64,000 nt of DNA from a virus. The stretch covers positions 64,001 through 128,000 of IMG/VR virus record IMGVR_UViG_3300022752_000023; one strand, 5' to 3'. Position 1 is the first letter of the stretch; every line of letters starts with the position of its first letter. The notes beneath the pieces are model-generated. The model was not told the origin of the DNA, made no database searches, and saw only the letters and a list, made by a program, of their open reading frames with translations. Made by a program: the position numbers and the translations under genes. Of this stretch, positions 1 to 64,000 are shown one piece after another.

Positions 1-74
1 CCGAGACGCTTGCAGGCCGCCTCGACGGCAGCCGCGTCTTTTACTTCCGTCTTGATCTGAACGATATGAGACAT
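1..74 (-). CDS. DUF1257 (Ycf35-like) family protein, 5' part only; runs off the window edge
   Basis: ATG at 74 reads MSHIVQIKTEVKDAAAVEAACKRL, a typical DUF1257 N-terminus; not in the ORF track. Confidence 0.7.
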   Translation of the reverse strand, partial: MSHIVQIKTEVKDAAAVEAACKRL

Positions 75-75
75 G

Positions 76-396
76 TTAGCCTCGATGATCCTTTTCTTTT
101 AGGTAGTGTTGAAGTGCGCACACAATTGTGCTTTCAAATATCTCGGGCGTTATGTAGTCAGTGCCCGCAAAATACGCTAATACTGCGACCGCAGCGTCGC
201 GGTCATATATCGATTTAAAAACGCGCGGACCGTGTGGCGTGTCTAGCCGATACTCTGCGATGTCGTGTAGTGTGACGACTTCGGGTATAGCTATTACTTC
301 GCTATATTTACGGCGTAACTCGTTTAATTCATCGAGCGCCGACAGGATCCGTTCGCGATCTTCGTCAAAACTGTTCTCGTCGGTATACGGCGTCAT
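76..396 (-). CDS. hypothetical protein
   Basis: 106 aa ORF, ATGA overlap with upstream gene, abuts downstream gene. Confidence 0.7.
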   Translation of the reverse strand: MTPYTDENSFDEDRERILSALDELNELRRKYSEVIAIPEVVTLHDIAEYRLDTPHGPRVFKSIYDRDAAVAVLAYFAGTDYITPEIFESTIVCALQHYLKEKDHRG

Positions 397-632
397 CGAT
401 ACGCCACAACCTCAGCGCGCGTTTCTACCCAGACATGCGCGCCGCAAGCAAGCGGCGCGTCGGGCGAGTAGACCACGCGAGAGTCGCCGCGCACATCTAC
501 GTTTGCTGCGGCATACGTTTTGTTGCGCCACTTTATTGTCAGCGGCGGAACACGTACGTTTTGCTTTTTATTGTCGCGAATAATGTGCTGGTTAACGTGA
601 ATACGTTTGATCGTACCAGCCGTCATCGTCAT
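393..632 (-). CDS. conserved phage hypothetical protein
   Basis: IKRIHVNQHII...VVYSPDAPLACGAHVWVET resembles a common small phage family; start 632 or 626 rather than 701. Confidence 0.7.
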   Translation of the reverse strand: MTMTAGTIKRIHVNQHIIRDNKKQNVRVPPLTIKWRNKTYAAANVDVRGDSRVVYSPDAPLACGAHVWVETRAEVVAYR

Positions 633-765
633 TTCATCGGCGTCGCCCGGAAAACGCAGCGGAATACGGGGCTCAAGTAGGCAGACGTCTTCTGTCGCCA
701 TTGATAAAGATATTTATCCGCGTCGGTGCGGTCTTCCATGACCACCACCGGACGCAGAAAATTTA

Positions 766-1644
766 CTACGACATCATGGAGCGTAGCTGCTTGTGCTCCG
801 CCAAGATTTCTCCGGCGGTGTCGTAGCAACCATCGCACGCCGCCAGAAACGCCGTGGCGGCCTTTAGCTGATCCATCGGCAGCGTCGCGGAGCCAGACGG
901 CCCCTTGGCTACCGGGCGCTTCGGCGCAACCTTGGCGGGCTCCGTCTTCGCGTGCTTTCGGCGCGCCGCGTCGCGGCTACGCTCCTCGCCGGCTGCGACA
1001 GCAACCGCCGGGCCGCGCCTCCCAGAAGCAACGCCCGCTTTCTTCAACAGCTGGCTCACCTGCGCCGGGCTCACCGTCACGCGCTTCTTAGCAAGCGCCG
1101 CTACGATGTCCACGCCACGCAGCGAATCACCAGACTCTTGCCGACGTTCGATCTCCTCGCGGATGTGATCGGCGCCGCTCTTCTTCTCGGCCATGTCCTT
1201 CACCTTCCTTTTTGTGGTCCTCGTCGCCTTTGGCGATTCGACCGGGTCATCGTCTTCGTCGACCTCCACAGTGGAGTCGACAGTGTCGTCAGAAACCTCG
1301 TCGCCTTCTTCGGGCTCATATTCAGTTTCATCGTCGTCAGCATCCGCAATTTCGTCTTCGGGCAGTTTTGCTGCCGTCTCGCGGATGTCTTCACTACCTT
1401 CGTCTTCGTATTCGGTCTCTGCTTCAGCGTACGCATCGTCGTCATCAACCGAATCCTCTTCAAGCTCGGCGTCGACGTACGCGTCGACTTCCTCGTCGTC
1501 ATAGTCTTCTGGCGTTGCGAACCGCATCCGTGTGGTTCCTTTCTCCTTCTTCTTCTCTTTCTCTGCAGATGCCTTGCTGGTTGCGCCCGGCAGTGGTTTT
1601 CCCCACAGATTAGCCGGACTCACAAACTCTTCAGCCTTGGCCAT
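766..1644 (-). CDS. hypothetical protein with acidic N-terminal half and basic, putative DNA-binding C-terminal half
   Basis: AGGAG before ATG 1644 (MAKAEEF); D/E-rich tract then VSPAQVSQLLKK and LPMDQLKAA segments; possible internal start MAEKKS. Confidence 0.7.
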   Translation of the reverse strand: MAKAEEFVSPANLWGKPLPGATSKASAEKEKKKEKGTTRMRFATPEDYDDEEVDAYVDAELEEDSVDDDDAYAEAETEYEDEGSEDIRETAAKLPEDEIADADDDETEYEPEEGDEVSDDTVDSTVEVDEDDDPVESPKATRTTKRKVKDMAEKKSGADHIREEIERRQESGDSLRGVDIVAALAKKRVTVSPAQVSQLLKKAGVASGRRGPAVAVAAGEERSRDAARRKHAKTEPAKVAPKRPVAKGPSGSATLPMDQLKAATAFLAACDGCYDTAGEILAEHKQLRSMMS

Positions 1645-1732
1645 AGCGTCCTCTCCTAAAGCGCCGCCAGTCGAAACACTTCGACACTGTGTGCGGCTAA
1701 ATGAAAAATACACGGCCGAAAACAAAAAGCAA

Positions 1733-2152
1733 CTAGCGTGACTTTTTTCGGCGGCGCGGTTTCTTTTTGACCGCGAGTTTCGGCTGGGTTTTAGCGCCAA
1801 TGTTGTATTTTGGCGGGACGACGCAATTCTGCTCTCGCAGTGTTCCGTCATTTAAGTGAGGCCACTTTTCAAGCGAGTGGATCGCGCCGATTAGATTCCA
1901 CGTAGCGTGTCCAAGATGATCTTCGGATCGGTCTCCGCCCAAGAAGTTGTAGATGTGCGCGATGGCGTGGTTTAGTAGGTCCGCCACCGGCATTCCGTTT
2001 TCCCAGTTATACGGGCCGAACTTTTCTGCGCCTTCATTATAGGTTTGCGCGAGTGCTCGCAAACCTATTGGCGATATCAAGTCGTAGCGCACCGCGTCAC
2101 AATCTGCACTGCGTACGGCGCCTGTGGTGTACTCGTGGCGTTCGTTGCTCAT
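1733..2152 (-). CDS. dATP/dGTP diphosphohydrolase domain protein (DUF5664-like)
   Basis: TGAVR..RYDLISP..L.A..Y..GAEK.G..NWE.GMP....NHA..H...EDHLGHA.WN motif series. Confidence 0.85.
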   Translation of the reverse strand: MSNERHEYTTGAVRSADCDAVRYDLISPIGLRALAQTYNEGAEKFGPYNWENGMPVADLLNHAIAHIYNFLGGDRSEDHLGHATWNLIGAIHSLEKWPHLNDGTLREQNCVVPPKYNIGAKTQPKLAVKKKPRRRKKSR

Positions 2153-2460
2153 TCGAGAAAACCTTCTGGGCGAAAAGCAAAATAGAAGCGCGGATCGTCG
2201 TTGAACGCAACTGTGCCGCGTACGCCGTCCACCTTGCGAATTACGTGCACATACGGCGAGTCGAAGTGCGACACCTCGAACATGTCTAGCAGTTGCCCGC
2301 TATCCCAGACTTGTTCGCCGTATTGCGTTTGCAGTACTGTGCGAATTTCATCTGGTCCGCGAAGGGCAATTTGGTCTTTGATAACATTGCGCAGCATTAC
2401 GTGCCCAATGTCCAGCGGGATTTGCGCTGCCAGTTCTTTAGCTTTGGGTGGTGTCGGCAT
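2149..2460 (-). CDS. conserved hypothetical protein
   Basis: QYGEQVWD...FEVSHFDSPYVHVIRKVDGVRGT..F...PRFYF; start taken at ATG 2460. Confidence 0.7.
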   Translation of the reverse strand: MPTPPKAKELAAQIPLDIGHVMLRNVIKDQIALRGPDEIRTVLQTQYGEQVWDSGQLLDMFEVSHFDSPYVHVIRKVDGVRGTVAFNDDPRFYFAFRPEGFLE

Positions 2461-2836
2461 TTGGTTGTACAAGCTTGTCCAGTTCTTCTTTCTGTTGTTT
2501 GATTTGCTCTGCGACATGCGCCGCGTACTGGTCAAGCATCCTAAGCTGGCCGACAAGATCTTTGTGCACGTCGACGCTGAATAGCGCGAGTCGTCGTAGC
2601 AGCATGAGTAAGCTGGCGGTAAACGGCGGCTCTTTGCTGCGCAGACTCAGAAGACCAGGCGGTGCGTTTTCTGGTTGCGATGTCCACAAAGGTACGAGGG
2701 CAAGACCGTGCAGTTCTGGCACGGCAGCCATGACTTCGTTGCAAAATTCTTCTCCGCGCCGCATAAACTCTACGTCGAACGGTAAACGGTCAGATTGAAT
2801 TTCAGGGTGCTGTTCAGGTTGCTGCGGCGTATCCAT
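2438..2836 (-). CDS. hypothetical protein with C-terminal coiled coil
   Basis: 132 aa ORF, AAGGA upstream. Confidence 0.7.
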   Translation of the reverse strand: MDTPQQPEQHPEIQSDRLPFDVEFMRRGEEFCNEVMAAVPELHGLALVPLWTSQPENAPPGLLSLRSKEPPFTASLLMLLRRLALFSVDVHKDLVGQLRMLDQYAAHVAEQIKQQKEELDKLVQPNADTTQS

Positions 2837-2849
2837 TAAACATCCTTTG

Positions 2850-3197
2850 TTATTGCGTGTAGCGCGATTCTTTTGGGAGCATGCCGTCGATTACGTTACC
2901 GAGGCGTGTCGCGGCGAGACTGTACACCACTACGCGAATGGCAGTCTCGACCATACCGCCAATTCCCGTTCCTGCCAATAGCAGCAAAAACAGGTAAAAT
3001 GGCGCGTGATATGACTTGCAAAACGGGCAATTGATCAGCTCTAAAAGCTTTCCCTTTGCCGTGTTGTAGGGTGTCACATCTTGGAGCGCTTGCGCGTACG
3101 CTCGCGCCGTTTCAAACAGCGACCCCTTATGCCACACTTCGATGATTGCCCCGGCGGCGAGTGTGACAGCCAAAAAGTCTAAAGCAGTTATTGTCAT
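2850..3197 (-). CDS. DUF1360-like membrane protein (possible holin-like)
   Basis: Hydrophobic segments flanking ELINCPFCKSYH (CxxC) motif. Confidence 0.6.
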   Translation of the reverse strand: MTITALDFLAVTLAAGAIIEVWHKGSLFETARAYAQALQDVTPYNTAKGKLLELINCPFCKSYHAPFYLFLLLLAGTGIGGMVETAIRVVVYSLAATRLGNVIDGMLPKESRYTQ

Positions 3198-3376
3198 CGC
3201 CTTTTACGCTTGGGTTGATCTGCGGTGTAGCCGTTCATAAAACAAGCGCCACTATAGATCGCGCCGGCAGCCATGAGTAGGCCAGCGATACCGACCTGCG
3301 ACATTGCACAGATGCCAGCAAAAAGCATAAGCGCAGTGTAACTAGAGAAAGTTGCGTGAGGATCTGGTTGCGACAT
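3194..3376 (-). CDS. small two-helix membrane protein
   Basis: TAATG coupling at 3376, two hydrophobic stretches, basic tail. Confidence 0.6.
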   Translation of the reverse strand: MSQPDPHATFSSYTALMLFAGICAMSQVGIAGLLMAAGAIYSGACFMNGYTADQPKRKRR

Positions 3377-3600
3377 TATGGTGCCTGACTGTCGCCGTGC
3401 GGCCACACCTGCGTACGGGTTGTGTCCGGCGCGGCTGGGTTGAATTGATAGTAGGGTAGCGGCAACGGCGCCTCAAGTTTAAGATGGTTCACGGCGTTAT
3501 CCGGCAGGTAAATCTGCGGACCGGGTCCGCGTCTGGTACCTTCCGTATAAATTTGTTTGCGTTCTTGGTACAGCTTTGCAGAGCGTCCGACGTTAGCCAT
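3376..3600 (-). CDS. hypothetical protein
   Basis: GGAGG SD before ATG; 74 aa. Confidence 0.65.
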   Translation of the reverse strand: MANVGRSAKLYQERKQIYTEGTRRGPGPQIYLPDNAVNHLKLEAPLPLPYYQFNPAAPDTTRTQVWPHGDSQAP

Positions 3601-3812
3601 ATAACCTCCAATGAGTACGCGCCCGGGTCACCGTTTAGTATACCCGGACGCGCACCAATCACTTGCGAGTCGTTTCTTTGGCTGCTGCGGCCGCGACCTG
3701 ACACATGTAACCTATTACATTTGCCAGCCCGAAAAGACCGTAGACGAAAACATGCCCCGTGTACTTGAGGCTGTCTTCGACCCATTGAAACTCTGACTCG
3801 CTACCGCTGTTA

Positions 3813-5738
3813 TTGTGGTTCATGGATAAACCTGATCAAACAATTACTGAAGCAATTGACATGCCTTCCACGGGCGTGCAATCGCTTCTACAAGAATTAA
3901 TCTCAATCGATGTGACGGATGTGCAATCTGTTCACGCGCGAGCAGCTGTTTTGCAGCAGCTCGCGGGGCAGCACGCTTTCCCGTCACTCGAACCAATTTT
4001 GCCGTTGGTGTTGAACCTAAATGGACGGCCGTACAGTATTCAACACCATTTTCCTTTTTCCCCACTTTTCCGTTTACTCACACCAAAAAATCAGGTGTGG
4101 TGTACGGGGCGGCAGGTATCAAAATCGACCAGCCTAGCAGCGCACGGAGTTGTGGTGGCCAACTCTATTCCGTTTTTCAAAACGTTATTTATTACACCGC
4201 TGTACGAACAGATACGACGGTTTTCAAATAACTATGTGCGTCCGTTTATCGACCAGTCGCCAGTGAAATCACAGTGGTCCGGCACATCAACTGAGAACTC
4301 GGTGCTGCAAAGATCGTTTAAGAACAACTCGATGATGTTGTTCAGCTTTGCGCTTTTAGATGCGGATAGAGTTCGTGGTGTGTCTGCAGATCGAGTGTGC
4401 ATCGACGAGGTGCAGGATATGGATCCTGACCACGTTCCGATTATTCAAGAAACCATGTCGTATTCACGATGGGCGACTAGTTATTACACGGGCACGCCGA
4501 AGACGCTAGATAACTTAATTTACGGCTTGTATAAACGATCATCACAGGCCGAATGGTTTATACCGTGTCATTCTTGCAAGCATTGGAACATCCCTGCGCT
4601 TGAATATGACCTCGATAAAATGATCGGCCCGTACAGTATTCATATCAGCGAGAAGTATCCGGGCACCGTTTGCGCTAAATGTCAAAAGCCGGTCAGTCCA
4701 AGACATGGCCGGTGGGTGCATAGATATCCCGAGCGCCGCTGGCAGTTTTCCGGGTATCACGTACCACAGATGATACTACCGCTTCATTTCTCCGACCCTG
4801 AAAAGTGGTCAACTCTATTGTTGAAGAGGGAAGGCTTCGGGAATATGACCCAAGCCCAGTTCTACAACGAAGTAATGGGAGAAAGCGTTGATACCGGACA
4901 GAAGCTCATCAGCGAAACTGATTTGAAGGCTGCGTGCGTGCTAGACTGGGAAAACAAGAAAGATCCAGACCCTAAATGCTTTGCAAATCTTTCGCAATAC
5001 AAACACCGCATTCTTGCGATCGACTGGGGCGGCGGCGGAGAAGCAGGTATTAGTTTCACCGTGCTTGCTGTGCTGGGGTTCCGCCCGGACGGGACTATCG
5101 ACACGCTGTGGGCTAAGCGCCTGCTCATTGGCGGCGATCATTTAGCCGAAGCTGTTGAATGTATGCGCTGGTCTAACTTGTTTAATTGCGATTTTGTCGC
5201 TCATGATTACACCGGAGCCGGCACGGTCCGCGAAACAGTCATGGTGCAGGCTGGGTTTAACTTAGAGCGAGTCATGGCGATGCGGCTTGTTCGCTCCGCA
5301 TCCCAAGATTTGATGGTTTTCAAACCGCCGACAGAGATCAATCATCGGGCGCACTATAGCCTCGACAAAACGCGGTCGTTGCTGTACACGTGTCAGGCGA
5401 TCAAGCTGAAGCAAGTCAGATTCTTCCAGTATGACTGGTCGTCGCAGGATTCGCCGGGCTTGGTGTCGGACTTTCTTGCGCTGGTTGAAAATAAAGCCGA
5501 GTCTAGACTAGGCGGCGATATTTATACCATTACAAGGAACACGTTGTTGACTGACGACTTCGCGCAAGCTGTTAACCTAGGCTGCGCCGCTCTTTGGCAC
5601 GTGAATGACGCGTGGCCCAATTTCGCGGAGATCGCCGGCGTAGCGCGGTTAAGCGAGCGTACTGTCAGGGCCGAGACGCCCGTTGATGACGACTGGGCGG
5701 ATGATCCCATCGGGCGAAGCTACTTTGGCGGATACTAG
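3813..5738 (+). CDS. terL: terminase large subunit (GpA-like)
   Basis: Walker A GRQVSKST, Walker B VCIDEVQD, GTPKT coupling motif, CxxC pairs, nuclease AIDWGG and DDFAQA; start uncertain (3813, 3822 or 3861). Confidence 0.92.
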   Translation: MWFMDKPDQTITEAIDMPSTGVQSLLQELISIDVTDVQSVHARAAVLQQLAGQHAFPSLEPILPLVLNLNGRPYSIQHHFPFSPLFRLLTPKNQVWCTGRQVSKSTSLAAHGVVVANSIPFFKTLFITPLYEQIRRFSNNYVRPFIDQSPVKSQWSGTSTENSVLQRSFKNNSMMLFSFALLDADRVRGVSADRVCIDEVQDMDPDHVPIIQETMSYSRWATSYYTGTPKTLDNLIYGLYKRSSQAEWFIPCHSCKHWNIPALEYDLDKMIGPYSIHISEKYPGTVCAKCQKPVSPRHGRWVHRYPERRWQFSGYHVPQMILPLHFSDPEKWSTLLLKREGFGNMTQAQFYNEVMGESVDTGQKLISETDLKAACVLDWENKKDPDPKCFANLSQYKHRILAIDWGGGGEAGISFTVLAVLGFRPDGTIDTLWAKRLLIGGDHLAEAVECMRWSNLFNCDFVAHDYTGAGTVRETVMVQAGFNLERVMAMRLVRSASQDLMVFKPPTEINHRAHYSLDKTRSLLYTCQAIKLKQVRFFQYDWSSQDSPGLVSDFLALVENKAESRLGGDIYTITRNTLLTDDFAQAVNLGCAALWHVNDAWPNFAEIAGVARLSERTVRAETPVDDDWADDPIGRSYFGGY

Positions 5739-6061
5739 AAAATCCGCCAGCAATAGTCTTCGATAAATTTTTTCATCGGGCGGTAGTCGCGCATCTTTGC
5801 GTTTTCAATAATGTCGATGACTTCTCGTGCGACGTCGGCTAACGCCGCGGCCGCTTCAGTGCAGTCCATCGACGAGTCGTACAGTTCCCAGCCAGCGCCC
5901 GATCGAGGTATGGCTGGTTCTTTACCTTCAAACGCGTCGACGAGTAGGCGCTGAAATACGCCGTCTGGTTCCGTATCTAACGCGCCAAACTTGCGATATT
6001 TTGTTTGAGTGTGCTCAAACCTACGAATCGCTGCCTGAAGTTTCTCCACCGTCAGCGTCAT
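5735..6061 (-). CDS. hypothetical protein
   Basis: ORF converges on terL with a shared CTAG stop; start taken at ATG 6061. Confidence 0.65.
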   Translation of the reverse strand: MTLTVEKLQAAIRRFEHTQTKYRKFGALDTEPDGVFQRLLVDAFEGKEPAIPRSGAGWELYDSSMDCTEAAAALADVAREVIDIIENAKMRDYRPMKKFIEDYCWRIF

Positions 6062-6497
6062 TGGAGTCGTTAATAGAGTTGACAAGCTCCATTCCCTTTT
6101 CGGTTATTGAGAAGTTGAAATCGTTTTTCTCGCAGTCGTATTCGGCGTCGAGAAAACCGCGCTGCACACCGACGCGCATGATGTTCGAGATTACGCGCGC
6201 ACCGAGCGCACGAAACAGCCGCAGCATTTTTGTTTTGTACTCTTCAAACGAGTTGGCGCCGATACCGTACGCTCCGTCGGCTTGTACGTCCGACAGCTCG
6301 CGCACGATTTGTTCGACCTCCCAGACTTCCAAAAACTGCCGCTGATATTCAAGCGAGCATTCACTTTCAGTCGGCTCTTCGTTTTGCAGCTTGGCGATGA
6401 GGCCGGCGAACATGATTAGCACGTGATCGCGCAGATCTTCAATCGACCCGCAAATACGGCGTGCGGGCTGCTCTTCGTCTTCGTAGTCTTCGAACAT
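6021..6497 (-). CDS. hypothetical protein
   Basis: GAGGT SD before ATG 6497 (MFEDYE). Confidence 0.7.
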   Translation of the reverse strand: MFEDYEDEEQPARRICGSIEDLRDHVLIMFAGLIAKLQNEEPTESECSLEYQRQFLEVWEVEQIVRELSDVQADGAYGIGANSFEEYKTKMLRLFRALGARVISNIMRVGVQRGFLDAEYDCEKNDFNFSITEKGMELVNSINDSNDADGGETSGSDS

Positions 6498-6504
6498 AGT
6501 TACC

Positions 6505-6819
6505 TCAAGCCGTTTCTGCGGCAAGGCGGGCGGTGGCGAGCGCTGCGTCGTAATTACCGCGCGCAATCATACGCGCGTGCGCGGCGTCGCGGCACTGCCC
6601 GAGATAATCAGAGTAGTCTGCGTCGGTGTTGACGAGCGCTTCCGCAGAGCTGAAGCTGTGCGGTTTGCCGGTCAGCGGGTTGTCGCCGCTCTTCATGATC
6701 CGCTCAACCGCGGCCATCTTGACGGAGATGCGGTTATCTTCAAGCTCCGACTCGCGGCGCACGGCGTCGGCGAGGGCGACAGCGGCGGCGGTAATGTTAT
6801 CAGCAAAGTTCTTAGCCAT
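6505..6819 (-). CDS. helical hypothetical protein
   Basis: TAAGGA SD; NPLTGKPHSFSSAE motif. Confidence 0.75.
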   Translation of the reverse strand: MAKNFADNITAAAVALADAVRRESELEDNRISVKMAAVERIMKSGDNPLTGKPHSFSSAEALVNTDADYSDYLGQCRDAAHARMIARGNYDAALATARLAAETA

Positions 6820-6835
6820 GTTAATTCCTTACGTG

Positions 6836-7258
6836 TTAGAGAGTGTGTCGTCTACGAAAACCGTGATCTAACTCCATTTGCCGCGCGTCAACTGGCGCAG
6901 CGTCTGGATGTTTTTCTTTGACGTGCATGCTCAACGCTACCGCTGAGCGAAATTTTGTTTTGCATGTGTCGCAGCTAAACGGTTTTTGACCCAGATTAGC
7001 CGCGGCGACTTTTTCTGCCTTTTTGTATGAGCAACCCGTGCGGCGCTTGTGGCTTTCTTCAATCTCTGACAAACCACCGCCGCAAGCGTTACACCGCGGG
7101 GCAGACGCACGCTGCGTTTCAAGAAACCCAAGGTAGTTGAGTTTGTTGCACGAAATGCAACGCATGCTGATTAGATTGTGCCCTGTAAGAAGCACGCTGC
7201 GCTTACCGCTACCGGTTGCGCTTTTTCCACCGAAATCGTTTATTCGCTTTCGGGCCAT
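6836..7258 (-). CDS. zinc-ribbon plus C2H2 zinc-finger protein
   Basis: CISC/CNAC pair and FSCDTCKTKFRSAVALSMHVKEKH; start taken at ATG 7258. Confidence 0.7.
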   Translation of the reverse strand: MARKRINDFGGKSATGSGKRSVLLTGHNLISMRCISCNKLNYLGFLETQRASAPRCNACGGGLSEIEESHKRRTGCSYKKAEKVAAANLGQKPFSCDTCKTKFRSAVALSMHVKEKHPDAAPVDARQMELDHGFRRRHTL

Positions 7259-7494
7259 TGTTGGCGTTCTTGCCTCGTGGGAATCCTTTTCGGGTATTTC
7301 TCTGGATGACAAACCTGACAACGCGCGCGAGTACAACCGCAGCTCCGCAAAGTTTTACGATACCGTCCAGCTTCGCGCGCGGTTTGTTCTGCGTTTTCAA
7401 CCCAACTACCAAACTCCAACCACCCGGCATTAATTTGTCGGTGCTGTTTTACTCGGCGTTCGATGATGTGTTTTTCGGCGTGGTAGCGTTTCAT
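7240..7494 (-). CDS. small basic Cys/His-cluster hypothetical protein
   Basis: GRYRK...CGC...CQVCHP motif; fits operon packing. Confidence 0.65.
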   Translation of the reverse strand: MKRYHAEKHIIERRVKQHRQINAGWLEFGSWVENAEQTAREAGRYRKTLRSCGCTRARCQVCHPEKYPKRIPTRQERQQWPESE

Positions 7495-7497
7495 GTT

Positions 7498-7950
7498 TTA
7501 TCTGCCGTCTGTTTCGCAGTAGATTACAAATGTACAACCGCACTGCTGCGCAAGCCTTACAACGTTTGGCGCGTACACAGAGACGATTTTTGTTTTGTCT
7601 ATTTTGTTATCAGCGATTAACGCTAGAAGACCCAGCTTTGCAATTCCGCGTCGCCGGTATTCAGGGTCAACAAAACATTCGACCGTTTGTACAACTGTCG
7701 GGCGACCTTTGAAATTTTCGGTCCACGGGCGCGTTCCAACCCAGCCTGCTAGCGTTTCGTCTACCCAGATGAGCGCGAGGGCCATTTCTGGGTGCGGCTG
7801 CTCGTGATTGACGTGCAGATAACGCTTAGCGAGTTCTTTTTGAATTGAGCTGTCGCTGCCAGAATCCGGCCACGACAATCTTGTCATGATCGCCGTCACA
7901 TCGACCAGCCCGAGGCGGTTGATATCTTTGATTTTGATCGAAATATCCAC
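7498..7950 (-). CDS. GNAT family N-acetyltransferase
   Basis: FVDPEYRRRGIAK acetyl-CoA binding motif A; GGAGG SD before GTG. Confidence 0.85.
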   Translation of the reverse strand: MDISIKIKDINRLGLVDVTAIMTRLSWPDSGSDSSIQKELAKRYLHVNHEQPHPEMALALIWVDETLAGWVGTRPWTENFKGRPTVVQTVECFVDPEYRRRGIAKLGLLALIADNKIDKTKIVSVYAPNVVRLAQQCGCTFVIYCETDGR

Positions 7951-7977
7951 AGCTGGTCCTCCGTGACCAACTATGGA
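7946..7977 (-). promoter_or_regulatory. CsrA-type RBS hairpin (13-bp stem, ACGGAG loop) sequestering the GTG start of the GNAT gene
   Basis: UCCAUAGUUGGUC-ACGGAG-GACCAGCUGUGGA; both non-Watson-Crick pairs are G.U on the - strand. Confidence 0.7.
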
Positions 7978-7988
7978 GTATACATTAG

Positions 7989-8192
7989 CGCGGTAGGCGG
8001 GAGTCGAACCCGCTGCAGTAGATTTTCGGCCCGTCCGTCATTTCGGCAATTAAGTATGCGCACTTTTGCACACCGGAGATCAATCCGGCGGTAAATCACT
8101 CGCTCGCATACACCGGCTTCGTCCGCTCAGGTGATCAACCCATATCCGTCTACTGCATCAAGCGTTAAGCGCGCGCCCCGCGCATCTACCGC
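7989..8192 (-). ncRNA. tRNA/tmRNA-like structured RNA of unknown class (~204 nt)
   Basis: 7-bp acceptor stem GCGGUAG/CUACCGC, T arm GCGGG-UUCGACU-CCCGC, 9-bp UGCAGUAGA/UCUACUGCA helix enclosing a 126-nt insert. Confidence 0.75.
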
Positions 8193-8196
8193 AAAG

Positions 8197-8267
8197 AGCC
8201 CCCAGAAGGAATCAAACCCTCATCGGCTGATTACAAATCAGCTGCATTATCATTATGCTATGGGGGC
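8197..8267 (-). tRNA. tRNA-Thr(UGU), CCA not encoded
   Basis: Cloverleaf GCCCCCA/TGGGGGC, D arm GCAT/ATGC, anticodon arm GCTGA-TTTGTAA-TCAGC, T arm GAGGG-TTTGATT-CCTTC (variant T loop). Confidence 0.85.
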
Positions 8268-8690
8268 ATTTTTATTTGGCCATTTGAACTGTTTAGCTGT
8301 TTTTCGTCTGTGGCAATTTGCGCAGCGAACGACGCATTTTTTTATTTCGTGTGCTACGGCTTTTGCGCTGCAGTTTTTAAGTCGCGACACACTGTTTAGT
8401 TTTTGTCCGCGAACGTGGTCAAATTCTAGTACAACCGGATCGCTTTCACCGCAATCGACGCAGGGGTGTGTGCTTAAATATTCGCAGATAAACTCGTGCG
8501 CTTTGTTTCGTGCTGCTCGACGATTTAGTTTTATGTACTGCCGCCGGTGCGGGTGCTCGGCGTAATGCTCGCGATCGTACTTTTGTTTGCACGGCCGGCA
8601 CATACTTGCGCAACCCGTCTTTGTTGCCGCGCGTTTTTGAAATTCTGTATACGGTTTTGTTTTTTTACACCGCGTACATTTTTTTTGCAT
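8253..8690 (-). CDS. HNH endonuclease with N-terminal zinc ribbon
   Basis: CTRC/CRPC, CVDCGE.DPVVLEFDHV...EIKKCVVRCANCHRRKT. Confidence 0.88.
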   Translation of the reverse strand: MQKKCTRCKKTKPYTEFQKRAATKTGCASMCRPCKQKYDREHYAEHPHRRQYIKLNRRAARNKAHEFICEYLSTHPCVDCGESDPVVLEFDHVRGQKLNSVSRLKNCSAKAVAHEIKKCVVRCANCHRRKTAKQFKWPNKNAPIA

Positions 8691-8718
8691 GTCGTCGTTC
8701 CTCCATGAACGTACGACA
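8690..8718 (-). promoter_or_regulatory. CsrA-type RBS hairpin (AUGGAG loop) of the HNH gene
   Basis: CGUUC-AUGGAG-GAACG, extendable by UGUCGU/ACGACA. Confidence 0.65.
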
Positions 8719-8747
8719 ATTTTAACAATTACAAATCAAGACTACAA
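8719..8747 (-). promoter_or_regulatory. sigma70-like promoter for the HNH-tRNA-ncRNA unit
   Basis: TTGTAG-N17-TAAAAT with TGn extended -10. Confidence 0.5.
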
Positions 8748-8748
8748 G

Positions 8749-9216
8749 TCATTTAAAGGCTGTTATTAAACCAGTTGGCCAATGGTACGGCAAGTCGATA
8801 GGTTCTTGCCAACCGAACCGCGAATAGTGGCGAAAGTCTTTGCGCAGTAGATTGCTGCGGTGGCTGGCATGAAACTGCGCGTCGCCAATCCACGGCGGAT
8901 ATACGTTGCGTTCGATTGTGTCGCGCAGCGCTGTGTAGCTGTCCATGAACTGCGGGCACAACGTATCGTTAAACCCGCGGCGTATCCATTCGCGGCACAC
9001 GACTATGGCGTATACGGTTAGCGCTGTCTCGTATCCAGCCCACATGCGCACGGCCGGATGATTGCGCCAGCTACTTGTTCCGGGCTCGTGTTCTCCTACC
9101 GGAACGCCAAGGCAGAGTAGGATCTGCTTACATTCAACCCTTTGCTTGCCGAGCCTTTTGTTATCAAGGCAAGCGGCCGAGTGTTTAAATCTCGGCAGCG
9201 GCAGGAAAGTTTGCAT
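8749..9216 (-). CDS. pyrimidine dimer DNA glycosylase / MSMEG_6728 family protein
   Basis: MQTFLP...LDNKRLGKQRVE..QI...HPAVRMW.GYE...FHASHRSNLLRKD. Confidence 0.88.
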   Translation of the reverse strand: MQTFLPLPRFKHSAACLDNKRLGKQRVECKQILLCLGVPVGEHEPGTSSWRNHPAVRMWAGYETALTVYAIVVCREWIRRGFNDTLCPQFMDSYTALRDTIERNVYPPWIGDAQFHASHRSNLLRKDFRHYSRFGWQEPIDLPYHWPTGLITAFK

Positions 9217-9220
9217 TTAA

Positions 9221-9535
9221 TCAGTCGTCAAACTCGTCGTCAAAGTTTTCTTCGTATTCAGGGTCGTCATCCTCTTCGTCCTCGTATTCTTCGTCCCAGT
9301 CTTCGTCGTCGTCACCCCACTCTTCGTCTTCCTCGTCTTCTTCTTCGTCATCGTCGTCTGTGAAGACGTAGTTGGGTTTTGGAAGATCAATGTCGCTGTC
9401 TTCATCGTCGTCGTCATCGTCGTCGTTGACAAATTGCCACTCTTCTTCGATGAAGTCATCATCGAGTCCGTCGTCATGGCGGGCGGCTGTCTCATCTACT
9501 TGGCGGCGAAACGACGTCGATTCAAAGTAGCGCAT
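9221..9535 (-). CDS. extremely acidic small protein
   Basis: 104 aa, more than half D/E; fills the gap between neighbours exactly. Confidence 0.7.
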   Translation of the reverse strand: MRYFESTSFRRQVDETAARHDDGLDDDFIEEEWQFVNDDDDDDDEDSDIDLPKPNYVFTDDDDEEEDEEDEEWGDDDEDWDEEYEDEEDDDPEYEENFDDEFDD

Positions 9536-9537
9536 AG

Positions 9538-11226
9538 TTATCCAATGTCCCGGGCAAGGTCAGCGGCAGGTAATAAATACTGATCGCACCAACTACTATC
9601 GACGAGAATACCCGGCAGGTTGCGCACAGCTTCCTCTCCGCCGAAAACTCCGCGACGCGTCAATAGTTTAACAAGCCACAACCAATTTGGGGCTATAGCT
9701 TTTTGATCGTAAAAATAGCGGTCGATTGCCCGCTGGTTCAGCCACCAGTGCGTTTTTTTACGCACAATGTAGTTTCCGGGTTGACCAACTTTTCTCGCGC
9801 GCGGCAAAACCGCGAGCGCGCCCGTCTGTACGGCTTTTGTTAACTCGTCGAAAAAGGCCGTATCTGCTTCGTTTTGTGTGATTAAATGGTTCTGTGCGTA
9901 TTCCAGTTGAAACGCGTCTCCGTACGTCTCTAGCAGCCAGCCGTGCATATCGGTCAGCGCGGCCAGCGTGGTGATTGGGTTTGAAAGGCTGATGCGCATA
10001 CGCTGGCGTAGCGCTCGCTGGATGTACGCCGGCAAGATATAAGCTAGCGGCGTAAAATCTGTTGTTGCCGCGGCGGCGCCTGTAATTATTTGCCAGCCGT
10101 ATGTTGGCGCAACTGTTGCAGCTGTTGGCGTCAAATGAACAAGCACCGGCCTGTTGTGGCACCGCGGGACTGTAGGGCTTAGGCTTGCCGCGTCAAATAC
10201 GCTGGCTACGGTTGTTGGCCACTCTAGCTCAGCCGTGCGCTCATACACTGCGGCGCTGACGGACGCGCGCCGCAAGATATCAATTCGCTGATGCGGGCAC
10301 CCGAGCGCAGCGGCGACACCGAGCGCAGCTGTAAATCCATCGCCTGCGATACCGGTAGCGACGGGGTCGCGGCGCAGTACGGGGTCGACAAGGTTTGCTG
10401 TGATCGCCGCTGCGACGGTCCATACAAATGCGTTCTCTGGGCTGGGCGTAAGGAACTGCCTAATTGCGGGCGGGGCTACAGCGACCGGTTCATGAAACAC
10501 AGCGTGTTTATTTTTTTCACTGGGCTGATTCGGCGCAGACGGGGTGCCGTCGGCGGCCAGTTCGTAGTTTGCAAAACGGAACACGTTAGCTCGCTCGTCC
10601 CAACCCAAGCGGTTAGAGACGCACACGAGTTCTGGTTTGCTCAGCCCGATCGCTATTAGATGACTGCGGCTGTTCCAGCGGCTGTCGTACAGCATTACTT
10701 TTTTATGCGACGCAACAACTGCGGCGGCGTACGATAACAACCCGGCGCGTTCAATTTTTGACGCGCTGTCGGCAAACGGTATTTCTTCGCCCGCTAGATA
10801 GATTGTTCCGGTGTATGTTTTTTCTCCGTCATCGGCTTGCGTTATTTTGTTGATAACAATATTCGCGTCGCAAATATGCTGGTTTGTGACACTCCACCAT
10901 CCGTCCGCCTTTGGAATGACGGTGCGCTGCCACGGCTGCGGGATAGTCGGTGTGATGTTTTTTGATGTCTTGACGTGTGTCAGTACGCGGTCCGAAAAAC
11001 CGGGTGAAAAATTTTTGCCGATTTTTGTCAGGAACGGTACGAGCTTATCTGGCGGTATTGTGAGCCGAGTAGCGAACGAGTGTGCAGCTATCTCGCTCAT
11101 CTGACTCAACGCGCTGGCGAGTCGCGTCTGCCACGTTTCCGCGTTTTTACGAATCGATACCAGCCGACTCATGGCTTCTGTCGCCAGTCGGTTTTTTAGT
11201 CGTTGGTTTTGCGCAACTATCGCCAC
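9538..11226 (-). CDS. hypothetical protein; probable C-terminal part of the primase-like gene
   Basis: 562 aa ORF, GTG start without SD, overlaps upstream ORF in the -1 frame. Confidence 0.65.
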   Translation of the reverse strand: MAIVAQNQRLKNRLATEAMSRLVSIRKNAETWQTRLASALSQMSEIAAHSFATRLTIPPDKLVPFLTKIGKNFSPGFSDRVLTHVKTSKNITPTIPQPWQRTVIPKADGWWSVTNQHICDANIVINKITQADDGEKTYTGTIYLAGEEIPFADSASKIERAGLLSYAAAVVASHKKVMLYDSRWNSRSHLIAIGLSKPELVCVSNRLGWDERANVFRFANYELAADGTPSAPNQPSEKNKHAVFHEPVAVAPPAIRQFLTPSPENAFVWTVAAAITANLVDPVLRRDPVATGIAGDGFTAALGVAAALGCPHQRIDILRRASVSAAVYERTAELEWPTTVASVFDAASLSPTVPRCHNRPVLVHLTPTAATVAPTYGWQIITGAAAATTDFTPLAYILPAYIQRALRQRMRISLSNPITTLAALTDMHGWLLETYGDAFQLEYAQNHLITQNEADTAFFDELTKAVQTGALAVLPRARKVGQPGNYIVRKKTHWWLNQRAIDRYFYDQKAIAPNWLWLVKLLTRRGVFGGEEAVRNLPGILVDSSWCDQYLLPAADLARDIG

Positions 11227-12170
11227 ATAGCCGCGAGCATTAGCCCGCGACTTATTAACTCAGGCGATACCGCGTGGCTTTGAAAAATACGCGGGACCGG
11301 AGTAAACGCGCACCAACTTCCGCCCCAGCTGTTCGCCTCGACTCCGGTGTAGCTCGCCATGACCGGCAGTAGCGGCAGCCCGTGGCGTAGCATTTCGCAC
11401 TGCATGCTCAGCGCCCACATCGGATCGTCGACAACGAATTGCGTGCTTTTCAACGGCTCTGTCGCGGGCGATAACGCCGTGCGCAGCAGAAAGTATCCAG
11501 CTTCTGGCCGGCTGCGGCGGTATTGATTTAGCGCGATGAAATTTTGTTTGGCCGTAAATTTTTCATCGTACTGGACGACTAGAAAACCCGTCAGTCGGCC
11601 GGGTAGATCGTAATACGGAAACACGAGGCTGGCGCTGTTATCGCGCAGGGGGCTGATTAGCGGTCGGCGAACAAACCGCTGCAGTGAATCCAGCTGTTCT
11701 TTATACGCAACTCCGACAAAGCCAGCTGCGTTGATTTCTGGATATACGCCAAGCTCGCGAAGGCGGCAGGCGATAATATCGTCGTGATGCCCCCAGATTT
11801 GCGCCTCAACGTCGAACCAAAACTGCTCGAATTTTTCAAAGCGTTCGATGGCCCGGGCGTACTCATTTGCGGCGTTATCTTTTTCTGCCGGATTTATGGC
11901 GTTTAATTCGATAAATCTGGCAATAGCGCCGTCTGGGGTTGTATTCCATAATGCCGCGCTAAACGTTATGATATCTCCATGGGCCAAGCACGAATTACAA
12001 TGTAGCCAGATCCCGTTTGTGCTTGCGTCGTCGAACAGGTGTAGCGTATTTTTTTGACATAGCGGACAGCTGACGACGGCCGGGAAAACCAACTGGTCCG
12101 GCGCGATGCCCAACGCCGACAGGGCAACAGCGTGGTGTTGGCGGCCAATTAAACAGGTAGGAAATCCCAT
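11217..12170 (-). CDS. primase-like protein with N-terminal zinc finger
   Basis: CPLCQK...WLHCNSCLAHGDII and LVFPYYDLPGRLTGF resemble DnaG-like N-terminal regions; no clear TOPRIM catalytic motif. Confidence 0.55.
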   Translation of the reverse strand: MGFPTCLIGRQHHAVALSALGIAPDQLVFPAVVSCPLCQKNTLHLFDDASTNGIWLHCNSCLAHGDIITFSAALWNTTPDGAIARFIELNAINPAEKDNAANEYARAIERFEKFEQFWFDVEAQIWGHHDDIIACRLRELGVYPEINAAGFVGVAYKEQLDSLQRFVRRPLISPLRDNSASLVFPYYDLPGRLTGFLVVQYDEKFTAKQNFIALNQYRRSRPEAGYFLLRTALSPATEPLKSTQFVVDDPMWALSMQCEMLRHGLPLLPVMASYTGVEANSWGGSWCAFTPVPRIFQSHAVSPELISRGLMLAAMWR

Positions 12171-13350
12171 GACAAATACCCCGCTCGATCAGGCACATGA
12201 CGTTAGTGGCCGCGAAACACACCGGCTCACCACCCTGTACCCGCAGCCTGATTTTGTTAAGAATGCCGCGCAAGACAGACTTAACGGGGCTGCGGATTTA
12301 CCACGCCATTTATACGCTGACCAGCGCCATAAACTTTATCCGTGCCATACCGCCCCTGCAACATGGCTGTCGGCGCTTTTCTTTGCGGACAAGCAGGCGC
12401 AGTTCTCGCCGAACGACGCGGCGGCTATTAAAACTAGGATACACCAAGCGGCTGAGTATTTTGGTATTCGCGGGGCCGTGGCCGAGATGGAAGAGAAGGT
12501 CGCGGCCAGCGCCACCCAAGATATCAATACCCTGCCGGACTCGGAGTTTGCCGTCGTGTGGGTTGGCGAGGACGGCTCAAAGGAGCGTCACTGGCCGCTG
12601 CGTAACGCCGAGGAAGTTAAGTTTGCGGCTGCGCATTTCAAGGCCCACCGCGACGATTTCGTATTTGACGACCGACATGTAATCGCCACAAAGATCCTCG
12701 AAAAGGCGGCGCAATACAGCGCGGATGTTTTGGGGGCTGAGGGTTCGCTGGAGTTGGCTGCTGGGCTCGGGGCCTGCGCCGCCAAGGTAGCGAGCGACAT
12801 GATCAAAGACCGCGTACGGCTCACCCGCCGTCAGCACGCGCAGCTGGCTGGTGAGTTGTCCAAGTTAGCCGAGGTTATTGACCAGAACCCGGAAAGGGCT
12901 CGTACGGTTGAGATGCGGCTAAAGTTGGCGAGCGCGGTCGATAACTTCGATCGGAGCACGCAGCTCCATCGCCTGTATGCCGCCGGCGGGTTACCGCGGC
13001 CGGAAGAAGTCTTGTTTGCGATCACCGAAAAGGTGGCGCGCGACTTCTTGGAAAGCAATGTCGAAACCACCACGGGTAACGTATACGCGCTAGACGATCT
13101 GGAGAAACTAGCCGTAGACGACGTGCGCGAATGGCTGGGTGACGACTTTGCGGACGCGGTAAGCGCCGGGGGCGTCTACATGGACCGCGAGAAGCTGGCC
13201 GCGATTGTGCCCACGCTCGACCGCGGTATGGCCACTATGCTTGACCGGTTGATGCAGGAAAAGTCTGCGGCGCCGGTCGTGAAGTCAGCGTCGGCGACTG
13301 ACAGCCTTCTTCCGCTTGCCCGGCTTCATGAGCTTGCGGCTGGCGGCTGA
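12169..13350 (+). CDS. putative head-associated protein rich in KxA motifs
   Basis: ATG 12169 preceded by AGGA; many KxA(A/S) motifs like the capsid-operon proteins. Confidence 0.7.
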   Translation: MTNTPLDQAHDVSGRETHRLTTLYPQPDFVKNAAQDRLNGAADLPRHLYADQRHKLYPCHTAPATWLSALFFADKQAQFSPNDAAAIKTRIHQAAEYFGIRGAVAEMEEKVAASATQDINTLPDSEFAVVWVGEDGSKERHWPLRNAEEVKFAAAHFKAHRDDFVFDDRHVIATKILEKAAQYSADVLGAEGSLELAAGLGACAAKVASDMIKDRVRLTRRQHAQLAGELSKLAEVIDQNPERARTVEMRLKLASAVDNFDRSTQLHRLYAAGGLPRPEEVLFAITEKVARDFLESNVETTTGNVYALDDLEKLAVDDVREWLGDDFADAVSAGGVYMDREKLAAIVPTLDRGMATMLDRLMQEKSAAPVVKSASATDSLLPLARLHELAAGG

Positions 13351-13794
13351 CGCTTTCTTTTTTGGCTTTCGCTTTTTTACCGGCGGATTAAATAGCGTCC
13401 GTATACGGCTCAGTACGAACCTATCGGTAGTCCGCTTATAGTTTACGTCGTCCCACGCTTGATCGACTTGCTCGATACCGCGCCGCGAGGCTTCGATGTC
13501 GTGGGCTAAACTGTAGGCGGGGTTGTGCCATTTAAACGCCGCCTCTTTTTTCTCGCGCGTGTCGCACACCGACATTTCAAATACTTCGTGTGTGCGCCGG
13601 TCGATGATCATTTGCGCGCTGGCGACGATACCAAATATACCCTGATGTTTTGCTTCGTAGACTGCGTCAACAATCGCCGCGTTGTCGCCGTAACACGACC
13701 AGCAGTAGTCCACGACTTCTTGAATGCTGTAGTTGCAGGCACGAAAAAATTCAGCTATTCGCGCCAGACCGGCGTGATCTATTTTGATGCTCAC
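13285..13794 (-). CDS. hypothetical phage protein
   Basis: AAGGAG SD, GTG start at 13794 with GTGA overlap. Confidence 0.7.
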   Translation of the reverse strand: MSIKIDHAGLARIAEFFRACNYSIQEVVDYCWSCYGDNAAIVDAVYEAKHQGIFGIVASAQMIIDRRTHEVFEMSVCDTREKKEAAFKWHNPAYSLAHDIEASRRGIEQVDQAWDDVNYKRTTDRFVLSRIRTLFNPPVKKRKPKKKASAASRKLMKPGKRKKAVSRRR

Positions 13795-14039
13795 TTGAAA
13801 ACTAACTCCTTCAGTTTTGTTATCAATTCGCGCACACCCCACCGGGTCGGCGCCGGCACTGCGCGCGCCGGCACTTCGCCCGGCTCAATGTTTTGAGAAG
13901 ATAAGCCGCCCGACTGTTCGGCTAACCCGCTTCGACAGTATTCGAGGTAGAGTTGCCAGTTGTCGTAAGAATCTCTGTCTTCGGCTCGTTCGTATGGGAT
14001 GTAGGGTGGCTCGTCTGGGACTCTGTCGTTCCAGCCCAT
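13791..14039 (-). CDS. hypothetical protein
   Basis: 82 aa ORF overlapping the csrA tail; AAGGA upstream. Confidence 0.55.
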   Translation of the reverse strand: MGWNDRVPDEPPYIPYERAEDRDSYDNWQLYLEYCRSGLAEQSGGLSSQNIEPGEVPARAVPAPTRWGVRELITKLKELVFK

Positions 14040-14212
14040 TGCTTTTTGTCCTTCTTTTTAGTTCCGTCAATTAACTCGCCGCGCACTATCGTTGTTGTTT
14101 GCGGCGCAGTTAATCCAATCTTGACTCGATCGCCTGTGATTCCCAAAACTTTCACAACGATTCCGTCGCCAATTACAACTTCCTGTTCTTTCTTCCTTGA
14201 GAGTACAAGCAT
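13922..14212 (-). CDS. csrA: carbon storage regulator CsrA/RsmA family RNA-binding protein
   Basis: MLVLSRKKEQEVVIGDGIVVKVLGITGDRVKIGLTAPQTTTIVRGEL matches the CsrA fold, including the RNA-contacting Arg of the R.E motif. Confidence 0.92.
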   Translation of the reverse strand: MLVLSRKKEQEVVIGDGIVVKVLGITGDRVKIGLTAPQTTTIVRGELIDGTKKKDKKQWAGTTESQTSHPTSHTNEPKTEILTTTGNSTSNTVEAG

Positions 14213-14222
14213 CGTGTCACCA

Positions 14223-14894
14223 TCATGATGTGGCCGAACCTTGTAGCATTTTTACGACATACTCCGTGTTGCCGTTTTTTAGGTCCAGCGCGGTCAGTTG
14301 TTTGATAAGTAAATCCGTCTTCAATCGAATCGACTGGTTGATGTCTTCTGTCTTTCCGGCTTCAAGATCGTAGACCGCGTTAAACATCGTCGGGTCATCT
14401 GAGAAATCTGCGATATTCGGGCTTACCCGGGCAGCCCGCAGTGCAATGCGCAGGATATCCGGCGCGTTAATAATGCCCTCGCTGTCAAGCACAGCGCCGA
14501 TATAACCGCGAACTTCATCTGTAAACGGTTCAGGGTCGTCGTCTTCGGGCGGACTGATTAGCAGCGCCTCTGTGATTCCCCACGCCACTTCTTCAGCGTC
14601 TGCGGGGTCCCACATATCTGGTCGGTATGTGTCGCCGCCCATGACGTTGCAAAATGTCACAAAATCCGGCAGGCTCTTAAAGAACTTGTCGGTCGTGAGA
14701 ATCTGGATCGCCACCAGCAGCTTGTCGAGCGACAACTGCGGCAGTTCGACGTCAAACTCTTCCTCGATTTCGAGGGTGATTGTTGCCGGATCCCAATCCA
14801 GCGCTTCCACGCCGAACTTATCCAGAAACAGTGTCAGTAGGACGCTCGCAAACGTCTCCCTGCTTTTCCACGCTTCTTGCGCTATGGTTGTCAT
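14223..14894 (-). CDS. conserved phage hypothetical protein (possibly head related)
   Basis: FGVEALDWDPATI...KLLVAIQILTTDKFF; start taken at ATG 14894. Confidence 0.7.
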   Translation of the reverse strand: MTTIAQEAWKSRETFASVLLTLFLDKFGVEALDWDPATITLEIEEEFDVELPQLSLDKLLVAIQILTTDKFFKSLPDFVTFCNVMGGDTYRPDMWDPADAEEVAWGITEALLISPPEDDDPEPFTDEVRGYIGAVLDSEGIINAPDILRIALRAARVSPNIADFSDDPTMFNAVYDLEAGKTEDINQSIRLKTDLLIKQLTALDLKNGNTEYVVKMLQGSATS

Positions 14895-15378
14895 TGAGTC
14901 CAGCCCTGCTTTTGATGATCTGCACGCCCCGGCGGTACAGCTCACTTAGATTATACGCGATCGTCTCCAGCGGACGGCGCGGCAGAAAATCGCATGGCTC
15001 GCCGGACTCTAGCGAGATCCAGCCCATAGCGCCGGTCCACGTGACGTGCCGGCCGTCCGCGAACGCGAGCGTGGCGGAGCAGTCACCTTGGATATCTTCG
15101 ACGGGCAGGTCCATCTCGTGTCGAGTCTGGCGCAGCAGTTCGCCGATCATCAGCCGCTGTTCGCCCGACAGGAAATTTAGGTTTTCCAGCATGTCGGCAA
15201 GTAGCAAATAAAACACGGCCTCCGTATCGACAACCATCCCCGGGCTGTACGTCCACTGACGCTTTAAAACAGTCGTAAAAACGTTGCGAATTTGTAGCTT
15301 GCTTATTTTTACGACCTGCACTACCATGTCGAGCGTCAGGTCTACTTCTTTCTCGGAGGTACTTATGTCTGTGTCCAT
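14818..15378 (-). CDS. hypothetical protein
   Basis: Start at ATG 15378 or 15327; the longer track ORF overlaps a + strand gene. Confidence 0.6.
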   Translation of the reverse strand: MDTDISTSEKEVDLTLDMVVQVVKISKLQIRNVFTTVLKRQWTYSPGMVVDTEAVFYLLLADMLENLNFLSGEQRLMIGELLRQTRHEMDLPVEDIQGDCSATLAFADGRHVTWTGAMGWISLESGEPCDFLPRRPLETIAYNLSELYRRGVQIIKSRAGLNDNHSARSVEKQGDVCERPTDTVSG

Positions 15379-15643
15379 TATTGACGGCCTTTCTAATATC
15401 ACGCAGGGTCGTGCTGAGATCGTCGTCAGCGCCGATGGTATCGAGGAACTGCTGGCTGCTGCAACCGCTAATATGGTACTGCAGAAGGCTGCTGAGGCCG
15501 GCCTGCACCGCCCGGGCGTTTCTAGCGCCAGCGGGCCGTACCCGGTTGACGGCGAGGGCAAGACCGACGACGAGCTGATGATGGGCAAGCGCGGCCCTGT
15601 CGCGGGCTACCGCCGAGATTTTGTTATCTTGGCGTCGCTCTGA
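15365..15643 (+). CDS. small hypothetical protein on the + strand
   Basis: GGAGGT SD before ATG 15365; protein-like sequence; fills the gap between - strand genes. Confidence 0.65.
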   Translation: MSVSIIDGLSNITQGRAEIVVSADGIEELLAAATANMVLQKAAEAGLHRPGVSSASGPYPVDGEGKTDDELMMGKRGPVAGYRRDFVILASL

Positions 15644-16056
15644 TCAGGCGCGGGCGTGGCGGTGACGATAAAGCTAATCGCTCTGTCAGGCTTGCCGCGT
15701 TTGAACGGAACGATAGTAAAGGTCTGCTGCTCTGTCGCAACAAGAAAGCCTAGGCGCTTTTCTAGGTCGAGGTGCGCGTCAAGATTTATAGTTTCTGCCG
15801 CATTTATGGCGGCTTTTTCGCTTTTAAACAAACCGATCATTTTGTCGCCATAGCCATACCGGTTTCGCCACATAACGAGATAGCCGCTAATGCCGTTGCG
15901 TAAGGCGGAGGGTGTGTATTTTTTAAGCCTATGACCTTCCAGATACGTTGCTGGTCGTCGAGCTAACGTTGGGTTGCGGGCTTTTGCGGCCGCTTGCTGT
16001 GTTTTCTTTCCACCCGAGGCGCGCGGAGCGCGCCTCTTCTTTTGCGTTTTTGACAT
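15607..16056 (-). CDS. basic hypothetical protein
   Basis: 149 aa, GAGGA upstream. Confidence 0.65.
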   Translation of the reverse strand: MSKTQKKRRAPRASGGKKTQQAAAKARNPTLARRPATYLEGHRLKKYTPSALRNGISGYLVMWRNRYGYGDKMIGLFKSEKAAINAAETINLDAHLDLEKRLGFLVATEQQTFTIVPFKRGKPDRAISFIVTATPAPDQSDAKITKSRR

Positions 16057-16057
16057 T

Positions 16058-16531
16058 TCAGTCCTCTACTCCAAACTTGTCGATGTGCGCCAGTCTGGCG
16101 CAATAGAACTCCGCTACGAGCCCGGCTACGTCGCCGAACCGTTTGACCATGTCGGGAATTACCTGCTCGTTAAACACGCGCATAATAACTTTCCGAAACT
16201 TGGCTATCGCTTCTTTTGTGTAGCCCTCTTCTCGCGCTTTCTCTGCGGCTTTGCGGACATCGGCATTGCCGTCGAGTTGCAGTTGAAGATAAGCCGGGTT
16301 TACAAATTCGATTATATGCCCGTATACCTGTCTAACTTCGTACGAGCACGGGACGTCGAAAACGCCGCGGCCGGGCCAGCGTTCTCCGTTAACCGCGTCC
16401 TCTGACAGATATCGCAGCTTTCCCAGCGTCCAACCGAATGCCGCCGCGTCATCATTCGGTTCAGCCATGACAAAGGCTGGTTTTGGCGCTGGCGGTTGTT
16501 TGTCAAGTTTTGCTTTGCTTTTACGCGCCAT
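16058..16531 (-). CDS. hypothetical protein
   Basis: 157 aa ORF in operon context. Confidence 0.7.
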   Translation of the reverse strand: MARKSKAKLDKQPPAPKPAFVMAEPNDDAAAFGWTLGKLRYLSEDAVNGERWPGRGVFDVPCSYEVRQVYGHIIEFVNPAYLQLQLDGNADVRKAAEKAREEGYTKEAIAKFRKVIMRVFNEQVIPDMVKRFGDVAGLVAEFYCARLAHIDKFGVED

Positions 16532-16566
16532 AATTCACAATAGCTAAGAAAAATCGTGAGGGGTTA

Positions 16567-16642
16567 GTTCTGACTGCGTAGCCGGGGAGTCACATCAGCC
16601 GTCAAGGACGAACTAGATGTGCCCCGACTACACAGTCAGAAC
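16567..16642 (-). other. 76-nt irregular RNA hairpin (possible RNase III-type processing site or ncRNA)
   Basis: 21-bp outer stem whose two mismatches are G.U only on the - strand, plus inner CACAUC/GAUGUG and CGUC/GACG. Confidence 0.6.
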
Positions 16643-16652
16643 ACGCTGCGGA

Positions 16653-17030
16653 TTAGTCTCCGCAGTTGCAAGCAAGGTACGCATGGTACTGGGCTATAGC
16701 CTCAATATTAGGATCGATCTCTTTAAAAAATGGCCCAACATCATCCGTGGAGGCCATCTCACCCCGAAACATCGCGGTCGTATATTCGTGATACAGCCGG
16801 GCCATATCTCCGCGCAGTTTCTTCTTGGTGAATTTAAGCACGCGCTCCTTCAGAAAGGCAGCGCGTTCCCAGAAGTTCGGCAGCGCATCAAGCTGGTCCC
16901 GAAACTTCTCTGCAGTCTTCTCGAAAAGTTTATGCGCCCTATCAGGAACAATCTGAAACTCAGGCGCTGACTTCTTGCATCGAGCAGTGACTGCAAGGCG
17001 GATTTGCTCCGCCGGGGGCGAAAGAAGCAT
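16653..17030 (-). CDS. hypothetical protein
   Basis: 125 aa, AAGGGAG SD in the loop of a GCGTTA/TAACGC hairpin. Confidence 0.7.
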   Translation of the reverse strand: MLLSPPAEQIRLAVTARCKKSAPEFQIVPDRAHKLFEKTAEKFRDQLDALPNFWERAAFLKERVLKFTKKKLRGDMARLYHEYTTAMFRGEMASTDDVGPFFKEIDPNIEAIAQYHAYLACNCGD

Positions 17031-17210
17031 GCGTTAACTCCCTTGTAACGCTGTGAAGAAGAGCTGCTGATACGACACAGCAGCGACAATAAATATGCCG
17101 CGATTTTGGCAAAAATTTAGTCGCCGTTCGGAGTTTGCGAAAAGCGAAAGTGCCTGTCATTACAGGACTTACGGCGCGATTAGTCGTGTTCTGGAAAATG
17201 GAAAATGCAA

Positions 17211-17290
17211 TCGCCGCCCCGCGCTGCCTAAGAGCATGAAGCCCGGAGGTTACGTGGCACGTAACCTTTCGGCAGACCGCAGGGCGGCGA
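17211..17290 (-). other. three-way-junction RNA structure / possible terminator at the end of the structural region
   Basis: TCGCCGCCCTGCG/CGCGGGGCGGCGA plus CTGCC/GGCAG stem enclosing two hairpins, followed by TTGCATTTTCCATTTT. Confidence 0.5.
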
Positions 17291-17320
17291 AAGATCGCAG
17301 CCTACGCGTGGCAGGTGCGG

Positions 17321-17623
17321 CTAGAAAGTCAGCTGCACAACTTGGCCTCCCGCGTTAATATACACAACGCGGATCTTTTTGGCGTCGAGCAGCGATTTGA
17401 GCTGTGTCTTTTTTTCCATACTTAAACCGGCAAGACACGATTTAATTTGAGCCATGGCGCTGCGGCGTTTTTCTTGTCGTTTTTGCGCGCACGCACTGCA
17501 ACCGTTACCGTTCGCCCGAAATAAATCGCGCTTGTTGTAAAAACAAGGGATGGACTCCGCGTACGTGGGGTCGTTCAGTAAAGATATTATTGTGCTGTCT
17601 TCGAGCACTACCATATCGCGCAT
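17321..17623 (-). CDS. hypothetical protein with CxxC
   Basis: GAGGT SD before ATG 17623; GCSAC motif. Confidence 0.7.
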   Translation of the reverse strand: MRDMVVLEDSTIISLLNDPTYAESIPCFYNKRDLFRANGNGCSACAQKRQEKRRSAMAQIKSCLAGLSMEKKTQLKSLLDAKKIRVVYINAGGQVVQLTF

Positions 17624-17630
17624 AACAACC

Positions 17631-18158
17631 TCACGGAGGCGGGGCTTGGACAGGCGGCGGACCGATCCATGTTTCTCCGCCCGGCAAAAGTGTGTCTGCA
17701 ATATCGAGCGTATCTTTGAGTCGTTGAACGTCTTCGACGACATCTTCGATAAACGCTTTGACTTCAGCGCGCGACCGTAGCAACACGTCGACATAGTTCA
17801 GTCGAAACCACGCCGGGCGATGATTCGGAATTGGGTCGTCTTCGGGATACTCTTCTAGATCGGTCGGGGAACATACGTGATCAAATGCGCCCACCTGTTC
17901 GTTTGCGCCCGGCTTGAGCGGCAGCATCTGGTACGCAAAGATCTTGGTTGGCATGTCTACGGCGTCACTGGCGGTAATGCGCACACGAATGCCGTCAGTC
18001 GTGTCAAAGTTATACCGGCTGACTTGCCACGAAAGTTTGACGCGGCGACCGTTATTGGGCGCAGGCGGCGGGTCGATATTGGGCGTGTAAAAATTCAGCC
18101 CGAGCGTTTCCGGTAATTCGATAATACCGTCGATTGGATCGGGTTGGCAGTTTGTCAT
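17631..18158 (-). CDS. hypothetical (probable virion) protein
   Basis: ATG 18158 with AGGA upstream; FDHVCSPTDLEEYPED.P motif. Confidence 0.7.
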   Translation of the reverse strand: MTNCQPDPIDGIIELPETLGLNFYTPNIDPPPAPNNGRRVKLSWQVSRYNFDTTDGIRVRITASDAVDMPTKIFAYQMLPLKPGANEQVGAFDHVCSPTDLEEYPEDDPIPNHRPAWFRLNYVDVLLRSRAEVKAFIEDVVEDVQRLKDTLDIADTLLPGGETWIGPPPVQAPPP

Positions 18159-18159
18159 G

Positions 18160-18438
18160 TTATTCCTGCTCCGGTAAAACGCGGGCGGCAACGTTAACAA
18201 TGCCCGGCGTGGTTGATCGCACGTACGCCAGTGCTAGACCCGCGTCGTCGGTTGGGCCCGGTTGTGTGATTTGAGCGGTGGGCACGTCGGCCACGATTTC
18301 TACTTGGCGGCCGGCGACGGGTCGATTCCAGTGGTCGCGTAACCGAATTTTGACTACCGCTGCTTTTACGCCGTTTGCGCGCACTTGCGGTTTCGAACCG
18401 TACAACAGCTTCGAGCGCGTCGGGCTTACGTAGCTCAT
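18160..18438 (-). CDS. stand-alone Ig-like (invasin/intimin Big-1-like) domain protein
   Basis: ANG...V.I.LRD..NRPVAG..V...TDDAGLA...VRSTTPG.V.V.A.V pattern. Confidence 0.7.
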   Translation of the reverse strand: MSYVSPTRSKLLYGSKPQVRANGVKAAVVKIRLRDHWNRPVAGRQVEIVADVPTAQITQPGPTDDAGLALAYVRSTTPGIVNVAARVLPEQE

Positions 18439-18803
18439 GGGTAGGTGTGCCTCTGCGGCGCCGTGCCGTCCGGTGGCGCATAATATATTGTAACACCCGT
18501 CGTTTCGTTGTTTGGTGTTTTAGCGACGAACTGAATAAATTGTCGCATCAGTTCTTGGTCGCTTTCTTTTGACGCGTTTAAAATATCAATAAACGCGGTC
18601 ACGCACGGCGTTAAAACGTTGTTATCCGCGCGGCAGCGACAACCACGTTCTTTTGCCGATTGATCGTAAGCAGCGTGGCAACTCTCGAATTTTTCTTTTA
18701 ACGCCAGCATTCCGGGGACGGCTGTAAAGAACGCATCCTGCCGCCCAAACTGCATTATGTTATCGCGGCTAATCGAAATCATGCGCGTAATACGCGGCGT
18801 CAT
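18435..18803 (-). CDS. hypothetical protein with GCRC motif
   Basis: 122 aa, GAGGA upstream. Confidence 0.7.
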   Translation of the reverse strand: MTPRITRMISISRDNIMQFGRQDAFFTAVPGMLALKEKFESCHAAYDQSAKERGCRCRADNNVLTPCVTAFIDILNASKESDQELMRQFIQFVAKTPNNETTGVTIYYAPPDGTAPQRHTYP

Positions 18804-18855
18804 AACGTGGTCCTCGGGGTTATGGTCGCATTCTAATCGGTATGTACAAATGACG

Positions 18856-19758
18856 CTATGCTTGTGCGGCGGCTTTAACGGCCGCGCGTAATGTCGCGTT
18901 TGTTTGTAGCTCAGAAATTAGCTGAGCTAACGTTAGTTCACCGTGCGGCCCTGTCGGCCCTGTGGCGCCCATGTTGCCGCACGGTCCCGTAGCGCCCGTA
19001 TGCCCCACCCCGCTCGGCCCGGTAACACCTTGCGGCCCGGCAGGGCCTGTAACGCCGCGTGGACCGGTCGCGCCCTGAATGCCGGTGGACCCCGCGGACC
19101 CGCGTTCGCCCGCCGGACCCCGAGACCCCGTCGCACCTTGCGGGCCTTGTGCGCCCTGCAGTCCGCGAGCGCCCTGCGGCCCCATTAAACCCTGCGGCCC
19201 AATTAAGCCCTGCGGGCCTTGCGCGCCCTGTGGACCGCGATCCCCCGTCGGACCAGTCTGCCCGCGGGGGCCGGTCGCTCCGGTCGCTCCGGTGACGCCG
19301 GTAGTCCCGGCGGGGCCGTTTGTGCCCGGCAGCCCGCGGGGGCCTGTCGGGCCTGTAGGGCCTGTGGGGCCTGTGGGGCTTCGCGGGCCGGTAGGACCTG
19401 CCGCGCCCGTAGGTCCGGTAGGACCTGTCGCGCCCATACGCCCAGTAGGACCTGCCGTGCCCGTAGCTCCCGTGGCGCCTGTTGTACCGGTGACCCCTGT
19501 CATGCCAGTTACGCCGATTCTCCCGGTCGGCCCGGTCAGTCCGGTTGCGCCTCTGTCCCCTTTGTTTCCCGTGGTTCCCTGCGGCCCTTGCGGTCCGCGC
19601 GCGCCAGCCGGACCCGTCGGACCGATTGGTCCCGGATCTCCTTGTGGCCCTTGCGGGCCCGCGGGACACACGCCGCAGCCGTTGGTATTAGCCAGCGGCG
19701 AACCGCCATACGGCACGAACTCAATCTGGTCGTCGTCGTTATTTAACTGGTCTGTCAT
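18856..19758 (-). CDS. collagen-like fibre protein
   Basis: Almost entirely Gly-X-Y triplets (GPT, GAT, GPQ). Confidence 0.9.
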
Positions 19759-19759
19759 G

Positions 19760-22700
19760 TTATGTATTTAAAATTGCGCGCAACGCGTTTTGGAGGTTTG
19801 TGTTTGACCCGAGCTGCGCAATAAATTCATTTAAAAACGCGGACGATTTAACGAGTTCGGCAACGTTAATTGTGATACTGCCGTTGATGTTATTTGTGTT
19901 TGCGGTAATTGTACCGCTACCGAACGCCGCTGGTGTAAATGTAATTATACCGCTTGTCGGTATCGCGCCGGTTGCGCCCTGCGGGCCTGTTGCGCCAGTA
20001 GCGCCTACATTTCCGCACGGGCCTGTCGCGCCGTTCGCGCCCGCCGGACCCCGAGACCCAGTCGCACCTTGCGGTCCTGTGTCGCCGCGCGGACCTCGCG
20101 GGCCGACAGGCCCTGTTACACCACGCAGCCCCTTTTCGCCTGTTAAACCTGTAACGCCGGTTGCGCCCTGCGGCCCGGGCAAGCCTGTACAGCCGGTTGC
20201 ACCTTGCGGGCCAGTTTGTCCCGTTATACCGGTTGCGCCGGTAATGCCGTCTAAATAAACAACTGTTTCTGTTCCATCTAAAACAACTACCGCGCCGCGT
20301 GGACCGGTCGCGCCGCGCATACGACCAAGATAAGTCCAGTAACCGGGCACAACATCGTCGGCGCCGCGCCACACATATGTAAACGTGTTTAGATGATCCA
20401 GCGGGTCATCGTTTAATTCGATTGACCACGCGTCGCCCGCTCTAGGTGTCTGACTAACCCCAGCTTGATTTATTATTTTTGTCGGCAAATCGTCGACCGA
20501 ATATAGCGGCGTTAGGTAAAATGTTTGATCTGACGGCGTGGCTGTCCAGATATAAGTACCAGAATAAGCAGGTAACGGGTTTTCAATTAGACAGCCAAGC
20601 TCGCCAATTTTGTTGATGTCGCCGTTAATAAGAACTTGCGCAATAACTGCCGTAAACTCTTCACTAAATTCTCTGTTTTCATCAATAACAGCTTTTACTG
20701 TGTCGCAGTCGTACAGCGCATTATTGCCAATGTAAAACCAACCAGATTCTTCTGTAGTTGTTTTGGTGTTGCAAAAAAGGCCGTCGGGGGACAGCGGCAA
20801 ATAAATGTACGCGTCGCCTTCCTGCGCGGGATATTTCGCGTTGCGAAACGCCGCACTTGCAATGAATTTTACTTCCGGGTCTTCTATTGCGTTTATTTGC
20901 TCATAAAATTCGTTGGTTTTTTGGGCCCCGCGGGCCGATAGATATACAACACTGCCGCGAACAAACGGCGCGCGTGCATTGCTATTCGGGTTGTTGCGGT
21001 TCGAACCGCTATGTCCAAATTTATAAGGAAAGTCATACGCGACACCGAGCATGCGTACACCCACAGCGTCAGTGCCGTTGCGGCCGTCGCGGCCGCGTCT
21101 ACCGCCGGCCGGGCCTTGCGGCCCGGCCGGGCCTCTGGCGCCGGTGGCCCCGGTGGCGCCAGCGACTCCTGTCGCGCCTTTGGGGCCGGTATAGCCAGTT
21201 AAACCGCGGACGCCTGTCGCGCCGGCGGGCCCTTGCGCGCCGTTAGTGCCGTTTATACCCGCAGGGCCTGTGGCACCAGTCGCGCCGCTTGGTCCGGTTA
21301 TACCTCGGGGCCCCGTCAAGCCGGCGGGGCCTTGCGGGCCTGTTGCGCCTTGCGCGCCGGTATTACCTCTTGGCCCGGCGGAGCCGGCCCGACCGGCTGG
21401 GCCTTGCGGGCCTGTTGCGCCCCTATTTCCTGCGGGGCCTGTAGGGCCTGTTGGGCCTGTTGGGCCCTGACTACCTGTGGCGCCAGTCGCGCCGCGAGCG
21501 CCTGTCGCGCCGGCGGCGCCAGCATCGCCTGTACAACCCGTCGGCCCCGTTTCGCCTTGCGGTCCAATAATACTAATACCGGGAACGCCCTGCGGACCGA
21601 TGGCGCCGGTGTCACCCTTCTCGCCCTTTTCTCCCTTTTCGCCTTTAAGTCCTTGCGGCCCCTGCATACCCTCCATGCCCGTAAACCCTTGCGGGCCGCG
21701 GGGGCCGGGAACACCTTGATTGCCTTTATCGCCTTTATCGCCTTTATCGCCTTTTTCTCCTTGATCGCCTTTATCGCCTTTATCGCCTTTATTGCCTTTA
21801 TCGCCTTTTTCTCCTTGATCGCCTTTTTCTCCTTGATTACCGGCTGGTCCCGTCGGGCCCTGTTCACACTTACCGCCACCACCGCCGCCGCTGCTGCTGC
21901 TTGGACAAGCTGTTGTGTTTAAATTAATGTTAACCGTTAATTCGCCGCTCTCTAAGTTGTAGTCAATCGTGCCTGTGCCTATTCCGGTTGGTGTAATGTT
22001 TACTGTGCCGCCAGATACACCGGTCGGAATATACGCGTAGCCGCCGACTTTGTACTTACACCAATCGGTTTCAAGTAGGTCGACAAAAATTTCTGGTGTG
22101 CCGCCGCCGTACGGCCGCATTTCTATGTGGCTGCCTTCAAATGTTGGTACACATGGTTTTGGGACATAGATACCCAGTTCAATGTCGTAAATACACGTAG
22201 GCGGCTCATCAGGCGACGAGCCTTCAATAGGTGTCGGTAGCACACTCGCCGTGCCGTATGGGTCGCCGTCTGTTTCTACAACATCAACATTAACTCTAAT
22301 TTCTGGGCACGGCGCCGGCGGGCACTTTGGTATCCAGATGTACGGCGTCAGCTTGAACTCACAAAGATCAAGCTGCTCTACCAGAATCTCAGCGCGCGGC
22401 TCGATGCCGCAGCCCGTCAGCGCAATACCCTCACTGCCGTGGATCTTCGGAATACACGGTTTTGGTATCCCGATATACAGCGGCAATACAACGTCGCAGA
22501 AATAGCCCGGATCAAAATTGAACACCGGGCCGGCGGCGAACGCGTACGGATCGGCCTGCGGCGGCAAGACGTTCATGTCCACCACGAGCGATACAGTCGT
22601 GCATGGTGGTTTTGGAATCGGAATAAACAGCTCAATATCAATTTCGTAACAACATACTGGCGGATCGTTTGTGCCGCGTTTTTCGTCGTATTCGGCGCAT

Positions 22701-25120
22701 TTTTGGATATCAAATTTGATTTGTTGCTGTACGTCGTACCCAACGGCTGACTGCAGATTTTTTACTCTGAATTGTGTGCACGGCGGCCGCGGTGTTGGAA
22801 TATCAATGTGTATATCAAACAAAAAGTTGCACGTGCCGGGGTCGTCGCATGTCGGCGGCGTTGGGACGGGGAAGAGGTTGAAAAAGCTAAGCGTGTTACT
22901 CAACCGGCCACCCGGGCCGTCTTGATAATGACTGTTGACGGTTAAAAAACGTGAAATGATCGGGCAGCGCGGACGAGGAATAGGCACTACGATTTCGAGT
23001 TCAATTTCAAAATCGCAGCGTTCTGGTTGATCGCAGCCCGCCGCCGGTGTCGGATTTTTTGTAATCTCAAAACGCGACTGCCCGGTCGCGCAACTTGTGC
23101 CCGCAAAACCTGTTTTAACTGTAAACAGTTTTTTTGTGATCTCAATGCACGGTGGCGGCGGGATCGGTACGACAATTTCTAGTTCGACGTCAAAATTGCA
23201 TTGATTTGGTGTGTTGCAGTCACCTTCTTGAGGGTCTGGAGTAATTTCAAAACGATTTGTTTTGCCTTGTACGCAAACAGAATTACTAAAACCTGTTGAT
23301 ACTTCAAATGTTTTGACATTAATGTTTGGACACGGCGGCTGCGGAATTGGCACATCAATTGTCAACTCAACGTCAAATTGACACTGATCTGGTGTATTGC
23401 AATCTCCGTCTATATGGTTCGGCGCAATCTCAAACTTTGAACTGCTGTTTGTGTCGCAATTTGGGTCGTCATATTTGACATTAACTTCAAATTTTGTGGT
23501 GTTAATTATTGGACAAAACGGGCGCGGAATTGGGACGATAATTTCTAGCTCGACGTCGAAGTTGCATTGATTTGGTGTATTGCAGTCACCTTCTTGCGGG
23601 TCGGGCGTGATTGTGAACGTTGACCCGCGTTGCGTGCATGTAGCGTCACTAAAACCCGTAATAACGTTTAACGTCGGCGGGTTAATTACCGGACACGGCG
23701 TGCGCGGAATTGGGACGACAATTTCTAGCTCGACGTCGAAAGCGCATTGATCGTGATTATTGCAGTCTCCCAGTGTGTGATTTGGAGTGATCGTAAAAGT
23801 TGAGCCGCCTTCCGCACAGGACGAATCACTAAAACCGGTTTTTACTGCAAGCTTTGATGCGTTAATTATTGGGCAAAACGGCCGCGGAATTGGAATGTTA
23901 ATTTCAAGTTCGACGTCAAATTCGCAGCGGTCTGGGTTGTTGCAGTCGCCGCGTGTGTGGTTTGGACTAATGACAAACCTTGACGGATCCACAGAGCAAG
24001 CGCCATCATTAAACGATGTCGTGATGCTCAGTATGGGTTGATTAATTGTCGGGCACGGGGTACGCGGGATCGGTACATTAATTTCAAGTTCAAAATTAAA
24101 TTCGCACTGCTCGGGTGTATTGCAGTCGCCGGCTACGTGATTTGTTGTGATTTCAAATCGGTTTTGATTTGCTCCGTTAACGCAAGCAAAGTCGGAAAAA
24201 CCTGTCCTGAAAATGAGGGTTGGCGGATTTAAAATCGGGCACGGCGTACGCGGAATAGGAATCAAAAGCTCAAGCTCAACGTCAAATTGACATTGATCCG
24301 GCGTGTTGCAGGCGGTGTTGCCGGGTGTGTGGTTCGGCGTGATGCTAAAAAAGTTTTGCTTATCGTCTAGGCAGGGCGAATCAGAAAAACCGCTGTCGAC
24401 CGAAAATTTTATGAGATTGATTGATGGGCACGGGGTGCGCGGAATGGGTATAGCGATTTCAAGTTCGACCTCAAACTGGCACGGGTCATCTGTAGTGCAG
24501 TTGCCCGGCGTAATAACAGGGTTAATCGAAAATTTGTTTTGCTTACCTAGCAGGCACACGTCATCTGCGTACCCTAAGTACACACCAAAATCGGCTATAA
24601 AAATTTGCGGGCACGGTGTTTTGGGTACCGGGATTTGAAGGTCCAAATCAATAACAAATTCGCACTGATCAGGCGTATTGCAGTCGCCCGGGGTAATGAT
24701 CGGCGTGACGCGAATTTCGCTTCTGGGTGTAATGCAGTCTTGATAACCAACTTCAAGGCCAAACTCACCGGCCGTAATTGTCGGGCACGGCGTACGCGGG
24801 ATCGGGATATTGATATCAAGCGCGACGTCGTAGCGGCACGGATCAATATCTTGTCGCGTAATTGTCAGTTCGTTTTTTGGCGGCGGACAGCCGTCGTTGC
24901 CCTCGTCGACAAAGTTGACGCCGATAGATGTCAGCGTCGAAAAATCTGGACAGCGTGTGCCGACCTCTGTCGGGGGCTCGCGCGGAATGATTGGCGCTTG
25001 GCACCCGTAGATCGGCGGCGGTAGCGGTTCAATTTCGCAGATTGACGAAATAAAATCGAAATCCACCTTCGGGGTGGGCTCAATCGGGCACTGCGAATTT
25101 TTGAAAAGATTTTCGAGCAT
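19760..25120 (-). CDS. large fibre protein with Cys-rich tandem domains and two collagen-like segments
   Basis: 1786 aa; ~60-65 aa repeats PIPRTPCP...[17 protein letters not shown] followed by Gly-X-Y blocks. Confidence 0.85.
21715..21836. repeat. 9-bp coding tandem repeat (Gly-Asp/Glu/Asn-Lys/Gln)
   Basis: Repeated gcctttatc/gcctttttc/tccttgatc units. Confidence 0.85.
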
Positions 25121-25121
25121 G

Positions 25122-26033
25122 TTAGGTGCAGTTAACTTGTGCGTTTGGTTTCTTTTGTACAGTGATTGTCCCGTCGTCGATCAGGATGTTAACGCCAGCG
25201 CCGCCGATTATGTTTACGTTTGCTCCGCCGACGCCGTTGATCGTTGAGATGATCTCGTTGCACGCGGGGCCGCCACTGTAGAATTTGCTGTCGGGCGGCA
25301 ACGGCTCGTTGGGGTATAGCGGTAATTCTCCATTATTTTGGCATAACTCGTCGCTTGTCGCGCCGGCACCAGCGCCCTTAGCCGCGGTCACAGCGAGTTC
25401 GTTTGCTCGGTCTGTTTGCGTAATCAGACAGTTATACCCGTCTTTTAATCTAATGTCGCCCTTCATGCAGCGCGCGTTTAGCAGAATCGGGCGCGCATCG
25501 TTTGTGCTGGGTGCGTCGCACGGCGGCACCGTAACCCGCGCGTAATTACCGACACTGATCGAACGCAAATACGTTTTGTTTAAATTCTGAATGCGGCTTG
25601 GCTCGACTTGATAATCGTTCGGTTGCAGTGTCCAAATACCGTTGACAGCCGCGCTCGCGAACGTGGCTGTTAATTTCTCTAACGGCCCGGTCACTAAAAA
25701 CCCAGACCAAATCGGTTCTTCTGCGCACGGGTTTGCGACATCTGCAGCCGACTCGCTGTGTTCTAACGCCCACTCGCCGGAATCGGACCGCGTGAACGAT
25801 ATCGTTGTGTTACTGGCATTTGTGCTGAACACAAACTCGAACAAGCTGCCGGTTTTTTTAACTGCCGACAACCACACCGTGTGCGCAGTTTCTTCGTAGT
25901 GCGCGTCTAACCCCATGATAAAACCGGCGTCAAGAATTGCGCTGGTCGGCAAGGCTGGTAGGGTAGCGGGCTTGTTGTAGATAAACGGATACGCGCGATA
26001 TTCGTTATCGTTGTAAAATCCGGGACGTGGCAT
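25122..26033 (-). CDS. virion structural protein, YP/ING paralogue
   Basis: FYNDNEYRAYPF N-terminus, ISTINGV C-terminal motif. Confidence 0.75.
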   Translation of the reverse strand: MPRPGFYNDNEYRAYPFIYNKPATLPALPTSAILDAGFIMGLDAHYEETAHTVWLSAVKKTGSLFEFVFSTNASNTTISFTRSDSGEWALEHSESAADVANPCAEEPIWSGFLVTGPLEKLTATFASAAVNGIWTLQPNDYQVEPSRIQNLNKTYLRSISVGNYARVTVPPCDAPSTNDARPILLNARCMKGDIRLKDGYNCLITQTDRANELAVTAAKGAGAGATSDELCQNNGELPLYPNEPLPPDSKFYSGGPACNEIISTINGVGGANVNIIGGAGVNILIDDGTITVQKKPNAQVNCT

Positions 26034-26812
26034 TAGATCACGCTCCTACCAACAGTATCGACAACAATTGTCTCGCCGTCAGGATAAATTCGCAACACGG
26101 CGTCTGGCGCCGCTTGATTTGTTGCGGTGAACGTAAAATTGCCGAACTCGTCCGGCCCGCACCCGTTGATGGTTTTTAAGTATCGCTTGTTCGGAAAATC
26201 GGCGCCCTGCTGCGGTTCGCAGAGAAAGCGACGAAATAACGGAACGCCGACGATATCGATACGAATGACGTGCGGCCCTTCTTGTCGCAGTACTACACCT
26301 TGATCGCCAACAAACCATATGTCGCCGGTAAGAAACTGCTTTGTCTCCGGGCGAATTGCGCGTACGCCCGGCTCATTGGCTGGAATAACGACACTACTTA
26401 CAAATTCAGTTTGATCTATTTCAAACGTGTAAGTACCGGTACCCCAACCAGAGAAGCGCGCTAACGCCGTTGGCGTCGACAGCAGCATGCCAGCGGGGCG
26501 ACCATACTGATCTTCAAAAAGCAACACGCCGTCTGTCGGCGGACTCAATGGGTTGTAGGTCGCTGCAACTCTCGCGCTTAGTTCTTCGTCGCCAACGTTG
26601 ATAATCACGCTCTGTGGCGCAATAACGATTGACGATATGTACACGCGTTGAAAACCACCAATGATAAAAAACGACGCGTCTATGAACGTATCCGGCGCAA
26701 TCTGTATCTCCGCCGCCGTCTCGCTTTGAAGACCGGCTGAATCGGCAAACGGGTAGCGCGAAGCTTCTTGTTCGTCGCGAAATTCTGGAAATAGGATACG
26801 TGCGCCAGACAT
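26033..26812 (-). CDS. virion structural protein, YP/ING paralogue
   Basis: FRDEQEASRYPF, LKTINGCGPDEFGNF. Confidence 0.75.
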   Translation of the reverse strand: MSGARILFPEFRDEQEASRYPFADSAGLQSETAAEIQIAPDTFIDASFFIIGGFQRVYISSIVIAPQSVIINVGDEELSARVAATYNPLSPPTDGVLLFEDQYGRPAGMLLSTPTALARFSGWGTGTYTFEIDQTEFVSSVVIPANEPGVRAIRPETKQFLTGDIWFVGDQGVVLRQEGPHVIRIDIVGVPLFRRFLCEPQQGADFPNKRYLKTINGCGPDEFGNFTFTATNQAAPDAVLRIYPDGETIVVDTVGRSVI

Positions 26813-28542
26813 TATTGCACCACAAATTTGTTAAAAAACGTCGACGCTTGATTTGTGAACAAACCAATCGAGCCTGTTACTTCGCCGGGGTTGCTCAGGC
26901 TGGTTGTCCCGCTGACCGGATGCTCGCCGTTCAGCTCAGCTACCGAGAATGTCACTACAAGGCTGCTTCCGCTGAGTGCAAGACTGGCATACATTCTGTA
27001 CCACGTGTTAACTTTTGAGTTGTAGTTCACGGATAATTCGTCAACAAATACGCTGCCGTTGTATCGCAACACGCGCACTTTGCCGCGCGTGCTATCGAGC
27101 ATTACGACGACGTATCTCGTGACCACTTGACCCAGCTCAAGCGTTTGCACGTAATTCAACACAAGACCGCCGTTTCGTGCGGCGCCGTTTGTGCCTAATT
27201 TGAATTCGGTCATGATCGACTTGTTAAGCGCCCAATCTGTCGCACAGTTTTTGAGTACGGCGATATTGGTTCCACCGATACCCGTCGACAGGTAAGTACC
27301 GTGATTCGTAAGAAGCGCGCCTATATTTGAGTCAAACTCGCCGGGATCGCAATTTCCGCAGGTCGGGGGTGCGAGCGTTTCCTGCGACGAAAAGATGCCG
27401 TTTTTGGTAACAAAATACGCGCTTGGCTGACATGACGCAAAATCAATACATAACGGCGTTGGCATGCAGGCGTAATCTGGCGTATCAAGTGTTTCGTCTA
27501 CAACGAGATCAATCGCTTCGGTCGGATCTGGCCAACAGTATTCATCAATGACAATGTCTGTTTCGGCGTAGTTTGAACCATCCCAGCGGTACACGTTGTT
27601 TGTATCAAAAGCTAAATACAGCCGATTGAGTTCGCCGGCCGGCGGGAAGGAAGCACGGTTTGCGTATACGGTGATGTTTTCGCCCGTAGGCTCGCAGCAC
27701 AGATCTTGAAACTCTTGCGGCTGTTTTGGTTTATTGGCGTCGCATACGGCGCTCAACCCGGTGTCAGTCACGATGTCCGCGCCGCCGCAGTTTGCAAAGT
27801 TGATGGCGTTAAACCCATCAAAAACAATATCAATGTTCCCGTCACAATCGGGGGCGACGCCATTGATTGTTTCAATCGGTGTCTTCGGGCACGTCCCGCT
27901 TTCTGGGCGCTGCGCACACGGCCCAAGAAACGTTGCCAGCGGGTTATAGTCGCCCGTGACAAGAGAACTATCCAACCTGAATACAACGGCGGGGTACTCT
28001 ACTGAGTCGTACTGAATTGTTTCGTACTTCGCTATGACCGGCGACGTACCAATTACATTCACGACGCCCTGCAAAGATGTACCCAAATTGATTTTGCCAA
28101 TGGTGGGTATAGGTAACGGCCGATATGGGCGTGCGTTTCTCGGCTGTACTAATGTTTGACGCGCGGTACTGTAGCGCCCCACAAATGGCGTGTCGACGCC
28201 GGGCCCGAATACAACCCACCCAGATACTGCACCAGCGATTGGCGTGATGGCGTAGTTAACGTACGGCGCCGCCGGTTGCGGCACTGACACCGCGCACACC
28301 GTCTGGCCGCTGTCATCTACATTGTCAACGGCGCCAAACAACACCGTGACAATACCGGCCGATACAGTGAGGCCCTGTACGTAGAGATATGTGCCAAGAG
28401 ACGCCGGGAAACGAATGTGGCAGTCGACAATGATATCTTCACGAATAAACTCGCCGCGGTCGTCCACGCCCGTAGAAATATCATCGAGCGGATATCGCCG
28501 TGTCGATTGCAGGTTGTACCAGTTTTGATTGCGGATAGACAT
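26812..28542 (-). CDS. virion structural protein, YP/ING paralogue with beta-rich C-terminal domain
   Basis: WYNLQSTRRYPL, IETINGVAPDCDGNI. Confidence 0.75.
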   Translation of the reverse strand: MSIRNQNWYNLQSTRRYPLDDISTGVDDRGEFIREDIIVDCHIRFPASLGTYLYVQGLTVSAGIVTVLFGAVDNVDDSGQTVCAVSVPQPAAPYVNYAITPIAGAVSGWVVFGPGVDTPFVGRYSTARQTLVQPRNARPYRPLPIPTIGKINLGTSLQGVVNVIGTSPVIAKYETIQYDSVEYPAVVFRLDSSLVTGDYNPLATFLGPCAQRPESGTCPKTPIETINGVAPDCDGNIDIVFDGFNAINFANCGGADIVTDTGLSAVCDANKPKQPQEFQDLCCEPTGENITVYANRASFPPAGELNRLYLAFDTNNVYRWDGSNYAETDIVIDEYCWPDPTEAIDLVVDETLDTPDYACMPTPLCIDFASCQPSAYFVTKNGIFSSQETLAPPTCGNCDPGEFDSNIGALLTNHGTYLSTGIGGTNIAVLKNCATDWALNKSIMTEFKLGTNGAARNGGLVLNYVQTLELGQVVTRYVVVMLDSTRGKVRVLRYNGSVFVDELSVNYNSKVNTWYRMYASLALSGSSLVVTFSVAELNGEHPVSGTTSLSNPGEVTGSIGLFTNQASTFFNKFVVQ

Positions 28543-28545
28543 GAT

Positions 28546-30744
28546 TTAACACGGCGCCTCTGTTTTACCTTCAGCGTTGCAGTGCAATGTTTGCGTGACT
28601 TCGGCAATTGCTGGTAGCGGCGGCAAACCGTCATCTAGGTTATTTCCGCAGTTTGTTAAGATCGGTTGCGCTGTGCTTAAATATGTGCCGGTCAGCGTAC
28701 CGGTGATCACGTATGGCCCGCGTGCGCGCGTACTTTCGGCTTCTGGATTATTCGGGTCATACTGGTTGAATTTAACACGAAACTGTACGTACGCGGAGTC
28801 GCCGGGTTTTAGTTGCGGCAACGCGGCCGAGTATTGAAAACCGCCGCCAGCCACTGAAATACCGACTGCGTTACCGCGTATTCCCGGCGCATACATAGTC
28901 GTGTAGCCGCATTCCAGTTCCGGCCTAACCGCGACAGATGTTTGCGTCTCTGGATCTGACAGCACCAGATCGCCGCTCACTGACAGGTTTAGTGTTAACC
29001 GTGTGGGTTCAACGCATTTGTCACATGGGTTACACAGCATCATGACGATGTCCAAATAAGGACACCGCTGCGGTACCATGATTAAACGTAGCGGGCGTTG
29101 AATGCTGCACGCACGCTGATCAAGCCAGCGCGCGATGTTGTTTTCATGCTCGGTTCGCACCTTCTCGGCGCGCTGGCCGATGAGTTTGTACCTGTAACTT
29201 GTTTCGTTCATGTATTTTGCCGTGTTGGCGTAGTCGTCGCAGCCGCAACACGGGACACAGTCGGCGCCAATTTGTTGTTGCGCCGTTGTTGACGGGTTAA
29301 CCGGGTGCGGCGCGGCTAGCCCGACAGTAACAGGCCGCCTAACCCATAAACAATCCGTCGCGCCGAATCTAAAATCTCCGTTTGTTCCCGCGACGCCGTT
29401 GATTTTTGTAATCGGGACGGCTGCGCCTTCTGGGCAGGCGCCGTAGCGGCCAAGTCCTGTGCCGGCTACTGCGCTAAAATTTACGCGGGTGATGTTTCGG
29501 AAATTTTTTGTTTCTGCCGGCGCGGCGACGATTTCGGTGTTGTACCCGTTTTCAAACTTAAACGCGCCAGCGTACCGCGGCGATGTTGTCTGCCCGTTGC
29601 GAACGCGCATAGACAATAGCCGCCGCGGCATCTTGTACACAGCGCGCTCGTCAATTTTGGCGTTCAACGGCGTCAGATACAAATCGTAAGTTTTTTCTGT
29701 GTCGTCATCAATGAACCCGTTGTCTGCGTCCGGCCACTTCTTGTGCGCGATTAATCGACATGTAGCGTTTTTCATGCGCCACTCAACCGCTGTATAAATT
29801 GTGTCCGAATCAAAAATCGCGCATGACGTCTCATTTTCTGCGGCAGTCGTGTCCACAATTACGCAGTTGTCTGCGTCCACCACGACGATATCAGCTTGAT
29901 GCGCTGGCGTAGGAAAATTTGCGTCTGGTGTGTTTTCGTTGCAACCAAAACCGTACAAGTATTTTATGCGCAATGGGTGTTTGGCTTTTTTTACGCTGTT
30001 GTCGTACTCGCCTTTGTCGTCATAGCTTAAATGAAAATCGGCGATTAAATAACTGATGTCATCTGACGGATTTACCAGCGGGTAATCAACACCGCTCTGC
30101 GGTTGCACAACGCCGACCCCGCGGCGGCTGCGAGCGTCAAATGCAAACTGGTTGTACGCGTTGATTGCGGTTTTTAGCGCAAGTTCAGCTGCAACAATCG
30201 CGGCTATGCGTATAGGTAACAACGCGGTATGCGTATTGATATCGTTTATTATGTAACCGCGCTCATTTTGTGCAGCAGCTATTTTTGCATATTGGGCCTG
30301 TATTGCATCAAGCAACCATTGCGGCGGCGAGTCCCCTTGTTCTTGCATACTCGTGACGCTATCGAGCAGGGCTTGTAGTTGCACTAACAGCGCTGCAATA
30401 AAAATGTCGATAAGCGTTAACCGAATATTTAATGCTTCTATTGCTTTTTCGCTTATTTCTTTTTCGGCTATAGCGAAATCGTATTCAAGTTGCCGAATAG
30501 TCTTGATGACCACAAAACGGCGCAATTGCTTGCAGTATCGTTCAAAAGCGTAAAGAAGCGGTGCACCGACTTCCAGCGCCGCAAGCCTGTTTGTTAGCGC
30601 GAGCAACTCGTCGTTTAACTGCGCAATTTCTTCCGCGCGTAATGCGTTTTGTTGCTCGCGTGCGAGTATTTCTTGCTCTAACGCCGGCACCGCGGCATTA
30701 CCGGCGAGATATTCATTCGTATATTGATGCGTAAACGCGCTCAT
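28546..30744 (-). CDS. virion structural protein, YP/ING paralogue with N-terminal coiled coil
   Basis: DYPL, ITKINGV, PCCGC motifs. Confidence 0.75.
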   Translation of the reverse strand: MSAFTHQYTNEYLAGNAAVPALEQEILAREQQNALRAEEIAQLNDELLALTNRLAALEVGAPLLYAFERYCKQLRRFVVIKTIRQLEYDFAIAEKEISEKAIEALNIRLTLIDIFIAALLVQLQALLDSVTSMQEQGDSPPQWLLDAIQAQYAKIAAAQNERGYIINDINTHTALLPIRIAAIVAAELALKTAINAYNQFAFDARSRRGVGVVQPQSGVDYPLVNPSDDISYLIADFHLSYDDKGEYDNSVKKAKHPLRIKYLYGFGCNENTPDANFPTPAHQADIVVVDADNCVIVDTTAAENETSCAIFDSDTIYTAVEWRMKNATCRLIAHKKWPDADNGFIDDDTEKTYDLYLTPLNAKIDERAVYKMPRRLLSMRVRNGQTTSPRYAGAFKFENGYNTEIVAAPAETKNFRNITRVNFSAVAGTGLGRYGACPEGAAVPITKINGVAGTNGDFRFGATDCLWVRRPVTVGLAAPHPVNPSTTAQQQIGADCVPCCGCDDYANTAKYMNETSYRYKLIGQRAEKVRTEHENNIARWLDQRACSIQRPLRLIMVPQRCPYLDIVMMLCNPCDKCVEPTRLTLNLSVSGDLVLSDPETQTSVAVRPELECGYTTMYAPGIRGNAVGISVAGGGFQYSAALPQLKPGDSAYVQFRVKFNQYDPNNPEAESTRARGPYVITGTLTGTYLSTAQPILTNCGNNLDDGLPPLPAIAEVTQTLHCNAEGKTEAPC

Positions 30745-30818
30745 GGTTTTGCCGTAAAATAAATTGCATTCATACTGCGCGTGCTTGCATAATCCGCAAA
30801 ATTATTACGCGGCGCGGA

Positions 30819-31760
30819 TTACAACGTTGAGCAGCCGGAGTCGCCGAGCTGGCTGCCCAAGACGACCAGACTCATTTGCGTGACCTCAGATCCGAGTCGC
30901 GTAATAAAGTTTTGCAACGTTGTAACGCCGTCGCCAAATCTGTTGATTTGATTAACAATGGCGTCTAGCTCGGTGCACCCGCAGCACGGTTGCGCGCACG
31001 TGTCTGCAAATTTCAGCCCGTTGCTCATGGGCGTAATTTGAATACAGTCATCAGGCGCAATTATGAAGTTACCGTCTGTGCTGCATACGCCGTTAATGCA
31101 CCGGATGCACGAACCAATTTCAGGTGTTTCGCAGTAGCATTCTTCGTTTAGGTTGGTGCCGGAAATTGCGTCAAAAATAATTTCTGTTTCAGTGGCAAAC
31201 GCTACTGCCGTGATTCGAACATTATTTCCGGCCACGAGCGTCACGTCGCCGTATATGGGCGCGCTAAGTTCGCCGTTGTTGGATACGCGCAGCCGGGTTA
31301 CCGCGCGCAACATCGGGCGAATCGCGTCCGGTTCGAGTTCGCCGGCGGCAAAAGAAAATTCGTATTGTCCGGGCGGCAGCTGATCGATTTCGTCGAGCGC
31401 GCCGAGAACGACGCGCCCGACACAGTCATCAAAATTGTCGACACCGCCCAACGCGTATGATCGGTTGGGTTGATAGTTACTGCGAATAATATTCGCTACA
31501 GCGACGTCAACTTCTGTTCCGTTGTCATCGTAGCCGACTGTGATATTAAAACCTGTCGGGGCAATGAGCAGATTTTTGATGAAAAATTTGTTGGGCGCAA
31601 AAGCCAGCCCCGAATGGATGGGTAGATACAGCGCAACGATAAAACTATCGGGCAACCGGATTGTTCCGGTTGTATCTGTTTTTGTGGCGCGCTCGGTAAG
31701 CGGGTAAGACCGCTGTGAGTTGTGGTTGAGCCACTGTAGGTTCCAGTTTCCAATCGGCAT
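30819..31760 (-). CDS. virion structural protein, YP/ING paralogue
   Basis: WLNHNSQRSYPL, IRCINGV, PCCGCTEL. Confidence 0.75.
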   Translation of the reverse strand: MPIGNWNLQWLNHNSQRSYPLTERATKTDTTGTIRLPDSFIVALYLPIHSGLAFAPNKFFIKNLLIAPTGFNITVGYDDNGTEVDVAVANIIRSNYQPNRSYALGGVDNFDDCVGRVVLGALDEIDQLPPGQYEFSFAAGELEPDAIRPMLRAVTRLRVSNNGELSAPIYGDVTLVAGNNVRITAVAFATETEIIFDAISGTNLNEECYCETPEIGSCIRCINGVCSTDGNFIIAPDDCIQITPMSNGLKFADTCAQPCCGCTELDAIVNQINRFGDGVTTLQNFITRLGSEVTQMSLVVLGSQLGDSGCSTL

Positions 31761-31772
31761 GGCGGCTCACCT

Positions 31773-33623
31773 TTATGTGTCGCTATAGACGATTCCGGTG
31801 ACGCGCAGTACGCCGATTTCTCCGTAAACGTTGTCTTCCGTACGCCCTATGGTGACGAGCACAGTGTCGCCTTCGTCCACAGAAAACTCATCGCTGTCGC
31901 GTTGAATTACGTGGTCAATATAGAGGTTTGCGGAAGAATCAAAAATAAGTGGCGCGTCTGTCGTCGCCAGCGCGATACCGTCAGCGCCTGTTCCCGGCAA
32001 CGGTAATGTTCGGCGCGTCATATACAACGACGGCATAACTTTTCGTTGCAGCTGAGTTCCGTCGCGGCCAAACAGTTGCACGCGGATTTTCATTTTCAGG
32101 TTATCGCCGAGGTTGCTGCCCGGCACGTTAAAACGCAGACGAAGCAGCGACGCCTGATTGCCGGGGAAACCAAGATACGGAATATCCATGTATAGCCGCT
32201 CAATCGTATCGCTTAGCCGAATGATTTGCGGCGAAATTTCGCGCTCCACCAATTGATCGGTGTAATCGATTTTGAGAATACCCTGATGCAGCGTGATCGG
32301 GTTTGCTGTAGTTAAATTGAATTGTTGTTTTTCTTCTGTTGTCAGCGTACGTGGATTGCTGCGCGACCCGGTTATTGCGATTTGATTTGATAAGGTGAAC
32401 GCGCCTTCTGTCACCCAGCCGCGGCGCAGCTGGTGACGATTAATGACGCCTTTCAATGCTTGTCCGCCAGTAACCTCTGCGGCGGCAATCTGCAGATCTA
32501 GATTTAACTGTAGGTCGCCGGTAGATGCGGGATCGTCGGCGCAGTTTGTAATTGCGATTGGGCTGGTGACGTTTGTGGCAGTCGGTGTCGGCTGCGTTTC
32601 CGTTGTTGTGCCGTCGACATCTTTTACAAGGCTGGTCACCAGACTTCTGTCGTTGCCGACGAGCATGCGCAGGTACACTACCGATACGCGCATTTTTTCG
32701 TATCGCGGACATTCGTCGGTTTCGTTGGGATGTTCTGTCGGCGTTGTAAACGGAACGTCGCCGCCGCAATCGCTCATCCACCAAATTCCATTGGTGTCAC
32801 AGATTGCAAGCCCCGTCGGCCCCAGCGGTATTTCTGTGGCGCCGACGTGATTTACACCCTTGTCCCAGAGCATCGCTACCGACTGAATAGGTAGCGGCGG
32901 CCACACATTAGAGAGCGCCGAGTGCTGACTTAAGTTGTAACCAAACACGGCTCCCGCGGGAGCCTTGCCTGCAAACACGCTATTGTTGGCCGGCAGCCAA
33001 CCGGGATCGTTTTGCGTTGCGGCAAGCAGCGTTACCAGATCAAATCGATAGTGCGTGTGCTCGTCGATAAAGTCGCGCAGGTGCGGCATAACTACGACGC
33101 GCGGAACTGCTGTGCAGCTATCTTTCGGCCCCTGCACGTGGCAGACTGTCACAGTTACCGGCGGCTTTTGTTTTACTAGTTTGCCGGCGTCGCTTGCTGA
33201 CAGGTAATAGCGCCCCGGCGTAATCGGCCCGTCTACCGCGTTGGCAAGATCGGGAATTTCAACAATGCCGCGCAGCACGATGTCGCCGAGCGTTTCAGAA
33301 CGCTTGCGCAGGCAGATACCTACGCAATCCGACGACGGCTGCACCAGCAATGCTTGCGTCTCTGGATCTGCAGCAACGGACGCGAGCGCCGGTTCGTAGC
33401 GCTTTTCAACCCAATTCCAGTACACCGGTTGTCCCGGCAAAACTGAACTGCAAATAGTTGCGTCGCTATCAACGAGAACACGACCTGCGTCGGCGGCATC
33501 GAGCCGGTCTTTTAAGTAATCTGTGCGGTCTTCAAGCGTGCGGTCTGGGCGTGAAACGACACCAGCCTGTACAGGCTCGCCGGGATTGACGTGTTTAATG
33601 TTGTGCAGCCAGTTACCGGACAT
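31773..33623 (-). CDS. baseplate/tail fibre attachment-like protein
   Basis: RPDRTLEDRTDYLKDRL N-terminal motif, PGRYYLS..AGKL; follows baseplate genes. Confidence 0.7.
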   Translation of the reverse strand: MSGNWLHNIKHVNPGEPVQAGVVSRPDRTLEDRTDYLKDRLDAADAGRVLVDSDATICSSVLPGQPVYWNWVEKRYEPALASVAADPETQALLVQPSSDCVGICLRKRSETLGDIVLRGIVEIPDLANAVDGPITPGRYYLSASDAGKLVKQKPPVTVTVCHVQGPKDSCTAVPRVVVMPHLRDFIDEHTHYRFDLVTLLAATQNDPGWLPANNSVFAGKAPAGAVFGYNLSQHSALSNVWPPLPIQSVAMLWDKGVNHVGATEIPLGPTGLAICDTNGIWWMSDCGGDVPFTTPTEHPNETDECPRYEKMRVSVVYLRMLVGNDRSLVTSLVKDVDGTTTETQPTPTATNVTSPIAITNCADDPASTGDLQLNLDLQIAAAEVTGGQALKGVINRHQLRRGWVTEGAFTLSNQIAITGSRSNPRTLTTEEKQQFNLTTANPITLHQGILKIDYTDQLVEREISPQIIRLSDTIERLYMDIPYLGFPGNQASLLRLRFNVPGSNLGDNLKMKIRVQLFGRDGTQLQRKVMPSLYMTRRTLPLPGTGADGIALATTDAPLIFDSSANLYIDHVIQRDSDEFSVDEGDTVLVTIGRTEDNVYGEIGVLRVTGIVYSDT

Positions 33624-33631
33624 CCTTGTCC
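33618..33631 (-). promoter_or_regulatory. CsrA consensus hairpin overlapping the start codon
   Basis: GGAC-AAGGAU-GUCC contains ACAAGGAUGU; its AUG is the start codon. Confidence 0.65.
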
Positions 33632-33647
33632 TCCGGCAGTTAGTTGA

Positions 33648-34280
33648 TTACAGGAACGCGACATCCCACGTGATGCCGATTTGAGATGACGCTTCCTTGG
33701 TCACCTGATGCGAACTGTCGAATACAGTACGCGCAAATATCACGTCTTTCGAGCGATCGTTGAGTGCCGGGGCAGCAACAAGCGCGGCAGCATATACACG
33801 ACTGTTGTTGGAGCTATTGAATTGTTTTTCTTCGCCGGTATACACAACGCGCGCTTCCGAAGTTTGCGCGAAAAACGTCAACTGGTTGCCGGATTGATTG
33901 ACCGGCAAATTTGCTTCATAACCCGTTGAAACACTAAGCGCCGGCTCAATGCTCAACGGTACGCGGATAAAATTGCGCGTGGCGGAATCTATCAACGAGT
34001 TGTAGTACGTGATATCGACGTTACGACCAAAACTCGGCGTAGAAATTTCTAACGATGGGTCGAGATTTTCGTACTCGATGTACATTGCCGAAATGTGGTA
34101 ATCGAGCCGGTCCGGCTGCCGCCGATAGCCAAGTTGTTTGGCCGCGATAAATCCCCAGCCATATTGAATTTGATTTGACTGCGAAAACAACGGCAGCTTG
34201 AGGCCGGTTTTTTCGTCAACGCGCCAAACTGAAACGTGGCCGCGTACGCCAAAAGCGGGGGTAATGTTATCAGCAGCCAT
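33648..34280 (-). CDS. baseplate / tail-collar-like protein
   Basis: IFART....K......ITWDVAF C-terminus typical of collar/wedge proteins; synteny. Confidence 0.65.
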   Translation of the reverse strand: MAADNITPAFGVRGHVSVWRVDEKTGLKLPLFSQSNQIQYGWGFIAAKQLGYRRQPDRLDYHISAMYIEYENLDPSLEISTPSFGRNVDITYYNSLIDSATRNFIRVPLSIEPALSVSTGYEANLPVNQSGNQLTFFAQTSEARVVYTGEEKQFNSSNNSRVYAAALVAAPALNDRSKDVIFARTVFDSSHQVTKEASSQIGITWDVAFL

Positions 34281-34289
34281 GTGTTGTCC

Positions 34290-36011
34290 TTATTGGCAGG
34301 TACCGGACACGAGTCTGGCGGTGGCGCCCAAATCATGCACCAAAGACACCGGTACGTCGTCGTTTGCTGGGTTCATTCCTGTAAAGCGCGTTACGGCCTC
34401 AAAAACGGCGTCCGCTGGCGTTATCTTATCTTTATCGGCCGCCAGCTCGAAAATAACAATCATTGCCGTTTGCGGTGGTAATAACTGGCGTAGATGCCTA
34501 ATATTGTACAGTCCCAGATGATTTAGCCCTAGCGCGCTTACCGAAATTCTGACTACAAATACGTTGTTTCGCAGTACATTTTCAACGAGAAAACGCAACG
34601 GGTTAATTGTCTTCGGTAAATGGGCGGCGGTAGGTTCTGTGGCGGCGTTAACGCGTTTATCGAGTAACTGCGCCAACGTGCCGATTTTGAGCCGCGGGGC
34701 GCATTCCGGCTGCGCTTTGCGAAACTCCGCTGCCTGCACGCCGCGTTCGTGAATCTCGTCAAAAAACCGCTGCACGTCTGCCGGGTAACCACCTACGCGA
34801 AATTTTACATACGTGTAACCGGTGTCGTGCGCAGTGTTTACTTCGAGCGGTACATTTTGATTTTCAAAGACAAGATCGCCATAAAAGCACGACGCGAGAA
34901 ACCCGCTGTCAAGCGCTAACGCCACAATAGTACGACGAGCGGGTCGGCAATCATCTGCGTTTGGATCGAGCAGTAATTCGTCTTCTGTTTCGGTCGCTAG
35001 CGGTTCCCACGCGTTGCTGGTCAAAATATTGTTTAGCGGCGGACAGCAGATAACTTCGCCCTGCGTTTCGCGCGCGTATGTGTTGCCAACAAAGAATTCG
35101 TATACATCTATGCCGTGGACTAACGGCGTGCCGGCGTGGATTGTTTGACCCACCTCCACGCGCGGAACCGCGTTTTCTGCAAAACGGTAAACCGCTTTGT
35201 CTGTCACGACAAGCAGGCCGCGGGCGTCGTCGTCAACAAGCTCGACAGTTTCTACCGGCCCAATGCTAACCGGTACGCCACAGATAGCCGCAATAGCAGC
35301 ATCAAGCATTGCAGCGGTAGCCCCACCCTCAACGAGACCAGAAATAATAGCGTTCGTTAGATCTTTGTATGCCTGACTTGTGCGTAGCTTTATTCCGACC
35401 GCGTAAGCAAACTGATTGAACACTGTGTTGTAATCAAACTGCCCGCAGAACCCCCACAGCGTCATCTCTTCGTCGTCGGCGTTGTCGGGTGCCGGTCGTT
35501 TTGTGAACACTGGGTTTTCAAATGGATCTTTAGCGAAAACAATTGCGCCGCGCGTTGTGTCGATCAGGAAATCCGCGTTTTTGATCAGTACGCCCGTGGG
35601 ATACGTAATACGGTTAAACAACTGCATAACGTCGGTCAAATCGGCTGGCAGCGGAAACGAGAAAAAAGTTGTCGTTGGCGGCACGTCAAACCGCAGGCCA
35701 GAATCAAACGCCGCCAAGTTGCGATCAAACTGCGTAATCGTCGTGCGCGCTGTATTCCGCTCGGATTTCTTTAACACAACCGGTGTCAGCGTTTCAGTGT
35801 GTAGCAACGGCACGTCAAAGCGACTTAACGCCTCAATAGTTTCAATGAGGTTTTGATACGTTTGATTTACAATCTGCGCGGTTGCAATTGTGTACGAGTG
35901 CACCTGATCTACGCCAGTGTATGTACGCGCCCAGAAACTACCCAACGCCGCAATCAGGTTTCGACTGCGGTCGAAATCAGACCCCGGGTACACGAATTCT
36001 GGTTTGTTCAT
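34290..36011 (-). CDS. baseplate wedge-like protein
   Basis: 573 aa directly downstream of the baseplate J-like gene. Confidence 0.65.
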   Translation of the reverse strand: MNKPEFVYPGSDFDRSRNLIAALGSFWARTYTGVDQVHSYTIATAQIVNQTYQNLIETIEALSRFDVPLLHTETLTPVVLKKSERNTARTTITQFDRNLAAFDSGLRFDVPPTTTFFSFPLPADLTDVMQLFNRITYPTGVLIKNADFLIDTTRGAIVFAKDPFENPVFTKRPAPDNADDEEMTLWGFCGQFDYNTVFNQFAYAVGIKLRTSQAYKDLTNAIISGLVEGGATAAMLDAAIAAICGVPVSIGPVETVELVDDDARGLLVVTDKAVYRFAENAVPRVEVGQTIHAGTPLVHGIDVYEFFVGNTYARETQGEVICCPPLNNILTSNAWEPLATETEDELLLDPNADDCRPARRTIVALALDSGFLASCFYGDLVFENQNVPLEVNTAHDTGYTYVKFRVGGYPADVQRFFDEIHERGVQAAEFRKAQPECAPRLKIGTLAQLLDKRVNAATEPTAAHLPKTINPLRFLVENVLRNNVFVVRISVSALGLNHLGLYNIRHLRQLLPPQTAMIVIFELAADKDKITPADAVFEAVTRFTGMNPANDDVPVSLVHDLGATARLVSGTCQ

Positions 36012-36013
36012 GG

Positions 36014-37735
36014 TCAGTTAGCCCAGCCAGCAGAGACAACAGACACCGACACGTCTTGAGGCCCCGTTAAAAACACAGTCGTTCGGCCGGTGACTAAGCG
36101 TGCTGCGTCCGTTGGTAGTTTCAAAATTGTGTTGTCACGTACATATGTGATGCTGCCGTCAGGGCGCCTAATGCGGCCAAACATATCAATACCGCCAAGC
36201 GCTTGCTGGCTCGACAGGTGTTTGTGCGCCGCGTTACTGATAACCGACGCATGCAGCTGGCCGGAGAAACCGACGCCAGCAACGGCAGCGCTGACGCTCT
36301 TTTGAATGGCTTCAATATCGGGCGTAGCGGCGGCGGGGCTTTTACGGATCTCAAACGAAATTTTTGTGAAACACGGTACGGCGGCTTTTATAAGCACGTC
36401 GGTGGCGCGCGGGCGAGTGTCGCGTCCGGCAAAATAATCTTGCAGCTCGCCGATCAGAGGCATGCCCGTTGTGGTGACGGCGTACCATTTTTTTGTCTGG
36501 TTTGGAATTAACGCAGCCGCGGGCTGAATGTCGGTGTTCACAAAACGAATAATCGCCGCCTGATATCGTGTATACGCGCTTTCGTGGAGATACAGCACAT
36601 CGGGCACGAAGTCCAGCTCTAAAAAATCAGCTGTTCGTGTATCTTGCAGCACAGAGTAATTTGCTTGCGGCGCGCCGGCTAGCGCCGGATCTACAACTCG
36701 TGTAACCTCATAAAATCCGGGTGCCGTGTTTCGACCAATTGACACTTGCCATACCGTGCCAGTGGGTGTACCGCCTACCAGCGTCTGTTCGTCGCAGTTC
36801 CCGGTCTGGTTTGTCGGCGGTGTGTACGGACCAACGTACGTTGCCTCTAGCAAATGCTCAATTTCTTGTGCGTACGTGTTAGTCTGTGCGTAAATGTCAA
36901 CTTTTCCACCACTGGAGATTGGAAACAGAGAGTGCTGATCGCGCTGCTGTTCGGCGTCGCCGCACCCTAGTACAGACAAGTGCTTCGTGTTTTTAAAGAC
37001 TGGTTGCGCCATGACAGCGGCAACATAACTGGCGCGGCTTCCAACAGTCTTAGCCGCTAACCCTGTTACCAGCCGCGCTAAATACTCTTCGTTGGTGGCC
37101 GGGTCTCGGCCGTCGATAAAATCTGTAGCGGCAAAAGCAGCTGCCACATTATTTAAAAGATTGTCAGGAATCATATTGACGCCGCGCTTGATGTTACCCG
37201 CTGCGCCAATCGAAAGCGCTACGACGTTAATCGTGGCCGCAAAAGTGCCGTCACCGACAGGGATCATTTTGCGTTGATTCGCGTCGGTCAGTACGTCAGT
37301 AGTTGTTGTAGGCAATACAAGAAAAGACCCGGTCGGCACAAAAATAGTTTCGGCGTCTTCGGCCGTAAATCGCACATTGTCAGGAATCTCAGTGCGCACG
37401 TCCGAATTGAAAATTAACGTAATTGATCCGACCGCGGGCGTGCCGTTGTCGCGTGACACATTAAAATTGGACAACACTTGATCGACAATCTCTGGGTCGG
37501 CGAGCGTCGGGTCTTGTGTGATTTTTAATAAGCTGTTGCTTTGCTGGACGCGTGCGATATTTTCTTGAATAGCGGCGTTTAACAAACCGTCAAAATACAG
37601 CACAAGGTCGTGGAATACGCCGCGTGTTAGCTCAACCTCTGGGTGGCGCTCCGCCATAAGCTGCGACAACGTCGCAACCATTTCTTGCACCTTAGTCGGG
37701 CTAAGCTGCGTTAAACTAGTTATTTCAATCGGCAT
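36014..37735 (-). CDS. baseplate J-like protein
   Basis: V.A...GAAGNI, F.DGRDPATNEEY..RL, GGKVDIY motifs. Confidence 0.85.
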   Translation of the reverse strand: MPIEITSLTQLSPTKVQEMVATLSQLMAERHPEVELTRGVFHDLVLYFDGLLNAAIQENIARVQQSNSLLKITQDPTLADPEIVDQVLSNFNVSRDNGTPAVGSITLIFNSDVRTEIPDNVRFTAEDAETIFVPTGSFLVLPTTTTDVLTDANQRKMIPVGDGTFAATINVVALSIGAAGNIKRGVNMIPDNLLNNVAAAFAATDFIDGRDPATNEEYLARLVTGLAAKTVGSRASYVAAVMAQPVFKNTKHLSVLGCGDAEQQRDQHSLFPISSGGKVDIYAQTNTYAQEIEHLLEATYVGPYTPPTNQTGNCDEQTLVGGTPTGTVWQVSIGRNTAPGFYEVTRVVDPALAGAPQANYSVLQDTRTADFLELDFVPDVLYLHESAYTRYQAAIIRFVNTDIQPAAALIPNQTKKWYAVTTTGMPLIGELQDYFAGRDTRPRATDVLIKAAVPCFTKISFEIRKSPAAATPDIEAIQKSVSAAVAGVGFSGQLHASVISNAAHKHLSSQQALGGIDMFGRIRRPDGSITYVRDNTILKLPTDAARLVTGRTTVFLTGPQDVSVSVVSAGWAN

Positions 37736-37736
37736 A

Positions 37737-38210
37737 TTACACCTGTGGCAGCGTGGCTACCGGTAAAATCACAACCCGCTCGTCGCCGGCGATGCTTGTA
37801 ATCATAACACGCATGTTTAAATATCCCGGCAGGATTGCAACAGATAATAATTCTGCGTCATCAAACCGCTCGTCGTCCGGCATTCCTTCGTATTCTTCGT
37901 TTTGCAGTGTGACGCGTAATCGTAGATTCGCGGCGTAAAAATTCTGGGTAACATCGAGCTGGTTGCGCATTTGTCCTTGCCGGACCAGCGTCATGAAGTC
38001 GGTGCCGCGGTTTGGTAGCCCGGGCATTGAGCCGATCTCTGTCAAAAACTCTAGCGCCCAGCGTTGCGCTAGTTTTTGAATGCCGACACAAATAAGCCCA
38101 CTGTTGTCTTCGTCATATAAAACGAGACCGAGTTTGTTGTCGCGCGCAGTGTTGACGTTCTGTAGCGCGAGATAGTCATATTTGCGGTTTGCAAAGTCAG
38201 CTAAACTCAT
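37737..38210 (-). CDS. baseplate wedge subunit, gp25/W-like
   Basis: GIQKLAQRW...FLTEIGS....PNRGT.F; directly upstream of J-like gene. Confidence 0.75.
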   Translation of the reverse strand: MSLADFANRKYDYLALQNVNTARDNKLGLVLYDEDNSGLICVGIQKLAQRWALEFLTEIGSMPGLPNRGTDFMTLVRQGQMRNQLDVTQNFYAANLRLRVTLQNEEYEGMPDDERFDDAELLSVAILPGYLNMRVMITSIAGDERVVILPVATLPQV

Positions 38211-38212
38211 TG

Positions 38213-38695
38213 TTAACCTCCGGCCGCCCCGGCATCGATATGCGTCTGTACGTTGTCTTTGAAGAACGAAAACACGCTGACTTTCGCCTTACCGTGCCCG
38301 TTTAGGCGTCCGTGCATGAACGACATACACCGCGCGTAGCTTGCATGTCGCGTCCGCCACGCGCGCTCTTCTACGGCCATAAAGTCTGCTTGCCATTTCA
38401 TCGCTATTAAATCGCCAGTTGTGCCGCCCTGCTTCTCTGGTCCGGCAAGCACAGAGTCCGAGTAAATCTGATTAATGTTGTTGCGGTCCCAGCTCGGAAA
38501 ACTCATGCCGGGAACGTCAAGCAGTTCTTTTGTTTTGATCTCGTCTGGTGTGTGCCAAGGACGCCAATCCGTCATGTAGTTTTTGAAGACTTCAGCCATT
38601 TTCTTGGCGCGTTCTTCCAGCTGGTCGATACGGGCTTGAAACTTTCCGTCGACCTGCCCCTTTTTTGCGCCGAGGCCGGGTTTTTCTTCTGCCAT
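38213..38695 (-). CDS. hypothetical protein
   Basis: AAGGAG SD; 160 aa. Confidence 0.75.
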   Translation of the reverse strand: MAEEKPGLGAKKGQVDGKFQARIDQLEERAKKMAEVFKNYMTDWRPWHTPDEIKTKELLDVPGMSFPSWDRNNINQIYSDSVLAGPEKQGGTTGDLIAMKWQADFMAVEERAWRTRHASYARCMSFMHGRLNGHGKAKVSVFSFFKDNVQTHIDAGAAGG

Positions 38696-38704
38696 GACCG
38701 CTCC

Positions 38705-39526
38705 TTAGAAATTGCCCTGAGTATATTGTTTGTCGAGCATTGCCTGAATCTTGGCCGCGCGCTGGCTTACCGCGCCGGGCGTTATGTTTAATCGTCGCGC
38801 AATTTCTTGCGTGCTTGTTTTTCTTCGCCCATTCCGCCCGAGCGTCATATCCGCAATTAACTTGTCGACCGGGCCGAGATCTTCGTAAACAAAGTTAAAC
38901 CAAGCGTCGGCTGATCGGTTACTGTTTGGAATCGTGCTGGCGACATCGCCGCCATAGCTTTCTTCGTCGGTGACTTCGCGCGTCGTCATACCCTCTGACA
39001 CTGGCTGGTTAAACGCGCGTATTTTTTGAATGCGGCGTTTTGACAAACCGGTGTGATCGGCCAGTTCGTCGTCGGTAGGGTCGCGACCTAGCTGGTCGTA
39101 TAGCTCCGATTCGCTCTCTGTTAGCCGGCCGTAATCAAGCCCGACTTGCTCAGGAATCGAAATGATGTTTTGCGCCTGTGCAGACATGCGGCGCAAACTC
39201 TGCAGCTGTGACAGCAGGTGTGTGCGCACATTGCCACGTTGCGGATCGTAGCTATCCAGCGCCTTGAGTGCCATAAGCCGCGCCTTAGATTTAATTGTCG
39301 GGCTGGCGTTTTGTCCGGCGTAGCTCATCACGGCCGTGTCGATAACCGGCTGAAGTGTTCCTAACAGCGCTGTATTTGTTTCCGGCGTTTTAGTGTGCTG
39401 CCACTGAGCATACGCGTTATCAAAGTCGGTACTGACGCCGGTCGGCCTACGGGCCGAGAAAGGCGCCGGTACGTCGCCCAGAATAGACGGCATGCCCGCT
39501 GGCATACTGGTTTTGTTATCAGCCAT
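38705..39526 (-). CDS. sigma-70 family (FliA/WhiG-like) RNA polymerase sigma-like factor
   Basis: ALKALDSYDPQRG (region 2), LGRDPTDDELAD..GLS (region 3), STQEIARRLNITPGAVSQ (region 4 HTH); start taken at 39526. Confidence 0.8.
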   Translation of the reverse strand: MADNKTSMPAGMPSILGDVPAPFSARRPTGVSTDFDNAYAQWQHTKTPETNTALLGTLQPVIDTAVMSYAGQNASPTIKSKARLMALKALDSYDPQRGNVRTHLLSQLQSLRRMSAQAQNIISIPEQVGLDYGRLTESESELYDQLGRDPTDDELADHTGLSKRRIQKIRAFNQPVSEGMTTREVTDEESYGGDVASTIPNSNRSADAWFNFVYEDLGPVDKLIADMTLGRNGRRKTSTQEIARRLNITPGAVSQRAAKIQAMLDKQYTQGNF

Positions 39527-39528
39527 GA

Positions 39529-41136
39529 TTATGCCTTCTTGAGCGGACCGCCGGGCCATTTAATACTGTTCTGGTACAACGGCGCGTACGTTTGTGAAAT
39601 AAGTTTCGTGTCTTCGTCTTCTTCTTCTGTGCGAATGTATGACAGCGCAAACGACGTTCCTGCTAGCGCGCGTTCAGCGTTGATTGCGTATGAAACCTGC
39701 GTCACGGCTGCGATCATCGCGCCGTCGGATTGAATTTCTGAGTTTGGTAGCTCAATTCTAACAATACTGCCCGGAGCAATATCAAACCGCAATTTGCCCG
39801 ATAGTTCTCCGTAACGTTGGCTCAAAAACTCGGTTTTGTAAAAGTGTTCTGCGAAACGTTTACTCACGCCGTCCGCCATTCCGTTTGCGACGTCAGCCGG
39901 TAATAACCACTCTGGCGGCGGCTCACCTTCGCCGGTGGCTGGCGCGATACAATCGCCGGGTCGCTTCCCTTTTATGCCAGTTGTTGCGCCCGTAAAAATC
40001 GGCCACGGCGACATGTTTGTCAACCACGAGGGTAAGTCTTTAAATAGCTTTAATCCGGGGCGCTCTTCTCCGGGTTTAAACGGGTACTGACCCGCGGGTT
40101 GAGTGTATACGTCAGCCATATGAACTTGTCCGCCGGTTGATAACATCGGATCCATTTGTTGGGGCCAAAATACGACCACGCTGTCGATAAGTTGACTCAT
40201 AGGCGCGTTAAAGTTGGCGTAGCTGTACTCGTCACCTTTGATGACGTATTTTTTATTGCCGTCATGTTTGAGTCCGCCAAAAAAAGGAACGACGTAGGCG
40301 TGTTCGATTGCCGGCGACACGGCAAAGAAAAACTGCGACGCATACTCGCCTACAAGCTTCCCCCAGAACGATGTGTAGGCGAACGACTCTAGCGCGTCCT
40401 TTGTGAGCGCCGTTCTCACAGATTGTTCGATGTTGTTGCCGTTTAAGCCATCAAGATTTAAAGCAAGCTTGGCATTACCCGGAGCAACAGGTATTCTCTT
40501 TAACGCTTTTATGGCGGCCGCGTTCGGACGCGACTGCGGTAACTTATACTCAGCCATTTTGTTGAAGATTGGCTTGATAACTTCGCCCCACAAATCACGC
40601 GCAATCTTGTCTTTACGGATAAGATCTCCGTTGGCGTCAATAACGGGGACGCTGGAGCTTGCGTTACCTTCTGTCTGCAGCGCCACAAATGCTGCGTTTG
40701 TGGCCATAAGAAACGGCGCGTTTTGAAACCACTTGCCGTTGAGCGCCGACGAGTTGTTTAAATCGTCGAGCCAGTGGATGAGTTGCAGCACGTAGTTAGC
40801 GCTGTTATGCGAGCGTTGATACCCGATGCCGGCAAGCATGCCTTCAAATATCACAAATCCGCCGTTCTCCATTTTGTCTTTCTGCCCGGCTTCAGGAATA
40901 ATTCTGAGCCAGACAGTCACAGGATCGCGCGGTTTGATTTGTTTACGCAGCTTATGGATCGTCGCTTCACGCGTCTGACCCGATGCTGCGTCGTATCCGA
41001 CAGCCACGGTAAGGGATGCGGTTGGAATACTGTTCAACCCGAACGTCGCCGAAATAGCTACGACGTCATTAAACACGGTGTCTTTAATCTTTGCCGTGAT
41101 TTCAAACTTCGAGTAGACGTACGGAGCCTTAGCCAT
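39529..41136 (-). CDS. baseplate hub-like protein
   Basis: IFEG..AG.GY, GKLRFDIAPGS.V motifs; downstream of tape measure. Confidence 0.65.
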   Translation of the reverse strand: MAKAPYVYSKFEITAKIKDTVFNDVVAISATFGLNSIPTASLTVAVGYDAASGQTREATIHKLRKQIKPRDPVTVWLRIIPEAGQKDKMENGGFVIFEGMLAGIGYQRSHNSANYVLQLIHWLDDLNNSSALNGKWFQNAPFLMATNAAFVALQTEGNASSSVPVIDANGDLIRKDKIARDLWGEVIKPIFNKMAEYKLPQSRPNAAAIKALKRIPVAPGNAKLALNLDGLNGNNIEQSVRTALTKDALESFAYTSFWGKLVGEYASQFFFAVSPAIEHAYVVPFFGGLKHDGNKKYVIKGDEYSYANFNAPMSQLIDSVVVFWPQQMDPMLSTGGQVHMADVYTQPAGQYPFKPGEERPGLKLFKDLPSWLTNMSPWPIFTGATTGIKGKRPGDCIAPATGEGEPPPEWLLPADVANGMADGVSKRFAEHFYKTEFLSQRYGELSGKLRFDIAPGSIVRIELPNSEIQSDGAMIAAVTQVSYAINAERALAGTSFALSYIRTEEEDEDTKLISQTYAPLYQNSIKWPGGPLKKA

Positions 41137-42022
41137 TTGTATGCCTTCTTACGCTTTCCATACGGTAAATAAACGCCAACACTAACCCGGCAAGTCGGTA
41201 TGCCGGAAGCGGGTGATCAAACCACAGATTTTTGAATGTCGCATATGGTTGCGCGTCGTCAAGTCCAAACAGCTCAATAAACACAGGCTCGCCGATCAGC
41301 TCCAGTGTCGGAAACAGCGTTGTGATTGCGGGCGCCGGGTTGGCGTTTAAAGCGATGTACCAACGACCATTGAATGTTGTTGGATCTGTCGTCAACCGCT
41401 CTAGCCTTAATTTGATATCTGTTTCCGGGAGGGTAATGACGGGCAGCTCGCCCGCCGATCGTTCTCGTGTACGGGGCGCGGGGTCGTACACTGTTTGCGT
41501 CGTTAAAAACACCTCAGCGTCTGGATCAAGTTCTTTGAGCAGCACACCTCGGTTGTTTTCGAGCGTTAAAAACTCGTCTTTTTCGGCCCCCAGCGGTTCG
41601 GGCGGCGCTGGATACAAACCCATTGTGTACTGGCGGTTTGCGCGACCTGTGCTGTTGCTGGCGATAAACTCACCGCCAATTGCGACATTTCTCGGCGCGC
41701 CGGCCATTTGCGTGACGCGTAACGACGGCTGATATTTAAACTCGTTTTCTGCAGGCTCTGGCCAATACGTCACGCGGTTGTCGAGTTTATACAAATATTC
41801 GACCGCGGGAGTTTGATGAATATAGCTAAGTAGTTCTCGTGCGCGCAGATTCAAAAACCGCTGATCTGGGCTGCTGCCAAACAATACGCGGCGCACCGTG
41901 CTCAGTACGGTCGGCAGCACCAGCGGCCGAAACGTGGGCGGAATGTACTCATATCCTGCCTGTTGTTTCTGCGCGCTTTGCGCCCAGATGTTTAACAGTA
42001 GTGTTCGGCCGTGATTGATCAT
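41129..42022 (-). CDS. hypothetical virion protein
   Basis: 297 aa in the tail operon. Confidence 0.7.
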   Translation of the reverse strand: MINHGRTLLLNIWAQSAQKQQAGYEYIPPTFRPLVLPTVLSTVRRVLFGSSPDQRFLNLRARELLSYIHQTPAVEYLYKLDNRVTYWPEPAENEFKYQPSLRVTQMAGAPRNVAIGGEFIASNSTGRANRQYTMGLYPAPPEPLGAEKDEFLTLENNRGVLLKELDPDAEVFLTTQTVYDPAPRTRERSAGELPVITLPETDIKLRLERLTTDPTTFNGRWYIALNANPAPAITTLFPTLELIGEPVFIELFGLDDAQPYATFKNLWFDHPLPAYRLAGLVLAFIYRMESVRRHTNG

Positions 42023-42023
42023 G

Positions 42024-42509
42024 TTAATTTTTCGGCACGATGTTGAAACGAAGCGACCACTGCCCGACCAGCGTTTGTGGATCTTGCAGCTCTAAACGCA
42101 TACCAGTCAGAAACGCCCAAAACGTGGAGTTCGCGCAATCGCCAATTGTGACGGACATCTTGCCGTTTTTCTTGATTCGATTTTCGTGATAAAAGTCATA
42201 GACGTTGCATAACTTAGCACTGTCTGCGCCCGGACACGGTTTTACAAAACCGAAACCAGACACGGTTAGCTCCCCGACTCGGTTGCCAAACGCGTACACG
42301 TAAATGAAATCATTGACCGTATGAAGAAATTGATAATTGCCGTTTAATTCGAGCGCAAAACCGCTTATCGGCATAGTTAGTTGGCCGGGATTGTAAAAAA
42401 TATTGGGGCCATTAACGCCGGAAAACTTTAATCTAAAAATATCGCCGGAGCAGTTTTTTGGCTTAATAATTGTCACTGCGCCGGCGCATGGAGTAAAAGC
42501 TACTGGCAT
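42024..42509 (-). CDS. tail tube initiator / tube-like protein
   Basis: YVYAFGNRVGELTVSG resembles YYVGNRRQGQCQMS of the tube protein; follows tape measure. Confidence 0.6.
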   Translation of the reverse strand: MPVAFTPCAGAVTIIKPKNCSGDIFRLKFSGVNGPNIFYNPGQLTMPISGFALELNGNYQFLHTVNDFIYVYAFGNRVGELTVSGFGFVKPCPGADSAKLCNVYDFYHENRIKKNGKMSVTIGDCANSTFWAFLTGMRLELQDPQTLVGQWSLRFNIVPKN

Positions 42510-42512
42510 GTG

Positions 42513-45500
42513 TTACTTTCCGTAGTTTGCGCCGGTACCGCCAGCCATGTCGACCGCCGGCCCGTTATCTGGTGTATCTTCCATGCGATGGCCGGTGGCT
42601 GCCAGCACGGCCTCTGAGAGTCCGTGCAGCGTCAACGTACCGTTCACATTCATATCGCCGCCGCCGCCGCCCATGCCGCGCGCCGCTTGCGCGGAATCGT
42701 ATTGCGAAATTGTGTCGCTAAGGTAGTTGTACCGGGCTTGGTCTTTGTCATCATCAAAATAGTCGCCGCCGCCGCGGATCCACCAGTGTTTTTTCTTTTT
42801 CTTTTCTAGCTCCGCAAGACGCTGGCGCATATCTTGCACAGGTGTCTTTGTGTTTGCATCAAGCAACGCCTGTTCTGCAACCATGCGTGCGTGCGGTTTT
42901 TCAACAACCTGCGTTACCGATCCATCCTCTGCTGTAACATTTACTTTTTTAGCGCCGCCGCGGTGACGAAACGCAGCTTTTTCTGCGTTTGTACCGTAAC
43001 GTTCGACGTCCTGCTTGGCTTGCTCTTCTGTATATCCGGCGTTGTACGGGAGAAATACGCGTTCGTGCTGCGGGCGCCCGTCAGCAACGCCGTCTTTTAC
43101 AGCGCCGCCGCGCAGCTCACTAAGTGAAAAAGATTGTCCGGCGGCGTTACCCATCGCGTTATACGGATCATACACCGTGTATTGTTGCTCGTGCGCTTGC
43201 GATTTTATTGCGTCGCGGCGCGTTTGTAGTTCTTTTTTTCGTTCTTTATCTTCTGCGTTGTAATCCAACCAGTTATTTTTATTTCGTTCTTCAATTTGCG
43301 CTAACTCGGCGTCAATTTCGGCAATGGCGTCTGTACGTTTTTGAACGTGAGTTGTTACGGCGGCGGGTTTATCCGGCTGATTAGACGTCGGTGCGTGCCC
43401 CGAGCGATTTAGCTGCTGTACCTGCTCTGGTGTAATGTTTTGCGACGAAACTCCCGCGCCTGTTTTACTTTCAGAAATGGCGGCATGAATTCGGCGCATG
43501 TTTGCAAGATCGTCGTCGGTCAGCCCTTTCATTTTTTTGACAAGCTCGGGCGGCGCGGACAGCGCTGTTTTAAACTGATCCATTGCGGTTTTTTGCGCTG
43601 CCGGATCCATTTTGTTGAAAAGTTTTACCGCGTCTGCCGCCGGCAGCGTTAGCAGTTGTTGTCTTTTTTCTTTGTCAGCAAACGCGGTCGCAAACGCTGC
43701 GCCCGTCGGATCTTTACCTACTTCGTCTAATACCGCTTGCTGGTCTGCGGTAACTTTTTCAGTGGCAGAGGCGACACCTTGTCCGTGGGCACGTTTTGCT
43801 TCTTCAGCTATTTTTAACGCACTGTTTGTTCGGCGCACGATAGCGTCTTTGTCGCTACCTAGAACAGCCGTTAACTGTTTACGCGCTTCCGCCTTGGCTG
43901 TCTCTGGATCCATACCCTCCATAACAAATTGATCGGTCAACTGCTGCGTCATACGACTTGTCATTATCAGCGCGCGATCTTCATCGGATTTTCCAAGCGT
44001 ATCGTCCATGTTTACGGCGACGTTTGACACGGCGAGGCTGATCTGCCGCAAACGCCGTTTGCGTTGAGTCTCAAACTGCGAATCCGACATACCTTTTGGC
44101 CGCAGTTTTTCATACTCGGCTTTGTCGTAATTCTTTTCCAGCGCGTCGTAAATGTTTTTGCTGGCATCAGAGGCAACCCGATTTGTGGCTGCAGTTCCCC
44201 GTTTCTGCGCTTTTGCAACATCAACCGGCGTCTGCTCTAAACCAGCGCCAGCCAGTCCGCCAATGTCGCGCGAGCCGCGGAGCGCTTGCGCGATACCACG
44301 CGCCTGCTCTTTTTTTTCCTCTGATAATCCACCCCACCCGTCCCACGCAGCTGACATCTGCTTTTCGAAATCTGTGCTGTCAGCGGCCAGCGCGGCAGAA
44401 GCAAACTTTTCGATCTGCGCAGTTGTTGCGCCGGCGCCCAGCGTCTGCTGCGCCATTGCTTTTGCTGCAACTTGTACGTCTTCAGCTTTACCGGTGTTAT
44501 AGCCGCGTACAATCAGCTCTGCGCGGTTACGCTGCTGTTCGTTTTTTGCCCGTTCTGCGTCTGTGCTACCGGCGGCTGTATCTGCTGACTTCATCTTGGC
44601 CGCGCCGCGTAACTGCCCCAACTCGTCAGCCGTTAGTTTCTTGCCGGGATCGACGCCGGCCATAATTTTGAGTTGCTTGGCTTCGTTTCCGTCCGGGTTC
44701 TTTTGCGCCGCGTCAGCCAAAGTATCGATTTGTTTTTCAGTAACGCTTGCCTGCGTATACATACGCGCTGCCGCTACAAGCCCTTCTTGCATGTCGGGCG
44801 CGTAGCTCTGCAGCAGCGAATCTTCAGACGCGATTGCAAATAGGCGTTTGAGCGAGCCTTCTTGTATGCCGGCATTTTCGCTGGCTAGGTTTTCTAGTTC
44901 GTCGCCAAAGCGTTGCGCAAGCGTAGATTCTGTTCCGCGCCCCGCGAGTTTGAACCGGGCGGCGCGACGCTTATTCATTTCTTCTTTAACTGTGGCTTCG
45001 TCGGTAGCGCCCTGATGGTGCATTTGTTTATGCGCTTCGATAGACACGCCTGTGCGCTTCTGTGAACTAGCGCTCGTCTCGGAGTACGTCGCTAAAAGAG
45101 TGTCGCGGCGGTCTGATTCGTTTGCGCCGTAAAATGCGTTGAAGTATTGCTCGGCCATACGCTCGGCCGCCGCGCCTTTGAGCCCGCCGCCGGCGCTGCT
45201 TTTAAAGTACCGCACCAGCTCTTCTTTGCCACGCTTTTCAAGTGTCTTTACACGTTCTTCCGGCGTCATGTCGGCTGTTTCGTCCATCATGATGCCGGTC
45301 ATTTTGGTAGCAAAACTCGTGGCAAGCGTGCTGTTGCGTGAGTGGAAATCTTCCTCCGACATACCAGACGGTTTTAATTTTTTGAACTCGTCGCTACCCA
45401 TGCGATCGACAATAGCGCCGGCATGTGCTCGCGATAAATCCCGTTGCAGCTCAAAGCGTTGAGTTTTATATGCGTACCCAGCCTTCATGTATTCTTCTGT

Positions 45501-47186
45501 GCCGATCTGGTCCGTCATGTAAGCGCGGAATAACCGGTCATCTGCGCCGCTTTCGCGCGCCATGTTGTAGAGGCCCTGAACGCCTTGCTGCCCGGCCATC
45601 TCAGCGAGGTTAAACGTCTTACCCTTGTATTCGTATTTGTCCTCTCCGCGTTGATATGCTTGCATCGCGGCGGCCAACTGCGTGTCTTTGTACTTATCTG
45701 GATTTTCAGACACGAGTCGATTCATAGACGCTAGCGCGCGCCCGACAGACGAAGCGTCGCCGCGGGTAGACATAGCCGACATGCGGGCCTCGGCTTCGGC
45801 GCGGTTTAGCTTGCCAAAACCGGGCTTTTCAAACACACCCGCGTCAGCCATGGCTTGCCCGCGCAATAGATCGCCGGCAAGCCCCTTTTCAGCTGTAACT
45901 TCCTGCAACCCCATACCGCGGGCCATGGCCTTCTTTTCGGCAGCAATGGCGTTCAAGTTTTGCAGGTCAGTATTTGTGTCGCGAGCGGCTAATCGAATTT
46001 CGCGCACTAGCGATTCAACTTTGCCGCCGCCCATACTACCCTGAGCGCCGTTTGTTAAATGTTGCAAATTAGCAATAAGTTGCTGAATCGGCGCATTTGG
46101 ATTGCCATTGTCGCCAAAGATTTCTCTGATCGCAGACACGGCGCCGTTGTATTCTTTAACGGCGCGCGACACGTTCTTTGCGTCCAGCGCGTTCGCTGCC
46201 AACCCAAAGCCGCTCATCTGCTCAATTTCTTCAGCAGATTTAGCGCGCGGATCTTTCGCTTGAAATTTATCGACTTCACTCAGTGTCGAGTCGAGGCGCT
46301 GCCGAAACGACGGGAGTTTGTCCGCCAGCATAATTTTTTGTTCTTCTTCGCTGGCGGATGCGTAAGCGGCGTCACGCGACATCAACTCCGAGTGCCCAAA
46401 CTGTCTAGACAACTCGTTCATTGTTTTGTCGTCGCGCTTAGTGCGGCTGATCGCTTTTACGCGGTCCGCTGCTGACAGCGCGCCAATGCTCTGCGGTAGG
46501 CGACCCTGCTGGAACAGAGTCTCCATCATCTCGCCGCTAGCCACCGCCCCGAACCCGTGCATTTCCCCGAGATTGGCATCTTCGCCGTACAGATTTTGAT
46601 ATACATTCTGCGAGAATTGCTTTAACGAGTCTGACGACATGCGCGGCCCTTGGCCGGCTGCGTCCGGTCTAAAAAAACCGATACGGTTGGTGGCCGCGGC
46701 GATCGCCGTCGGGTCGCCCCGGCGGCCAAACATAATACCTTCAAGGTTCTCGGCGCCGATCTGCGACGCGGCAAACTGTTTAAATATTGGGTTGTTTAAT
46801 ACGCGAGCGCCGATATTTGCATGCTCGCGGTCTAGGTCTGTTACGGGTTGCCCGCCGTTAACAAGACGCTGCGCGCCAATTAACTTTTGCGCCACCTGCG
46901 AATTGCCGGCCATGTTCGCGGCTTCAATTGCCGCGACACCGTGACGCTGATAACGAGCGGCCGTGAACTGGTCCAGAAGGGCCTGCCCGGGCGCCTGATG
47001 CGCCAAAAACGCGTCCGGCCCGAACATGCTTTTTACCAGTCCGGGGGCGTACATGTTGGCCATATAGCCAAACGCGTCGTCTACGTGGGTGGCGTTTTGA
47101 AACGGAGAGTATACGGGCGGAGCGTATGGGTTACCCGTATAATTTTGCGTAAAGCCAGCGGCGTTTTGTGTGTGATATTGAGCCAT
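42513..47186 (-). CDS. tape measure protein
   Basis: 1557 aa, Ala/Gly/Gln-rich and helical, downstream of the chaperone pair. Confidence 0.8.
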   Translation of the reverse strand: MAQYHTQNAAGFTQNYTGNPYAPPVYSPFQNATHVDDAFGYMANMYAPGLVKSMFGPDAFLAHQAPGQALLDQFTAARYQRHGVAAIEAANMAGNSQVAQKLIGAQRLVNGGQPVTDLDREHANIGARVLNNPIFKQFAASQIGAENLEGIMFGRRGDPTAIAAATNRIGFFRPDAAGQGPRMSSDSLKQFSQNVYQNLYGEDANLGEMHGFGAVASGEMMETLFQQGRLPQSIGALSAADRVKAISRTKRDDKTMNELSRQFGHSELMSRDAAYASASEEEQKIMLADKLPSFRQRLDSTLSEVDKFQAKDPRAKSAEEIEQMSGFGLAANALDAKNVSRAVKEYNGAVSAIREIFGDNGNPNAPIQQLIANLQHLTNGAQGSMGGGKVESLVREIRLAARDTNTDLQNLNAIAAEKKAMARGMGLQEVTAEKGLAGDLLRGQAMADAGVFEKPGFGKLNRAEAEARMSAMSTRGDASSVGRALASMNRLVSENPDKYKDTQLAAAMQAYQRGEDKYEYKGKTFNLAEMAGQQGVQGLYNMARESGADDRLFRAYMTDQIGTEEYMKAGYAYKTQRFELQRDLSRAHAGAIVDRMGSDEFKKLKPSGMSEEDFHSRNSTLATSFATKMTGIMMDETADMTPEERVKTLEKRGKEELVRYFKSSAGGGLKGAAAERMAEQYFNAFYGANESDRRDTLLATYSETSASSQKRTGVSIEAHKQMHHQGATDEATVKEEMNKRRAARFKLAGRGTESTLAQRFGDELENLASENAGIQEGSLKRLFAIASEDSLLQSYAPDMQEGLVAAARMYTQASVTEKQIDTLADAAQKNPDGNEAKQLKIMAGVDPGKKLTADELGQLRGAAKMKSADTAAGSTDAERAKNEQQRNRAELIVRGYNTGKAEDVQVAAKAMAQQTLGAGATTAQIEKFASAALAADSTDFEKQMSAAWDGWGGLSEEKKEQARGIAQALRGSRDIGGLAGAGLEQTPVDVAKAQKRGTAATNRVASDASKNIYDALEKNYDKAEYEKLRPKGMSDSQFETQRKRRLRQISLAVSNVAVNMDDTLGKSDEDRALIMTSRMTQQLTDQFVMEGMDPETAKAEARKQLTAVLGSDKDAIVRRTNSALKIAEEAKRAHGQGVASATEKVTADQQAVLDEVGKDPTGAAFATAFADKEKRQQLLTLPAADAVKLFNKMDPAAQKTAMDQFKTALSAPPELVKKMKGLTDDDLANMRRIHAAISESKTGAGVSSQNITPEQVQQLNRSGHAPTSNQPDKPAAVTTHVQKRTDAIAEIDAELAQIEERNKNNWLDYNAEDKERKKELQTRRDAIKSQAHEQQYTVYDPYNAMGNAAGQSFSLSELRGGAVKDGVADGRPQHERVFLPYNAGYTEEQAKQDVERYGTNAEKAAFRHRGGAKKVNVTAEDGSVTQVVEKPHARMVAEQALLDANTKTPVQDMRQRLAELEKKKKKHWWIRGGGDYFDDDKDQARYNYLSDTISQYDSAQAARGMGGGGGDMNVNGTLTLHGLSEAVLAATGHRMEDTPDNGPAVDMAGGTGANYGK

Positions 47187-47195
47187 ACGCCACCG

Positions 47196-47606
47196 TTATT
47201 TTCCGCCATTCAGTTCTTTGTATCGTTCAATAAGTTCCTGCGCTGATTTATCAGCTATTATAGCTTTTTTGGGGCTCGCTTTTGGTGTGTCTTTTGCTGC
47301 GTCTTTCTGCTCTTCTTTTGTATGATCCCACGGAAAAAGCGCAGTTTGAATATTTTCTAACAGTTCGATTGCTCTCGTTTTGGCGTTACCAAAACTCTCT
47401 TCGGTCAGGCTGCCGTGCGCGACAAGAGCGAGCCAGTGCCTGTGAGCTGCTTGCATGAGTTCATAATTTTCTCGTCGCGCCATTTCTGTAAGCGTTAACA
47501 GGTGCTTTATTCGCCATTGTCTATTTTTGGGATCGGCACCGGTGTAATCAATCACACCGGAAACGGCAGCCCGCACCATAAAGGCTGCTACCCGATCCCG
47601 TTCCAA
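47196..47606 (-). CDS. tail assembly chaperone, frameshift (GT-like) extension
   Basis: No SD, opens in the -1 frame at a T5 run overlapping the end of the upstream ORF. Confidence 0.65.
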   Translation of the reverse strand: MERDRVAAFMVRAAVSGVIDYTGADPKNRQWRIKHLLTLTEMARRENYELMQAAHRHWLALVAHGSLTEESFGNAKTRAIELLENIQTALFPWDHTKEEQKDAAKDTPKASPKKAIIADKSAQELIERYKELNGGK

Positions 47607-48577
47607 AAACTTGGTTCAAGCGCCATAGCTTCCATCGCTTCAACCAGACGCTGAAACTTGCGCAAGTGCGTAGCAGCCAAACGCCGCGTTACTTCATGCG
47701 AAAGCGCTTTACTATGCACAAATTCTCGCGCCGCCGGAAGCGCTGTTTGGTTGGGCTTATCTGGGTTAAGCTCGATCTTGAAATCGCTCAGCTGCGGCAC
47801 AATAACAAGCGGCTTTCCGTTGGCGTCGTAGACCGCGGCGAGCGAGCAGGCCATGCGGTATTCGAACAGCCGTAGAAACCACTCAGCTTCTGACAGGATC
47901 AGGCCGTCATTCTGGTCAAGCAGCAACTGACGCTGCACGTCGAAATTTTCGTCGGCCAGCATACTGCGGAATTCCAACACAATCTTGCCGCCCATTAACT
48001 CAAACCTGCGTGTAAACCGCGCGCCGCCAAGAATCGTGACGAGAAAGTCTTCTTTATCGCGGTCCGTTACTTCGACGTCGAATTTCTGCTGCATATCCCA
48101 GCCGCAGCGCGGGCAGAACGGCAGAAGGGCCATCGGCGGCACGATGTTCTCTTCTGGCGCCACGGGAGCTTCGGGTACGGGCGTCTCTGGCGCTACCGTG
48201 TTCGCTGCGGGGCCAGCGTTTTCTGTTGCCGGTGCTTCTCTGTCGTCGATGATTTCGGTATCTTGCAGCTGTGCGTACATCTCACGCACGCTATCCGGCA
48301 TGTTTGCTGTTTCTTCTTCAAACTGTTCTTTCTGCGCTTTTTTCTTGGCCACTTCTTTTGCCTCGCGCAGCATGGTTTTGATATTTTCAACATCCTCTTC
48401 TTTCATCGCGTCTTTGTCGATGAGGACGTCTACGCGTGAGGTCGGCGGCAGTGTGTCTTTAATCCGCAGCATAAGCGGTCCAAGCTCGGCGGGAATTGGA
48501 TCGTCTTTGCGCCAGCCGAACTGCTCTAGCGTTTTCTTTGTGAAGTCCGATACGTAAACGTTTTCAACCAGTTCCAT
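47588..48577 (-). CDS. tail assembly chaperone (G-like)
   Basis: AAGGAG SD; ends EPSFW; position before tape measure. Confidence 0.7.
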   Translation of the reverse strand: MELVENVYVSDFTKKTLEQFGWRKDDPIPAELGPLMLRIKDTLPPTSRVDVLIDKDAMKEEDVENIKTMLREAKEVAKKKAQKEQFEEETANMPDSVREMYAQLQDTEIIDDREAPATENAGPAANTVAPETPVPEAPVAPEENIVPPMALLPFCPRCGWDMQQKFDVEVTDRDKEDFLVTILGGARFTRRFELMGGKIVLEFRSMLADENFDVQRQLLLDQNDGLILSEAEWFLRLFEYRMACSLAAVYDANGKPLVIVPQLSDFKIELNPDKPNQTALPAAREFVHSKALSHEVTRRLAATHLRKFQRLVEAMEAMALEPSFWNGIG

Positions 48578-48591
48578 AATCAGCTCCTTCG

Positions 48592-51477
48592 TTACTTTCG
48601 CGGGATGATAGGATAGTTACCGTTGATGATCTTTGGCTTGTTGGGTTTGAATTCCGGTTTTTCGTATTCAGACGAAAGATTGGGTGCCGTGCCGCGAGAC
48701 TGGTCAATATAGCCGTCTTCAATCTGCACGATTTTGAAATCTTGTTCGACGTACGCTGGCTCAGAGTTAAGCCACTTGTCGCCGGGAAACGGAAAGGTTT
48801 TGCCGCACGACTTAGCGATAACTGGCCGCTCGGTCCATTTGTCGTCACTCTTTCCACCTAGCCGCGCCATTTGCTGCCACCGATCCTCGTAAAGCATGAA
48901 GTCTGGAATCTTGTAATCTTCGTCGCGCCGAAACGAGAACTCAATAACGTTAATAGTCTTATTGTTACCGGCGCGTTTTTCTTTGTACCAAAGTTCTTGT
49001 AGTTTTTGTTCGTCAATATCGTTGCCCACTTGTGGAACGTCGTTGTCGATGAGTTGTTCAAAAATATCGACGATTGTGCGGACCTGCGCGGCGCCGTCAT
49101 CGTCGAGCGGGCCGACGAGCGGAAAAGACATTTTGCCCGCACGTTCTGTCAGAATATGACCTTTACCAACTAAAATGTCTTTAGTGGTCATAATGTGTCC
49201 GCCAACAAAGACATCGCCGTCGGTACCAATCGGCCCGCAAAGCAGTGTTTGTTCTGACCGGAACATGTTTGCCTTATTTGTTCCGCCGATTTTTTGTCCG
49301 CCAAAAAAGTGATAAATTTCGCCGGCTTCTTTTAAATAGCTGTAAAAGTTTTGTGATTTTGTAATAAGGTCTTTTTCGCCCATAGCTGCGTCGAGCACGA
49401 TGTCGCCGGGTTTAATGTTGCCGCCACCCGTGCGCATATAAATCTGGTGCGCTAGCCCCACTACGTTCGAGTACGGCGCCCGAGCAACCACGCCAGCGAA
49501 CTTGATCTGGTCGCCGCACTGCTCGAAGTCGTACTCGATGGTTTTGCCGCGCGATTCCAGTAGAATGCCGCCCTCGCGATCTGACGTTTCGTTACCGGCG
49601 AACACCAGTACGTTGCGCTCGGCTTTGATGCGGACGTTCTTCTCTGTCGCGGATACGTCGACGCTTTTGTTTGCGCGCAGAATGACGTCGTTACCGCCCC
49701 ACGCTTGCACGTCGCGGCCGCCTTTGAGCCACACGTCGCCCGGGGCCGAAATGATTACACACCCGGCTACCATTCGGATCTCGCCGCCATATCCGTCACC
49801 AATGACTACGCCGCCGTCCTCAAGCAACGAGATATACGACTCTTGTTCGTAAAACTTCTGCTCGTTGTAGCGATGGTCGATCTTCCATTCTTTCGGCGTC
49901 GGCTCTTTTAGGTACATCGAGCCTTTGAGCTGACTAAACTCAGGAATCTTTTGATTAACGTCGGCGTAGCCTTCTTGCCGCAGTTCTTGCTCTTCCCACG
50001 TCTTGTAATCTTTTTCGTGCCAGTAGAACGGGTGTAAACCGGCGTAATTAAACAAGTAGCCGTGGAGATCTAGTACAGCCGTGGCGCGCTGCATGTTCGG
50101 CCACTTGCTGTCGGTGGTTTTGATATCACCGGTGATTTTATGGTCTGGGCCGCTGCCGTACATACTAGCGGCTTTATAGTTCGTTTCGGCGTCGTCACCT
50201 TCGCCAGACTCGGGTCTGCGGAGACGTTGCGGCATGGGCAGTAGAATGCGTTTAGATAACACAATGCCCTTAGACGACGTAATGAACCGCCGACCGTCCA
50301 ACGCAGTGTTGTCTTCTTGTAATCCGTATACGGGTTTTTCTTTGTGTTCTTTTTCTTTGCTGCCGCCACCGCAATCTGGCGTGAAACCGTCTTTGCCGCG
50401 AATACTAGATTCGTACGGTTTGATCGCTTCGCCTGCGTCCCCGGGTTTATACGTCCAGCGCTGCACGCCTTTCGGCGGCGCGTGCGTAATTGTGCGCGCG
50501 CCTTGGCCTAAATACCCAAAGAATTTTTGCGTGCGGTGATATGGCTGTTGAAACTCGTTTTTATTTTCCCAATGCGTGTAATAGGGCACGCCAAGCGGGC
50601 ACTGATAATCTTTCGGCTGAAACTCTTGCACCATCGGCATGCCGGGTTCAATCATTCCGGCGGCTTCCCACGGATACGGCGAGTACCCTGTGCTGTCATT
50701 GCACTCAGCCTGATCCATGTAGGAGTCGCGCTCGCTGCCGGCCGTCCAAACCTGCATGTTGTAACCAGCCACGCGCAACATCTGATCGTGGTAAAAACCG
50801 TACACGCCGCAAAACTCGTTAATCGAGGCGCGAAACATAAAGTCGTCGAGGGTAATGCCAGCGCCTGTGGTTGTCATGGCGCCCCACTCGCTGGCTAATG
50901 TGGCGTCCCACGGGCGCCAGCACGACCAGTCGACCATCTGACCGTTTAGCTTCTCTTTGATGTATTTTTTCTGACAGTCATCTACCCGTTTACGGCTAGC
51001 CTGCGAGATGTAGTCGTGATAGGCGCGCTTGCCGATATCTAAAACGCTCGGGACACAGCCAACGATATACGCCTGCCCAAGCCTGTCATGAATCATGACT
51101 ACAACGGGCGTACCGGGAGCGTACGTGTTAATAGCCGACGCCCCGAAACACACCTGACTCGTCGTTGAAAGCGCGGACGCAATAATCGGCGCGCGCGACT
51201 TCTCGACAAACACCTTGTAGCAATTGGCGATTGCCGTGCCGTCGACGATCAGACCGGTGCAGAGCCGGCCGGTGTCTTGAAAGCCGGCTTTATACCCGTG
51301 TAATTTAGAGAACGGGTCTGAGACAGCCTGCACCTGCGCGCCGTAAGCGGCTGTTCCGGTGCGGCTAGATGATAGTTTTTGTGCTACAAGCCGGGCGGCC
51401 TGTCCGAGATCGTAGGAATGTTGCTGCCCGGTTTGTGGTGTATTACTGACCGGTTTACCCGGCGGGGTAACTCCCAT
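48592..51477 (-). CDS. baseplate spike, gp5/VgrG-like
   Basis: OB-fold-like N-terminus (YAPGTPVVV..YIVG) and beta-helix-like SYISLLEDGGVVIGDGYGGEIRM..G.VIISAPGDVWL; start 51477 or 51492. Confidence 0.7.
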   Translation of the reverse strand: MGVTPPGKPVSNTPQTGQQHSYDLGQAARLVAQKLSSSRTGTAAYGAQVQAVSDPFSKLHGYKAGFQDTGRLCTGLIVDGTAIANCYKVFVEKSRAPIIASALSTTSQVCFGASAINTYAPGTPVVVMIHDRLGQAYIVGCVPSVLDIGKRAYHDYISQASRKRVDDCQKKYIKEKLNGQMVDWSCWRPWDATLASEWGAMTTTGAGITLDDFMFRASINEFCGVYGFYHDQMLRVAGYNMQVWTAGSERDSYMDQAECNDSTGYSPYPWEAAGMIEPGMPMVQEFQPKDYQCPLGVPYYTHWENKNEFQQPYHRTQKFFGYLGQGARTITHAPPKGVQRWTYKPGDAGEAIKPYESSIRGKDGFTPDCGGGSKEKEHKEKPVYGLQEDNTALDGRRFITSSKGIVLSKRILLPMPQRLRRPESGEGDDAETNYKAASMYGSGPDHKITGDIKTTDSKWPNMQRATAVLDLHGYLFNYAGLHPFYWHEKDYKTWEEQELRQEGYADVNQKIPEFSQLKGSMYLKEPTPKEWKIDHRYNEQKFYEQESYISLLEDGGVVIGDGYGGEIRMVAGCVIISAPGDVWLKGGRDVQAWGGNDVILRANKSVDVSATEKNVRIKAERNVLVFAGNETSDREGGILLESRGKTIEYDFEQCGDQIKFAGVVARAPYSNVVGLAHQIYMRTGGGNIKPGDIVLDAAMGEKDLITKSQNFYSYLKEAGEIYHFFGGQKIGGTNKANMFRSEQTLLCGPIGTDGDVFVGGHIMTTKDILVGKGHILTERAGKMSFPLVGPLDDDGAAQVRTIVDIFEQLIDNDVPQVGNDIDEQKLQELWYKEKRAGNNKTINVIEFSFRRDEDYKIPDFMLYEDRWQQMARLGGKSDDKWTERPVIAKSCGKTFPFPGDKWLNSEPAYVEQDFKIVQIEDGYIDQSRGTAPNLSSEYEKPEFKPNKPKIINGNYPIIPRK

Positions 51478-51541
51478 TTTATTTGCCACCAAATAGGTGT
51501 GGTTACGGGCATTACGCCCAAGGCTTTGCAGCCTAATACCA

Positions 51542-51576
51542 TAAGCGGCGGCTGCGTTTTGCGCAACCGCCGCTTA
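51542..51576 (-). terminator. probable terminator/stability hairpin after the tail tube gene
   Basis: 15-bp stem TAAGCGGCGGTTGCG/CGCAGCCGCCGCTTA; weak U tract. Confidence 0.55.
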
Positions 51577-51603
51577 CTTAATTGCCTATATTACCGACTA
51601 GAA

Positions 51604-52047
51604 TCACTCGTCTTCAAGATCCGAGAAGATGAAGCCGAGATTTTCCGTCAGCACAATTTCCTGCGCTGTAATGCTGGCGCCGATCGACGTGAGCGTGGCG
51701 TCAAGCATTGTGTACTTTCGCTTGGCTTTCGAGCACTTCGGTCCGCCGCGGCCGGTAGCGTTTAACACGAGCTTGTCGGGGGAGCACATGTTGCCAAACT
51801 TTTTAATGAGTTGACGCATGGCGGTGTTACCACCAACCACGCGACTCATCTGGCACTGGCCCTGACGCCGGTTACCGACGTAGTACACATTATTCGAACC
51901 AATCTCGTACAGCATGTTCACTGTGCGGTTGCACGTGAATTGAACCTGCTGTACAAGCACCGCCTTTTGGCCGCCCAGCGTAAGCTCTAAATCTTCCGCG
52001 CGGAACGAACCAACGTGCGTCTGCTTATTTCCGAAACTAGCTGGCAT
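51604..52047 (-). CDS. tail tube protein
   Basis: 147 aa directly after the sheath; R.V..LYEIGS motif. Confidence 0.8.
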   Translation of the reverse strand: MPASFGNKQTHVGSFRAEDLELTLGGQKAVLVQQVQFTCNRTVNMLYEIGSNNVYYVGNRRQGQCQMSRVVGGNTAMRQLIKKFGNMCSPDKLVLNATGRGGPKCSKAKRKYTMLDATLTSIGASITAQEIVLTENLGFIFSDLEDE

Positions 52048-52096
52048 AGCTCACCTAACCTTTGTTGTGTGTGTGCTTTACTTTTGGTTAATTCCG

Positions 52097-55000
52097 TCAG
52101 ACAACTAAATGCAGCTCAATGTTGTTGAGCGGCGCCGGGACAACAAGATCGAGCACAATTTCGATGCGATCCTTGAGCAGCGGATGAATCTGCAGCGTCC
52201 GAATCTCACCAGAAATCAGTTGCGAACCGAGTTCTTGCGTATTTCCGTTAGTCGAAAGGAAATCAATTACGTTACCCACTTCGTACTCAAGAACCGCAAG
52301 CATACCGGGCTGCGCGTTCGTGCGGCCGATATACGGACGCAGACGACGGTAGAACAGGTACGACATGCTGTCGACGTTGCGCCGGATCATTTCTTCGCGG
52401 CGGTTTAGGTCGAGATTGTCGGTCGTGAGCGCGTGCCGCGTGTGCGGGGTGCCGTCACGATCTTCAGTCACGATCCAGACGCCGGCCTCAGCCATGCGGT
52501 TAAGCTGGGTTTCGTTGAGGTACTTGTAAGAACGCGAGAAGTCGTCGAACCCGGCTACCTCTACGTTCGTCAGCGGCTGGTGGGGCACCACACCGGAGAC
52601 GAGACCGGCCAGCGCGGCCGCGAGGTAGTAACCGGGCTGGATCGTGCCGGCTTCGCCGACCTGATCCGGCCACACGGCGCACACGCGGCGGTTCGACAGC
52701 GAGCCGCCTTGCTGCGCAATGTCTTCAACAATCTCGTTGCGGTTGCGGTTATGCCAGATTTCGACGCGCTGCGGAACTGTAACCGCGGCGTCAGCGCCGG
52801 AGTACAGCAGCAGAGTCGATTCCGAAATAACTTGATCCACGACGTATTCTTCGTACTGCTCTTCGCCGAAACCGTCGACGGCGTAGTTATAACGAACGAT
52901 GTCGCCGGGGCGGACATCATTCGTGATAAAGTAGCCGTTGCCCGACGTAACGGTAAGCCGCGTATACTGCGTGTTCGTGGCGTTCGGGTCGTCGGCCAGC
53001 ACGGCAAGAACCGGCTCGTTAACCGTTTCGCCAAGTACACCTTCGATGCTGACGCCTTCACCAACAACCTTTACGGTCGGAACCGCCTTGAGGGCGAAGA
53101 AGCCGGCCTTCCAGTTGTTCGCGTACTCATTCGACTCGCCGCCGATGTGCGCAGCCCACAGGTTTTGAATCCTGCGGTCAAACGTCATCGGAACAAGGTT
53201 GTACAGATCGTCGCGACCCTTGATGCGCTCCAGCACCTGTACCCACTTGTCGAGATCCGGTCCGAGCGAGCGACCCTCTTCGTCGTACTTCTCGGGATCG
53301 GCGACGGCGGTGTACTTTACAACGGTGCCGTTGCTGTTGCTGAGCGCCTTGTAAACGCCCCACTTCAGCGGGTTATCGGGATCGAGCTGGCCCTTGATTT
53401 GATCGAGATCGGCGACGTCGCTGATCGAGTTGACCTGATCGGCCAGCTCGGACAGCCACTCACGATACTCGACGTAAACCTTGCCAGACATGACAGGCAG
53501 CGGCTGCTCGGCGCCGGCGCTTGTCCACTCGGGGTGGTAAGCAACGATGCCTTCTTGCACGCAGATCTGCGTATCTTCGTACCAGAAGTTGGTCATCGGG
53601 GCGTATCCGATCCGATTCTTCGAGATCTGGATATCGTCCTTGATGAACAGCTTGAGGTCCATGTCTTCGCCGCTGATCAGCTGGCAGGTTGCTGTGGCTG
53701 TAGTGCCTTCCTCGTCGCCCGGGGCGGCGATCGTGATCGTCGGGGCGGCGGTATAACCAGCGCCACGATTGGTCACGGTGATGGCAACAACCTTACCCGC
53801 GTTCTCACCTGTGCCGAGTACCGCAACACCTGTGGCAGTTTGATTCTGCACAAGGTTGCCTGTCGGCGCAGAGAACGTAACTGTCGGGGGCGTCACATAG
53901 CCGGAACCGGCGTTTGTGATGCTAACCGGACCAACCTTGTCGACCGGCGCGCCATCTTGTGTGAGCAGCGAGGTCGGAAGGTCGTCGCGCAGGATGAGCT
54001 TGCGCACCGGACCAGCCTTGCTCGAATTCACTGTGATGTACCACTTGTCACCCTTGCGCAGGCCGTCAACAGCGTAGTTATCTTCTTGATCGGTCGCGCC
54101 TGTGAAGCGAACCTTTACGCCGTTAGTGCCGATCGCTACGCCGACCGCGTTGAGGCCAACGCCGTCGCCGGTAACTTCTGTCGGGCCGGAGAAATCGAGA
54201 CCCTTGACCGTGCGCACCGTGATCTCGGGGAGCTGATCCCAGCGACCACCCTTGGTGCACTCGATGACGTAGGTGTCGTTCTTTGCGCCAACGTACTTGG
54301 CCAGAATGTCAACCGCGCCGTTGACGCCGTTCACAGACTCTTCGGTCTGGTAGGGGCCGTCGGCTTCCGATACCGCCTTGACCTTTTCATAGGTCTGGTG
54401 AATGTCGAACTTCCACTTCTGGCCAACGACGAAGTTGTCGTTGCCGGTCGTGGTGAAACGAACCGACAGGCCGCGCGTGCCGACAAAGGTCACGCCGTCA
54501 GCATCGTCGAAATCGTTCGGCTGGATTTCAGCCTGATCGTCGGTGCCGCTGGCCGAAGTGACACGCAGACGGGCAGCGTTGCAACCCGAAATTGTGCTCT
54601 TGATAACTTCGACAACGTACTCTTCTTCAACGTAGCCGTCGACGAGGCCGTCATAATCGTTGGCGCCTTCGTCTTCGGCTGTCAGCACCGTGACCGCAAC
54701 AGCGTTATCAACACCCTCGATCTGCGTGACGGTTACGTCAACGCCGTTCGGGCTGGTGGCTGTGTAGCTGTCTTGATTGTTAACGTCGGCTGTGGCGGGC
54801 AGGATGCGCGACGGAACAAGATCGCTCGCGAAACCTGTGACGTATGTCTCAAGCACGGTCTCTTCGCAATCGTTGTCCGCGCTTACAGTGCGAAGCTGCA
54901 CAACGTCGCCAAGCTGCACGTCGCGGTCGAGGAACGCACTCGAACGCGGATAAGCCGCGCCGTTCGACTTGAACGACAGCGTGCTGGACTGAATCCAGTT

Positions 55001-55324
55001 AGTCTTACCGGGAACAGCTGTGATCGTCGTGTCGCCTTCGCCCATGTTGTGGACGTAGTACTGCAGCATCGCGTCGTCAACGTAAACCTTTACATAAGGC
55101 AGGTCGACAACGGAGCCGGGTTTACGTTGCGGCCACGGATAGCATGTATCGTTGAGACGATCGTATTGACCGAGAAGCGAGTGCTGCTTCTCGTCTGTAT
55201 TACCATAGCGGTGAAGGATAGCGTGCGGACCAGCGATGTGGGCGCGCAGCGGCTCCGTGATCTCCGTGGGGACGATACGGAACTCTTGGAAAACGAGTAC
55301 TTGCGGTTTTACGTAGCTCGACAT
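52097..55324 (-). CDS. tail sheath protein
   Basis: 1075 aa; MSSYVKPQV.V.QE start, AAALAGL.SG..PHQPLTN, IRRNVD, PAPLNNIELHLVV end. Confidence 0.9.
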   Translation of the reverse strand: MSSYVKPQVLVFQEFRIVPTEITEPLRAHIAGPHAILHRYGNTDEKQHSLLGQYDRLNDTCYPWPQRKPGSVVDLPYVKVYVDDAMLQYYVHNMGEGDTTITAVPGKTNWIQSSTLSFKSNGAAYPRSSAFLDRDVQLGDVVQLRTVSADNDCEETVLETYVTGFASDLVPSRILPATADVNNQDSYTATSPNGVDVTVTQIEGVDNAVAVTVLTAEDEGANDYDGLVDGYVEEEYVVEVIKSTISGCNAARLRVTSASGTDDQAEIQPNDFDDADGVTFVGTRGLSVRFTTTGNDNFVVGQKWKFDIHQTYEKVKAVSEADGPYQTEESVNGVNGAVDILAKYVGAKNDTYVIECTKGGRWDQLPEITVRTVKGLDFSGPTEVTGDGVGLNAVGVAIGTNGVKVRFTGATDQEDNYAVDGLRKGDKWYITVNSSKAGPVRKLILRDDLPTSLLTQDGAPVDKVGPVSITNAGSGYVTPPTVTFSAPTGNLVQNQTATGVAVLGTGENAGKVVAITVTNRGAGYTAAPTITIAAPGDEEGTTATATCQLISGEDMDLKLFIKDDIQISKNRIGYAPMTNFWYEDTQICVQEGIVAYHPEWTSAGAEQPLPVMSGKVYVEYREWLSELADQVNSISDVADLDQIKGQLDPDNPLKWGVYKALSNSNGTVVKYTAVADPEKYDEEGRSLGPDLDKWVQVLERIKGRDDLYNLVPMTFDRRIQNLWAAHIGGESNEYANNWKAGFFALKAVPTVKVVGEGVSIEGVLGETVNEPVLAVLADDPNATNTQYTRLTVTSGNGYFITNDVRPGDIVRYNYAVDGFGEEQYEEYVVDQVISESTLLLYSGADAAVTVPQRVEIWHNRNRNEIVEDIAQQGGSLSNRRVCAVWPDQVGEAGTIQPGYYLAAALAGLVSGVVPHQPLTNVEVAGFDDFSRSYKYLNETQLNRMAEAGVWIVTEDRDGTPHTRHALTTDNLDLNRREEMIRRNVDSMSYLFYRRLRPYIGRTNAQPGMLAVLEYEVGNVIDFLSTNGNTQELGSQLISGEIRTLQIHPLLKDRIEIVLDLVVPAPLNNIELHLVV

Positions 55325-55331
55325 ACGTCTC

Positions 55332-55343
55332 GGCCTCCGTGCC
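55332..55343 (-). promoter_or_regulatory. CsrA-type RBS hairpin of the sheath gene
   Basis: GGC-ACGGAG-GCC. Confidence 0.55.
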
Positions 55344-55426
55344 TAAATTTACGTGTGTGCGGTAGGGCGTTCAGGTCGTAGTATACACAACTACGGGTTT
55401 GCAAAAAAAACACCCTTTGAAAATTC

Positions 55427-56137
55427 TTAACAAGACAATAAATCCGATGCCTTGAAGACAATCCGCTTTAGGCGCGGCGCATACGGCTGGAGCGACCAAG
55501 CTTCCTCGGCAACGTATGCAACAGTCACAGGGACGGCATATCCCTGAGCGACCTCTTGAACTTCTCCTATGCCGCCTACTTCGGCGACGTAAAAGCGAAA
55601 CAAATCCATTTGCTCTCGGATCAGCGGCGAGAAGTTGATTAAAAACTTCAACACCTCTGTCGCGAGAAATTCGGTTTCAGCGCCGGCAGAACTTAGGCAG
55701 TATATGGTGTGGCTGCCTTCCCACATGCCGGCGTAACTTACTTCTCCAGTATAGAGGTTCGCGCCTGCAATGTCACCAATAGTTTGTTTTTGCCAGCGCC
55801 ACCCATTTCGTTTAATAAGTATGGCCGGCCGTTTGTCCGCCGTGTTGGGCGACCACCGGGTAATACTTTCTATCAAAATCCCGCCTTTGTTGTCGCCGGC
55901 GTCGGCTGGGCGCCACGCGCCAAGCGTTTCTACGTGCCGCCGAATACGCGGTTCTTCTATATTTTGCGGGTCGGCGAAGTGGCCCATTAATAGCTGGCGT
56001 AAAAACCCAGTCATTACGTGCGGGCGCATCCCGTACGAACAGAGCGAACTAACCTTGTCGACACGGTTTTCCGGCTTGCTGCCCGCCGGAAATTGCGCCT
56101 CAATGTCCGGCGGATTCGGATCGTCGCAGGTACTCAC
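55427..56137 (-). CDS. tail terminator/completion-like protein
   Basis: RPAILIKR motif; directly upstream of the sheath gene. Confidence 0.65.
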   Translation of the reverse strand: MSTCDDPNPPDIEAQFPAGSKPENRVDKVSSLCSYGMRPHVMTGFLRQLLMGHFADPQNIEEPRIRRHVETLGAWRPADAGDNKGGILIESITRWSPNTADKRPAILIKRNGWRWQKQTIGDIAGANLYTGEVSYAGMWEGSHTIYCLSSAGAETEFLATEVLKFLINFSPLIREQMDLFRFYVAEVGGIGEVQEVAQGYAVPVTVAYVAEEAWSLQPYAPRLKRIVFKASDLLSC

Positions 56138-56252
56138 TGAGTTGTTCCTTTACCTTTTGGTCGTACACCTTGGCCGGAGCAGACAAATTTATCTTTGGCG
56201 GCGACAGCCTAATTTTGTCGAGTTTTGGTTCCGCAGGATTTTTGTTTGCCAT
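56100..56252 (-). CDS. 50-aa hypothetical protein (not in ORF track)
   Basis: TAATG coupling with the upstream stop; MANKNPAEPKLDKIRLSPPKINLSAPAKVYDQKVKEQLSEYLRRSESAGH fills the gap. Confidence 0.5.
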   Translation of the reverse strand: MANKNPAEPKLDKIRLSPPKINLSAPAKVYDQKVKEQLSEYLRRSESAGH

Positions 56253-57565
56253 TAGATATCCCAAAAACCATCTGGAGCGTTTTGCGGCGCGGGGTTATTT
56301 TCGCATACCGTAAAGTCGCCGTCGGTTGCTAATTTTTTATCGTCTTCGGTCATAATCAAAAATAAGTTGCCGGTTGTGGCTGCCGCCAACGGCAACGTCG
56401 GTACCCACTCGCACGTTTGCGGCGGGGCAGTGGAGATAACGTTAACAAAATCAACATTTGGACCGTACTCACCTAACTTCTCGTATACGATAGCATAATT
56501 GCCGGGGTCTAGCGCGATAGACTGCGCCCATCGCCCGTTCGCGGTAGTCGACGTAACGCCTAGCGCAAGATTTTTGGGCGTGTCAAAACCACTAACGTCA
56601 AATACGTCTTTGGCGTAAATATGAATTGTGGCTCCGTGAATCGGACACCCGTCTTCGGTTTTGTAAACAAACCTATCGTTACCACCGTAGTTTTGATCTA
56701 CCGGTACGGCACCGCAGCCCTCGATGGGTAGTGTGGGTCCGGTGCGTTCCGCGGGTTCGCCGCCAACTTCAATCGCGTATGCCGTATTGCTGAACGGCAA
56801 CAGACCCATTTTGATCTGATAGACGAGCGGCACGTTACGAATAGCGGCGGCAATTTGAATTGTTTCTACCAGCCAGCGTTCGTCGCTAGAGCCGTTGACC
56901 CAGATGTCGTTTTTGTTAATAGCCGGAAAACCGATGACGCGCGCAGTGATGTACGGATTTTCTCGCGTGATTCCTTTTAATTGCGCGTCGACGCCTTCTT
57001 GAATTGTCTGCGTCGAGAGATCCCAGCACTGCAACGCCAACGGTGGATGATAGCCGACTTCAAAACCGGTGCCGTTGCAAACCGGGCAATCCGAGTCGAG
57101 CACTTCTTGCGTTAGCTGGTCGCGGCAGCGGGTGCACGGCTTACCGAATCGAAACGGCTTTAACAGGTAACCCGGCACCGCGACGTATTTAAACCGCAGC
57201 TGTTCTTTACGGATAATTTCGCGCGCAATCACCCAGTCTTTTTCTGGAAGATCGCCGTAACAATTTGCGGCCTGTGAAACGTAAACACTAGTCGGCGTTG
57301 TTAAAACAACGCGATAGTGATCAAGCAAATCGTATCCGGCTTCGCGCCAGTCAGAATCGTAGGCGTTGTAGCCGTTGACCACTGGCGGGCCGATGTTCAC
57401 CCAGTCAGCCGAGTCCCGAAGACCCGTTTTGCCGAGCTGCAGTTGAAAGACGTACGGTCCCGGATCGTTAAACGTACGCTCTAGCTGCCACCAAACACGG
57501 GTAGTGCCGCGAACCATATGATCCACGGACACGCGGCGAAACGGAAAAATGCGGGACTGTGGCAT
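56252..57565 (-). CDS. neck/head-closure-like protein with zinc ribbon
   Basis: CTRC..CPVCNGTGF..GY motif; position between head and tail genes. Confidence 0.65.
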   Translation of the reverse strand: MPQSRIFPFRRVSVDHMVRGTTRVWWQLERTFNDPGPYVFQLQLGKTGLRDSADWVNIGPPVVNGYNAYDSDWREAGYDLLDHYRVVLTTPTSVYVSQAANCYGDLPEKDWVIAREIIRKEQLRFKYVAVPGYLLKPFRFGKPCTRCRDQLTQEVLDSDCPVCNGTGFEVGYHPPLALQCWDLSTQTIQEGVDAQLKGITRENPYITARVIGFPAINKNDIWVNGSSDERWLVETIQIAAAIRNVPLVYQIKMGLLPFSNTAYAIEVGGEPAERTGPTLPIEGCGAVPVDQNYGGNDRFVYKTEDGCPIHGATIHIYAKDVFDVSGFDTPKNLALGVTSTTANGRWAQSIALDPGNYAIVYEKLGEYGPNVDFVNVISTAPPQTCEWVPTLPLAAATTGNLFLIMTEDDKKLATDGDFTVCENNPAPQNAPDGFWDI

Positions 57566-57617
57566 TGATGTTTTGAGCGGTTTGACCTAAAAAACTTGTG
57601 TAAATGCCAACATCTTA

Positions 57618-58610
57618 TCAATAGCGAATCCGCAGCGCGTCGGTATAAGCCGAGTACTTATACGTAGACGACACCTCGCCGTAGCCACCTTCGAGGTTAA
57701 TACTGGCCTTCGTGGCGCGTACCCACTCGCGATACGCCTGCCACCGTGCCTGCCCCGCGCGCTCATAGCTCGCTTCTTTGTTCTGATCGTTCACAGACAG
57801 CCCCGCCGCCGAATAGTCGAACTGGTTGCGGCGGAATTGCTCAGCCACCATCATGAATAGGTTGGCGCAGATCCCCTCCAGCCAGTGATATCTAAACGGA
57901 AAAGACTGCGTGTTGTATACGGCGTCGATCGGCGGCGGGACTTCGTTCCAGTACATGACAGGGCGCGCAATCGCCAGCGCAATCTCGGCGTCGTCAAACA
58001 TTAAGTTATCAAGCAAAAAGCTCTCGCCCGGAGCCGAGTCCCGAAGATGTAGCCGAATCTCCGCAATGCTGGGCGGACCTCCGGGTTGATTAACGCTGGA
58101 GAACGTACTGCGCGCAATCACCACAGAAAACGTGTTCGAAAAGATCACGCACGGCTGATTACTGCTTTGCGCCGGAACGCTTACAAGCGCCATCTCGCCG
58201 TAATAGACACCCGGCACGCTCGTGGCGTTACTGGACAATGCAACGGCTACTTTGCCGGTTTCCGGCGCTACGATTGTGGCTTCCACCTCGACCGGCGGAT
58301 TTTGGTTGCCCAGAGAAAGCTGTTCTTTCAGGCGCAACACGACTTTGAAGTCTTGCGCATTCGTGCAGGCCGTAAGGCTGACCGGCCGGCCTTCGCGGTC
58401 GTGCATTGTCCACTCGATCGTGGCGCACTGACCCTGCGTCAGCGTAATAGCGCGCATCCGCGTTAGGATCGGCTGACCATTGATGCCCGAGATTGGGGCG
58501 CTAACTACGTTCTGCCCGCCGCACGAAACTGGCGTAATTGCTTGTCCGTTTGTATTGCCGTTGCAACACGGCACAATCGGGTGTTCGGCGGGTGTGGCGA
58601 TGACGACCAT
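57618..58610 (-). CDS. head-tail adaptor-like protein with N-terminal Ig/BppU-like domain
   Basis: EIRLHLRD....FLLD...FDD.EI..AI...WNEVPP; synteny. Confidence 0.65.
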   Translation of the reverse strand: MVVIATPAEHPIVPCCNGNTNGQAITPVSCGGQNVVSAPISGINGQPILTRMRAITLTQGQCATIEWTMHDREGRPVSLTACTNAQDFKVVLRLKEQLSLGNQNPPVEVEATIVAPETGKVAVALSSNATSVPGVYYGEMALVSVPAQSSNQPCVIFSNTFSVVIARSTFSSVNQPGGPPSIAEIRLHLRDSAPGESFLLDNLMFDDAEIALAIARPVMYWNEVPPPIDAVYNTQSFPFRYHWLEGICANLFMMVAEQFRRNQFDYSAAGLSVNDQNKEASYERAGQARWQAYREWVRATKASINLEGGYGEVSSTYKYSAYTDALRIRY

Positions 58611-58629
58611 GTGAACCTCCGTGTTACAC
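58611..58629 (-). promoter_or_regulatory. CsrA-type RBS hairpin, with TATAAT at 58634-58639 just upstream
   Basis: GUG-U-AAC-ACGGAG-GUU-CAC. Confidence 0.55.
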
Positions 58630-58639
58630 CGTCATTATA

Positions 58640-58676
58640 AAGAAAAACGGCTGGCCGCTTACGCAGCCAGCCGTTT
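58640..58676 (-). terminator. Rho-independent terminator ending the capsid operon
   Basis: CGGCTGGCTGC-GTAA-GCGGCCAGCCG followed by TTTTTCTT. Confidence 0.8.
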
Positions 58677-58702
58677 AGAGAGAAGTCAGAAGAGGTTAAA
58701 GC

Positions 58703-64000: not shown

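Follow-up and report, generated by a model that had tools for sequence, protein, structure and literature searches.

Phage tRNA-like stable RNAs and comparable architectures

Anticodon-less tRNA-like RNAs have been known from phages T4 and T5 for decades but still lack an explanation. In T4, the gene order is segB (encoding a GIY-YIG endonuclease), tRNA-Arg, rnaD, and rnaC, with rnaC and rnaD giving RNAs of 139 nt and 119 nt, respectively (the species 1 and 2 RNAs). RNAC ends in a T arm (CCGGG-UUCGAAU-CCCGG) and an acceptor-like closure, the pairing of which is imperfect as annotated. Both RNAs were seen by northern blot and classed as late RNAs, and their roles have not been established (PMC9697503, PMC3014915). 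The corresponding RNA of T5, RNA1 (AY543070, misc_RNA 30501-30644, approximately 144 nt), is recorded as a 'tRNA-like stable RNA with unknown functions'; it combines a tRNA-type T arm and acceptor closure with a leucine-type D arm, a large insert replacing the anticodon arm, and a separate hairpin preceding the T arm. It is encoded next to RNAI, RNAIII, and RNA2H, in a region where the HNH homing endonucleases F-TflI and F-TflII are interspersed among tRNAs. RNAs of this kind are recognized by architecture and setting rather than by common descent.

Three other architectures invite comparison. In the engineered tRNA scaffolds of Ponchon and Dardel, an insert kept as a hairpin replaces the anticodon stem-loop, and the chimeric molecules are precisely processed and accumulate stably in E. 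coli, with structured inserts of up to at least 250 nt (PMC3753655). YrlA-type Y RNAs are described (PMC4201824) as non-coding RNAs with a tRNA-like module that also occur in phages. In tmRNA, an acceptor stem and a T arm are accompanied by a long helix that leaves beside the T arm and by a large inserted domain.

The locus and its neighbours

The window (the whole stretch of 64,000 nt that was analysed) belongs to an IMG/VR phage record of 144 kb that is estimated to be 71% complete. It carries a 204-nt tRNA-shaped RNA gene, hereafter the element, which is delimited by sequence reading, predicted fold, pair probabilities, and a chance control. The element lies among the following features, in the order glycosylase, HNH endonuclease, tRNA-Thr, element, GUAUACUCCAU, and GNAT; a CsrA-like gene considered below is listed last.

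8749..9216, minus strand: denV-like pyrimidine-dimer DNA glycosylase, upstream neighbour of the insertion (Pfam PF03013, E = 3e-19)
8253..8690, minus strand: HNH homing-endonuclease gene (phrog_2255, E = 1.4e-33)
8197..8267, minus strand: tRNA-Thr(UGU), 4 nt upstream of the element (Rfam, 64.9 bits; ARAGORN)
7989..8192, minus strand: the whole 204-nt tRNA-shaped RNA gene
7973..7983, minus strand: GUAUACUCCAU junction, right edge of the lineage-specific insertion (alignment with relatives)
7498..7950, minus strand: GNAT acetyltransferase gene, downstream neighbour (Pfam PF00583, E = 7.7e-8)
13922-14212, minus strand: CsrA-like protein gene (translation)

The 3′ end of the HNH gene overlaps the start of tRNA-Thr, and the spacer between tRNA-Thr and the element consists of CUUU (8196-8193), in agreement with the 4-nt distance given in the preliminary description. 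Such a position immediately after a genuine tRNA resembles polycistronic tRNA precursors. The succession of HNH gene, tRNA-Thr, and element also parallels that of segB, tRNA-Arg, and rnaD/rnaC in T4, with the difference that the endonuclease is of the HNH family instead of the GIY-YIG family. No sigma-70-like promoter or terminator was found on the element strand between 7300 and 9400.

The family of the HNH gene lives in phage tRNA arrays: tRNAs are encoded within 2.5 kb in 61 of 80 loci of this family, and in half of the loci (40/80) a tRNA starts no more than 90 nt after the endonuclease gene. A neighbouring protein of 562 aa has no tblastn match among GenBank phages.

Anatomy of the element

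Element numbering runs from the 5′ end of the acceptor (nt 1, window position 8192) to the discriminator (nt 204, window position 7989). Its parts, from 5′ to 3′, are as follows.

8186..8192, minus strand: 5′ strand of the acceptor stem, GCGGUAG, in perfect pairing with 7990-7996 (pair probability 1.0)
8169..8183, minus strand: D-position hairpin GCGCG-GGGCG-CGCGC, non-canonical and preceded by A8 U9
8158..8168, minus strand: unpaired 11-nt linker UUAACGCUUGA, similar to an anticodon stem's 5′ strand and the beginning of the adjoining loop
8149..8157, minus strand: 5′ strand of the 9-bp closing helix, UGCAGUAGA, pairing with 8014-8022 (pair probability 0.8-1.0)
8023..8148, minus strand: 126-nt cargo domain with three hairpins (fold and pair probabilities)
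8141-8129, minus strand: cargo hairpin GGGU/ACCU (predicted fold)
8111-8054, minus strand: cargo hairpin GUAUGCG/CGCAUAC (predicted fold; pair probability 0.44)
8088-8073, minus strand: cargo hairpin CCGGA/UCCGG (predicted fold; pair probability 0.95)
8014..8022, minus strand: 3′ strand of the 9-bp closing helix, UCUACUGCA, directly abutting the T arm
7997..8013, minus strand: canonical T arm GCGGG-UUCGACU-CCCGC (pair probability of the T stem 0.93)
7990..7996, minus strand: 3′ strand of the acceptor stem, CUACCGC (sequence reading)

Two hallmarks of canonical tRNAs are present, namely an acceptor stem of 7 bp, all of them Watson-Crick pairs, and a 5-bp T stem with a loop of the GUUCRANYC type. 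The discriminator is G (7989) and is followed by CUA, so that CCA is not encoded by the element. In the D position, a hairpin of 5 bp made of G and C encloses the loop GGGCG; two registers compete for it (pair probabilities 0.43 and 0.33), and the Rfam tRNA model gives it no score. Positions 8 and 9 are A8 U9, in place of U8. A tRNA-like elbow is not assured, because this D region is non-canonical in both respects. An anticodon stem-loop (5 bp plus a 7-nt loop) was not found in the element, where the segment AACGC has no pairing partner, and the element therefore cannot read codons. The place of the anticodon arm is taken by the closing helix, which is perfect over its 9 bp, encloses 126 nt, and is separated from the T arm by zero nucleotides. 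The motif UUGAUC is present in two of the cargo hairpin loops. The preliminary description had reported the perfect acceptor, the G discriminator with CUA, the canonical T arm, the non-standard D region, the 9-bp helix, and the two inner helices GUAUGCG/CGCAUAC and CCGGA/UCCGG, and each of these stands on re-reading.

The combination of these parts far exceeds what chance provides. When the 144-kb genome was scanned on both strands for a T arm joined to a 7-bp acceptor, two matches were obtained, and an abutting helix of at least 8 bp accompanied the element only. Among 40 first-order Markov resamples, the mean number of acceptor-plus-T-arm matches was 0.2, and the abutting helix occurred in none. 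The folding energy of the whole molecule is unremarkable (z = -1.32), a value not unusual among tRNA-like RNAs.

By its position beside a tRNA and a homing endonuclease, its acceptor/T-arm end, and its lack of an anticodon arm, the element shows the structural and genomic traits of the phage tRNA-like stable RNAs. It is best read as an RNA gene of the same kind as those for T4 RNAC/RNAD and T5 RNA1, well formed and without sequence relatives, and it has no sequence similarity to rnaC and rnaD or to RNA1. There are also distinctions in structure. While the acceptor of T4 rnaC is imperfectly paired and its inserts are arranged differently, the acceptor of the element is perfect. Like T5 RNA1, the element joins a tRNA-type T arm and acceptor closure to a large insert in place of the anticodon arm; unlike RNA1, it has neither a leucine-type D arm nor a separate hairpin before the T arm, and it differs further in the single 9-bp closing helix abutting the T arm, the larger insert, and the G+C hairpin in the D position. 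The engineered tRNA scaffold similarly keeps the acceptor, T, and D arms around a helix-closed insert, although, being man-made, it illustrates the principle alone. YrlA-type Y RNAs are circularly permuted relative to the element, as their ends lie in the Ro-binding stem, whereas tmRNA shares with it the acceptor, the T arm, the adjacent long helix, and the large inserted domain. The claim of the preliminary description that this may be a novel non-coding RNA holds for the sequence, which has no homologue in our searches, but not for the kind of RNA, which T4 RNAC/RNAD and T5 RNA1 already represent.

Searches for known families and for homologues

The element fits no known RNA family. In an Rfam search of the whole window at gathering thresholds, no family was reached for the element; with the limit relaxed to E <= 10 over positions 7900-8300, there was no match to RF00005, to an intron, or to a ribozyme, and the models that appeared were tmRNA, on the T arm, and YrlA, below threshold. 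The T arm is the sole part of the element that matches any Rfam model (tmRNA T arm, 13.8 bits). ARAGORN, run in default, intron, tmRNA, and mitochondrial modes, calls nothing at the element at its default setting. The Infernal/Rfam and ARAGORN comparisons that the preliminary description had suggested thus return neither a known family nor a default tRNA call.

In a blastn comparison with GenBank phages (50,697 phage records), just the tRNA-Thr part was matched. No homologue of the cargo was detected in 1.33 Mb of collected loci or in GenBank phages. IMG/VR was also scanned for exact copies of three segments of the element (the 3′ end, an internal 18-mer, and the 5′ end), with a single unrelated-looking match (L002) and then none. 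A search of genome contigs and metagenomes with the T arm and 3′ acceptor of the element mostly retrieved ordinary tRNA-Gly, tRNA-His, and tRNA-Leu genes, and this end of the element is typical of some tRNA-Leu(UAA) genes (L135, L140, L142, and L144). One candidate, L104, was rejected as merely a 3′ tRNA fragment.

Elements with the same layout do, however, occur elsewhere, as represented by three look-alikes on AT-rich contigs.

L132, positions 80-204: 125-nt look-alike, AT-rich metagenome contig
L137, positions 1390-1514: 125-nt look-alike, AT-rich metagenome contig
L145, positions 3985-4109: 125-nt look-alike, AT-rich IMG/VR contig, found in a follow-up scan

In a hand-made scripted arrangement, all four elements comprise, on the 5′ side, an acceptor strand, 2 nt, a D region of 15-16 nt, and a linker of the form U(U)AAYGCUUGA, and, on the 3′ side, a closing helix of 5-9 bp around an insert of 52-126 nt, 0-2 nt, the T arm, and the acceptor strand. 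The place occupied by UUAACGCUUGA in the element holds UAAUGCUUGA in L132, L137, and L145. The sequence of the closing helix differs in each lineage. L132 and L137 have an acceptor and a T arm identical to those of the element, and differ from one another, inside helices, by one compensatory pair and one change from A-U to G.U; in L145, both the acceptor stem and the T stem show compensatory changes relative to the others. In contrast to the G+C hairpin of the element, the three look-alikes have a canonical leucine-type D arm and accordingly score 33 bits on the Rfam tRNA model, and their inserts of 52-53 nt are unrelated to the 126-nt insert of the element.

The link between the element and these look-alikes is weakened because they were retrieved with the element's own 3′ end or with their own 5′ half as query, and because the linker resembles the 5′ half of an ordinary anticodon arm (of the Leu-GAG type in L132, L137, and L145, and of the Ile-GAU type in the element). 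In two gapped IMG/VR scans combining the linker with the T loop, which gave 42 and 26 matches, all matches other than L145 fell outside the family; they corresponded to promoter -35 boxes (TTGA...) that precede ordinary tRNAs, which TAAYGCTTGA mostly marks. The four elements share an architecture and, judging from these comparisons, possibly descent. Further anticodon-less tRNA-like genes (L043 and L056) were encountered in tRNA arrays beside homologues of the HNH endonuclease.

Evolutionary history of the locus

Seven related phages, mostly with genomes of about 200 kb, encode GNAT proteins that are 64-84% identical to that of the window. At the corresponding locus, these relatives have a denV-like glycosylase, a tRNA-Thr(UGU) of different sequence, the stretch GUAUACUCCAU...CACGGAGGAC, and the GNAT gene; the adjacency of the GNAT gene and tRNA-Thr is conserved in all seven, and GUAUACUCCAU comes directly after tRNA-Thr. 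The HNH gene and the element are both absent from the locus in 7/7 relatives, and no copy of the element was found elsewhere in the complete genomes among them. With the seven nearest relatives lacking it, the element is therefore dispensable for the lineage. It sits in a lineage-specific insertion beside a homing-endonuclease/tRNA-Thr cassette. The extra DNA relative to these phages ends within a few nucleotides of the two ends of the element, and the gained unit is therefore a complete, gene-sized module and not a random fragment.

Downstream of the closest homologues of the HNH protein (L010 and L011, 80% protein identity) comes a tRNA-Thr that is 96% identical to that of the window, and then directly a GNAT-like gene, without the element. 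The comparison of these loci indicates that a mobile HNH/tRNA-Thr cassette replaced the ancestral tRNA-Thr, and the element fills precisely the interval from this cassette to the old junction. Between the acceptor and T arm of the element and those of the ancestral tRNA-Thr there are four compensated stem differences, and the element is therefore not a decayed copy of that tRNA. The related phages also encode true tmRNAs; the element has no sequence similarity to them, and the tmRNA/tRNA region of the relatives was not found on this contig, which is 71% complete.

Alternative readings of the element

An ordinary decoding function is rejected on the grounds of the missing anticodon stem-loop, the lack of an RF00005 match at E <= 10, and the blank default result of ARAGORN. 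The preliminary description also considered a tRNA with an unusual intron, the removal of which would produce a working tRNA, and relaxed ARAGORN does draw the element as 'tRNA-Pro(UGG) with a 127-nt intron'; likewise, a drawing of L145 as tRNA-Leu(GAG) is possible, in which a 50-nt intron lies at 37/38 and the anticodon stem is perfect. However, the anticodon stem drawn for the element has just 2-3 pairs, the L145 drawing is not common to L132, L137, or the element, and in two sets of single-segment deletions not one variant was called a tRNA by default ARAGORN (0/937 and 0/1012). Because the same test lacks specificity on L132, L137, and L145, in which over half of the arbitrary deletions produce a tRNA call, its use is confined to this negative result for the window element. 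Neither a group I intron nor another ribozyme or Rfam family matches the insert, which at 126-144 nt is below known group I intron sizes, and no RtcB ligase gene was found on the contig (71% complete); we regard the intron reading as very improbable. It is extremely improbable that the element is a tmRNA-like RNA in reduced form, entering ribosomes or binding SmpB. In favour of this reading are the succession of acceptor, single-stranded stretch, and long helix abutting the T arm, as in the tRNA-like domain of tmRNA, a T arm that fits the tmRNA consensus, and the tmRNAs of related phages; against it, the match to RF00023 (13.8-16.6 bits vs a cut-off of 47) covers the 17-nt T arm only, the 3:70 pair is G-C and not G.U, and position 73 is G and not A. 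Furthermore, the frame that opens at UAAUU-GCC-GAA, put forward earlier as resembling a resume context, reads through the T arm and acceptor and meets a stop only past the discriminator, so that the preliminary description was right that G3.U70, A73, and a stop-terminated tag frame are all missing. ARAGORN in tmRNA mode is blank by default and at 70% stringency gives a spurious permuted call on the opposite strand only, and no SmpB gene is present on the 144-kb contig (71% complete), which also tells against the SmpB-directed role that had been proposed. A YrlA-type Y RNA (RF02553) is rejected as well, with 13.4 bits on a shifted stretch vs a cut-off of 69, and a Ro60/TROVE match is absent from the 144-kb contig (71% complete). 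As for an attP or integration-site function, no tyrosine integrase was found on the contig.

Other explanations accept the tRNA-like form and differ on what it does. The element may be a non-functional relic of recent import: recombination driven by the homing endonuclease would have brought in a gene derived from a tRNA, or part of the tRNA array of a donor phage, which has not yet decayed and any transcript of which would be inert. Its status as a singleton, absent from the seven relatives and from the L010 and L011 cassettes, the degenerate D arm, the anticodon-arm remnant AACGC-UUGAU without a pairing partner, and a cargo without homologue would all suit such a relic; yet the three long helices (7, 5, and 9 bp) are all perfect, which is unexpected in a decaying gene, this unusual layout is found again, with helices of other sequence, in unrelated contigs, and the inserted unit is exactly gene-sized, so that we consider a relic unlikely. 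It is quite unlikely that the element acts as a decoy or sink for a factor recognizing the acceptor/T arm (tRNA-targeting toxins or defence enzymes, CCA-modifying enzymes, or EF-Tu), thereby shielding phage or host tRNAs. The intact part is exactly an acceptor/T-arm minihelix, it lies beside a phage tRNA, and phage tRNAs have been proposed to counter tRNA-targeting defences (PMC10264068). On the other hand, a decoy would leave the retention of a 144-nt structured cargo unexplained, and no partner gene was identified on the 71%-complete contig, where Ro60, RtcB, SmpB, and a CCA-adding enzyme were all sought. Mimicry of an anticodon-nuclease substrate in particular, as raised in the preliminary description, is unlikely because the element has no anticodon stem-loop. 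Finally, the cargo could titrate the phage's own CsrA, in which case the element would be a small sponge of the CsrB/RsmZ type carried on a tRNA shell. The phage does encode a clear CsrA-like protein, and GGA occurs four times in the element; each end of the cargo has one of these motifs within GACGGA, and a third ACGGA lies in the ribosome-binding hairpin of the GNAT gene, 30 nt downstream. Four GGA in 204 nt, however, is about the expectation from composition, and none lies in a predicted hairpin loop, whereas known CsrA sponges have many loop-exposed GGA motifs; ACGGA is also not enriched in the window (114 found vs 134 expected). A CsrA sponge is decidedly improbable.

A proposed tRNA shell carrying an RNA cargo

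With moderate confidence, we favour the interpretation that the element is a non-decoding RNA in which a tRNA shell serves RNase P and 3′ processing as well as stability, and in which the 144-nt insert is the cargo. Of the three options raised in the preliminary description, a non-coding RNA on a tRNA scaffold fits best. The anatomy of the element, its gain at this locus, and the occurrence of analogues are established by the comparisons above; that it is transcribed, processed, and stable, and that the cargo has a function, is inferred. According to this model, the element would be co-transcribed with the HNH gene, tRNA-Thr, and the GNAT gene. RNase P would cut at the 5′ end of the element, and the same cut would free tRNA-Thr with a 4-nt trailer, while the 3′ end of the element would be trimmed and CCA probably added by host enzymes. 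The acceptor/T-arm minihelix and the D-position hairpin would then form the shell, conferring precise processing and protection from decay. The working part would be the folded 144 nt closed by the 9-bp helix, which most likely binds a protein or another RNA. The gene itself probably arrived in the lineage within, or beside, the mobile cassette of HNH endonuclease and tRNA-Thr.

A broader version of the shell-and-cargo reading may be entertained as a tentative and rather doubtful possibility. It holds that tRNA shells are a general delivery format of phages, which would hijack host processing and stability for exchangeable cargo; in the present case, the cargo would be the 126-nt domain of three hairpins, whose two GAUC-palindromic loops could kiss or dimerize, and which would sequester a host or phage protein such as CsrA or a defence factor. 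Modules of this type would spread from phage to phage with homing endonucleases in tRNA arrays.

The element provides a clear case of the recent gain of such a gene at a defined locus. Together with the three look-alikes and the examples from neighbouring loci, it suggests that the kind of RNA observed in T4 and T5 has a wide distribution among uncultured phages and moves along with homing endonucleases in tRNA arrays. Should the shell-plus-cargo interpretation be true, nature would have its own version of the engineered tRNA scaffold, and these RNAs would form a reservoir of regulatory or counter-defence RNAs of phages.

Cargo loops and neighbouring features of the window element

The 126-nt cargo (8023-8148), enclosed by the 9-bp closing helix of the 204-nt tRNA-shaped RNA, carries a UUGAUC(A) motif in two hairpin loops, one at element nt 55-61 (window 8138-8132) and the other at nt 110-115 (window 8083-8078), and UUGAU is also present in the unpaired linker of the element (8158-8168). 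The GAUC core of the loop motif is self-complementary, and an intramolecular kissing contact or dimerisation through these loops is possible. Downstream, the ribosome-binding site of the acetyltransferase (GNAT) gene lies within a hairpin, GGUC-ACGGAG-GACC (window 7953-7966, minus strand); in nine related or cassette-bearing contigs (L003-L011), the GNAT gene directly follows a tRNA-Thr gene. Elsewhere, the window contains an Rfam match:
17213-17288, minus strand, DUF3800-VIII RNA (44.8 bits vs. a gathering score of 40.2)

Anticodon-less and YrlA-like RNAs in phage tRNA arrays

Further tRNA-shaped genes without an anticodon were found in phage tRNA arrays near homologues of the window's HNH homing-endonuclease gene:
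L043 805-924
L043 1671-1800
L056 2202-2325
Both L043 genes have a common insert module, which includes its own T-arm-like hairpin (UUCCG-UUCGAUU-CGGAA). In a phage array of 26 tRNAs, a gap of ~155 nt separates tRNA-Met from tRNA-Ile (L002 2420-2575); its 3′ end bears a T arm and a CUACCGC identical to those of the window element, its 5′ end offers only 5 bp of pairing, and its internal helix is 10 bp long. This gap may represent a further RNA of the tRNA-shaped kind, or one that has decayed.

A phage tRNA array adjoining an HNH homologue in L032 contains a sub-threshold YrlA-like RNA (4352-4447; 29.8 bits, E = 1.4e-4) and, beside it, a short RNA (4452/4626-4718) of 93 or 263 nt, which possesses a T arm and a tmRNA-type acceptor, GGGGCUG/CAGCUCC with G3.U70, and scores 31.5 bits, under the cut-off.

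tmRNAs and a 70-nt tRNA-like gene in related phages

Three phages of ~200 kb, from records related to the window's genome, encode full-length tmRNAs within a small tRNA cluster, which match Rfam RF00023 at 97-145 bits and were not called by ARAGORN:
L092 862-1212, minus strand
L093 661-1015, minus strand
L094 926-1269, minus strand
The window's 144-kb contig has no counterpart of this tmRNA/tRNA-cluster region. Two of these phages also carry a 70-nt tRNA-like gene of identical sequence:
L092 1916-1985, minus strand
L094 1821-1890, minus strand
Its acceptor and T arm are good, its D region is odd, and its anticodon-arm loop reads UCUUAUUAA; neither ARAGORN nor Rfam called it.

UGG tRNA genes of ~100 nt

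Acidobacteriota genomes and soil/peat metagenomes yielded tRNA genes of ~100 nt:
L103 7256-7355, minus strand
L106 1135-1235
L123, L127, L129, L130, L138 and L139
None of these was called by ARAGORN. They combine A73 and a very long variable arm with a D arm of the leucine type and a UGG anticodon, which reads a proline codon, and may constitute an unusual or mis-decoding tRNA class.
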